A stretch of 64,000 bases of DNA from positions 90,272,001 to 90,336,000 of the forward strand of contig OX597823.1 of the NCBI GenBank assembly GCA_951406725.2, given 5' to 3'. Both the position numbers and the translations under genes were made by a program. Under the pieces are notes generated by a model. The model had not been told where the DNA came from, made no database searches, and saw nothing but the letters and a program-made list of their open reading frames with translations. This DNA comes from Octopus vulgaris (taxonomy: Eukaryota). The first letter of the stretch is position 1, and the number at the start of each line of letters is the position of its first letter. This document shows positions 1 to 64,000 of the stretch, in pieces.

Positions 1-685
1 CTCCTCATCATCATCATCACTACCATCACCAACAAGAACATCACCATCATCATTATCATCAATAGTATTATATTCAGCATATCGTCATCATCACCACCAA
101 CACCATCATCATTAACATCATCATTACAACAACCACCATCAACAACAGTGACACTAACATTCTCAATAGCGTTTTATCCCCACCACCACCACCATCGTTA
201 TCATCATCATCATCATCATCATCAGGGTATCTCTTAATTGATACATTATTTAAATGAGGTGGGTGTGGTTATAGTTGAAAACCCCAAAAGATTTAATAAG
301 GTAGAAGCGTTTATATTCTACAGGCTGTGATACTTCCCACCATCACCACCCCTGATACCCCAACACCCTGATGTTATGCCCACCCTGCACCCCCATCCAT
401 TGCAGGTTTGTAAATAAATAAATAAATAAAGAGAGTATATCCCCAGTGAGTGTGGGGAGCTGCTTTTAGTGTGGTGCAGGGTGGGAAGCAAGAGGGAGTG
501 AGGGTGAAGATTATATTAATAAGGGAGAACTTGTTCATTCATTGAATAATAATGACTACCATGTGTGCGTGCTAAATGGTTGGGAGCGACGTGTGTGTAT
601 GTGTGTATATATATATATTTGGAAACAGACAATAATAAAGTATAAAGAAAGGTATAATTTGGTAATCTGTTAAACAGCTGGACAT

Positions 686-687
686 GT

Positions 688-722
<35 letters not shown>

Positions 723-853
723 CATATATTTATGTATTTACAGATATACACATATATATGTATACATATGTATATATATACATACATATATATATATATA
801 TACATATACATACATGTATATATACATACATATATACATACATATATACATAC

Positions 854-884
<31 letters not shown>

Positions 885-982
885 CAAGTATATATACATA
901 TATATATATATACACACATATATATACATACATGTAGATACAAGCATGTATATACATATGCGTGTATATATATGTGTGTATG

Positions 983-1016
<34 letters not shown>

Positions 1017-1042
1017 AGTGTGTATATACATGTGTATGTATG

Positions 1043-1080
<38 letters not shown>

Positions 1081-1188
1081 CACACACACATGCAAGTGTG
1101 TATATGTGTATACATTTATATACTCATGCACAGACTTGATGGCAACATCTCTTTCTTTTGATGTTATATTGAATGCACATATAAAAAG

Positions 1189-1226
<38 letters not shown>

Positions 1227-1230
1227 CATA
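686..1230. repeat. Compound (CA)n/(TA)n/(TACA)n microsatellite tract
   Basis: Directly visible dinucleotide repeats; explains the overlapping YI/HT/CV ORFs. Similar tracts at ~13.2-13.9, 38.7-39.1, 52.9-53.5, 54.1-54.6, 59.9-60.9 and 63.2-63.4 kb. Confidence 0.97.
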
Positions 1231-2285
1231 TACACCCTACATATATGACTGCACATACTCCTAATTTGAATATTAATGAGAGAATGAAGCTAATGAACAA
1301 GCTCATGTGGTTAGTTAAGCAGCTAAAAATAAGAGTTAAATTTCCTTCAAACCCCACTCTACAGTCATAAAGAAGGACTCACTGGATAATGCGATCTTGG
1401 TTTGTCTGCCTATGGAAATAACAAAGGACAGTCACGGTTGGAATGCCTTTTATTATATGTCTGCTTCATTAAGGTTGGCCTAGCATTAAACAATGACAAA
1501 AACAACAATAGCTCGTCTTGAAATTTGCCATATAGGAAGCCATACTCCACACATGTAATTGCTATCCAACTTGTTAGAAATAGCAGCTAAATGTTTCTCA
1601 ATTATTATCCTACAATCTTTTTTTTTTTTAAATTGTTCATTGGATAATGTAGTCTGAGATACATTTATAATCTTTTCCACATTTAAAAGTAAGAAAAAAA
1701 CCAAAGAAAAGCAAAGGGAAATGGATGAAACAAAACAGAATCCTAACAACTGGAATAACTTTTGATCAAAGAATCTGCTTTTGTTAAAGATGAGGGAGGA
1801 AGAGAAGAGAGAAGCTAAGAGGAGGAGGAAGAGAAAAGAGTAGAGGTGGGAAGAGGAGGAGGAGGAAAAGCTGGAAGAAGAGAAGTGGGAGGGGAGGATG
1901 TGGCAAAAATGAAGAAGGTTCTCAGTGGGGAACAAGTGAAGTGTTTCCTAGTCACTTGATCTGCTAGTTATAGCAGCCCCGAATCCTCTTTCTGCTCTCT
2001 CAGCCCAAGAAAAAACAAAGGACATATTGAAGAAAATGGCCCCCACAGAACATGAAACACAATGATGCAGTTTCCGAGTGAACAACATGAAAGCTGAAGT
2101 GTCCTGCAAGTCTTTCAGAATAGATTAGCCTGAATTGAGAAATGGAGTAAAACAAGGATGGGAATCATTGCTCCTACATCTTTTCTATCTTCTTCTCAGC
2201 TATGATTGAGCTCACTTGGCCAGGGGTCAGCAGAGTGATCGATAGACTGAGGGTCTGTTTATTGTTATTATTATCATCATTATTA

Positions 2286-2705
2286 GTGAGTGAGAGAGTA
2301 GTGTTTTCCATTAAAGTGGCCCTGGAGTACAAATATATGAAGCTTAATATACCCATCATGACAATCAGTTCGATAAGGGTACACCAGGCACATGCATCAC
2401 TACCATATGTGCGCACATCAAGATAAACAGTGCAAAACCTTGCGAGTGGATCCCAGTTAGAATTCTTTTAAGGTTTGAGTAGCCCATCCTGCTCAAATGA
2501 TCCCTGTTGTTTAAGGATGATGAATGGAACATCTATGTTTCCAGAGAGGGGTGAACTATTCAAATCCTAAAGAATCTCTCTCAACACATGGCTATGATGC
2601 TCCCCCACTACACGTGCTTGTGATCAGAGATGCATATTTTGTCGGCCTTTAAGGTGAGATGCTCAAAGAGTCAAAGGTCAAGCAACTGCTAAGTAAATTC
2701 TGTGA
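2286..2705. mobile_element. Interspersed repeat family D (gagtgagagagcagtgcatgccatcaaagtgacactgggg...), abutting (ATT)n; probable non-autonomous retroelement
   Basis: Homologous copies at 29798-30160, 32611-32800, 46491-46822 and, inverted, 38186-38520; copies usually start at an ATT tract. Confidence 0.75.
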
Positions 2706-3307
2706 ATTATTATTATTAATGCAACCTCGCTTAGGTCAACTTTGCTTTTCATATTTTCGGGGTTGTATCAACAAAGCACTGGGGTCGATGTAATCGACAA
2801 ACTCCTTCCCCCAAAATTTACTGGTTTTGAATCAAAATTAGAAATAAAACGCTTCGAAGCATTTCGTCCGTTTTTACATTTTAATTATGTTCAAATTTCG
2901 CCGATGTCAACTTTACATTTCATCCTTTCGGAGGCCAATAAAAGTAGTACCAGTCAAGTACTGGGGTCGATGTAACCGACAATCCTCCTTTGTCAAAAAT
3001 TTGCAGGCCTTGTGCTTATAGTAGAAAGGATCATTATTAAAATAATTACATTGTACTTTCAGTTCGTTTAGGAAAAAGCAAAAATATTCTAAATGCAAGG
3101 GAAGTAACTCTATATTAAAGCAGCTCGAAGTGAATTTTGGAACCGAATCTCTGGAGATTTTATAATTCTTCCGTATTCCATTCACGTCTCTTCAATATAA
3201 ATATTTAGAAAATCTTTTTCTTCTTTTTGTAGTTTCTGGTCATATATCGCTACTATTATCCCACTAGTTTTAGTTTTATATCGACCTTTTAATATCGGAT
3301 GAAAATT

Positions 3308-3495
3308 TGGCGAGCTGGCAGAACCGTTAGCACGCCGGGCAGAATGTTTAACAGCATATCGTCCGTCTTTACGTTCTGAGTTCAAATTCCGCCGAGGTCG
3401 ACTTTGCCTTTGATCCTTTCGAGATCGATAAAATAAGAACCAGTTGACTTGACCATCCTCCGAAATTGCTGGCCTGGTGCCAAAATTTGAAACCC
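3308..3495 (+). mobile_element. SINE family B (ggcgagctggcagaa...gagttcaaattcc...gcctttcatcctttcggggtcgataaa)
   Basis: B-box-like GAGTTCAAATTCC; more than 15 copies or fragments in the window (e.g. 2710-3030, 10893-11510, 16622-16965, 25283-25500, 26127-26330, 32338-32550, 58730-58940). Confidence 0.85.
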
Positions 3496-3756
3496 GATAT
3501 TATCTTCGGAATAGAAAACTAACACATTTTAGCACACACTCACACACACACATACACACAGTCATTTGAAGAAGTCATGTTTGCAAAGATCTATTTGATA
3601 CACTAACGGTGGACCCCCGTCGATCGGCGACGAAGATTTAACGAAGCAAAAATATTTTCACGCGAAAGTGTCGGTTCAAAGGGAGATAACAAATATATTG
3701 TTGACAAGGGAGAAAACTCTAGCTGTAATTTTTTTTTAACGACTTTCTTGGAAATT

Positions 3757-4146
3757 ACTCTACTCTTTTACTTGCTTCAGTCATTTGACTGTAGCCATGC
3801 TGGAGCACCGTCTTTAGTCGAGAAAATCGACCCCAGGACTTATTCTTTGTAAGCCTAGAACTTTATTCTATCAGTCTCTTATACCGAACCGCTAAGTTAC
3901 GGGGACTTAAACACACCAGCATTGGTTGTCAAGCGATGTTGGGGGTACAAACACAGACAAACAAACATATACACACACACATACATATATACGACGGGTT
4001 TCTTTCAGTTTTCGTCTACCAAATCCACTCACAAGGCTTTGGTCGGTCCGAGGCTATAGTAGAAGACACACTTGCCCAAGGTGTCACACAGTGGGACTGA
4101 ACCCGGAACCATGTGGTTGGGAAGCAAGCTACTTACCACACAGCCA
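3757..4146 (-). mobile_element. SINE family A (tRNA head, CORE-like ccttgggcaagt segment, internal microsatellite, tail ...gactgaaacaagtaaaagagt)
   Basis: Minus strand has A box TGGCTGTGTGG and B box GGTTCAGTCCC; about 20 copies or fragments in the window. Resembles octopus CORE-type SINEs (family name not verified). Confidence 0.88.
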
Positions 4147-4809
4147 AACACAAATACTCATCATACGCTTGATGGACCAGATGTACGAGAACTTTGTTTC
4201 CTTAGCATGAGGACCCAAGTTCGATGCTTTTGTGCGTCAGATATTTTTTTTCAAAGCCGTGATTGAATTGGGCAGAGAGAAACTATATGGAGGGCTGTTG
4301 GGTGGATTTTACTTGTGTTTCAAAATATTATTTCTTGTCACTGAGTAGCACAGATTCTACCTGAGAATCATGTTAAAGTTACATATGTGTGAGGAATATT
4401 CCACCATTTACACGCTAAATCAGGAGCAGACAATTCAGTTGATTGAACAAGTCCTCATCATGAAAGGACGAAGATCCAACTCATAGAACTCCTATAATCA
4501 GGCTCTTATTATATCCACTTCAATACATTAAGGGATTTACAGGGACACTAGAAGATATAGTGGCCAAGAGAGATAGACAAATTAAAAAGCAGGATATCTC
4601 AAACCTTCTACACCAGTTCCAATGTCTCTAGGGATTTTATTTACGTAAATGCGCAGCCGTTTGGTTAAGAACTTTGCTTAGAAATTATGAGGTTTGTGTT
4701 GGATAGTGCTGCTTGACACCTTGAGAAAGTATCTTTTGCAGCAAGAGATCAAGTAAGCAGAATTTGGTAGACAGAAACAGTAAGGCGCCCATCGTACACC
4801 TCACCACTC

Positions 4810-5001
4810 TCTCTCTCTCTAAACCTTTTTCTATTTTCTGCTTTCTCTCCCTGTTTATTTCAATGTTCCTTTCTGTTTAAGAGCATAGGCTTGAAACATA
4901 AAAGACTTTCTCACTTCCTGAGCATTAAACTAATACATCTGTTTGTTGTTTACACATCCGTCTTCGTCTTTTGTTTTTTTTGTAAATTCTCACTATATAT
5001 A
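4810..5001 (+). mobile_element. Short Penelope-like-tail element with decayed minimal hammerhead (4869-4904)
   Basis: CTTT-CTGTTTA-A-GAGC(ATAG)GCTT-GAAA-CA-TA-AAAG, then a pyrimidine-rich tail ending in (TA)n; homologous to the minus-strand element at ~52000-52150. Confidence 0.6.
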
Positions 5002-5003
5002 TA

Positions 5004-5292
5004 GTAGGTGCACTCCATCGGTTGCGACGATGAGGGTCCCAGCTGATATGATGAACGAAACAGCTTGCTCGTGAAATTAATGTGCAAGTGACTGAGCACT
5101 CCACAAACACGTGTACCCTTAACGTAGTTCTTGGGGAGATTCAGTGTGACAAGGCTGTACAGGTACTACTCATTTTTGCCAGCTGAGTGGACTGGAGCAA
5201 CATGAAATAAAGTGTTTTGCTCAAGGACACAGCGTACAGCTGGGAATTGAACTTACGATCATGAGCTGAATGCCCCTCACCACTAAGCCATG

Positions 5293-5296
<4 letters not shown>
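5004..5296 (-). mobile_element. SINE family C (tRNA-derived head ggcacatggcttagtgg...agttcaattccc)
   Basis: A and B boxes on the minus strand; homologue at 43222-43530 (-); same head with a different 3' half at 7200-7500 (-) and 48450-48740 (+). Confidence 0.85.
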
Positions 5297-5328
<32 letters not shown>

Positions 5329-5331
<3 letters not shown>

Positions 5332-5727
5332 TTATATATAAAAGTGAAGTTGTGTGTCTGTCTCCTACGATTTAGATTCCTAACTACTCCCACATTTTGC
5401 GGTGCAGTTTAACCAAAACCGGGTATCTTATAGTCGTGATTCATATCGAGCCCTTCTGGGTATTAGCGCGCATCTACGATGAGTCTACGATTTTAAAAAT
5501 AAATTACCATCATTTTTTTCCATTTTAATGCATTTTTTCGCTAGTATATAAGGGAAGTAACTCTCTAAAAATGTCTACGATGAGTCAACGATTTAAAAAA
5601 AAATTTACCATCATTTTCTTTCCCATTTTTAATGCATTTTTTTGCTATTTTTTGGCTATAACTCTCTAAAAATGCTTATATAGTTATTTCCCTTACAAAC
5701 CCGAGCAACGCCGGGCGATACTGCTAG
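5329..5727 (+). mobile_element. Non-autonomous Helitron
   Basis: 5'-TC start, 3'-CTAG end, subterminal GC-rich hairpin CCCGAGCAACGCCGGG just upstream of CTAG, inserted between A and T with no TSD; second copy at 9210-9600. Confidence 0.9.
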
Positions 5728-5959
5728 TATATATATATAACTGATGTCACATACTTATTGTACATGTTTTGTTTATGCATTTATTGGCTGTGAGACTCAT
5801 TGAAGGATAAGTCCCTTTAAGACATTGAGTGTCATAGCCAAAAGGTCTTAAAAGGACTTCCTGGAACAAACCCTGCAGCTAATAAGCATATGAACAAAGC
5901 ACATACATTAAGTATTGAACATTGGTAATGTTAAATGTCATTAGAGTTGCTTATTATTG

Positions 5960-6998
5960 AAAATTTTATATATATCAAAAAGAGGTGTTATAATACTATT
6001 CCACATATACAAAACAGCCATACCAACAATCCAACACACCTCCATCATCAGCTGCCCCACGGATATCATTATGTTTTCGATACCTGGACAGTACGATTCA
6101 ATCTGGCATAGTCAACAGCACTAAAATAAGTGTTGTTTGGGAACAAACATACCTAAAAAATCACTGCTTTCATTCAATCTTAATTCTAGGAAGGATGAAA
6201 CATTAACTTATTAATTGAACCACAACAAGAAACATATTTACCCTATGTACAACAATATCGGTAAATAAATTCAATAAGTAAATCTATAACTAACTCCTAA
6301 ATTATCTAACTATCTAACAGTGACCAATCCTTTAAGTCACACAAAAAATATTCCCTCCAGTCTTTTATAGTATTAATATAAAAGTGAAAGCTTTATAACC
6401 ACATCATCATCATTATCATCGTTTAACGTCCGCTTTCCATGCTAGCATGGGTTGGACGATTTTGAATGAGGGCTGGCGAACCAGATGGCTGCACCAGACT
6501 CCAATCTTGATTTGGCGAAGTTTCTACAGCAGAATGCCCTTCCTAACGCCAACCACTCCGAGAGTGTAGTGGGTGCTTTTTATGTGCCACTGGCACGGGG
6601 GCCAGTCAGGCAGTACTAGCAATGACCTTGTTCGAATCTTTTTACACATGCCACCAGCACAGGTACTGGTCACATTCTTTCAATCTTAATTCTAGGAAGG
6701 ATTAAACACTAATTTTATTAATTAAACTACAACAAGCAAACACATTTACCCTTTGTACACCAGTATCGGTAAATAAAATCAATAGTAAACCTATAATTAA
6801 CTCCTAAATTATATCACTAAACAGCGACCAATCTTTTCAGTCCATACAAATAATAACCCCACCAATCTTCCATAGTTACTATTATAAAAGAGAAGGCTTT
6901 AAATTCAATTCTATCCAAAACAAAACAAACACGAGTGAAATTAATTTAATGAATAATATAACTAACTATGAGTGAATTACATTATTTCATAATCCAAA

Positions 6999-7040
<42 letters not shown>

Positions 7041-7170
7041 CACTACATACTTATTAAATATATGTTATCCTTACATACTTTAATGTTAAATTATTACCAG
7101 TAACTAACAGATAATACTAAAATGTTAATAAATAGGAACTAATGAAAGTATACCTGTATAAAAACCTTGC
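5960..7170 (-). pseudogene. Possible old NUMT (mitochondrial NADH dehydrogenase-like, perhaps nad4) with internal duplication
   Basis: Strong A/C versus T/G strand skew; hydrophobic frameshifted minus-strand peptides under the invertebrate mitochondrial code (e.g. IKVCKDNMYL, NNVIH, IKLISLVFVL, LPMLVY); ~230-bp imperfect duplication (6172-6400 / 6679-6902). Gene identity is tentative. Confidence 0.35.
6404..6670 (-). mobile_element. RTE LINE 3'-tail fragment or RTE-tailed short element
   Basis: Matches the 3' end of the RTE at 27511-29793 (CCATGCTAGCATGG palindrome, ggacgttaaacg(atg)n). Similar pieces at 10340-10560, 16195-16545, 17710-18185, 21370-21735, 25790-26020, 50600-50880, 56827-56962, 58995-59155, 63665-64000. 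Confidence 0.85.
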
Positions 7171-8039
7171 TATATATACATATATATATATGAAGGGTGC
7201 ACCTTGAAAGTTACCGTCTGAGGCACAAGTCCAAGCTAGGTTGTTTATGGAAGACCAGCAGTCACCCATGCCTACCGGCCCCTCCCCTCCCTATACCACT
7301 GATGTCATCCAAGGGAAAGGTAAAGGCTGATACAGCTTGGCACCAGTGATGCTGCAACTCATTACTACAGCTGAGTGAAATGGTGCAATGTGAAATAAAG
7401 TGTTTTGCTCAAGAACACAACACACAACCCGGTCTGGGATTTGAACTCACAACCTCATGATCGTAAGCACGACGCTCCAACTACTGAGCCATGCACCTTC
7501 ACAAATATATATGTATATATATATATATATATGTATATCCTTTTATTTCTTTTATTTGTGTCAGTCATTTGACTGTGGCCATGCTGGAGCACCACTTTAG
7601 TCGAGTAAATTGACCCCAGGACTTATTCTTTGTAAGCCTAGTACTTACTCTACCAGTCTCTTTTCCCAAACCGCTAAGTTACAGGGATGTAAACACACCA
7701 GCATTGGTTGTGAGGCGATGTTGGGGTGGGGACAAACATATATATATATATTCACTTTGTAATCACGAGATTCTGGTTTTGATTTGGTTCCACGGCATCT
7801 TGAAAAAAACTGACCTCAGGTCAAGCCAGATCCTACCAGTTGGATGATGTAGACAGAAACTAGCTAAAAGTCCATCGGATGAATTTTACCTCCAATCTAA
7901 AGGTCCAGCTTTATTTTACAGGGGAAAAGAGAGAGGGATTAACTTCTCAGCTTTAAAAAAGCTATGCAAATGGAGCTGTGTGTGTGTGTTTGTTCATGTC
8001 TGCTTATATTGAGATTGCCTGCCAATTGCAAACAAATGC

Positions 8040-8670
8040 ATGGCTGTGTGGTTAAGAAGTTTGTTTCACAACTCAGTAGTTTCAGGTTCAGTTCAACTGC
8101 GTGCCACATTGCATTAGTGCCTTTTACTATAGCCTTCAGCCAACCAAAGCTTTGAGTGGATTCGACAGATGGAAACTGAAAGATGTCCTTTGCATGTGTG
8201 TGTGTGCATGTGTGTACATCTCATCATGTGTGTGTATGCATGAGTGTGTACGTCTCGTCATGTGTGTGTGCATGTATGCATGTGTGTGTACGTCTCCTTG
8301 TCGTGTGTGTGTGTGTACGTCTCCTTGTCGTGTGTGTGTGTGTACGTCTCCTTGTCGTGTGTGTGTGCATGTATGTATGTATGTGTGTGTGTGTGTCTCC
8401 TCATCGTGTGTGTGTGTGTGTGTGTCTCCTTGTATTGACATCGTGTGATCATTGTAAATGAATGTCCCTGTCATACAAGCCAAGTCTTCATTTCTAATAT
8501 TCTGTAAAAAACATGTCTGGCCTTGGGAAACTATTAATCTTGCTTGGAAATAGGTGAGGATTGATGACAAGAAGGGGGGACATCTGGCTGTAGAAAAACT
8601 GTCTGAATTAACCCCATCCAACCCATGCAAGCATGGAAAAGTGGATGTAAAAATAAAGATGACAATGATA
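8040..8670 (+). mobile_element. SINE with family-A head and RTE-type 3' tail
   Basis: tggctgtgtggttaag...ggttcagttc head, internal (TG)n-based repeat, ends aacccatgcaagcatggaaaagtggatgtaaaa; the tail is repeated at 8700-8885. Confidence 0.7.
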
Positions 8671-8930
8671 ATATCCATGTCACGCAAGCAGCATTGTTCA
8701 ATTGTAATCTTCCATGGAAGCATGTCCATGTTTTAAGGATTAGGGGCAATAATTACCTTATTTGGAAACAAATGAAGGTTGGTAGAAAGATGAGCATCCA
8801 ACCATAGAAAATCTACCTCAAAGAATTTTGTCTAATCCATGCAAGCACAGAAAAGAAAAAGGGATATTAAAATGTTCATGATGATTAATTGGTTAATTAG
8901 ATAACATCACCTATTATACAGTTCTATATG

Positions 8931-9001
8931 GGAATATGGCATAGTGGTTAAGAGTGCGGGCTACTAACTCCAAGATTCTGAGTTCAATTCCAGGCAAGTA
9001 A

Positions 9002-9051
<50 letters not shown>

Positions 9052-9209
9052 GTAATAATAACAACAACAACATCGAAAAATACTCTAGGAATGAGAACCC
9101 AAGTTCGAAATTTCCTTAAGACACCTGATTAAGGCTGGAGGGTATATCAGCCAAAACGTTGTGTTAATAACAAACAAGATGAGGAAAAATATCCGTCAAA
9201 TATAAATAA
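8931..9209 (+). mobile_element. tRNA-derived SINE-like element with 3' hammerhead motif
   Basis: A box TGGCATAGTGG, B box GAGTTCAATTCC, (AAT)n linker, then ACAC-CTGATTA-A-GGCTG(10 nt)CAGCC-AAAA-CG-TT-GTGT at 9121-9164. Confidence 0.7.
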
Positions 9210-9600
9210 CTAGCAGTATCGCCCGGCGTTGCTCGGGTTTGTAAGGGAAATAACTATATAAGCATTTTTAGAGATGTAAAGTATAATAGCCATCTCAATA
9301 TGGCTAACCACAAAGGAGGGGGTGTTACTGTGGCTTTTTACATTCTGAGATTTAATAATAAATTTTTAGAGAGTTACTTCCCTTATATATGCCAAAATAT
9401 GCATTAAAAATGGGAAAAATTGATGGTAAATTTTTTTTTAAATCGTAGACTTATCGTAGACGCGCGCTAATACCCAGAAGGGCTCGATATGAATCACGGC
9501 TATAAGATGTTGGTTAAACTGCACCGCAAAATGTGGGAGTAGTTAGGAATCTAAATCGTAGGAGACAGACAGCACACAACCTTACTTTTATATATAAAGA
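9210..9600 (-). mobile_element. Non-autonomous Helitron (second copy, inverted)
   Basis: Reverse complement of 5329-5727 with TC...CTAG ends and hairpin; flanked by a9209 and t9601 (AT target). Confidence 0.9.
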
Positions 9601-12005
9601 TGTATCACCCATTATATTCTCTACTGAAAGGAATCATTTACTGCCAATTATACTTAGCCATTTTGATACCAACTCACATGAAACTTGCCCTGGTCCTATG
9701 ATATAAAATTCTTGTTTTAAAGTGACCTAAATAAATTTCCACTAAAATTTCTTGTTAATTTATGTTCTAAACACTAGTTTAACAATAAAGTTGTTTTACT
9801 AAATTCTTCATTACTCTCAGAACGAATTGAAACAAAGCCAATGTATTTTGAGAGAGAAATGGTAAGGAAAGGATTAGAAATACTAAACTTGACTTGTTTG
9901 CAATGATCTGGTTCAGTTAAGAAACTAATCAACTATTTCCAGCTTTTGTTAAACAAGATAATTAGCCACTTTCTAGATTATTAAAAAACTTTTCACCATT
10001 TTAAGAAACTAATTAAACACCTGTAGATTATTTAACAAAAGAAAAACTCCACTAAAATCATATAAAATCAATGACAACAGGTACTTTTAGAATATTTCAA
10101 GGTTTCAGAAGGAACCACCAAGTTTTGTTAGAAAGAAGAATGAGATAAAGGAAGAGAAAAATTATAAACAAAAAGAATAAAAAATGGTAAATACAAGAGA
10201 AAAGAATCACGGTGACTTGTGTTAACTAATTTATCTATCAATCATCATCATTGTTTTAATGTCTTTATCTGTTTTACTAGTGTTTGGTAAAAATGTTGCA
10301 AAGTCATTTATTTTTAGTATTTTGGTAAATTCTTTGTAATTTACAAAGTGTCAAGCATTGGTGCTGGTGCCACATGAAAAAATAAAAAAGCACCCAGTAC
10401 ACTTTATGGAGTGGTTGGCATTTGGAAAGCATCCAGCTGTAGCAAACATGCCAAAACAGACAGTTGGAGCCTGGTGCAGAGTTCTGACTTGCCAGTTCCT
10501 GTCAAAGCATCCGACCCATGCCAGCAAGGAAAATGGACATTAGATGATGATGATGATGCAGTGTATTGTGTTACTGAGCATTTCATTTTGCATTCTTCCT
10601 GTAAATGAGCATTCCTGTGACAGATTGGTGCCCCTTTCAAGAGGTATCTTGCAACCTTGCTCACTTGTTTGCCATGGAAACCAAGTAACTCACCCTATGG
10701 GTCTTTGGACTCAAGAGAGTTCTTACATTTTTTTTAATGCATCACCAGTCCTCAGTCAAACTGTCCAACCCTTGCCAGCATGGAAAGCGGACGTTAAATG
10801 ATGACGATGATGATGATGAAAGCACCTGAGGATTTGTTTACCATTGTTCTGCTATTCCTTTAGATGAGGAACTATAATCATAATTTATAGCAAGGCAGTA
10901 AGCTGGCAGAATCGTTAGTGTTCACTGGGCAAAAGCTTAGCAGTATTTTGTGTCTTTATGTTCTGAGTTCAAATTCTGCCAACGTCAACTTTGCCTTTCA
11001 TCCTTTTGGGGTCAATAAATTAAGTACCAGTTGTGTACTGAGGTCAATCTAATAGACTGGCCCCCTCCCCCAAAATTTTGGGCCTTGTGCCTAGAATAGA
11101 AAAGAATTATAATTTGTAGAATCATTAGTTTTCTTTACGTCCTGAGTTCAAATTCCACCGAAGTCAACTTTGCCTTTCATCCTCTCAGGGCCAATAAATG
11201 AAGAACCAGTTGAACCCTGGGGTTGATGCAACTGGCTCTCCCCGAAATTGCCGGCCTTGTGTCAAAATCTGAAACCTATGTTTATGATTTAAAGGCAGCA
11301 AGCTGGTTGAATCATTACCATGCTGGAGCAAAGGCTTAGCGGCAGTTCATCCATTCTACATTCAAAGTTCAAATTCTGCTGAGGTGGACTTTATCTTCCA
11401 TTTGTTTTGGGTGGGGGGAATAAAATAAATACCAGTTGAGCACTGTGGGTTGATGTAATCGGCTTACTCCCTCCTCCAAATTGCTGGTCTTGTGCCAAAA
11501 TTTGAAGCCAATATTCATTAGCTATTACTAAGCAGCACCTTGCTGTGGTCCTACAGTAAAATGTATTTGAGCCATGAACCTATGAAGTGTTTTCGGCAGA
11601 TTTTCTTCAGCTGGATGTCCTTCATGGCTGGGCAGGTTTCCATGGAAGATTGTAAATGAGTGACATCATTTATATAGCAGTGATGCTTGTTATAACTTCC
11701 ATACATCATCAAGACAAGGGGATACAAATACACATGGACACACACGCAAAGGCTTCTTCCAGTTTGTCTACCAAGTCCACTGGTTTTGCTCAGCCTTGGG
11801 TGAGAGTTGAAGACACTTGTCTAATGTGCTCTGCAGTGGGACAACTCAAAACTACGTGGTTAGGAAGTAAACTTCTGAAACACACGTAACCATACTTGTG
11901 CCTAGGCTCTATCCACTCATTCATCTCTCTCTTTCTCTCTCTCAAACACACACATGCACATACCTATTTGTCTGTCTGTCTGTCCATCTATATATTTCTC
12001 TGTCT

Positions 12006-12042
<37 letters not shown>

Positions 12043-13233
12043 AACAAACAAATAAACAATAGGTTTCTTTCAGTTTCCGTCTTAACCAAATTCACTCGCA
12101 AGGCTTTGTTTGGCTCAGGACTATAGTAGAAGACACTTGCCTGAGGTGGCATGCAGTGGGACTGAACCCACAACCATGTAGTTAGGAAGCAAACTTCTTA
12201 CCACACAGTCATTCCTGCACCTACACACACACACACACACACTTATTAAGAGTTATTGAGAGTGAAATATCTTGGACTCGGTTCTTCTCACAGCACCAAT
12301 ACCAGGGACAAGTTGTTGACCTCTTGGCTAACAACTCTGCATCTCATTAACTTAGCTAACATCACCGACAACAACCCCAGAACATTCTTTAAATAGGTTC
12401 TCTAAAACCATAACTCCCTTCACCAGAATGAAACTGCTGCAGGGTTTTTTTTTCTCTTTCTTTACCAGTAAAAACATATGGCACAAAGATTAAAAGCAGA
12501 AATATGCCATTCTTCAGTTGCCAAATCAGATGGTATTTAATTAATTACTCTGTGATGAAGTTATTAATAATGTGTTGACTGCAGATTAGCGCCATAAATA
12601 TCTTGAAATTCTAGAAGCAGATTAAATATATTGTGAAGAATTGAAAGAAAAGAAGAAGTTAATGGAGTGAATAGATATCTTCTGGAGAAAAGGAGAAAAA
12701 GAAGAGAGAAATGAAAAATGGAGAGATTAAATAAAGAAAGAGAGGAAAGATTTATAGATGTGACTCAAGGGCCTTGAATAGAGTTTCATACCAGGGTACT
12801 TGAATCAATTAGAGCTGAGACATACAGAAGTGTGTGTGTGCGTGTGTGTGCAATGATACTTAAATACGTACATACATACATACGTACATACATATATGCA
12901 TATGCACACGTGTACATATACACAAACAAAAAAATACACTTACATAAACACTCGCATATATACACACATATACACAAATATATATTTACACATTAATGCT
13001 CGTTTTTATGTTATGCTGCAAAGAGTTTTACATTAAACTGAAGGAGTGCTCAATAATTTTTGTAGAGTACAAATTCATAATTCTTAAACAAAAACATTAT
13101 TGACAGTAACTTTGAAGTTTCTGGTAGCTAAGCCATCATTGGACAGTCTGATGGTTTAGCTGGTCAAAACTTTGAAATCACTATTAACACTGTTCTTGTC
13201 AGGGAATTATATATATGTACATGATGATGATGA

Positions 13234-13270
<37 letters not shown>

Positions 13271-13416
13271 CACCATATATATATATATATACATCATATA
13301 TATATATATATATATACATATACATACACCATATATATATACACCATATATATATATATATATACATATACATACACCATATATATATATATACACCATA
13401 TATATATATATATACA

Positions 13417-13463
<47 letters not shown>

Positions 13464-13795
13464 CACACATACACCCTTTTACTTGTTTCACTCATTGGAT
13501 TACGGTCATGCTGGGGCAGTGGCTAGAAATCTTCAGGCAAACAAACTGACTCCAATACTTACTTTCCTTTTTAAGCCTAGTGCTCATTCTATCATTTCTT
13601 CTGTTGAACTGCTAAGTTATGAGGACAAAAACAAACAAACACCAATGTAGGGGATGAACACACCCACGCACGCACACTCAGACCTATGTGTATGTTTGTA
13701 TGTACAATACTGTGTGTGTGTGTGTATATATATATATACACGCGCACACATGTATATATAAATATACTCACACACAAACATATGTTGTCTATAAA

Positions 13796-13839
<44 letters not shown>

Positions 13840-14288
13840 AACATATACATGCATACATATTTATATATACACATGCACACACACACTCACATACACTCCT
13901 ATATCTAAGTTGACATTGCCAGCTGAGTTTATGATGTGTGTCACTGTCAGAAACCCTTAATTAACTTATTTCAACATTTTCGTAAACTTACTTAAGGTTA
14001 TGTCAATCTGTCTTCTTCCTAAATCTTGTGCCCCCCACCCCACCCTACTCCACCACTCCCACCATTCCACATGTTTTCAGTTTCTTTTCTTTGTCCCACC
14101 TCAAACACTTGAGATCCTGCACTAGATTATCGGCACAGATTCTTTTCTTCCTACACACCCACCTCATATCAGCTGTGAGTTTTTATAAAGCTTCAAAAAG
14201 TAAATATATGCATGTGTATGCACACACACACACACACATATATATATGAGTCTTTGTAAAACTTAAAAATATATATAAGCATGAGTAT

Positions 14289-14339
<51 letters not shown>

Positions 14340-14340
<1 letters not shown>

Positions 14341-14647
14341 TTTGTAGAAAACATAAAACTGGAGAAGAAGCACAATCTAAGATGTAGAGCAGTTAACATT
14401 TTAATGGGGGATGCAGATTTATGGGGTTACCCTGGGTTTCCCGTCCATAAGGGGTTTAGCCTTACGGTGTATGATCAAACTCCAAAACTTGTTGGCCTAA
14501 GACCTCTTCAAAATATGGAGGGGGAGAATGCCTTCACCTATTGTTTACCTTTTTAGTAAGGAATTTTTCCCCTCCATATTTTGAAGAGGTCTTAGGCCAA
14601 CAAGTTTTGGAGACTGATGGTATGCCGCAAGGCCAAACCCCTTATGG
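14340..14647. mobile_element. Inverted-repeat Penelope-like relic with decayed hammerhead (14423-14483, minus)
   Basis: Arms 14445-14525 and 14563-14647, including a perfect 44-bp core (14480-14523 / 14569-14612); minus strand reads GGAGT-TTGATCA...CCGTAAGG...CCTTATGG...GAAA-CCCAGGG-TA-ACCCC. Confidence 0.6.
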
Positions 14648-14909
14648 TGCACCTTGTCCATCACCACTAGGTCCGGTGTGTTATGCTCTGGCACCTGATC
14701 TGTTTGGATTGGGAAATCCCAGAAGATTTTGCTAGTCTCTGTGGTTTGTGCTTATAGCATGTCTTGCCCCTCTCTAGCCCTCATTTTTTGCACAGTTTCC
14801 AATGTAGTGATTTCAGGCAAGTCTAGGGCATTTGTTTGTGATATGAGCAATGGTTTCATCTACTGTGTTGCAGATGTGGCACAGCAGAGACATATATTAT
14901 TATTTATTA

Positions 14910-14950
<41 letters not shown>

Positions 14951-14952
<2 letters not shown>

Positions 14953-15183
14953 GGCAGTAAACTGGCAGAATCATTAGCACACGGGGCGAAATGCTTAGTG
15001 GTATTTCATCAGTCTTTAAATTCTGAGTTCAAATTCCACCAAGGTCGACTTTGCCTTTCATCCTTTCGGGGTCGATAAATTAAGTACCAGTTACGCACTG
15101 GGGTCAATGTAATCGACTTAATCCCTTTGTCTGTCCTTGTTTGTCCCCTCTAGTTTAGCCCCTTGTGGGCAGTAAAGAAATAA
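14951..15183 (+). mobile_element. SINE family B, full length with ...gccccttgtgggcagtaaagaaataa tail
   Basis: Complete copy followed by a tandem partial copy (15184-15300). Confidence 0.88.
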
Positions 15184-15348
15184 GAAACGTTAGCACACTG
15201 GGCGAAATGCTTAGTGGTATTTTGCTCATCTTTACATTCTGAGTTCAAATCCCAGCAAGGTTGACTTTGCTTTTCATTCTTTTGGGGTCAATAAATTAAG
15301 AATCTAAGGATGAACAAAGTGCTGCTAAGCATTTTGGACAACAACAAC

Positions 15349-15383
<35 letters not shown>

Positions 15384-15874
15384 TGATGATTGTATATATG
15401 TGTGTGTGTGAGAAGATTTATAATCTGCTATTGTCTTTAAAATTTTGTGACATTGTTGGCATTTGTGTGTCAAGAAATTATCCAGTAGCTTTGCTTTTTC
15501 AAATGCAAATGAAATGAAAATTGCCATCATTGAAGAACAGGTAAGGGTTAGCTACAGAAAGAGCATGCAGCCGTAAAAAGAAATATCAATGCTTTCAATA
15601 ATATGCATTCATCTCACCCCATGCCATCTTTGATAAATGGACATAAAATGAATAATCAAATGAAGATATGTATGTATGTATGTGTGTGTGTGTGTGTGTG
15701 TGTAACAACAACAACAACATTTAAAGGTGTCTAAACGTCAGTGATGAGTTGCTTTTAATAAAATTATAATTTTCAGACTTAACCTTGTCTTCAGAGATCA
15801 AAACAAGACACACATACATACACAGAAACCCAACCCCCAGCAAAAAAAAAAGCAAAAAGAAAAAAAATTGAAAT

Positions 15875-15954
<80 letters not shown>

Positions 15955-17040
15955 CTCTTTCATCTTTAAAGTTGAGGTTAATAGTCTCAAGATCATAATC
16001 TTATAAACAACTTTTTTTTCTCTCTCTTTATGTCAACTGACATAGAACGAGTTAAGCCTGGCAGAGGAAAATATATTTCTTTTTCAACTTATTTTACAGT
16101 TTAACCACAGGTCAAACCTCAGTGATCAGGCATGATGAAAAGATTTCTCAAACACGAGCATCCTGTTATCATCATCGTCATCATCACCATCACCATCATC
16201 ATCATCGTTTAACGTTCGTTCTCCATGCTAGCATGGGTTGGACGGTTCGACCGGGGATCTGGGAAGCCTGGAGGCTGCACCAGGCTCCAGTCTTATCTGG
16301 CAATGTTTCTACAGCTGGATGCCCTTCCTAATGCCAACCACTCCGTGAGTGTAGTGGGTGCTTTTTACATGCCACCCGCACAGGTGCCAGGCGAGGCTGG
16401 TGCCTCAACAGGTCTTTGTGTCCAAGGGAGGAAAGGCATGCATAAGTGGGCTGGGCTCACTTGTCCTGCCTGGTCTTCTCACGTACAGCATATTTCCAAA
16501 GGTCTCGGTTGCTGGTCATTTCCTCAGTGAGGCCTAAAGTTCGAATAATAATAATTATTATTATCATTATTATTATTATTATATTATTATTATTATTATT
16601 GTTATTATTATTATTATTATGAAGGTAGTGAATCGGCAGAATTGTTAGCATGCCAGAGAAAATGCTTGGAGGCATTACATCTGTCTCAATTTCCTCCAAA
16701 TTCAACTTTACCTTTCATCTTTTCGGGAGTTGATAAATTAAGTACCAGTTGCATACTGGGGTTCTCCCTCCCCACACAAATTTCAGGCCTTGTGCCTTTA
16801 GTAGAAAGGATTATTATGATGATGATGATGAAGGCAGAGAGCAGGCAGAATTGTTGATATGCCAGACAAAATGTTTTAGCAGCATTTTGTGTCTGTCTGT
16901 CTGTCTGTGTGTTCTGAGCTCAAATGCTGCCGAGGTCAACTTTGCCTTCCATCCTTTTCGGGCTGAGGATTATCGCTGTTGTTACTATTATTATTATTAT
17001 TATTATTATTATTATCATTATTATTATTATTATTATTATT

Positions 17041-17428
17041 AAGGAGAGTGCTATCTGATAGCAAGTTTTCTGAAAGGTGGGTGAATTGTGCAAGAATGGC
17101 CAGTATAAATGGACCAATTCTGAGGTTTCGCCTGTAATTGAAAAAGGTATTATAAAAGGAGAAAGGGGCTCTCTACCCCACTTTTGACCAGGCTCCCGTG
17201 GCCTTTACGGATTTTTCCACGTGAGATCTTTTCTTTTTTCGAAGCGTCTCCTCTATTGGGAGTTTTGTAAATTGTTGAATTTTTTTTTTTCGTTGTTATA
17301 AAGCTTGTTTACATAGACTTTTTTTTCTTTTCGAAAAACGGACAAAACCTTTTGTAACCTTTCATCCTATTTTGTCCCTTTATGTTTTCCAATCATGTTT
17401 GTCAGCCCTTGTGGCCAATAAAAGAATT
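17041..17428 (+). mobile_element. 3' end of a Tx1/L1-like LINE
   Basis: Degenerate ORF2 C-terminus plus U-rich 3' UTR ending gcccttgtggccaataaaagaa; homologous to 37335-37750 (-). Confidence 0.55.
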
Positions 17429-17429
17429 A

Positions 17430-17461
<32 letters not shown>

Positions 17462-18198
17462 CGTTGTTGTTATTATTATTATTAATATTATTATTATTAT
17501 CGTTGTTGTTATTATTATTGTGGAAAGCTGGTAGAAACATTAGTATATCAGACAAAAGGCTTTTAATAGTGTTTCATTTGGCTCTCTATGTTCTCGGCTC
17601 AAATCTCACCAAGGTCAACTTTGCCTTTTATTCTTTCGGGGTCAGTAAAATGAGTTCCAGTCCTGGGATCTAAGTAATTGACCAGACCTCTCCCTCTAAA
17701 TTCCAGACCTTGTGCTGATAGCAGATGTGGCCTATGACAGTACCGCCTGATTGACACTCATGCCAATGGAATGTTATAAGCACATCCGAGCGTGATTATT
17801 ACCAAGGCCACAGATTGGTTCCTGTGCCGGTGGCGCATAAAAAGCACCATTTGAGCGTGATCGTTGCCAGCGTTGCCTTACCAGCATGTGCTGGTGGCAC
17901 ATGAAAAACAGTATTCGAGCATGGTTGTTGCCAGTGCCACTGGACTGGCTCCCATGCAGGTAGCACGTAAAAAACACCTTTTGAGCATGGCCCTTGTGCC
18001 AGTGGCATGTAAAAGCACCCACTACACTCTCGGAATGGTTGGTGTTAGGAAGGGCATCCAGCTGTAGAAACTTTACCAGATCAGATTGGAGCCTGGTACA
18101 GCCTTCTGGCTTGCCAGTCCTCAGTCAAACCATCCAACACATGCCATGGAAAACAGATGTTAAACGACAACGACGATGATGATGATGATAATAACAAC

Positions 18199-18238
<40 letters not shown>

Positions 18239-18738
18239 GCAAGAAAAAACAAAAACATCCATCAAAATTAAAAAGAAAACTATATTTTCCCCGGTGGTTT
18301 CTCGTTCATTAGTCAGTGTATATATGTGTGTATATAGATGTATTTATAAGTATATAACTGTATATAGACGTATATAAATATGTTTCCAATAATTTCACGC
18401 TTTGCTGACGGAATATTTATGTTGATGCTTGACAAAGAGTAAAACAATAAGTTGGAGTGTTAATAAGGTCTTTAACACGGAGGTGGCCCAGATGAAGCAT
18501 GCTGGGAAGGATATAGACCCTCCCTCCATCACACACACACCTCGCTGGAAACTTGTTGGACGCGGTGAAGTGTCTCTTGCTCTGTGTGTGTGTGTGTGAG
18601 AGAGAGAGAGATTATGGCTGTATATGAGTGTGTTTGTTTCTGCGGTAGTCTGTGTGTGTGTGTGTATGTGTATGTGACAATGTGTGAATATGTAAGTGTG
18701 TGTATGTGACAGTGTGCAACTCTATATTATTGTTATTC

Positions 18739-18771
<33 letters not shown>

Positions 18772-18884
18772 AAGACAGAAAATGGGTGTAAGTCTGTCTG
18801 TGTGAGAGAGTGTGTGTGTTACTGTGAATGTATGTGACTGTGTGTATATGTTATTGTCAGTGCATGTGATTCCGTTACACTTAC

Positions 18885-18922
<38 letters not shown>

Positions 18923-19493
18923 TGTGTGTGTGTGTTATTGTTAGTATATGTGAATCTGTTACTCTCACTGTGTGTGTGTGAGAGAGAAAGAATGTGTGTT
19001 TGTGTGTGTGTGAGGGAGAGAGAGAATATATATGTGTGTGTATGTATTGTTAGTATATTTGATTCTGTTACTCTCACTGTGTGTGAGAGAGAGAGAGAGA
19101 GAGAACGTGTGTGTGTGTGTGATGGTGGGAACTGAGTTCCTGGAAACTGTGTAATGACCGATAGATATATGGGTTTTGATAAATTGGAACATTATTACTG
19201 GGGTAGTTTGAGGACAGGCAAGGAGAAGAGCTGCTTGGAATTGCACTGAGCAAAGAAGCCATCCTTGATGGTGCCAGTGGAGAGCAACAACAACAACAAA
19301 AAGCAAAAAAGAAAATATAATTATTTTTTTGAAAATGGGGGAAAATAAAAAGAGATCTTTTTTATGGAATTGTTATATTTTATTGTCTGTATTTACCTGT
19401 TTGACATTTGTTATTAAACACCTTCATACTCCATCATCATGGAACAACAACAACATCAACATCAACAACTACAGTAAGGCCACCTCTGCTTGC

Positions 19494-20346
19494 TACCACC
19501 ACCACCACCACTACCATCACCACCACCACTACCATCACAACCATTACCACAATTACCACCACCACCACCACTACCATCACCACCACCACTACCATCACAA
19601 CCATTACCACAATTACCACCACCACCACCACTACCATCACAACCATTACCACAATTACCACCACCACTACCATCACAACCATTACCACAATTACCACCAC
19701 CACCACCACTACCATCACAACCATTACCACAATTACCACCACCACCACTACCATCACAACCATTACCACAATTACCACCACCACCACTACCATCACAACC
19801 ATTACCACAATTACCACCACCTCCACCACCACTGCTACTACCATCACAACCTCTGTCACCACCACTACCATCACAACCATTACCACAATTACCACCACTG
19901 CTACTACCATCACAACCTCTGTCACCACCACTACCATTACCACAATTACCACCTCCACCACCACCACCACCACCACCACCACCACCACCACCACCACCAC
20001 TACTACCATCACAACCTCTATCACCACCACTACCATCACAACCATTACCACAATTACCACCACCACCACTGCTACTACCATCACAACCTCTGTCACCACC
20101 ACTACCATTACCACAATTACCACCTCCACCACCACCACCACCACCACCACTGCTACTACCATCACAACCTCTGTCACCACCACTACCATTACCACAATTA
20201 CCACCTCCACCACCACCACCACTGCTACTACCATCACAACCTCTATCACCACCACTACCATCACAACCATTACCACAATTACCACCACCACCACCACCAC
20301 TGCTACTACCATCATAACCTCTGTCACTACCACCACCACCACCACC
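19494..20346. repeat. (ACC)n-based minisatellite with ~36-45-bp higher-order unit (ctaccatcacaaccattaccacaattaccacc...)
   Basis: Unit recurs roughly 15-20 times; later units gain ctgcta/ctctgt variants; length changes are multiples of 3. Confidence 0.95.
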
Positions 20347-20951
20347 ATTGACAGCATTGACAGCAGCAGCAGCAGCAGTTGTCTTGTTGCAACTGAAGAC
20401 TTGTTAACATTTCATAGGAAATAAATGTCAGGGGAAAAAGATGAGGTAAATTTAATGAAGTGATTAATGTCGACTTAATGAAGCTGCTTTAAGAGAGGAG
20501 AACGAACACTATCAACCATCGACCGATAATAACAAATTACTGTCTCTCTCTCTCTCTCTCTCTGTTTGTGATTGCTAGTGTATGTGTACTTGGGCTGTGT
20601 GGTAAGAAGTTTGCTTCCCAACCACATGGTTCCAGGTTCAGTCCCCCCCTTGCGTGCCACCTTGGGCAAGTTTTTTCTACTATAGCCTTGGGCCAGCCAA
20701 AGCCTTGTCAGTAGATTTGGTAGATGGAAACTTAATGTCCCCTCTCTCTCTTTCGGAGAGGTACAAGCACCTACACGCACATAAACACACACGGCAGTAA
20801 CTTCCACCTACCGAATTCAATCACAAAGCTTCGGTCGGCCCAGGGCTATAGCAGAAGACACTTGCCCAAATTGCCACGCAATGGGACTGAACCCGAAACC
20901 ATATAGCTAGGAAGCAAGCTCCCTAACCACCCAATTTATATACATGCATGC

Positions 20952-21012
<61 letters not shown>

Positions 21013-21737
21013 CACACACACACACATACATATATATATGAGAATATTCTGTAAACAAATTTATAAGTGCTGAGGGAGTTGGTATTCTGCAGAAAATAAA
21101 TTCTCAAATGCAGAGTAAAAAAAATTTTTAAACATACTTTTGCGCTGTTTCCACTTTAACTTGTTACCTGTGTGTGTGTGCGCGCGTGTGTGTGTATATA
21201 ATAGGCACAAGGATGGCTGTGTGGTAAGAAATTTGCTTCCCAAGCCCATGGTTCTTGTTTCAGTCCTGCTACATAGAATTTTGGACAAGGATCTTTTACT
21301 ATAGTTTTGGGACAACCAAAGCCTTATGAGTAGATTTGGTTGGTAGAAACTGAAAGAAGCCCATCACATACATAAGCACCATTCAAGCATAGGCTGTCAG
21401 TGCCATTTGGTTGGCTCCCCATACTGGTGGCACGTAAAAAGCACCATCTGAACATGGTCAATACTAGTTCCTGCCCTGACTGATTCCTGTGCTGGTGGCA
21501 TGTAAAAAGCATCATCAGAATGTGGTCGATGCCAGTACCAACTGACTAGCTCCCATGCCAGTGGCACGTAAAAAGCACCCACTACACTCTCAGAGTGGTT
21601 GGCATTAGGAAGAGCATCCAGCTGTAGAAACCTTGCCAGATCACATTGGAGCCTGACGCAGCCATCTGGCTTGCCAGTCCCCAGTCAAACTGTCCAACCC
21701 ATGCCAGCATGGAAAATGGACGTTAAACAATGATGAT

Positions 21738-22250
21738 GTGGAAACACCTAGCATCATAGCATCATAATTTTGAAATATCTATAAAACCATCAAAAGCTTG
21801 TTTATTTTTATGTTTGATTTATTATTAGTGTTGTTTAATATGTTTTGCTAAAATTGCTGTTTCTTTTCAGGTATCATCAGAAAAAGGTAATTAAAATTAA
21901 TTAAAATGACAGATCTATTGGACTTTCAAAGAGGTCAAATTGTTGGTGCTCGTATGGTAGGTGCTAACATAACAAAAACAGCCAAAATGTTTGGTATATC
22001 AAGAAGTACTGTCTTGAAAGTAATGACAGCCTTTGAAAAAGAGGGAAAAAACTTCCTTGTCGAAACAAAACTCTAGAAGAAAACCAAAACTTTCAGATAG
22101 GGACTGTTGGACTCTTACACGAATTGTTGGAAAGGATCACAAAAATACAGCTCCCAAAATTATTGCAGAGCTTAATGACCACCTCGAGAACCCAGTTTCC
22201 ACAAAAACTGTTTGCTGGGAGCTGCATAAAGCCAGATTTCATGGGAGAGC
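21738..22250 (+). pseudogene. Tc1-family transposase N-terminal fragment
   Basis: ATG at 21906: MTDLLDFQRGQIVGARMVGANITKTAKMFGISRSTVLKV (HTH), one frameshift, then RKPKLSDRD...TAPKIIAELN...VSTKTVCWELHKARFHGRA; truncated before the DDE domain. Confidence 0.88.
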
Positions 22251-23228
22251 TTTGCAATCCAAAGTAATGTTGCTGAATATCTCTCGTTGTGAGATTTAAA
22301 AATAGTAAGACACAGCATTGTTTACCACTGTATTCTAATGGCTCATTTACTTTCTATTCTGTTAGTTACCTGTTTATTGAAGCTTTCCTTTGGGAACCTG
22401 GGCCTATTTAACCCTTCGACTAACCATATCATTATCAAGGTTGCTTACATGTGATCCTTACAGAGTAATGTTGGTTACACTGATGTGTAACCTTTAAGAT
22501 TACTTATCAGAGCATGTCTACCACACACTGGTGGGTCTGAGTGACATGTGTCTGGGGGGTCAGCCCCCCTCTGACTCCTAAATGCATTAGCTACAGAACC
22601 TTCTTCTGCTATTTGACCTTTAATTGGGGCCCTTGATACGTAATGCTGCCCTGGGCCAGAGTAGATCTGCTTTACAATGTGCACTCATATTGTTTAGTCC
22701 CTCATCCAGGGTTGGTGCTAGGATTTTCAGCACCCAGTCCTATCCCTACAATGGGCACACATCCTTCTCTGAGTCCTAAAAATGTGCTGACTAAAGGATA
22801 ATTCCAGACTCTCTTGAATTAATGAACTCCCAAGCTGGAGCCTCACTGCTAGATGCAGTTTAATGTCTTGCCCGGCATTAATACAGGTACTATCACCCTG
22901 GGGCCAGATCAGGCCTGGGAGTAGTGATAACTAAGTAGTAACACTACTGTTCAAAACTCCTCAACTCCTGAGATGGTCTCTCACTCCCAGATGAAGTCGA
23001 ATGTCTTGTCCAGAAGAAGAAGTGTATCTGGCTGTGGACAAACTGGCTCAGCAAATTTCGTCTGACACATGAAAAGCTTGGAAAAGTGGACGTTAAAATA
23101 ATGATAATATATTTAGTCATAATTATTTTTACTGCATTTCTCGACTGGTGTAAAGGTTGGGTAATGACTGGGAGAACCATATAAAAAAAGGCATACATAG
23201 TAGGGTTTAGAAGAAAGGGATACATTAA

Positions 23229-23448
23229 CCCTTTAGTGTTCAGATTACTCTGTTAAATGTAATACTTTTTCACTCAAATTGTTTCGAATTAATCATGCAT
23301 TATGTTATATCTTTGAGGTTTCAATGATGTGATTGTCTATTTTTAGAATGTCAATGTAGGTTAGGTGTAAGAGGCTGGATGTGGCCAGTTTGAATATAAA
23401 ACATGTAGAATATCTGGGCCTGATATGGCCGGTTTAAACACTAAAGGG
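23229..23448. mobile_element. piggyBac-like MITE
   Basis: TTAA on both sides; 12-bp TIR CCCTTTAGTGTT / AACACTAAAGGG. Confidence 0.85.
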
Positions 23449-23513
23449 TTAAAGGGCTGGCAAAAGGGTGAGTGCTTTATGTAGGACTGGAAAAAAGGAG
23501 TGAACATTTGTAC

Positions 23514-24020
23514 GGGCTGGACTAGGCTATTGAAAATCCTTGCACTAACCTGGATGTGGGATTAAACTATATGAATGTGTAAGGCTAAGAGTGAATATTG
23601 TAGGGGCTGGATTAGGGTACTGAAAGTCCTTGCACTAACCTGGATGTGGGATCAAAATACATGGGTGTGTAAGGCTAGGAGTGAATATTGTAGGAATATC
23701 AAGGCGGAGAGCCGGCAGAATCGTTAGCACGCTGGGCGAAATGCTTAGTGGTATTTCATCTGTCTTTACATTCTGAGTTCAAATTCTGCTGAGGTCGATT
23801 TTGCCTTTCATCCTTTCGGGGTCGATGAATTAAGTACCAGTTACACACGGGTCGATGTAATCGACTTAATCCCTTTGACTGCCCTTTTTTGTCCCCTCTA
23901 TGTTTAGCCCCTTGTGGGTAATAAAGAAATAAGAATATTGTAGGGGCTGGACTGGGGTATTGAAAATCCTTGCACCAACCTGGATGTGGGATTAAACTAC
24001 ATGGGTGTGTAAAGCTAGGA
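23514..24020. repeat. ~90-bp minisatellite (3 units) interrupted by a SINE
   Basis: Unit ggctggactag..gaaaatccttgcactaacctggatgtgggattaaactacatg...gtgaatattgtagg; a related inverted sequence lies at ~22700-22770. Confidence 0.8.
23695..23932 (+). mobile_element. SINE family B with 12-bp TSD
   Basis: TSD GAATATTGTAGG at 23683-23694 and 23933-23944. Confidence 0.92.
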
Positions 24021-25245
24021 GGAGGATGCATACCCATTGTTGGGCTGGCAGAAGTGTGGGTGCTCAGTATAGGGAGAAGGGTGGGTGTCCATTATAGGGA
24101 TGAAAGAAGAATGTTTGTCTATTGTAGGACTGGGAAACAGGAGTACTCACTGTAGAGGTGTTGGGTATCGAAAATCTAAGCAGCGGCCCTGGGTGTGAGG
24201 TTAAAAATCAACAGAAACGACAATAACAATCTGGGTGGATCTAAATGGGTTCTGTCCCTCCCTTCTTCAGATTTACCAATAATAAATTAAAGACCTCCAT
24301 TTCACAGGAAATTGATTGTCGATTACTTTGTCAGACATAAATAAATGAACAAACTGCAGCCGCCAAGACGAGCAGTGCATTGAGCCAGCGGTTGGACAGC
24401 TTCCACCAGTCAATAACAGGTCAATCTGGGAAGAGGTGTCGGAGCTAAAGTTTCCAAGGTGTGAGATTCTTGTGCTTATCTTATCAGAGAAGTACAAAGC
24501 AGCTGTTTCAATATTTATTCTGTCTTTTTACAGGAATTTATTAAGAGATTCTTCAATCTCGCAAAGTGTGAAGAATTTAATATTCTCATTACGAGAGCTC
24601 TGGGATCTGTTACAGTGTTTGCAGTTATGATTTATTTACTTTATCTGCTTTTGTATTTATATATATATTTTTTATTGATTAATTCCCTCATTACATGGTG
24701 GTGGTGAAGGTGGCAGTGACGGTGGTGATGGCTGTCGGTGGGAAAGAAGAGAACCTGAGGATGGAGATGAGGCAATGTGGGCGGTAATAGGAGAAACGTA
24801 AGAAATTGGTTACAAATCAACTGGAAATGATTATTTTTATTGTTGTTGTTATTATTATTTTCATTATTATTAATATTATTGTTGCTATTATCATCAATAT
24901 AATTATTGTTATTATTATTATTGTTATTATTATTATTATTATGATTATTATTGCTATTTAAGATGTTATTGGACAGACATATTTATCTGTCTGCTACACT
25001 TTGTATGGTTGTGTGGTTAAGGCTTGCAAGTTGAGTGCATCGATGATGAACACAGCTTTTTTCTTCCCCCCTTTCATATTGAAATATTTATACACATACA
25101 CACCTGTATATACACTCATTTATACACACATATATCATTTATACACACATATATCTTCGAATGTTTAAAATGACACCCTTCACTTGCAATGTCATTAATA
25201 ATTTTTGACAGAAAACAACAAAAAAAACCCAACACTATTTTTATA

Positions 25246-25284
<39 letters not shown>

Positions 25285-27475
25285 GGTGGTGAGCTGACTG
25301 AATCATTGGTGAACCAGACAAAATACTTAGCAGCGTTTTTTCTGTTTTTACATTCTGGGTTCAAATTGCACCAAGGACACCTTTGCCTTTCATCATTTCA
25401 GGGTTGATAAATTAAGTATCAGTGAAACACAGGGGTTGATTACAGCGACTAGTCCCCACCCAAAACTTCCAGGCTTTCTGCTTTTAATAGAAGGGATTCA
25501 TCATCATCATCATCGTTTAACGTCTGGTTTCCATGCTAGCATGGATTAGACGATTTGACTGAGGACTGGCGAACCAGATGGCTGCACCAGGCTCCAATCT
25601 GATTATTATTGTTATTATTATTATTATTATTATTATAATAATTATTATTATTAAGGTGCTGAGCTAGCAGAATGGTTAGGATGCTGGACAGAATGCTTAA
25701 CATCATTTCATCCATCTTTCCGTCTCAAGTTGAAGTTTTATTGGGGTCAACTTTGCTCTTCATCCTTCTGAAGTCATCATCACCATCATCATCATCATCG
25801 TTTAACATCCGTTTTCCATGCTGGCATGGGCTGGACAGTTCGACTGGAGTCTGGGAAGCCAGAAGGCTGCACCAGGCTCCAATCTTGATCTGGCAGTGTT
25901 TCTACAGCTGGATGCCCTTCTTAACCCCAACCACTCCAAGAGTATAGTGGGTGCTTTTTACGTGCCACCGGCACAGGGGCCAGTCTAGGCGGCGCTGGCA
26001 TGTTCGGTTGGTGTTTTTTATAAAATAAGCACAAGTTGAACACTGGGGTTGACGTAAATCGACTGGTCCCCCTCCTCCAAAATTTCAGAACTTGTGTCTA
26101 TCATAGAAAAAATTATTATTATTTACTGGCAGAATCGTTAGCACGCTGGGTGAAATGCTTAGCGGTATTTTGCCTGCCGCTATGATCTGAGTTCAAATTC
26201 TGCCGAGGCTGACTTTGCCTTTCACCCTGTTGGACGTCGATTAAATAAGTGCCAGTTATGCACTGGGGTCTATGTAATCGACTTAACCCCTCACTGCAAA
26301 TTTCAGGCCTTGTGCCTATAATAGAAAAGATTATTATTATTCTTTACTCTCATAGCATTGCAGACATATTTGATTGACACATTTTATTTCAAAGATTTTA
26401 CTGTTTTATCTTTTTTGTGGTTTTGTCATATGACTGTGGCCATGCTGGGGCATCTCCTTCAAAAGTTTAGTCGGACTAATCAACCTCAATGCTTATTTTT
26501 TAAAGCCACTTTGAGCTGAACTACTAAGTCACAGGGATGTAAACAAACCAACACATGTTATCATGCACTGGTGGTGGTGATGGAGAGAAACATAATGCAA
26601 ATCTACTCACAAGGCTTTGAGCAGCCCAGGGCTATAACTGAAGACATTTGCCCAAGGTGCCATTCAATAATGGTTGAGAAGCAAAGCCTCTTAACTGTGC
26701 AACCCCACCTGAGACGATAAGCATTTAATCTTTTATCTTTTACTTGTTTCAGTCATTTGACTGCAGCCATGCTGGGGCACCACCTTGAAGGGTTTTAGTC
26801 AAACAAATCGACCCCAGGACTTATTTCCTTTTAAGCCTGGTACATATTCTCTCGGTCTATTTTGCCAAACCTCTAAGTTATTGGGACATAAACAAACAAA
26901 CACCATCATCAAGTGGTGGTGGGTAGGGATTAATACACACACACTCATACAATGGGTTTCTTTCAGTTTCAATCTAACAAATCTACTCAAAAGGCTTTGT
27001 TCAGCCTGGGGCTATAGTAGAAGACACTTGCTTAAGGTGGCATGCAATGGAACTGAACTCTGAACCATGCAGTTGGGAAGCAGGCTTCTTACCTCACAGC
27101 CATACCTGTACCTATATGATATTGAAATTTCTTTTGGAGTTCTAGTAAAAAAAAATTATAATTGTCCAAGAAGGAGCTACCCTCAATACCCAGGGATTTA
27201 CAACAACACAAAGAAAATAGTTTTGTCTCATAAACTTGGAAAGCTTTATTTGCTCACATGCATTTTCCAATCCAAAATTCTGCCAGTCTAATGCCGTAAG
27301 TAGAAATAAATACATTAAAGCAGTTAAAAAATTGTAATTATCATTCCATTTGTAATTAGTTTTAGTGGAAATGGTACGCAACCATTTTTGTAAGTATATC
27401 AATATATTGTCTCTGAAGATGGACAGATGCATGTTCTAGAATATAGCAACCATAAATGCTCACAAACATTTTGAA

Positions 27476-27513
<38 letters not shown>

Positions 27514-27564
27514 AAAGGTAAAGGTGATGCCCTAGATACAAATAATTACAGAGGTATCAAGCTG

Positions 27565-28971
27565 TTGGATCAAGTAATGAAGGTTACGGAGAGGGTCATA
27601 GCCCAACTAATTAGAGAGAGAGTTAGTTTAGATGAGATGCAGTTTGGGTTCGTGCCAGGGAAAAGTACCACTGATGCTATATTCCTGGTAAGGCAGCTGC
27701 AGGAGAAATACCTAGCCAAAGATAAGCCCCTGTACCTGACTTTCGTTGACATGGAGAAAGCTTTTGATAGGGTCCCCCGATCCCTTATCTGGTGGTCAAT
27801 GAGGAAACTAGGGATAGATGAATGGCTGGTGAGGACTGTGCAAGCCATGTACAGAGATGCCGTAAGTAAGGTTAGGGTTGGCAACATGTACACAGAAGAA
27901 TTCAAAGTAGAGGTTGGGGTCCACCAGGGTTCAGTACTCAGCCCCCTCCTATTTATCATAGTACTCCAGGCAATTACGGAGGAATTCAAGACAGGCTGTC
28001 CCTGGGAGCTCCTCTACGCTGACGACCTTGCTCTTATTGCTGAGTCACTATCAGAACTGGAGGAGAAGTTCCAGGTGTGGAAGGAGGGTTTAGAATCAAG
28101 GGGCCTTAGAGTCAACCTAGCTAAAACCAAAGTACTAATAAGTAGAAAGGTAGACAATCCACAAATATCTTCAGGAAGATGGCCCTGCTCGATCTGTAGA
28201 AAAGGTGTAGGTAGAAACTCTATAAGATGTACCCAGTGTAAGCTATGGACACATAAGAGGTGCAGCAATGTCAAAGGTAGGCTAACTGGGAAGATAGTTT
28301 TTGTATGTGGCAGATGCTCGGGAGCATTAACCTCCGAAAATCTGCAAAAAACAACTTCCGTCACTTTCCAGGGGGAAAAACTAGAAGTAGTTGATAGCTT
28401 CCGTTATCGAGGTGACCAAGTCAGTAGTGGGGGTGGGTGCGCTGAAAGTGTAACTGCTAGAATAAGAATAGCCTGGGCAAAGTTTAGGGAGCTCTTACCT
28501 CTGCTGGTGACTAAAGGCCTCTCGCTCAGAGTAAAAGGCAGACTGTATGATGCGTGTGTACGAACAGCCATGCTACATGGCAGCGAAACATGGGCCGTGA
28601 CTGCTGAGGACATGCGTAAGCTCGTGAGGAATGAAGCCAGTATGCTCCGATGGATGTGTAATGTCAGTGTACATACTCGACAGAGCGTTAGCACCTTGAG
28701 AGAAATGTTGTACCTAAGAAGCATCAGTTGTGGTGTGCAAGAGAGACGATTGCGCTGGTATGGTCATGTGGCGAGAATGGATGAAGATAGGTGTGTGAGA
28801 AAGTGCCAATCCCTAGCAGTTGAGGGAACCCGTGGAAGAGGTAGACCCAGGAAAACCTGGGACGAGGTGGTGAAGCACGACCTTCGAACTTTAGGCCTCA
28901 CTGAGGAAGTGACCAGAGACCGAGACCTTTGGAAATATTCTGTACGTGAGAAGACCAGGCAGGACAAGTGA
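27565..28971 (+). CDS. RTE reverse transcriptase, open but 5'-truncated (no endonuclease), with PHD-like finger
   Basis: 468-aa open frame with complete RT core; reads FRYRG where the second copy has FRYLG. Confidence 0.85.
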   Translation: MDQVMKVTERVIAQLIRERVSLDEMQFGFVPGKSTTDAIFLVRQLQEKYLAKDKPLYLTFVDMEKAFDRVPRSLIWWSMRKLGIDEWLVRTVQAMYRDAVSKVRVGNMYTEEFKVEVGVHQGSVLSPLLFIIVLQAITEEFKTGCPWELLYADDLALIAESLSELEEKFQVWKEGLESRGLRVNLAKTKVLISRKVDNPQISSGRWPCSICRKGVGRNSIRCTQCKLWTHKRCSNVKGRLTGKIVFVCGRCSGALTSENLQKTTSVTFQGEKLEVVDSFRYRGDQVSSGGGCAESVTARIRIAWAKFRELLPLLVTKGLSLRVKGRLYDACVRTAMLHGSETWAVTAEDMRKLVRNEASMLRWMCNVSVHTRQSVSTLREMLYLRSISCGVQERRLRWYGHVARMDEDRCVRKCQSLAVEGTRGRGRPRKTWDEVVKHDLRTLGLTEEVTRDRDLWKYSVREKTRQDK

Positions 28972-29055
28972 GCCCAGCCCACTTATGAATGCCTTTCCTC
29001 CCTTGGACACAAAGACCGGTTGAGGCAAGCGAAGTCGATATAGAACCTCATCCGA

Positions 29056-29505
29056 CGACAGACACCCATGCCAACCCCCCATGCTTGCGAAGACATGTTG
29101 GGGCAAGCGAAATCGAAATCGAAACCGAATTGAACCAGCCAGGATCCCTGGCCTGGTGGTACGTAAAAAGCACTATCCGACTCGTGGCCGTGGCACGTAA
29201 AATACTCCAATGCGACCGTACGACAGGCACCCATGCCAACCCCCTTTGCTTGTGAAGACATGTTGGGGCAAGCGAAATCGAAATCGAATTGAACCAGCCA
29301 GGATCCCTGGTCTGGTGGTACGTAAAAAGCACTATCCGACTCGTGGCCGTGGCACGTAAAATACTCCAATGCGACCGTACGACAGGCACCCTTGCCAACC
29401 CCCTTTGCTTGTGAAGACATGTTGGGGCAAGCGAAATCGAAATCGAATTGAACCAGCCAGGATCCCTGGTCTGGTGGTACGTAAAAAGCACTATCCGACT
29501 CGTGG
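29056..29505 (+). repeat. ~160-bp tandem repeat (about 2.8 units) in RTE 3' UTR
   Basis: Unit starts at 29056, 29221 and 29380. Confidence 0.92.
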
Positions 29506-30780
29506 CTGATGCCAGCACCGCCTCGACTGGCTTCCGTGCCGGTGGCACATAAAATACACTAATCTGACCGTGGCCGTTGCCAGCCCCGCCTGGCACCTGT
29601 GCAGGTGGCACGTAAAAAGCACCCACTACACTCACGGAGTGGTTGGCGTTAGGAAGGGCATCCAGCTGTAGAAACATTGCCAGATTAGACTGGAGCCTGG
29701 TGCAGCCTTCTGGCTTCCCAGAACCCCGGTCGAACCGTCCAACCCATGCTAGCATGGAGAACGGACGTTAAACGACGATGATGATGATGATGATTATTGA
29801 GTGAGAGAGCAGTGCATGCCATCAAAGTGACACTGGGGTAAAATATATGAAGTCCTGTATACCCATCATGACTACCTGTCTGATAAGGGTACACCAGGCA
29901 CATGCATCACAACCATATGTGCGTGACATGGTGATATCATATTAAGATAAACAGCGCATGACCTTGCAGGTGGGGCCTAGTTCGAATTTTCTTCTGGTCA
30001 AGTAACTCACCACACTCAAATGGTCCTTGAATAGTGGTTGTTTAAGGATGTTGAACGAAACACCCATGTTTCCAAAGGCAAATTATTCAAACCCCAAAGA
30101 ATCCCCCTCAACACATGGCTATGATGCTCCCCCACTACTTCTGCTCATGATCAGAGATGCAGTTCTCATTATTATTATTATTATTATTATTATTTTAACT
30201 TCAGACAATTTATTTGAGTTTTACATAATATATGATGCACACACATTGACAAACTGCAAAATAAAAGCCGTCGCTTCACTTGATTTATGCTTCTCTTTGT
30301 CTATGGCAAGTTTTGTGATTCATTACCAGAATTATAATAAAAATAACCAAAATAAAAAAGAAAAAATAGACCCAAAAGAACCCTTTCTTAATCATGTATG
30401 CTGTACAGTCTCATTCAGATAATTGTCGAGTGATTGGCGAATATCTTAGAAAGACAATTGTTTGCAACACCAACAACAATATGTCATATCCTGAGGTGTT
30501 TTATTTTCTATCAGAGCTGAATACCAATCAACAAGACAACAACTACCATCAGATCAGAAAGTCATTTAAAACTTCTATGCACAGCCCCCAACCCCTGCAC
30601 AAAATGGTTAGCATCAACTTTAGGTGAATTTAGCTTTTATTTCCTAATTGCAGAATGGTTTATATCTATGTTGTTTGGTGTCTCTCTCTATACTTTGAAT
30701 CCTTGAACTTAATTTTCCTTAACCATGTTTTTTCATTGTCTCTTAAAGAATGATACTTCATTGTCCCTCTTCGTCTGCAT

Positions 30781-31012
30781 CAGGGGTTCTCAACCATTTT
30801 TCACCTTTGGACTCCTTTGATTCTCCTTTTTCTCTACTGGACCCTAATAGCTATTTGATGTTTTAAAAATCCTATTATATTTTTGTGATGAAATATTTTT
30901 AGGAATTGTAGAAAAAAAATGTTAAAATATTTTGTGTATTGTACATAAATTTGAACAAGAAAATCTTATATAGACCCCTAATGGCCATAGGGATCCCAGC
31001 TGAGAACCATTG
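30781..31012. mobile_element. hAT-like MITE
   Basis: Termini CAGGGGTTCTCAACC...GCTGAGAACCATTG; second copy at ~41936-42211; 8-bp TSD is degenerate. Confidence 0.7.
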
Positions 31013-31432
31013 ATTTAGATTCCCCAGACATTGATATCTGTAAGGCCCATTACATATGATGCAAGCATATTTTATCTGGGTCCATGCTCAAGGATACTTG
31101 ATGGCCCAGTCTTGGGGTCATTACATAATAATATGTATTGCATGTGTGTGTGTGTGTGTGTGTGTCTTGGTTGTTTAACCCCAAGTCAGATTCTGTGATT
31201 TTAAAGGTATTTCAGCTGTGATGTGACCATTCCCTTTTCTGGAATGAGAAGAATGGGCACCACTGCTTTTAATTAAACAACTTAACCCTGGGACTCATTT
31301 TTTGTCAGCCTAATACTTATTCTATTGGTCTCTTTGTTTTTGCTGAACTGGTAAGTTACGGGGACGTAAACACACCATTGTTTGTCAAGTGATGGTGGGG
31401 GGGGGGGACAAACACAGACACACAAACGCGCA

Positions 31433-31470
<38 letters not shown>

Positions 31471-31644
31471 ACAGGCTTCTTTCAGTTTCGATCTACCAAG
31501 TCCACTCACAAGGCTTTGGTCAGCTCAAGGCTATAGTAGAAGACACTTGCCCAAGGTGCCATGCAGTGGGATGAACCCGGAACCATGTGATTGGTAAGAA
31601 AAAAAAAAAAATATATATATATATATATACACACATATATATTT

Positions 31645-32126
31645 GTGAAAGAGGACAACAAACGCCGAGGCATAATAAGCATCTCAAGTCATTTACATTA
31701 TTTTATATTATTCTTAAATTAGATGAAGTCTTACTGCTGTTTCTAGGGTATCCCAAGTGATAGGCAAGTATGCCTGAATATGGGGTATTCCGTCATCAGA
31801 GCCTAGTATAGAACATCTGAAAAATCTAGACATGGAGAATTCTCAGATAATCAGCAATGAAATAGAAGAGTAGAGAGTAAGGAAATGAAGTTCATAGTTC
31901 GTCTTTCTGAAGGTGTGGATGTTAGTCTGAATGTCCTTAGGTAAAATCCAAGGTAAATCCAGGCAGTATTTCGGCAAAGTATAAGTAGTGTGTTCACAGC
32001 ATAAATATCCAAGCAATATTTTGGCAGAAATGGGAATGGTGTGTTCAAATAGAGATGGCTGGTTTGTGAGAGAATGATTTTGTGCTAACACCACTTTTAT
32101 AGTCATTCTCTCACAAACCAGTCATC
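31645..32126 (-). mobile_element. Penelope-like-tail element with hammerhead motif (31727-31804) and terminal hairpin
   Basis: Minus strand AGGCT-CTGATGA-(imperfect stem II)-GAAA-CAGCAG-TA-AGACT, tail ending in (TA)n; upstream boundary uncertain. Confidence 0.6.
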
Positions 32127-32552
32127 AGGTGAACTGTGGTTTCTAATGTGTCCTTCCTTTTTTAAGATGATAAGGTAGGATTTGAGGGAGATCACTTTGC
32201 CTGTCACCCTTTTAGGGTTGATAAAATAAGTATCATTCAAGGACTGAAGTCGATGTAATTGACTAAGTCCCTCTTGCTCCAGTTATTGGTCTTGTGCCAA
32301 AATTATTATTATTATTATTATTCTTATTATTATTATTAAGGCGGCGAGCTGGGAGAAACGTTAGCACGCCGGGTGAAATGCTTAGCAGTATTTCATCTGT
32401 CTTTATGTTCTGAGTTCAAATTCCGCCAAGGTTGACTTTGCCTTTCACGTTTTCAGGGTTGATAAATAGTACCAATTGTATACTGGGGTTGATCTAATCA
32501 ACTGGCCCCACCCCCACCAAAAATTTTGGGCCTTGTACCTCGAGTAGGAAAG

Positions 32553-32594
<42 letters not shown>

Positions 32595-33138
32595 GTTATT
32601 ATTATCACCATTGAGTGAAAGAGCAGTGCATGACATCAAAGTGACACTGGAGTAAAATATATGAAGTCCAGGATACCTGTCTGATAAGGGTACACCAGGC
32701 ACTTGCATCACAACCATATGAGCATGACATGGTGACCTTATATCAAGATAAACAGCTCATGACCTTGTAAGTGGGGGCCCAGATAGAATTTTCTTCTGGT
32801 TGACTATTGATGTCGATGTAATTGGCTTAACGCCTTCACCGAAACTGCTGGACTTGTGCTAAAATTTGAAACCATTATTATTATTATTATTATTATTGGT
32901 AATAATAGTGAGAGTTCTACAAACAAAATGTACTAAAACTAAACTTGATATCTGTTGAGAGCAGAACAGCGTTTGTTCATTGTTCCAAGTACTTTTATTT
33001 CTGCTCTTGCTTGTCTGTCTCTCTTTTCAACCACTTATACTACCTCCAACACTTATTCAATAACACCGCCACCATAACTACAAGTACCACCACCACTGCC
33101 ACCACTACCGCTACAGCTATTACTGCTGCTGCTGCTGC

Positions 33139-33176
<38 letters not shown>

Positions 33177-33789
33177 GCACTACAATATCAAATGCTGGTG
33201 CAACAAATAGTGGTACCACCACCATGACTGCTAGCATGACCAATCTTGCAACCCCCCCCATCACCACCACCACCACTGCCGCTACTACTACTACTACTAC
33301 TGCTGCCATCGCCACCACCACCACTAAAGAGAAGCAATTGGAGACTAGTGAAAAGAATAGTCAACATCCTGTCAGTGATGATGATGTAATAGTCAGGTGG
33401 TCAAAGAGGATAAAAGGATGTAGGGGTGGTGGTATTATTATTATTATTATCATTGTTATTGCTGTCACCCTGACTGTCCTACTTCCGCTGTATGGAGTGG
33501 ACCATTCCATTCAAACTGACCCACATTAATCTGAGTCTGACATTTCACTCAAGCTGGTTCATTGAAAGTAACTTAGTATACTACTACTACTACTACTACT
33601 ACCGCCTTTGCTACTACCACCACTAACACCAGCACTACTACAACTACAACCACCACCACCACCACTACTTATAGAATATGGTGGTGATGATGATGGATCT
33701 TCATTGTTCAATAATGAGGATTCAGTTGTTTGATCCACTGAATTGACTGTTCTTGAATTAATGTGTGAGTGACTGAGTATTCCACAGAG

Positions 33790-33982
33790 ATGGTGAAAGC
33801 AAGGTAGACCAAGAAAAATGTGGAGGGGACATGTAGAGGAGGAGATTGGGAGGGTTGGCTTGAGAAGGAAGGACACCCAAAACTGGGCAAGATGGTGTGA
33901 GGGTGGTTACTATGGCATTGAGGTAGATCCAACCACCCCTGTTAATGGGGACAAAGCCAGTATTCAAAACGATGGATGATGA
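33790..33982 (+). mobile_element. 3' fragment of a second, older RTE-type LINE
   Basis: QGRPRKMWRGHVEEEIGRVGL...QNWARW, short UTR, (GAT) tail. Confidence 0.65.
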
Positions 33983-33994
33983 TATATATATATA

Positions 33995-34537
33995 TGAAGG
34001 TGAGTCAAAAAGTAATGCCATTTTGTTTAGGACAGGTATAATTACCAACATAGGAAACTGTATCATACATCAAAACGAAGCTGGTCCTCTGTGGATCACA
34101 TCCCTACTTCTCAACATAGTCACCGTTTCTCTCTAGCAATGTTCCACCTTCGAATAAGATATGTATCCCTGCCCCATAAAATTCTGTTGACTGTTCTTTT
34201 AGCCACTTTTTCACTACAGCTTTCACTTCCTCATCACACTATCAGCTCTTTGGCCCCACGAAAGAGGGCTTCAGAGGCATACATTATTCCAGTGATGAGG
34301 AAGTGAAAATTGTAGTGAAGAAGTGGCTCAAAGAACAGTCAACAGAATTTTATGGGGTAGGGATACATGCTCTCATTCGAAAGTAGAACATTGCTATTGA
34401 GAGAAACGGTGACTATGTTGAGAAGTAGGAATGTGATCCACAGAGGACCAGCTTCATTTTGATGTATGATACATGTTCCTGTGTTGGTAATTATACCTGT
34501 CCTAAACGAAATGGCATTACTTTTTGACTCACCCTCG
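33995..34537. mobile_element. Fold-back mariner MITE built from two inverted transposase 3' ends
   Basis: Arms 33995-34237 and 34292-34537; TA flanks; right arm encodes DEEVKIVVKKWLKEQSTEFY...IERNGDYVEK*, a mariner C-terminus. Confidence 0.9.
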
Positions 34538-34550
34538 TATATATATATAT

Positions 34551-36737
34551 CATCATCATCATCATCATCGTTTAGCATCCGCTTTCCATGCTAGCATGGG
34601 TTGGACGGGTCAACTGGGGTCTGTGAAGCTGGAAGGCTTCGTCAGGCCCAGTCAGATCTGGCAGTGTTTCTATGGCTGGATGCCCTTCCTAACGCCAACC
34701 ACTCCGCGAGTGTAGTGGGTGTTTTTTACGTGCCACCTGCACAGGTACCAGACAGAGCTGGCGAACGGCCACGAACAGATGGTGCTTTTACGTGTCACCG
34801 GCACGGGGCCAGGCGATGCTGGCAACGGACACGAACGGATGGTGCTTTTACGTGCCACCGACACGGGGCCAGACAGAACTGGCAACCGGCCACGAACGGA
34901 CGGTGCTTTTACGTGTCACCGGCACGGGGGCCAGCCGAGGCTGGCAATGGACGCGAACGGATGGTGCTTTTACGTGCCACCGACACAGTTGCCAGACAGA
35001 GCTGGCAAACGGCCATGAGCGGACGGTGCTTTTACATGTCACCGGCACGGGGCCCAGCCGAGGCTGGCAACGGACACGGACGGATGGTGCTTTTACGTGC
35101 CACCGACACGGGGCCAGACAGAGCTGGCAAACGGACATGAACGGATGGTGCTTTTACGTGCCACCGACACGGGGCCAGACAGAGCTGGCAAACGGCCACA
35201 AACGGACGGTGCTTTTACGTGTCACCGGCACAGGGCCAGGCGAGGCTGGCAACGAACACGAACGGATGGTGCTTTTACGTGCCACCGACACGGGGCCAGG
35301 CAGAGCTGGCAAACGGCCATGAGCGAATGGTGCTTTTACGTATCACCGGCACGGGTGCCAGACGAGGCTGACAGCGGACACGAACAGATGGGTCACTTAA
35401 CCCCTGCTTTCTGATATATGATTTGATTTTGATTGTTCTCACTGGTCTTGCCGGGTCTTCTCACGCACAGCATACTTCCATAGGTCTCGGTCTCTGGTCA
35501 TTTCCTTGGTGAGACCTAGAGTTCGAAGGTCGTGCTTCACCACCTCGACCCAGGTTTTCCTGGGTCTACCTCTTCCACAGGTCCCCTCAACTGCCAGGGT
35601 GTGGCACTTTTTCACACACCTATCTTCATCCATTCTCACCACATGACCATACCAGCGCAATCGTCTCTATTGCACACAACATCTGATTCCTCTTAGGTCC
35701 AACTTTTCTCTCAAGGTACTTACACTCTGTCGACTATGAACACTGACATTACACATCCAACGGAGCATACTAGCTTCATTTCTCGCGAGCTTACGCATGT
35801 CCTCAGCAGTCACGGCCCATGTTTCACTGCCATGTAGCATGGCTGTTCGTACACATGCATCATACAGTCTGCCTTTTACTCTGAGCGAGAGGCCTTTAGT
35901 CACCAACAGAGGTAAGAGCTCCCTAAACTTTGCCCAGGCTATTCTTACTCTAGCCGTTACACTTTCAGCACACCCACCCCCACTACTGACTTGGTCACCA
36001 AGATAACGGAAGCTATCAACTACTTCTAGTTTTTCCCCCTGGAAAGTGACGGAAGTTGTTTTCTGCAGATTTTCAGAGGTTAATGCTCCCGAGCATCTGC
36101 CACATACAAAAACCATCTTCCTAGTTAGCCTTCCTATGACATTGATGCACCTCTTATGTGTCCATAGCTTACACTTGGTGCATCTTATAGAGTTTCTACC
36201 TACACCTTTTCTACAGATCGAGCAGGGCCATCTACCTGAAGGCGTTTGTGATTTGTCTACCTTCCTACTTATTAGGACTTTGGTTTTAGCTAGGTTGACT
36301 CTAAGGCCCTTCGATTCTAAACCATGCTTCCACACCTGAAACTTCTTCTCCAGTTCTGATAATGACTCAGCAATTAGAGCAAGGTCATCAGCATAGAGGA
36401 GCTCCCAGGGGCATCCTGTCTTGAATTCCTCCGTTATTGCCTGGAGGACTATGATAAATAGGAGGGGGCTGAGGACTGAGCCTTGGTGGACCCCTACCTC
36501 TACCCGGAATTCTTCACTGTACTCATTTCCAACCCTCACCTTACTAGCAGCGTCCCTGTACATGGCTTGCACAGCTCTCACTAACCATTCTTCTATTCCT
36601 AGTTTCCTCATTGACCACCATATGAGGGATCGGGGGACCCTGTCGAAGGCTTTCTCCATGTCAACAAAAGCCAGGTACAGGGCCTTATCTTTGGCTAGGT
36701 ATTTCTCCTGCAGCTGCCTTACCAGGAATATAGCATC
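34551..36737 (-). mobile_element. 5'-truncated RTE-clade LINE, second copy (one in-frame stop)
   Basis: ORFs 35667-36767 and 35439-35660 closely match copy 1; YADD present; TAG at 35667-35669; same 3' tail. Confidence 0.97.
34725..35390 (-). repeat. ~60-61-bp tandem array (about 11 units, mostly alternating A/B) in RTE 3' UTR
   Basis: Core ggtgcttttacgtg(t/c)caccg(g/a)cacggggccag recurs every 60-61 bp. Confidence 0.95.
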
Positions 36738-37066
36738 ATATATATATATATATATATACACACACATGTACTCTTAACATAATTATTGTTCGGTAGAATC
36801 AATTTGATATGGTGTGTGGCAGGAACAATCCACCTGAACAACTATCGAAAAGAAAATGTTAAAACAATGACAATGAGTCTAATCAGTTTCAATTAAAGTT
36901 TTGTAATTAATTATAAATGCATAACTTTAATTAAATTTTTGTAGCTATCTTTAAGCCACTCAGCATACGAATAAAAAGTTGCTTTAAGTAAAAATGCCGC
37001 CATATTTGATGGCACAAATTTCTGTGTGCATACATATATACTCATACATACATATGTATGTATGAG

Positions 37067-37097
<31 letters not shown>

Positions 37098-37334
37098 TTA
37101 TGGCCCACCATTTATTCTTGAGTAGCATGTAATATTATTATATTTATGAATTATTGGTTTTGGCCTTTTGGCTGAGATGAAAGTAAGGTGATAGAAATTG
37201 TGAAGGCTTCAGGTAAGGAATCCGTTGATAATTTCATCTGTCATTTTGGACAGATGTACCTATCTTGGTAATAATTAATAAAAATGTCATCATTTTTTAT
37301 AATATTGATGTACTACTACTACTACTACTACTAG

Positions 37335-37750
37335 TTTCTTTATTGGCCACAAGGGCTGAACACAAAACAAATAGGGTACAATACAAAACTAGGGACACTT
37401 GGGATTTAGCACAGAAATCAAGTAAACAATAAAGTAACAATGACAATTAACTATGTAAATTAAACAATAAAATTCCCCCTACCCCAAAATGGGGAGTTCC
37501 TCACAGAGACAACTGAGAAACCCCATGCATTCTGGTTATTTGCCAGATACACCTCAGCAGGTGCCTCTCTCTCCTTCTCAACTCTGGTTTACAAACAAAA
37601 GTTCAAAGCAGGCTCATTTACACGAGCCCTCCTCACCACTTTCACCCACCTCTCAACAAATTTACTGGGTGGGTGGGGGCAGGACTTTCCTCTCTACTTT
37701 CACTTTCCTTTTCAAGTGGAACTTCGAGAAAGTTGATGAGGGCTTGGCAT
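37335..37750 (-). mobile_element. 3' end of a Tx1/L1-like LINE
   Basis: Minus strand QALINF / KFHLKRKVKVERKVL / KFVERWVKVVRRARVNE (frameshifted), ending gcccttgtggccaataaagaaa. Confidence 0.6.
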
Positions 37751-37830
37751 GGGTAGATGAAATAGACATGAAACCTTGTTTAGTGCAACTTCAGAAAGCA
37801 GTATTATTAGTGATGGCTAGGATACTTAGA
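37751..37830 (+). pseudogene. C-terminal fragment of an RLE-type (R4-like) LINE ORF
   Basis: LVQLQKAVLLVMARILRKVL matches the typical LQKxxLLGTARILRKVL C-terminus and resembles 44870-44938. Confidence 0.6.
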
Positions 37831-38721
37831 AAAGTGTTGTATGGGGAATCTGTACACCCCCGTGATTGGCAAAGTGAACTCTACTAGTTAGTATAAATGA
37901 GCATGCATTGAACAGTCTGAGAAAAGTGTCATATCTGCAGGCATATTGTACAGGTCATAGGAATTATTGAATAGAGATATCGTGGAGCACACAGTTGGAG
38001 GGTAATAAGAGAACATCAGAAAGTTTAATATTATAACAGTTCAGATATAACAGTGACGATGAGAAGTCGTATGTCGTATCAGAAGGTTCTTTGCATCTAA
38101 GGTTACTTGTTGTAGCCTGGTGTTAGGAACTTTTCTTTTTCAACAGGTTAATCTGTTGTGTATATATGAAATAACAATAATAGTAAATGCCCTGATGCAG
38201 TACCAGGCAGTGGCTCTCATAGCTTCTGATCTTAACTGATTGGAAGTGTTATCATGTACATTGTTTTGTCTTGGTATAAAAGATGGGCTACAGCAAATAT
38301 TCTGCTCAGTACCACAGATTTGCTTGTCACTTGTTTGACCATAACCAGTTGAGCATGTCCCTTAGTGGCTGATGATATGTGCATCTCTGATCATGAGCAG
38401 AAGCAGCAGGGGAGCATCATATCATAGCCATGTGTCGAGAGGAATTCTTTGGGGTCTAAATAATTCCCCTCTGGAAACATGGGTGTTTCGTTCAACATCC
38501 TTAAACAACTCTTGGTCAGGGATCTTTTGAAGCAGAATATTTGAGTTGTATATGGTTGGTTTAAATGCCGAAGGGTTAAAACAAAAGGCTTGTATTGTAG
38601 AACTAAGGACAACTTCAATAAGGTTGGCATCAAATGGGTTAAACTGCACAGACAATGCATCTGTCTGTGTATTATATTCTTGAAAACAATTCAAGATTTT
38701 ACCAGAAATACTGATGTTCTG

Positions 38722-38782
<61 letters not shown>

Positions 38783-38807
38783 CATACACACACAACATAT
38801 ATGTGTG

Positions 38808-38857
<50 letters not shown>

Positions 38858-38960
38858 CACTCATACATATATGTATATATATACATATATTATACATACA
38901 TATATATATATATATTCTATACATCGTCATCATTTAACATATAGATACATATATATGCAC

Positions 38961-38995
<35 letters not shown>

Positions 38996-39049
38996 TATAT
39001 ATATGCATATATATACATACACCAACTAATGCTCTTGTGTTTGTCTGTC

Positions 39050-39100
<51 letters not shown>

Positions 39101-40875
39101 GCTCTTATATATATATGCACACACCCCCAACACATCATTTGTCACAGACCTGACCTATTTCTGCTGCAATTGTCTTCAATCTTCCTCTTTTAGAAGCAGT
39201 AAAAGGAGAGGGTGGTGGTGGTGGTGTGAGGATCAGGTAATGATTGAGTACCATGATTGGTGATGGTGGCAGGTAAGTTGGGGGTGAGGAGTGTGGGAGA
39301 TGAATCTAGTGCTGGTTATTATTGCTTTTGAAGAGCCATTTCAGAGTTATTTTGGGGTGATGGCCATGATGAGTTTTTTTTTTTAGTGTAGTGGCACTAA
39401 GAGTGGACAAGAGGGTGAATCAGTGTGGTGGTGGTGGTCAGAAAGGCGACAATTATGATTGGTGTTTGAATAGTAGTGGTCAGGAAATGGTGGTAAAAAT
39501 GTAGTGGCCAGAGAGGCAGTAGTGTTGATGATGATTGTGATAATTATGGTCAGGGAAATGATAATTAATAGTGGTGGTCAAAGTTGTGATTAGAGAAGTA
39601 ATTAAAATAGTGGTCAAAGAGGTAAGGATGATGGTACCGGTGGTAATAGTAGCGGTCAGGGAAATAATAATTATAATGGTGGTGTTGGCTATATTATGGG
39701 GGATCATTCAGCTTGTATTTCAAAGAAGAGTGAGACTGTCCATGTGAACTGATGCAAATTGCAGGGCTCAGTGAACATTGACACCTTGAACACGCATTGA
39801 GGGTCCTGAGATCCCATTGTCCTGGGGCCCGTCAGGTCGAAAGTTATTTAAAGTGACAGGCAGAATCTATAGCAAGCTATAGGCACAAGAGTGGCTGTGT
39901 GGTTAGAAGCTTGCTTCCCAACCACGTAGTTCCAGGTTCAGTCCCACTGCATAGCACCTTGGGTAAGTGCCTTCTACTATAGCCTTGGGCCAACCAAAGC
40001 CTTGTGAGTGAATTTGGTAGACGGAAACTGAAAGAAGCCTGTTTTATATACATATATATACATATGTGGTTGGTAAGCAAGCTACTTACCACACGGCCAC
40101 TCCTATGCCTGACATTATCCGACAAACACCAACCAAGATGGCATGAATCAGCCCAGCTTTATCTGCTAGAAATAGCAACTCAGATGTTTTAAAATCAAGA
40201 AGCAAATGGAGGGCAGATTTTTAATCCTGGGATCATCCTGATCCCCAAAAGGTATAATATGTCTATGTAGAGCAAATGTAGACTGAGATACAGGGGTCCT
40301 GGATGGATAGACAGACAGAATTTCACTTTTATTATCATAGATGTGTACCTTTCCAAGATGGGTTTTAACTTGATGAAGATCTAGCTTCTATTTCTAGTGA
40401 ATGGAGTGACTGTGTAGAGGTTCTCTTGTTAGGTCGAGATGCTAGTGGTGCTGGTTGATGTTGTTCAAGGACAGCGGATACTTGTGTGAGCATGTGTGTG
40501 TGTATGTATGCATGTATGCACACATGAATAGCTTGTATATATATATGTGAAAGAAAAACCAAGTGTATGTATATGTGTGTGTGTGTGCATGCATGCAGTA
40601 GTGAAAAAGAGGTCAAAGGTTGTCAAAGGATGGAGGTAGGTAGGTGATGTAGAAATCATCCAGTGAAGGGGAGGGAGGGAGAAGAGAGAAGTAAGACAGC
40701 ATCTTACAGTGATAGTGATGATGATTGCTTTGGCTATGGTCAAGGTTGGGGGTGAAGTGTGTGTGAAGAGGTGTTGATTCTTGTTAACTTTTGAGTCATC
40801 ATAATCATCATCATCCTCATCATTACCATCACTCCCATTGAATCATTGTCCTCCTCCTCATCATCATCATTATCA

Positions 40876-41136
40876 TCACCCATCATCATCATTTCCACCA
40901 CCACCACCATCATCATCATTGTCAGAATCAACTTCCTGCTGTTTTGTAAGGGATGTCATGAGAAAGAGTGTATCTGGGAACAATAGTTTGTCTGCAGATG
41001 ATGACAATGATGATGATGGGTGATGGGCATTGAGGGTGGGTGGGGATAAGGAAACTGGGCAGATGCTGCCATTGGAGGAAATGACAGTAGACAATGATGA
41101 TGATGATGCTCCTAGTGGTGATGGTGAAAGTGAATG
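40876..41136 (-). other. Candidate exon (acceptor at 41137/41136), Ser/Pro-rich reading frame
   Basis: Minus strand CCTAAT-TTCTTTTCTCTCCTGCCACTCC-TAG (branch point, pyrimidine tract, AG), then open frame HSLSPSPLGASSSSLSTVISSNGSICPVSL...; no homology recognised. Confidence 0.25.
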
Positions 41137-43842
41137 CTAGGAGTGGCAGGAGAGAAAAGAAATTAGGTCAGGGAAGTGGATCAAGTTGCTGTCAGAAGAT
41201 GATGATGACGAGGAGGAGGAGGAGATGATTTATAATGATGATGATGATTATAATGAAGAAGAAGATGATGATGGTGGTGGTGGTGGTGTTGATAACACAA
41301 AGAACTGGATCATGAGTAGTCATGAGAACAAATGGTGGTGGTGGTAATAATTTCATCCAATAAAAGATTTTTTTTTTTTAATCTGGTACTTATTCTATTA
41401 GTCCCTTTTGCCAAGCTGCTAAGTTATGGGGGAACATAAACCAACACAGCTGTCAAGGGGCAGTGGAGAACAAACATAATGTCTCATGCACACACAGGAT
41501 TTCTTTCAAGTTTCCACCTACCAGATTCACACACAAAGTTTTGATCAAACTGGTGCTCTGGTAGAAGACACTTTCCCATGGTGCCTCACAGTGGGACTGA
41601 ACTCAAGACCACATGGTTGGGAAGCAAGCTTCTTGACTGCACAGCCATGCCTGCATGCATATTGAGAGAAATGAGCCTGGAATGGAATTATGGAGGGAGA
41701 TGCATCTGGACGAAATAGAGAGAAAGGGACTTAAGTTGAAGGAGATTCTTCAAAGAGAATTCTAGAACAAAGGTATTGGTAACCTATTTTAGTTGTCTTA
41801 AATGAGTCATCGTTGAAGTACATTTGTGAGTGTATGTAGGTCAGAAATAAACTGACTGACCACTGGCTGACCACTAAATTGACATAAATTATCAGAGGAT
41901 TTTTTTTTTTTTCTGGAAGGTAGGGTGTAAGTTTTCAAGTTCTCAACCATTTTTTACATATGATCCCTTTTGATCCCTATTTTACTTGGGATGGTAGTGG
42001 GGCTCCTAGCCATTCGATGTCTAAAAACCCCTATTATATTTTTATGATTAAATATTATTAGGAATTGCATAAAAAAATGTTAAAATATTTGGTGTGTTGT
42101 AGAAGTAAAACCAGTTTATTGCAGATAAATTTTAACAAGAAAATCTTATATGGACCCGCAAGGATCACATGGATCCTCAAGGGGCATGTGGACACTGGTT
42201 GAGAACCACTGGTGTAGGAAAAGAGGCAGTGCCAAGCTTAATGATAAAATGGAAATGGTTTGATGTGTGGAGGCCATGGGCTTCTCCTGTGTGTTAGATC
42301 CTATCTGCTAATGGTGTGTAGTGTGAGAGAGCCAGTTAGTTTATGTCTTCACTGTCTCGTGTCCCGATGCAGAAAAAGGTAGTTGTAAGGGCTCGTGCCA
42401 GAATCTCACACACTAATGTTATCTAGCAATCTTGTTTTAAACCCACAGTCAAGGGGGTAACTGTTCCTACACCATTAATGTCCCTAGAGAATTTCTCTAA
42501 GTCAACATCAGCTTGGAAGGAAACCCAGAAAGCCAACATTGCTTCTAGGAAGAAAGAACCGTGGGGGTTGGATACAACAAGGGTGATGGGAGGAAGAGAA
42601 ACAAGTGGGGTGGGGATGTTTGAGTGGGGGTGGCATGAGTCCACCTGGTTACAAGTAATAAGGGCCATGATAGTATTTTGGTCAGCCTATGAACTTTTCA
42701 GCTGAAACTCACGCACACACACACACACATGTATGTATGTAAATATGTATGTCATACACAACTTTGGCTGTCCTACTAGAATATAAATAATTCTTCTCAT
42801 TATGAGAATTCATCAAATGATAATTATCTGAATATAAAATAATTAAACAAGAGAAGAAACTACCCCTCCCCCCTCCCACTCCACTTACACACAACATAAA
42901 TAACATCAATAACCATTTCAAGAACAACCACAAAAATGTATCAAATTTGAATAATTAATAAGATGTAAGACGGGTTATTTTGATTAAGCATCGATTAGAG
43001 AAAACACCAACCATAAAAACAAAAAAAAATCTGATGAGGTAAAAGATTAGGATGATGGGGTGGGGTGGAATAGGTTGCTTGTGGTGTTTGTGTTTTGGTC
43101 AAACCAGATCAGAGAGTCTTGTGGTCAAATAGCATTTTAGTATGCAAAACCACTGTGTCGGAGTTTCAGACATAGTATATCTAGGACTATATCATTTAAT
43201 AGGTTCCGCTGTTCCACTGACTGGCATTCCATCGGTTATGATGACGAGGGCCCCAGTCGACCTGATCTGCAAATCAGTCTGTTTGTGAAATTAACATGCA
43301 AGTGGCTGAGCACTCCACAGACACGCACACCCTTAACGTAGTTCTCAGCGAGATTTACTATGACAAAGCAGGCCCTTTGAAATGCAGGCACAGATCATTT
43401 TTGCCAGCTGAGTGGACTGGAGCAATGTGAAATAAAGTGTCTTGCTCAAGGACACAATGCACTCCTGGGAATTGAACTCATGACCTTGCAATCGTGAGCT
43501 GAATACCTGAATCACTAAGCTACATGCCTTCATTGAGACATAGTTGTAAGCTAGACTACATTAGTCAGTATTAGTTTCCTTCTTCTAAGATGGTAGGAGG
43601 TGATTTGAAAGAGAGTGTTGAGGGTTCAATCTCCATGTAGAGCTAACCTTGTAGACTGGGTTGAGTAAAGGTAGTTGTTGCTGTATTGTTTAGCCCTTGG
43701 TCAGGCTTGACTGAGCCGACATATGATCAAAAGTGTTCCAGTTATGGCTATCACATCTTTTTATATATTAAGGGCTACATTGTTAAAAAAATAATAAAAA
43801 ATAATGATGATAATAATAATAAGAAGAAGAAAAAGAAGAAGA

Positions 43843-45015
43843 ATGCACCACCCTAAGGCAGATATAGAACAACTTTATCTGCAAAGAAAAGAGGGAGGCC
43901 ATGGACTTTTACAACTGGAATTAGCAATGAAGATTGCCACAATTGGCCTAGACACCTACCTGAAAAACTCTGATGACTGGATGTTAAAACTTGTCTCAAA
44001 ACATGAAAACAAGAAAGCATCAAACTCAGTAACAATACAGGCAAAGGAATGTCTAAGTGAATTCCAAATACAACAAATTCCAGAATTAGACATACTAGAA
44101 ACAAGCGCAGAAAAAGCTAAGCGTATGAAAACCCATGCTAAAACTGCTGCCTTAGATATTCTTACTGATAAATGGGAAGAGAAGCCTCTCGATGGCAACT
44201 ACCCAAAGAGAGTGAATAATGCCGATGTTGACAAAGCTCTTATCCATCAATGACTAATGGCCTCTGGCTTAAAATCTGAAATGGAAGGGTTTATCATAGC
44301 AGCCCAAGATCAATACCTACCTACAAGGAACTATCAGGCCAATATATTAAAGAACGGTAGCTTCCCAACATGTCGTGTATGTCAATAACAAAATGAGACT
44401 ATTGATTATGTTGTCTCCATGTGCAGTTTTCTTGCACCTACAAAGTATCTCAACAGGCATGATAGAGCTGCACAATATATTCACTGGGTAATTTGCAAAA
44501 ACCTGGACCTGCCTCATGATAAAAACTGGTGGGAACACAAACCACCTCCAGTGCTTGAAAATGATCACATCTCACACCTCTGGAACTTCACTATTCAAAC
44601 TGACAGAAAGATAGATGCAAATAGGCCAGACATCATATTGAAAGACTTCAGACGAAAAACATGCCTCCTCATTGATATGACTGTCCCAATCGATATAAAC
44701 GTATCTGTCAAGACCTACCAAAAACTGAGCAAATATAAAGATCTTGAAATAGAAATTAGCAAAAATGTGGAACCTCAAGACTAAAACAATACCTGTTGTC
44801 ATAGGTGCCCTAGGAATGATAGCAAAAGGGGCTGATTGCTACCTAGCTCAGATACCAGGAAACCCCAAAATGGCAGAAATTCAAAAGATAGTGCTCATGG
44901 GAACTGCTCATATCCTACACAAAATACTTTCTATGTAATCTCAAATTTTAAAACAAACTCATAATTTTCTTATGGTTTCTTAAACATTCTCTAGAACAAC
45001 ACTATTTACAAAACC
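43843..45015 (+). pseudogene. 5'-truncated R4/Dong-type non-LTR retrotransposon (CCHC-like knuckle plus restriction-like endonuclease)
   Basis: HPKADIEQLYLQRKEGGHGL, AAQDQ, CRVC...C, RHD, NRPDII...LIDMTVP...KLSKYKDL, IPVVIGALG, IQKIVLMGTAHILHKIL*; several stops and a frameshift; 5' junction in (TAA)/(GAA) repeats. Confidence 0.92.
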
Positions 45016-45029
45016 AAGGTTCCAGTGTG

Positions 45030-45320
45030 ATTTAGTTTGGTTTCTATGGCTGGATGCCCTTCCTAATGCCAGCCACTTTACAGTGTGTGCTGGGTGCTTT
45101 TAATGTGGCACCAGCACAAGCACTTTTACGTGACACCAACATGTGTGCTTTTTATCTGGCACTGACACATGACTCTTGCAGGCCAATCCTCTTCCTCAGG
45201 GGATGCAGCCTTAATACTGCGAAGGATGGGTCATCTTGAGTACAGCAAAGCACCAGTTATCTTGGTCCTTTGTCATCTTGTCTGTAAGGTTCAGCATTCT
45301 GAAGTCATCCTTCATTAGCT
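45030..45320 (-). mobile_element. Older RTE subfamily 3' fragment
   Basis: DDFRMLNLTDKMTKDQDNWCFAVLKMT aligns with HDLRTLGLTEEVTRDRDLWKYSVREKT; followed by the RTE UTR motif. Confidence 0.7.
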
Positions 45321-45723
45321 CATAAAGGAAAAAAGGCAGAAGGCTACCTGTAGGACTCAAACCCATATCTATTGTAAACCAAACAGCTATGATACCATTA
45401 CACCAAGGTAGTTTTCCACCTTTCATCCCTCCAAATTCGATATTTTAATCTTACATGTAAGAAAAATTGTTTGATGTTCTGAACTTGGTTGTGGTAATTC
45501 CTGAAACATCACTGATGTCACACCATATTAGGCTCTTGCTGATACAGTTTGGCATAGCACTGAAGGTGCAGAGATGGAAAAGTCAAAGTTTCATACAACT
45601 TTGTCACCTGACTGTACTCTGTACTGGCAACATTCATTTGGAAAGAGTGACCTTATACACAGCACAAACATTTCATCATTATAAACAAAGAAATCAGCAA
45701 GAAAACAAAAGAGTCTACAATAT

Positions 45724-46138
45724 ACTCTTACTCTTTTACTCTTTTACTTGTTTCAGTCATTTGACTGCGGCCATGCTGGAGCACCACCTTTAGTCGAGCA
45801 AATCGACCCCGGGACTTATTCTTTGTAAGCCCAGTACTTATTCTATCGGTCTCTTTTGCCGAACTGCAAAGTGACATGGACGTAAACACACCAGCATCGG
45901 TTGTCAAGCAATGCTAGGGGGACAAACACAGACACACAAACATATACACACACACTTATATATATATACATATACGACAGGCTTCTTTCAGTTTCCGTCT
46001 ACCAAATCCACTCACAAGGCATTGGTCGGCCCGGGGCTATAGCAGAAGACACTTGCCCAAGATGCCACGCAGTGGGACTGAACCCGGAACCATGTGGTTG
46101 GTTAGCAAGCTACTTACCACACAGCCACTTCTGCGCCT
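45724..46138 (-). mobile_element. SINE family A, young full-length copy
   Basis: CpGs retained; near-identical to 48047-48449. Confidence 0.92.
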
Positions 46139-46818
46139 ATATATATATTTTTATATTTTAAAAAAATGTGTAGAGGTAACAGACAGTACAACTTGTCATG
46201 CCACGAAAATTAATGGAAATTACCAGGAGCTCTTGCAGAATAAAAGGCAAGTAAACTATGAATGTTAATTTTAATTTAAATTTAATTTTATAAATAGATC
46301 TTTTATCAAGAAACAATATATAAATTAATATTTTAACACTAATAATCAAACACAATCCAATTAAAAAATTAAATAATATTGTTATATAAATACATTACTT
46401 ATCTTATCGAAAAACATTTTATAACGGAATTTTAAATGTAAAAACGTAGTTACAATACGTATATTTATTTATTTTTATTATCATTATTATTGAGTGAGAG
46501 AGCAGCGCATGCCATCAAAGTGACAGTGGGGTAAAATATACGAGGCCCAGTATACCCATCATGACTACCCGTCTGATAAGGGTACACCAGGCACATGCAT
46601 CACAACCATATGTGTGCGACATGATGATCTCATATTAAGATAAACAGCACATGACCTTGTAGGTGGGGCCCAGTTAGAATTTTCTTCTGGTCGAGTAACC
46701 TATCCTGCTCAAAAGGTCCCTGAGTAAGGGTTGTTTAAGGATGTTGAACGAAACACCCATGTTTCCAGAGGTGAATTATTCAAGCCCCAAAGAATCCCTC
46801 TCAACACATGGCTATGAT

Positions 46819-46855
<37 letters not shown>

Positions 46856-47458
46856 CTGTGAATTAACATATTACATATAATTTATTTTGTAAAATAGTTT
46901 TGTAAGACAAAATTTTCTCTAATAGTTAGGAGTTTTATTTGTTATGCAGTATAACATTAAAGTAAATACTTTTAATATTAATTGATATTTTGGTTAATTC
47001 TATAAGTGAGTGTAATATTAAATCTATATATACTATATATAAATTAATAATATAGTAAGTTTAAATAATAGGTGTGTTTATATTTCAACCATTTTCTATT
47101 TTTAAATTTTGTAGTCATAGTTTGTAGTAGTATTATGTATATAAGTTAGCATGAAGTTTTTTTTTAGTATATGTATTAATTAAAATAAGATTTAACTTAG
47201 ATGTTTATCAAATAAATAAATAGATAAATAGATAAATAAATAAATGATTTAATTTAATGTATATAGAATAAATTATAGTATTTTAGTTTTCACTAAATGT
47301 ATATTTTGAATTATATATATATATTACTATTACCATTTTGTAGTTTATTTAATTATTGGTATAGGTTTTATTATATATTTAATTTTTTTCTATATGGTAT
47401 AATTTAATTATATCATTGTTCTTGCATTGTTGAATTGATGAAAGGTGGTTCTTCTCTA

Positions 47459-47505
<47 letters not shown>

Positions 47506-47508
<3 letters not shown>

Positions 47509-48041
47509 GGTGTCCCAAAAAAATGTATACACACCTTAAATAATTGTAAATTTGGGGTTTATTATAATTCGAATAATTTTCAACATGTAAAAGAATTTAC
47601 AAATATCATTCTATTGTCTTGTTATCGCATGTTCTCAAACTGATGTCCATTCTGCTCCAGACTCTGCTGACAACGCGAAGCGATGGAATGGCACACATCA
47701 TGGAACAATTCCCTTGGTATATTCGTACATTCATGTTCAATGGTTGCCCTCAATTGAACGACTGTTGCAGGTTTCTGTGCGTAGACTTTGTCCTTTAGGT
47801 ATCCCCATAAAAAGAAGTCTAGTGGTGTGAGGTCTGGTGAACGTGGAGGGTATTCGACAAAACCTCTCCGTCCAATCCACCTGTTTGGCAAGATCCCATC
47901 AAGAAAGGATCTAACATCGCGATGGTAGTGTGGAGGTGCCCCATCTTGCTGGAAATAAAACTCTTCCTGTTCAAAGTCCTCTCTAATGCTTGGCATGACA
48001 GACTGTTGCACCATGTGTATACATTTTTTTGGGACACCCTA
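47506..48041 (-). mobile_element. Internally deleted Tc1/mariner element, DD41D (rosa-type) transposase C-terminus
   Basis: 27-bp TIRs CAGGGTGTCCCAAAAAAATGTATACAC, TA flanks; ORF 47622-48014 FQQDGAPPH...WIGRRG...PPRSPDLTPLDFFLWG with 41 residues between the last two catalytic Asp. Confidence 0.93.
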
Positions 48042-48046
48042 TATAT

Positions 48047-48449
48047 ACTCTTTTACTCTTTTATTTGTTTCAGTCATTTGACTGCGGCCATGCTGGAGCA
48101 CCGCCTTTAGTCGAGCAAATCGACCCCGGGACTTATTCTTTGTAAGCCCAGTACTTATTCTATCGGTCTCATTTGCCGAACCGCTAAGTGACGGGGACGT
48201 AAACACACCAGCATTGGTTGTCAAGCAATGCTAGGGGGACAAACACAGACACACAAACACACACACGCATATATATATATATATATATATATATACGACA
48301 GGCTTCTTTCAGTTTCCGTCTACCAAATCCACTCACAAGGCATTGGTCGGCCCGGGGCTATAGTAGAAGACACTTGCCCAAGATGCCACGCAGTGGGACT
48401 GAACCCGGAACCATGTGGTTGGTTAGCAAGCTACTTACCACACAGCCAC
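48047..48449 (-). mobile_element. SINE family A, young copy
   Basis: Direct near-identical repeat of 45724-46138; head fused to a plus-strand family-C-head SINE at 48450. Confidence 0.92.
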
Positions 48450-49445
48450 AGTGGTTAAGAGTGTTGGGCTCATAATCATGGGGTAGTGAATTAGATTCCT
48501 GGACAGGGCTGTGTTGTGTTCTTGAGCGTCACACTATTTCACATTGCTCCAGTTCACTCAGCTGTAGAAATGAGTTGTGACGTCACTGGTGCCAAGCTGT
48601 ATCGGGCTTTGCCTTTCCCTTGGATAACATTGGTGGCATGAAGAGGGGAGGCTGGTATGTATGGGCGACTGCTGGCCTTCCATAGAATCAACCTTGCTCT
48701 GCCTTGGTGCAATCTAATGGTCACTTATGATCAAAGGGGGTCTTTACCATTTATATATTCGTATATGACAGGCTTCTTTCAGTTTCCTTCTACTAAATCC
48801 ACTCTCAAGGTTTTGATTGAGAAAACACTTGCCCAAGATGCCATGCAGTGGAACTGAACCTGAATCTATACAGTCGGGAAGCAAACTTCTTCACCTTACA
48901 GTTATGTGTGTGCGTGTGTGTGCGTGCATTTGTTGATACATATACATGCATACACACACACACATGCTGAGCTATATTTTTCAGTAATTCTATAGTTATT
49001 CCGCACTCCACAACGAAGTGACAAAAAAAAATTTTTTTTTAATGGTAACTAGGCACACCCTTATTTTTTGACTCCTGCAATTTCTCTGCAGAGACATTCT
49101 CAGAGACATTTTTTTTTGCTTCAACATGTGATGTCAAATAAATTCAGTGAATTCTCATGACTAATCAGTTTTCTTCTGTAAAGAACGGTTATTTATTTAT
49201 TTATGAATTTATATATGTGTGTCAGTTTGGTGATGATAAAAAAAAGGCTACACACACACATGCACAAACACACACACAAACACACACACACATATATACA
49301 TACATACATATATATATGTTACTGTAACATCGTCCTCTGTGGGACCACCACATTTAGTTGGCAAATATATTTTACAATTCTATACTGTTACTGTTTAACT
49401 CTCCCTCAGAGATTTAATACATCCTATATATATATATATATATAT

Positions 49446-49863
49446 CTCACGCCAGACTTCTCTCTGATGACCTCGCTACTGATGTGCTCTCTCAACAAGA
49501 TTCCAAGCAGTGACCTTTCCATGGCTCTTTGAGCCGTTATCAGTCTCTGCTCTTCTCTCTTTGTTGTAGCCCATGTTTCACTACCATATAACATTGAGGG
49601 ATGTCATTGCAGAATATACCTGCAGCAAGTTTAGATGGGCTGGACACGTCGCCCGGCTCACCGGTGGACCTGCGCAGTTGTCGAGTCGTACATGCATGAG
49701 CGGAAATGACCTCTTGGAAGGCCTCCACGACGGTGGAGTTATGATTTCAGGAGGGCGATTGGGATCACGTGGATGAGAAAGGCGCGATCCAGAGAGGAGT
49801 AGACAGCGTGCTGTGACCAGAGGTGTCAAATGGATGCCCGACGGACTGGTCGGTCAAGGTGAT
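49446..49863. mobile_element. RTE-type LINE 3' fragment with 5' inversion
   Basis: 49446-49596 (-) encodes MLYGSETWATTKREEQRL...EKSGVR; 49595-49863 (+) continues RDVIAEYTCSKFRWAGHVARL...GRPPRRW. Confidence 0.88.
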
Positions 49864-50034
49864 ATATGTGTGTGTGTGTGTGTGTATAACAAATGGCTAA
49901 GGTCAGTTGGGTGTGAAGCTGGGGTATTTCTAGTGAAGCACTCAACCTGAGTACTGGGCGAATGAACACTGTCGGGATCCAAGCCAAGGCTGGAATACTT
50001 TTGTAGAAAATTCAAGTTTCACAATGATTATACT

Positions 50035-50425
50035 GTCATATAGGTATGGTAAAGGGTAAATGATCCAATGAAAAGGAGAAGACAAAGAAAATTCTTTTAC
50101 ACATCTTTAATTAAAAGTTACAATTGTTTCATGTGATTCTGTACACTCTCCATTTGCAACGCCAGTGTCCGCAAAAACATTACATAATTTATGCAGTTTT
50201 AGCCATCGGAGAGGCACCTCCTGATACTTGTACCAAGGTCAAATAGACACACAATGTAATAGCATGACTTTGATACAAGTCTGAGGAAGTGCCTCTCCAA
50301 TGCCTAAAACTGCATACATTACATAATTTTTCCTTCAAGAATGGAGATGATACAGAAACATGTATAACTTATTATTAAATAAGTATAAATGAATTTTCTA
50401 AGTGTTCTTCTTTTCATTGGAGTAT
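50035..50425. mobile_element. Head-to-head pair of hammerhead-bearing Penelope-like termini
   Basis: Plus motif 50277-50370 AAGT-CTGAGGA...GAAA-CATGTA-TA-ACTT; minus motif 50115-50229 AAGT-ATCAGGA...GAAA-CAATTG-TA-ACTT; ~50-bp inverted arms; homologous tails ...cttttcattgga. Confidence 0.7.
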
Positions 50426-50963
50426 ATATATATATATAATAATAATAATAATAATATATGATATGTAATATACATACACACATATATATAAAAGAGAATG
50501 ACTCTCCCCAGACAACAGAATATGCTTCAACACACAAACTCATGTAAAGAATCTTGCAAATCAAATCCACAAATGAAATATAAATATATATATATATATA
50601 TATCATCATCATCATTGTTTAATGTCCGCTTTCCATGCTAGCATGGATTGGATGGTTTGATCGGGGTCTGGGAAGCCAGGAGGCTGCACCAGGCTTCAAT
50701 CTGATCTGGCAGTGTTTCTACAGCTTGATGCCCTTCCTAACACCAACCACTCCGTGAGTGTAGAGGGTGCTTTTTACGTTCCACCGGCACGGACACCAGT
50801 CAAGGCAGCACTGGCATCGGCCACATTTGGATGGTGGTTTTTACATGCCACTGGCATAGGTATCACAACTATCCATTTGATTATTATTTTGATGTTGATA
50901 TATATATATGTGTGTGCATGTAACTAACTACATATATGCATGTATGTATATATATATATATAT

Positions 50964-51192
50964 TTCTTTACTACCCACAAGGGGCTAAACACAGAGGGGA
51001 CAAACAAGGACAGACAAAGCGATTAAGTCGATTCCATCGACCCCAGTGCATAACTGGTACTTAATTTATCGACCCCGAAAGAATGAAAGGCAAAGTCGAC
51101 CTCGGCGGAATTTGAACTCATAACGTAACGGCAGACGAAATACCGCTAAGCATTTCGCCCGGCGTGCTACCGTTTCTGCCAGCTCGCCACCT

Positions 51193-51193
<1 letters not shown>
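50964..51193 (-). mobile_element. SINE family B, young full-length copy
   Basis: Near-identical to 62238-62471. Confidence 0.92.
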
Positions 51194-51280
<87 letters not shown>

Positions 51281-51469
51281 GTGTTCGTGTGTGTGTATAT
51301 ATATATATATAAAAATACAAAATGGGACAAGAAGACGATACAAAAAACACGGACGGATCATTCGAAGCCTTTAATCTTCAGTCAAGAACCGGATCATCCT
51401 TACAATTTCGGCTGATGAATCTTGAGATTGCTCCAATCTGGCCAGCCCCAAGGAAAAACTAAGCTAAGA

Positions 51470-51514
<45 letters not shown>

Positions 51515-51999
51515 TTACAAGAGTTCTCTCTACAGGTACAGGCATGGCTGTACGTTAAGATGTTTCCTTCATAAATACATATTATCAAGCAGGTGTCTTT
51601 TACTATAGTGCCAGCACCAGGTTGACCGGTACTTTGTCCCTGCATTTGACAGACAAACTCACTGGAACTCCTTGAAAATTTGTCTGGCTGTCATCATAAT
51701 CATTTAACATCCTTTTTCCATACTGGCATTGGTTGGATGCTTTGACTAGAGCTTGCATATATACATAAATATACATATATATATATATATACACACGTAT
51801 ACATACATACATACATACATATATATATATATTTATACATACACAGACACACGCTTAAGTTGTAATAGGGAAGTCAAATAAAATACGTGTTTTGAAATAA
51901 TTTGATACGTGTCGCAGGTCTGTGTAAAATATAATAGGAAATACATCCATTACATAAGACTTTCCTTAGTTGAAGCATTGTGTGTGTGTGTATGTGTAT

Positions 52000-52150
52000 A
52001 GTTGAAATTTATAGAAAAACAAAAGACAAAGACAGGTGTAGGAACAACAAGAAAGTGTATTAGTTTGACACTCGGGGAAAAATGAAAATGTCTTTTATGT
52101 TTCGAGCCTATGCTCTTCAGTAGAAAGTAATAAGAGAAAAAAACAGAGAG
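52000..52150 (-). mobile_element. Short Penelope-like-tail element with decayed minimal hammerhead (52092-52127)
   Basis: CTTT-CTACTGA-A-GAGC(ATAG)GCTC-GAAA-CA-TA-AAAG. Confidence 0.62.
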
Positions 52151-53103
52151 AGAATCACACGCACACACACACACACACACACACATATACAAACAAACAC
52201 ACACACGCGCACACACACCTCGTCGTCATCATCACCCTCATCACTTGATGTCTGTTTTCTCTGCTGGATGGTTTGACAGGAGCTGGCTAGGCCAGGAGCT
52301 ACACCTGGTTCCATGGTCTGTTTTGGCACACTTTCTATACTTGGATACCCTGTCCTAATGCCAACCACTTTATAGAGTGTACTGGGTCCTTTTTATGTGG
52401 TATCAGCACCAGTGCTTTTTATGTGGTACCAGCATCAGTGGTTTTTACATGCCACCAGTACAGAGAGGGTCATCAAGTACTTTACAAAACAAAACCCCTA
52501 GAGAGTAATATAAGAATCTTATAAAATAACTTATTTTTTAAGTGCGTATTTGAGGCAGAAATATGAAATTTTGATGTGAGGTTTAAATTTCATTCAGTTT
52601 AAAACAGGAAATTTGTATCTTAGAACCAAAACTGGTTTCGAATGTGTTTGTATCAGAAATGTTAAGAAATAGGTTTTCCAAAGCTGAATTCCCCAGGCAA
52701 AGAAAGCAGTAATCTAACTTAATATTTTGTGAATCGGTACTGAAATAGGAACAATGAATATATACAAGGATTTTTGAAAGAAATTCAGCACCTAACTCTT
52801 TCTTGGAGTTGTTATTGCTACAAGTCCGTCTATGAAACTTTTTTTTTCCTTCTTATTTATAAACCATGGCTTTCTCATTATAGAAATACTTCAAAGAATT
52901 TCAGAAAAAAAAAAGATAAGCATACAGACAGAGTAAACCATCTTGAAAGGCATAAATATAATTTACTATACATACATACATACATACATACATACATACA
53001 TACATACATTCGTATGTATGTATGTATGTATGTGTGTATATAAACATACTCATACTGAAAAGTTGCTCTTCTGTATGTATACCCCAATGTATATAATTGT
53101 GTG

Positions 53104-53153
<50 letters not shown>

Positions 53154-53402
53154 CATATATTGAGTATGATATATGCTTATATATCATTCAAAATAATAAG
53201 TTCCACAAGATTTCAGCATGTATGTGTGTGTGTGTGTGTATATATGTATGTATATATATATATATATGTATATATATATGTATATGTATATATATATGTA
53301 TATATATATATGTATATATATATATATGTTTGTATATATATATATATATATGTTTGTATATATATATATATATGTATGTATATATATATATATATGTATA
53401 TA

Positions 53403-53467
<65 letters not shown>

Positions 53468-53508
53468 ACATAATGTGCAAGCAAATATATATAGATGTCT
53501 GTACTTAC

Positions 53509-53753
53509 CATAGACACAGTATGCCCTCTGGTAGCTGATTGCTTCTATCCATCTCTCTATCTCTCGCGGATGACCAATGATGCTATTTATAAAGACCAAC
53601 GTTAATCCGGTTAATCCAATTTGTATCTGTCTCGGTGCAACATGGTAATTCCTGTCATTGTCCTCTGCCCTATATCGGTCAGAATGATGGTCAACAGGGA
53701 AGCCTCTTTCGTTGACGACGGCGGTGAGAGCGGCGGTGGTGGTTCTGGTGGAA
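53509..53753 (-). other. Candidate exon of an unidentified minus-strand gene (possibly 5' UTR plus start [14 protein letters not shown])
   Basis: Unique CpG-rich sequence; acceptor tgttgtttctcttctgcag| at 53754; donor ATG|GTAAGTA at 53508; ATG at 53552 in gagATGG context; a second frame is open across the whole exon. Confidence 0.5.
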
Positions 53754-54131
53754 CTGCAGAAGAGAAACAACAGCAATCATTAGAAACTTTCTGTCGGAGG
53801 AAGTGACCACTTTACCATGGTAGCGTTTCGTGTACAAGGCATACAGGAATATCATGCACCAACGCCCCTCTTTCGTCTCAAAGCTACGAGCTAAAATAAC
53901 AACATTTCTGGTGGTGGTACTGTCTTCCTGTAGGATTCTTCACTCATATTCTTGCTCTTGTAGTTCTCATTATTATTGTCATTGTTGATGTTGTTATTAT
54001 TATCATTATTATTACTATTATTATTATTATTAATTAGTATGTCTTTACTTTCTCACCATTGTATTCCTAGAGATTATGTAGAGCTCTGTGTGTGTGTATG
54101 CGCATGTGTGTATGTATCTATATAAACTTAT

Positions 54132-54166
<35 letters not shown>

Positions 54167-54361
54167 CGTAGAAATACACCCCCACACACATATACAGACA
54201 TATATACATATACAAACATATACATACATAAATATACACATATATATGAAGACAAACATATGCATATATATATACATACACAGACATATATATATACGTA
54301 TATGTATACATATATGCTTACACACATTTATAAACATACACACAAACATACATATGCATAT

Positions 54362-54396
<35 letters not shown>

Positions 54397-54706
54397 CATA
54401 TATACACACATGTATACACAGACATAAATATGCATACATATATACATATATCTAAGTATTCATATGTACATATATTAATATCTACACACCCAGACACTCA
54501 CACACAGACACACTTAGACAGATACACTTCAACAGTCATACACACACACACTCACCACACACACACACACACACTCACCACACACACACGCACACACACA
54601 CACACACATTCTATGTCAATATGAGTAGGAAGGTAGGAGTATCTTGTTGAAGAAGGGTGTGTTTAAGCCTTGTTGATAGCTTTTATGTTTATCACCACAC
54701 TTAGTG

Positions 54707-54742
<36 letters not shown>

Positions 54743-55406
54743 AGGGAGAGTAAGAAAAAAGAAGATGAAAAAGTGAATAAGGTGTAGAAGATGGTGGGAA
54801 GGATGGCTGGAAGAGTGAACAGTATTTCAGATAAGGGGTGGATGTGAGCAGGATATTCTGAACACTCTTTTTCATAATTTGGCTGTGTGGTTAAGAATCT
54901 CACTTTGTAGCCATGTGCTCCCTGGTTCAGTTCCACTGCATGGCACCTTGGGTAAATGTCTTAGGCTGACTGATGCCACGTGAGTGAATTTGGTGGCTGG
55001 AAACTGTGAGGAAGCTTGTCAATGCATGTGTGATTGTGTTTGTATTTGCCTCCCCCACCACCACCACAACCACCACCACTTGACAGCCAGGGTTGGGGGT
55101 TTGGTGAAAGAGGCCAGCAAGATAGATATCAGACTTAGAAACATAAAAGATGAGTATTGACTAAACCCTGCAAGGCAGTGCACCAGCATGGCCACGATCC
55201 ATTGACTGAGACATGTAAAAAGAAAAGAAGATATATAGGTGCAGGCATGGCAGTGTGGTAAGATGTTTATTTCCCAAACACATGGTTCTAGGTTCAGTCC
55301 CACTGTGTGACACCTTGGGCAAGTGTCTTTTACTATAGCCTCGGGCTGGCCAAAACCTTGTGAGTGGGTTTGGTAGATGGAAACTGCAAGAAGCTCATTG
55401 TGTGTG

Positions 55407-55437
<31 letters not shown>

Positions 55438-55611
55438 TACAGCTTGAAAATTGATGTGGGTTTGGTAAAAAAGTGATAACCAGACTTTAAAAAACAAGTA
55501 CTGAAGTCAATTCATTTGTTCAAGTAAGTCCCTTCAAGGTGGTGCCCCAGCATGGCCACAGTCCAATGACTGAAACAAGCCAAAGATGAACATACACACA
55601 CAAATATATAA

Positions 55612-55657
<46 letters not shown>

Positions 55658-55914
55658 AGGCCTGCCTGACTGGCTCCCCTGCCAGTGGTATGTAAAAAGC
55701 ACCATCTGAATGTGGCCGATGCCAGTACCTCCTGACTGACTCCAGTGCTGGTGGCACATAAAAAGTATTATCTGAATGTGATCGATGCCAGGCCCACCTG
55801 ACTGGCTCCTGTGCCAGTGGCATGTAGAAAGAACCCACTACACTCTCGGAGTGGTTGGTGTTAGGAACTCATTAGGTTATTTTTGTATAATGTATTATAT
55901 ATATATATATTTAA

Positions 55915-56135
55915 CCCTTTTGTTACTGTATTTATTTTGAGATGCTCTGCATTTCTATTAATTACTTTAATTATAACAAAGAATTTAGTAAAATAACTTA
56001 GTTATCATTAAGCTAGTGTTAGGAACATAAATTGTGACTAAGGTTTGGTAGAAGATTTTAATTCCAAACTTATGAAAACAAGACATTTGTACTACAGAGC
56101 CAGGGGCGGTTTCAGCCGGGTTGGTAACGAAAGGG
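55915..56135. mobile_element. piggyBac-like MITE (second family)
   Basis: TTAA-CCCTTTTGTTAC...GTAACGAAAGGG; right TTAA degenerate; diverged relatives near 9650-9875 and 52540-52665. Confidence 0.7.
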
Positions 56136-56461
56136 TACCTTGCAATGCATGTTTCCACAAATCACATGATTTTGACATCAAACTTAATGTCCTTGGGATT
56201 TGTACAGTATAGTTCATATTATCCACCCCTAATGTTACCGTAAATGAAATTAAAAGATATTATGTACACACACACACACACACACACACACTGTACTACT
56301 TTCAGGTTCTGTCTACCAAATCCACACAAAGATTTGTGTGGAAGACTTGCCCAAGGTTGACACACCGTGGGACTGAACTTGAGACCATGTGGTTGAGAAG
56401 CAAACTTGTTAACCACACAGCCACACCTATGTATATATATGTATGTATATATATAGCCACA

Positions 56462-56543
<82 letters not shown>

Positions 56544-56619
56544 CACACACACATATATATGTATGTATATATATACATATAGATATATACATTTCAAAAT
56601 GTAACCACATGTGAATCGT

Positions 56620-56810
56620 TGGCAATTTTTTTCCTCCATCTTCCTTTTCTCTTGGACTTTCCTTTGTCTCCTGTTTCCGATGAAGAGCTTTGCTCAAAAC
56701 ATAAAATCCATCTTTCTTTCCTTCCCTCAGCCTCTGCTAATACTTTGTCCCTATGTTGTTGTCTTTTTTTGTGCTTTTCTTCGTGTTTTTGGATTTACTA
56801 TTTATATATA
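56620..56810 (+). mobile_element. Short Penelope-like-tail element with decayed minimal hammerhead (56673-56707)
   Basis: GTTT-CCGATGA-A-GAGC(TTT)GCTC-AAAA-CA-TA-AAAT; tail ends in (TA)n. Confidence 0.6.
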
Positions 56811-58667
56811 TATATATATATATATTTGGCGTTAGGAAGGGCATCCAGCTGTAGAAACATTGCCAGATTAGACTGGAGCCTGGTGCAGCCTTCTGGCTTC
56901 CCAGAACCCCGGTCGAACCGTCCAACCCATGCTAGCATGGAGAACGGACGTTAAACGACGATGATATATATATATATATGTAAATGTATGAACACACACA
57001 CACACACATACATACATACATACATACACATACACACACACTGATTCAGACATAGGTGCACAAGCACACACGTCATCTTAACAATGGTAATGATTAACAT
57101 CAATGCATGTATGTGTAACACACACACACACACATACACACACACATGTATATATATGTAGAGAGAGAGAAGGAGGAAAGGAAGAGAAAGAACTGAGACA
57201 TCATAAGGCGGTAGGCACTTAAAAAAGAAACAAACAATGAAGTAATAGGGGTGAGGGTGGGGTGGTCTATTGCTAACAATGATATCACCAGGGGAGATCC
57301 CCTAGTTTTTTTTTTGCTCTGTTTTAATCTTTGAAGCAATGGTTACTATTGTCATCAACAGTTGATAATGGCTAGATATTGGCTGACGATTATGACTCAG
57401 GGAACAGCCTTTTTTTTTCTTCTTTTTTTAGTCTTTTAGAACTCTCAGAATTACATGAGATTTTTTCTTTTCTTTTTGATGTCAGAAGGTGCTTTTAACT
57501 TATGAATATTAAGTTTTCATGACATCAGCATCAGTCTAATATTACCAATAGCACTAAGACCTACCAGACAGTACCAATAACTACCAACACCACCATTAAT
57601 AACGGCACTACCAACTAATTTAGGGGTTGGTAAATTTCTCATATTACTGACCCCCTTTCATGGAATTGTTCAGAACTTAATGAAACATCCCTGATTATAA
57701 ATTTCTAAACTAAAATTGAAAAGCATAATTAGTGAAAAATTTCTTGATCTAAAAACAATAATTCCTTTGTTTGTTCTTGCATTTTTCCCCATTTTTTAAT
57801 GAGAAATATTTAAAAGAAATTTAATGAAAACACTTAACGAAATTGATAAAGAACAATAATAATTCATTGATATTATATTGATATATTTGGAATATTTAAT
57901 GGAAAATATGTGTTTGGAGAATACTGATTACTATTACATCAATATTTGGTTGGTAATTAATGAGTTTTAGCCTTAAATTACTTCACTGTTAATGAAGGAA
58001 AGAAACAGCATAAATCTGTAAGAGTGTGGAAATTTAAATGGTAAGAAATTCACAGAAGGGTACTCAGGTGTCATGACCTGGATTGGCCCAGCACCCTTAG
58101 AATATAAGAAGGGCCAAAACACTTGCTTGAGAGAGGTTTCTTTTCTGAAGACCCTCTGCTTTTTCAGCTCTCTTCACACTTTCTTACCAAAATCTAACAG
58201 AACCATTCTGTTTCTGTTCTTTGCTAAATGTGAATTTCCATGGCTTGATTTTTATAAAAAAATAAAATAAATTTCAAATTGTCCAACAAACTGAAACCAG
58301 TCTACAGTTATTGGTCAATAAATCCACACTAGTATTGACTGTCTGTATTACATTGTCTACATGCAGAGTGTACTCTTGTCCTTAATTGGTTCACCAATCA
58401 ACTAGTTGGGGTTACAGGTTTACTAATCATATACCCACAATGGGATACCTGGTAAGGTATTTTGAATTTCCGTATTGTATTTCAGGTGGACCTTTTTAAA
58501 TGGATCCATATGTTGAAACAACTGTAGCACCTTTAATGTTAAAAACTGTTTCACGTGTTTATTGACCCCTTAGATAATAGTCACATACACCCCAAAGGGT
58601 CAATATTGGCCACTGTATTTTGCCTGGTATGCTAACGATTCTGCCAGCTCACTGTCTTAGTGCTTTA

Positions 58668-58727
<60 letters not shown>

Positions 58728-58939
58728 CCTATATAATATAGGCACAAGGCTTGAAATTTTGGGGGAGTGGGGACCAGTCGATCATATTGACCCCAGTCCT
58801 TGACTGATACTTAATCTATTGATCCTGAAAGGATGAAAGGCAGAGTCAACCTCAGTGGAATTTGAACTCAGAACATGGAGACAGACGAAATGCCATTAAG
58901 CATTTCGCCCAGCATGCTAATGATTGTGCCAGCTCACCG

Positions 58940-58974
<35 letters not shown>

Positions 58975-59897
58975 ATAATAATAATGAATGGCATCTGGCA
59001 TTAGTATGGGCATCCAGCTGTAGAAACTCTGCCAAATCAAGATTGAAACCTGGTGCAGCCATCTGGTTTGCCAGCCCTCAGTCATACGTCCAACCCATGC
59101 TAGCATGGAAAGTGGACGTTAAACGATGATGATGATAATGATGATGATGATGATGAATAATGTACTTATTACAGAGTGCTCCGGTGCACTCCGACTTATT
59201 AGTAAAAGGTAAAAGAAGGATGAGGAAGCAGACATCAAATGAAGAAAGAGAGCCATGAAAGGCAAAAGTCTACCAGGAAAGGGAACGGTAAAAGAGGCAT
59301 AAAGAGGAAAAGGAACCGAGGCAAGTCAGGGGTGATATTGGTGACTTGCAAGAATGATGGAATTTTTGAAGGCTGCAGTATTGTGACAGCTAAGAAGTGA
59401 TACGAATGGTTCATTTTGTGTTTATCTCATGCTTTGAGTGAGACATTTTCTGATATTCCCTGCAGTTCAGAAATTATAGCTTATTTGATTGCACCTGAAG
59501 AACTTTTCATTGCTTCTCCAAAACTTTGAAGACCTTTTAAATGTATATTAGAACAAACCTCAGAGAACTAGCTCCCCATTCGATACTAAAGTTTGCTTTA
59601 TTGTCAACAACAAACCAAACAAGGACATGGCACACGAAACATTTAATGTACAAGAGAACGAAATTGAATTAGAAATGGTGAATCTAGGTGGCATGTTTAT
59701 AAATTCTTGTAAACTTTGGTACTTTATCTCTATCTTAACAGGGGGTGAAAGGGAGGGGGAAAGGAAAGAGTAGGGGGGATAATTAATTGGTTTACTGAAT
59801 GAAGGAAAACTGTTTTTGAATGGCAAAAGTCATTGAAACTGTAGATTAAGGATGATAAGACTTCATGAATGTAAAAATATCTAGATAGATGTATATC

Positions 59898-59944
<47 letters not shown>

Positions 59945-60448
59945 ACATATATACTCACATATGTGTATGTATGTATTTATGTATGTATATATACACAAAC
60001 ACACATGCACATGTTATATACATATATACCAACATAAACCTACACACAGGTATATATATATGTGTGTGTGTATGTGTGTGAGTGAGTGTAAATACAGATG
60101 TAACATGTTTGTACATATGTATGTATGTTTACTTGTATGTGTGTGTGTTTATTTATTTTTGTATGTATAAATGTATGTGTATATGCATGTGTGTGTATAA
60201 GCATTGTATACCTTGTTGAGTGTACAATATTCTGCGTGATGCTTATGAGTGAGTGTATAGTGAACAAGGTGTGATTATACTGTATATACATATGTTGTGT
60301 GTGAGCGCATAGTCAATATGAGATGACTGTAGTGTGTGTGTGTGTGTGTGTTTGTAGATTCTATATTGGAGATGTTGAAACAGTAGAAAAAAATTAAGAA
60401 TAAACATTGTTAGTTTAATAGTATAGAAAGAGATATGTATGTGTGTAC

Positions 60449-60488
<40 letters not shown>

Positions 60489-60502
60489 CTAATAACATAC
60501 AA

Positions 60503-60599
<97 letters not shown>

Positions 60600-60773
60600 C
60601 ACTTATATACACACAGTAATATCTATTAGAATTTTGTCTATGTGTGTGTAAATACATAAACAAATATATACAGATATGTACACCTACACAAATATATAAA
60701 TGTCTATGTGTGTGTGTATATATATATAAATATATATATATATACACACACACACACATGTATTTCTATATCT

Positions 60774-60815
<42 letters not shown>

Positions 60816-61119
60816 CAGTGAGTGTGTGCATATGTACATACAAAAATAATACATACAAAGATATGTGCATACAAGTAAACATGTGTACAAACATGTTACA
60901 TCTGTATTTACACTCACACACACACACACATACATATGTATTTATTTAAGTAAACTTTTATATAATTACATTTAAAGCAATATGATGCAGCTGATAGAAT
61001 TTAAACGCAAACATGTGTGTGTGTGTACTTTGATGCAATTCTAGGTGTATCTATGTATATCCCTGTGTGTGTGTGCGTGTATTGTATGCAAGGATATAAA
61101 CTGTAAAGTACATATACAT

Positions 61120-61230
61120 CTATCAGTCTATCTATCTGTCTCTCTGTATGTCTCTGAATCAGTCTCTCTCTCTATCTCTCTGTCTGTCTATCTAGCTGTC
61201 TGTCTGTCTGTCTATCTGTCTGTCTGTCTC

Positions 61231-61301
<71 letters not shown>

Positions 61302-61430
61302 GTCTGTCTCTCTGTCTATCTGTCCGTCTGTCTGTCTGTCTATCTATCTATTCTTCTGCCTGCCTACCTACCTACCTGCCTGCCAGCCTGTCTGTCTGTC
61401 TGTCTGTCTGTCCGTCAGTCTATTTCTATG
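61120..61430. repeat. (TCTA)n/(TCTG)n tetranucleotide tract
   Basis: Directly visible. Confidence 0.95.
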
Positions 61431-61431
61431 A

Positions 61432-62548
61432 ATGAAGTGGTATCGAAAAGTTCCTGGACTATTCTTTTATTCTTTCACTTGTTTCAATCATTTGACTGCG
61501 GCCATGCTGGAGCACCGCCTTTAGGTGAACAAATCAACTCCGGGACTTATTCTTTGTAAGCCTAGTACTTATTCTATTGGTTTCTTTTGCTGAACCGCTA
61601 AGTTACAGGGGTGTAAACACAGCAGCATTGGTTGTCAAGTGATATTGGGGGTGGGGGACAAACACAGACACACAAACATACACACACACACACACATGCA
61701 CACATGCACACACACATACACATGCACACACACATACACACCATCATCATCATCATTTAACGTCTGTTTTCCATGCTAGCATGGGTTGGACGGCGTAACG
61801 GGTTTCTTCCAGTCTACCAAATCCACTCACAAATCTTTGGTTGACCTGAGGCTATAGTAGAAGACACTTGCCCAAGGTACCACACACTGGGATTGAACCC
61901 AGGACCATGTGTTTAGTAAGCAAGCTACTTACCACACAGCCACACCTGCACTTAGTTATGTTGAATAAAGAATAACTTATTTACCTAAGTTTTAACATCA
62001 TCTCCTTCAAAATAGTCACCTTGCAAGGCAATACACTGGTCCCAGTGTTCCTTGCCACTTTTGAAATCTGGTCTGGAAGTTGTTTTCTGTAAGTGAGTCG
62101 AGGACCTTCTGTGATTTGCTCAGGATCTCAACAATGGTACTAAAACAGCAACCTTTAAGCTGCATTTTCATCTAGAGGAAGAGATGGGAGTCTGCAAGTG
62201 CTAAATCTGGTGAATAAGGTGAATGTGGATGCGATACTTATTTCTTTATTACCCACAAGGGGCTAAACACAGAGAGGACAAACAAGGACAGACATAGGTA
62301 TTAAGTCGATTACATCAACCCCAGTGCGTAACTGGTACTTAATTTATCGACCCCGAAAGGATGAAAGGCAAAGTTGACCTTGGTGAAATTTGAACTCACA
62401 ACATAACGCAGACGAAATACCGCTAAGCATTTCGCCCAGCGTGCTAACGTTTCTGCCAGCTCGCCACCTTTTGTGGATGCGATACCATGTTGCTTCTGGC
62501 GAAAGACTCACAAGTGAGGAACGCTCGCTGACAGGGTTCATTGTCGTC
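61432..62548 (-). pseudogene. Decayed mariner transposase 3' half interrupted by two SINEs
   Basis: With the SINEs removed: DNEPCQ...NMVSHPHSPYSPDLALADSHLF...QGDYFEGD; TIR-like gtatcgaaaagttcctggact at ~61440-61460. Confidence 0.75.
62238..62471 (-). mobile_element. SINE family B with 14-bp TSD
   Basis: TSD TGTGGATGCGATAC at 62224-62237 and 62472-62485. Confidence 0.95.
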
Positions 62549-63240
62549 ATTATCCCATTCTGGGTTGTCCATTTGTCTAAAGTTCTTCCTAGAAGTAAGA
62601 CGAAATTTTTCATGTTCACTACCCTCACATGTCTTTGCCTGTATATCAGCTGATATTTCCAGTAAACATTGGTGCCTTGTTGTACCACCACTCTCTCTCT
62701 CTCTCTCTCCATATATATATATATATATAATGTTCTATGATGGTAATGAGAGTTAAAATGAACTGAAAAAGGCAAAAACTAAATAAGTATATATAGTTTA
62801 AACAATTGGCTGGGTGTATGTGCCTAGTTAACTCTCTATCTCTGTACGTGTCTGTGAGTGTATACATTATATATCCTCAGTTACACACCGAATTATAAAC
62901 ACATCTATACATACACACATATATACATATCTATGCTCATGCATATATATATATATATATATGTATTTATAGACATGCACACACATACAAATACATAGCA
63001 CACACATACACAAACATACACAACAGGAGAGAGTGAGCGAGTGATATATGAACGCACACACATACACACATGTATATACATACACACATGCACACACTCA
63101 ATTTCTCACTTAGTGTTTATTTTTGCTGTTAGCAATCATTTTCTGCCAGTAAATTATTTATACTAAGCCATAATTCCATCCCCTCAACAACACACCAACA
63201 ACCCACACCTTCTCGACATTGAAATATAATTAAACATTTC

Positions 63241-63359
<119 letters not shown>

Positions 63360-64000
63360 GCGTCTGTGCTGAGTCTCCAAAAACTGCAAGCTTCTGCTGT
63401 GCAGTTCCTTTGTGGTGTGGAAATCTATTAGCTATTGTTTGACAACAGCACCATTATTGTTGTTGATGTGGTTGTTAATGTAGTTGTTGTTATTGTGTTT
63501 TGATGATGTTAATGGTCGTAATAGTGATGATGGTTATCACACCAATGGGAACTTTGGAAGAGGTTGGGCTATTTTCTTGTTGATGCTAATGGTGAAATTA
63601 CTCTGCCGTGTGTATATATATATTCATACACATTGTTTAATGTCTGCCTTCCATGCTGGCATGATATCATCATCATCATCGTTTAACGTCTGTTTTCCAT
63701 GCTAGTATGGGTTGGACGGTTCGACTGGGGTCTGGGAAGCCAGGAGGCTGCATCAGATTCCAGTCTGATCTGGCAGAGTTTCTACAGCAAGATGCCCTTC
63801 CTAATGCCAACCACTCCGTGAGTGTAGTGGGTGGTTTTTACGTGCCACAGACAGAGGGGCCAGATGAGGCTGCCAAACGGCCACTATCAGTTGGTGCTTT
63901 TATGTGTCACTGACACGGACACCAATCACGCGGCGCTGGCATCTGCCACGTTCAGACGGTGCTTTTAACGTGTCACTGGCATGGGTATCTTAACTACAAT

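Follow-up and report, generated by a model that had tools for sequence, protein, structure and literature searches.

Positions 49,890-50,420 of the window (the whole 64-kb stretch of Octopus vulgaris DNA under analysis) very probably hold a head-to-head pair of 5'-truncated 3' ends, or pseudo-LTRs (pLTRs), of an old and mutated Penelope-like element of the Hydra clade, likely generated by one insertion into a (TA/TG)n tract. Two alternatives had been put forward in the original prediction, the inverted pseudo-LTR structure of a Penelope-like element and a compact element whose two strands each bear a ribozyme; the former is supported by the analysis, and narrowed to a single clade. The family to which the locus belongs is old and newly recognised, its clade and layout being already known; as a dead copy, the locus is of little weight by itself. 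Mildly new are the long stem II of the hammerhead, the long tail and a count of inverted pairs which favours two primers.

Layout of the locus and origin of the mirror motif

A working family reference of 906 positions (q1-906), with a TTC run masked, was computed from the loci collected in the genome. The features of the locus are reported in Table 1.

Table 1. Features of the inverted pair, in window coordinates; q, position on the family reference; E1, sharp 3' end of the family
Feature	Positions	Strand	Remarks	Basis
(TG)n/TA microsatellite, left boundary	49860..49889	.	likely target site; no target duplication resolvable	sequence
Long tail of the left arm (q731-906), beyond E1	49890..50064	-		extension and end mapping
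Body of the left arm (q575-730)	50065..50217	-	begins at first base of stem II	alignment, likelihoods
3' half of the mirror hammerhead	50115..50144	-	stem II 3' strand, insert, GAAA, CAATTG, TA, ACTT	sequence, alignment
Junction zone, family upstream sequence (q498-527)	50217..50241	+		parent likelihoods
Right arm (q498-730), 5'-truncated pLTR copy	50217..50420	+	stops at E1 (50,420)	end mapping
Type I hammerhead motif of the right arm	50277..50370	+	predicted cut after 50366	sequence, descriptor
(TA)n/(TAA)n microsatellite, right boundary	50421..50460	.	likely target site	sequence

The two arms are homologous: their local alignment scores 163, whereas 300 shuffles averaged 25 and never exceeded 50, in agreement with the earlier remark that both motifs lead into homologous tails. 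Identity to the family reference is 88.6% over 317 nt for the left arm, tail counted, and 84.8% over 132 nt for the right one. The interval initially delimited, 50035..50425, falls short on one side, as the left arm (q575-906) reaches about 49,890. In other copies the stretch equivalent to its tail continues into the start of an ORF, while the window pair holds none. A transcript of 50,035-50,425 is predicted to fold into a single long hairpin (-136 kcal/mol, z = -13.6; 0/100 shuffles equally stable), and the microRNA-like Rfam matches at the locus reflect this inverted repeat. The junction is not an assembly artefact, because it is crossed, with 2-3 differences, by contigs from three public runs (two studies), one of which is possibly the source of the assembly itself. 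Two exact pieces of the sequence were found in a public run presumed to be RNA, which is no proof of transcription. Other remnants, together with a tRNA-like match at 30 bits, are located in the window at 43798-44784 (+), 47622-48038 (-) and 45342-45412 (-); by their motifs, the remnants resemble the end of a LINE reverse transcriptase (RT) and a Tc1/mariner transposase.

The minus-strand motif had been described as a mirror motif, with a palindromic stem III, the same stem I as the plus motif, a decayed core and a different stem II loop. GAAA-CAATTG-TA-ACTT and the closing CTCTCC/GGAGAG can indeed be read from the sequence. The palindrome CAATTG is a feature of the window mirror, being absent from the other 73 complete arms, which mostly contain CATTTG, CATGTG or CATATG at this position. 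By alignment, the loop is homologous to that of the plus motif, a separate deletion having occurred in each; in the left arm it is of 12 nt, and is accompanied by a 9-nt insert (50131-50139) before GAAA.

The supposed core has a different origin. About 55-65 nt before stem I, the family contains an upstream stretch that can pair in part with the 5' half of its hammerhead. The junction zone, which shares this complementarity, mimics stem I and a 'decayed core' when read in reverse. For 50,217-50,229, derivation from the upstream sequence of the plus arm is about 2,000-fold likelier than descent from a core of the opposite strand altered by mutation (log10 likelihood -1.66 vs -5.03); the final 8 nt of the zone fit the upstream stretch too, leaving 4 nt between unexplained. 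Because of this far better fit, the left arm, which is devoid of the 5' strand of stem I and of CUGANGA, is read as starting at the first base of stem II, a core never having been present there. The ATCAGGA of the mirror comes from the junction, and the 9-nt insert separates stem II from GAAA. Similarly, the 'same stem I' is an effect of the junction, which lies in exact register with the upstream hairpin of the family (q498 opposite q575). The motifs are present, but they form no twin-ribozyme device.

The upstream complementarity is weak (-14.3 kcal/mol; 51/1,000 shuffles as good) and is not common to other Hydra copies. The possibility that this hairpin acts as a conserved off-switch of the ribozyme was considered and rejected, its pairing probability being 0.75 in the family vs 0.02-0.24 in three other Hydra copies; the reading is also only borderline against shuffles.

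The repeat family and its assignment to the Hydra clade

Searches of the O. vulgaris genome (2.8 Gb) returned 540 and 589 first-look candidates, 40 of which were scored in each case; at least 91 matches were obtained in the first search (40 scored of 540 candidates), and the family has hundreds of relatives, or candidate places, in the genome. Additional searches lengthened the repeat in both directions. The final set was derived from 155 fetched loci, merged into 110 loci with 145 arms; made up of the best matches, it is a biased sample and not a census. The median identity of the arms to the reference is 89.5% (117 arms) and the best is 94%, on which basis the family is considered old.

The 5' ends of the arms are scattered, and no pile-up was found at the predicted cut: 4/145 arms start within q668-690, in four different places, so the ends give no sign that the template RNA is cleaved there. 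The 3' ends, in contrast, fall into two classes. E1, found in 53 of the 145 arms, is a sharp end at q730, 54 nt beyond the predicted cut, while E2 (71 arms) is ragged, being scored at q780 or further and mostly located at q880-950; the other 21 arms are interrupted earlier. Most ends adjoin (TA)n, (TG)n, (CA)n or (TC)n. The combination of 5' truncation, fixed 3' ends and inverted copies with a one-sided tail is that of EN+ Penelope-like elements. Five arms (L178:2404-5395; L106, L111, L159, L175) start at q721-733, exactly at E1, and in L178 the element both starts and ends at E1, with an ORF between; besides serving as a start site, E1 may also be a place where the DNA of the element's own end is cut.

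As a coding sequence, the 906-nt reference contains stops in all six frames, but two loci run on past E2 into coding sequence. L178 contains a broken frame with RWK and DKT, an inserted LINE, YRDD with the RT thumb, and then the family end again; its frame matches intact frames of 778 and 717 aa from the same genome, with E values of 2e-39 and 2e-23. DKT is also present in L209 and L222. Overall, L178, L209, L224 and L225 have broken RT and GIY-YIG frames joined to the family end, the window copy itself having none; no intact ORF of the family was found. The repeat is identified as the 3' end, or pLTR, of a Hydra-like element approximately 5 kb long because, in L224 and L225, RT-endonuclease remnants are followed 1.3-2.2 kb later by q104-890 in the same direction.

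The marks of the Hydra clade given in section 11 of PMC8557442 are RWK, DKT replacing DKG, (TA)n targets and a canonical hammerhead. The family resembles the C-terminal EN+ elements of this clade (Hydra-1_Obim, Penelope-13_HM) described there in RWK, in DKT and in a C-terminal GIY-YIG-type domain, as well as in its (TA)n targets and in a type I hammerhead near the 3' end (PMC8557442). Insertion into (TA)n is evident in the 3' flanks of the family, (TG)n, (CA)n and (TC)n being also seen. A CxCX5C linker is present in the related intact frames of 717 and 962 aa and degraded in the family's own remnants, and Pfam detects a weak GIY-YIG match (E 0.013) in one of the three intact frames of the young families. 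Differences were also noted. The motif sequence of Hydra-1_Obim, as published, is not that of this family, and Hydra elements are described as being under 3 kb (PMC8557442), while the distance from the first ORF match to the tail is about 5 kb in L224 and 4 kb in L225, with a post-ORF stretch of about 2 kb. The assignment to the clade is based on motifs and similarity. The young and abundant Neptune-like elements with a 781-aa ORF were rejected as partners of the repeat, as they showed no DNA match to the family and no ORF protein match at E 1e-3.

The genome also contains young Hydra-like families, at least three in number, whose frames of 778, 717 and 962 aa are intact (L210, L211, L212-L214, L218-L220, L215-L217, L221). 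The 717-aa family forms 2,590-bp tandem arrays, in which the direction flips mid-array; the 962-aa frame carries asparagine-rich inserts. A hammerhead core CCGAAGA, with C at position 4, is found in the 717-aa family and in one 778-aa copy.

A hammerhead with a long stem II

The hammerhead of the family reference is of type I. A 4-bp stem I is followed by CUGAGGA, an extra A and a stem II of 5 + 6 bp, which bears a long arm separating core and GAAA by 91 nt; an extra G precedes GAAA, and a six-base helix III, closed by C-G, leads to UA. The reference passes a strict hammerhead descriptor, while 0/2,000 dinucleotide shuffles do. The same descriptor found no match on either strand of the window, where Rfam reported no hammerhead family at gathering score, and none in 49,900-50,600 at E up to 10.

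All segments of the plus motif were confirmed at their expected places: AAGT (50277-80), CTGAGGA (50281-87), A, GTGCC-TCTCCA (50289-99), TGGAGA (50342-47), GAAA (50355-58), CATGTA, TA (50365-66) and ACTT (50367-70). The intact core and the stem I attributed to it are also real, since CUGANGA, GAAA and UH are in place and the four base pairs of stem I are formed. The inner stem II, however, has 3 bp followed by a C-A mismatch, vs 5 bp in the family, and stem III carries C-A instead of the family C-G. A 24-nt deletion shortens the long stem II to 67 nt vs 91. Both window motifs are predicted to be inactive. The deletion also removes from the right arm q610-624, which in the long stem II of the reference consists of a pyrimidine run and TAG, a candidate 3' splice site.

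The hammerhead is intact in 4/75 complete copies (L052, L063, L072, L156). Its core positions and the downstream flank have decayed equally, both being conserved at 92%. Within the family, changes mostly break stem pairs and no covariation is seen; across families of the same genome, in an alignment anchored by hand, stem sequences differ yet still pair. The most variable non-CpG sites are N7 (59 G, 17 T, 8 A) and one base of loop III (54 T, 35 G, 6 A), at both of which variation is tolerated by hammerheads. This is a hint that the source elements may have been under selection for the hammerhead fold. In the source element, the hammerhead was likely a real ribozyme of the dimer type, with an unusually long stem II. 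Short palindromic helices III have been associated with cleavage as dimers and low activity (PMC4209133; PMC6765202).

Other hammerheads of the genome share the same plan with different stems: the distance from core to GAAA is 55-56 nt in the 778-aa family, 31 nt in the 717-aa family and 85 nt in the 962-aa family, which has just 2 bp of stem I beside the core. L129 and L137 contain hammerheads with distances of 59 and 61 nt. The long-stem-II repeats at L129:90-574 and L137:1013-1930 are arranged head-to-head, with one short and one long 3' end, and are inserted in (TA)n directly behind Neptune-like elements. Five loci with GIY-YIG elements (L128, L130, L131, L134, L146) contain a hammerhead with a U3-A8 core variant and a short stem II.

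Published Hydra hammerheads often carry one additional base at either side of stem II (PMC8557442 File S2), as found here, but the stems II given for them are of 3-7 bp with loops of 3-10 nt (PMC8557442), against the 91 nt and the A/G extra bases of this family. The minimal hammerheads of metazoan Penelope-like elements, as described in PMC4209133, are similar in the 4-bp stem I, the enlarged stem II, the extra base after A9 and the small near-palindromic helix III; they differ in a stem II of 7-8 bp, in place of the 5 + 6 bp and the long arm found here. Among the papers listed in the literature search, none contained the phrase 'long stem II', although descriptions of dimeric Penelope-like hammerheads may include such stems. 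The length of stem II shows why descriptors designed for short loops under-count elements of this kind.

Inverted pairs and their formation

Head-to-head pairs were found in 29/110 loci (30 pairs listed), most loci being made up of single arms. The search for copies sharing the junction of the window, suggested together with the original prediction, revealed that junctions are scattered along the element and that the window junction is not common to other loci. Eleven pairs, in which one arm is interrupted before E1, were left out of end scoring. In all the 19 pairs with both 3' ends scorable, one arm ends at E1 and the other at E2: one stops at the sharp end, while its partner extends 150-220 nt past that point. 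By the end frequencies of the sample itself, the chance of such a result is near one in a million; as the queries used to pick loci favour tail-bearing copies, it was also evaluated for the worst-case bias, in which one arm is forced to be E2 and the free arm is E1 in 14/18, and by this hand count 18/18 would occur about 1 in 100 times. Each arm contains sequence absent from its partner in 13/19 pairs, with no overlap at all between arms in 4, so neither arm is a plain copy of the other. The same asymmetry is seen in the young 717-aa family, in 4/4 inverted insertions for which both ends lay within the stretch: one arm ends near q295 and the other at q329-362, a fifth insertion having one end outside it. 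Junctions of this family share 0-2 nt at 4/5, with extra bases at the fifth.

The constant association of one E1 and one E2 end favours the formation of pairs from two separately primed cDNAs. A biochemical parallel is offered by PAc, a Poseidon element of Anolis: the purified protein nicks both strands of the target, extends each of them, and uses as starting points two internal sites of the RNA that bound the tail (PMC11167929). PAc resembles the present family in having these two start sites past the hammerhead, in its AT-rich targets and in the use of both strands; it belongs to another clade, and its ORF starts in stem II, while the ORF of the present family lies about 300 nt beyond the cut. 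By the mechanism we infer, the enzyme of the element would nick both target strands and prime two cDNAs on the RNA of the element: one of them at E1, the sharp site just past the predicted cut, and the other at E2, further into the tail. Both cDNAs would stop early, and their heads would be joined via the weak built-in complementarity between the hammerhead 5' half and the sequence just upstream.

For the window, origin of the pair from a single event is likely, though unproved by the sequence; its arms have 4 derived changes in common, compared with a background mean of 1.3 (95th percentile). A broader proposal, to which we give slightly less than even credence, is that Hydra-clade elements of this genome combine an undescribed long-armed hammerhead, with 55-91 nt from core to GAAA (and, in the window family, an extra A/G pair) and missed by published descriptors, with a strict two-primer rule in inverted insertions, one primer being placed at a sharp site and the other in a tail of 70-220 nt, and the RNA being copied separately for each arm. 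If true, the rule would provide evidence from the genome that Penelope-like elements use twin priming rather than self-priming; among the papers listed in the literature search, 'twin priming' occurred in one, a review on human elements. The family statistics constitute a small, testable addition to the choice between two primed cDNAs and fold-back at inverted Penelope-like ends.

Inverted 5'-truncated pLTRs of similar appearance are on record (PMC3846280; PMC8557442 Fig. 2 legend), with a head-to-head arrangement, a tail on one arm and a short junction overlap. The published tail is of 30-40 nt, vs 150-220 here, and the window pair lacks an ORF. A 5'-truncated inverted copy of Penelope-13_HM, with the hammerhead on the other strand, is also listed in PMC8557442. 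Self-priming is favoured for inverted pLTRs in PMC3846280, where palindromes at inverted junctions are reported, and the inversion of the same element by fold-back of one strand at its built-in hairpin would explain the exact register of the window junction. We consider it unlikely, since the arm supplying the fold-back end stops at E1 while the arm copied from it extends 175 nt beyond, and no template is left for the difference; the pairs with private sequence or no overlap pose the same problem. In addition, a junction overlap of this type, 25 nt long, was found only in the window among 15 junctions examined.

Still less probable is an independent arrival of the two arms, a second insertion of the family having landed in inverted orientation at the head of an earlier one. 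This would fit the similarity of the window arms, which is no closer than that of unrelated copies (81% vs 82%), their difference at the polymorphic loop III position, and the habit of these elements to nest in each other's microsatellite targets, as in L129 and L137. The divergence, however, is explained by age alone, each arm being 11-15% from the reference, and the junction contains no microsatellite or target remnant. Independent events would not be expected to yield the strict pairing of E1 with E2, and simple tail-to-tail pairs are lacking (2/110 loci, both complex). The preferred reading is still that of one insertion with two primed cDNAs.

The least credible reading is that of a compact element, or of a viroid-like replicon, whose two strands both encode an active hammerhead, as suggested by GAAA-C..G/A-TA-ACTT with matching AAGT on both strands: the mirror lacks a 5' half with CUGANGA of its own and has the insert before GAAA, the two arms pair with each other in a long hairpin that leaves no room for the hammerhead fold, 81/110 loci contain no head-to-head pair, and the variation of the junction among the 29 inverted loci indicates that no fixed two-strand element exists. 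PMC4209133 mentions hammerheads that occur in pairs on opposite strands, at distances of 100-700 bp. The family shares with non-LTR retrozymes (bioRxiv 10.64898/2026.07.22.740005) the condition of short non-coding hammerhead repeats related to pLTRs, but was not classified among them, as it has its own ORF and, with the exception of one partial tandem (L055), no tandem hammerhead arrays such as those reported for retrozymes.

Two further arrangements were observed among the loci. Five copies at G000:C16:20.5-20.8 Mb (L065-L068, L070) have nearly identical flanks, and are likely the product of segmental duplication rather than of separate insertions. In L083 (G000:C11:49677434-49678252) an inversion without duplication is found, q1-135 being inverted ahead of q108-906, an arrangement resembling the twin-priming products of LINE-1.
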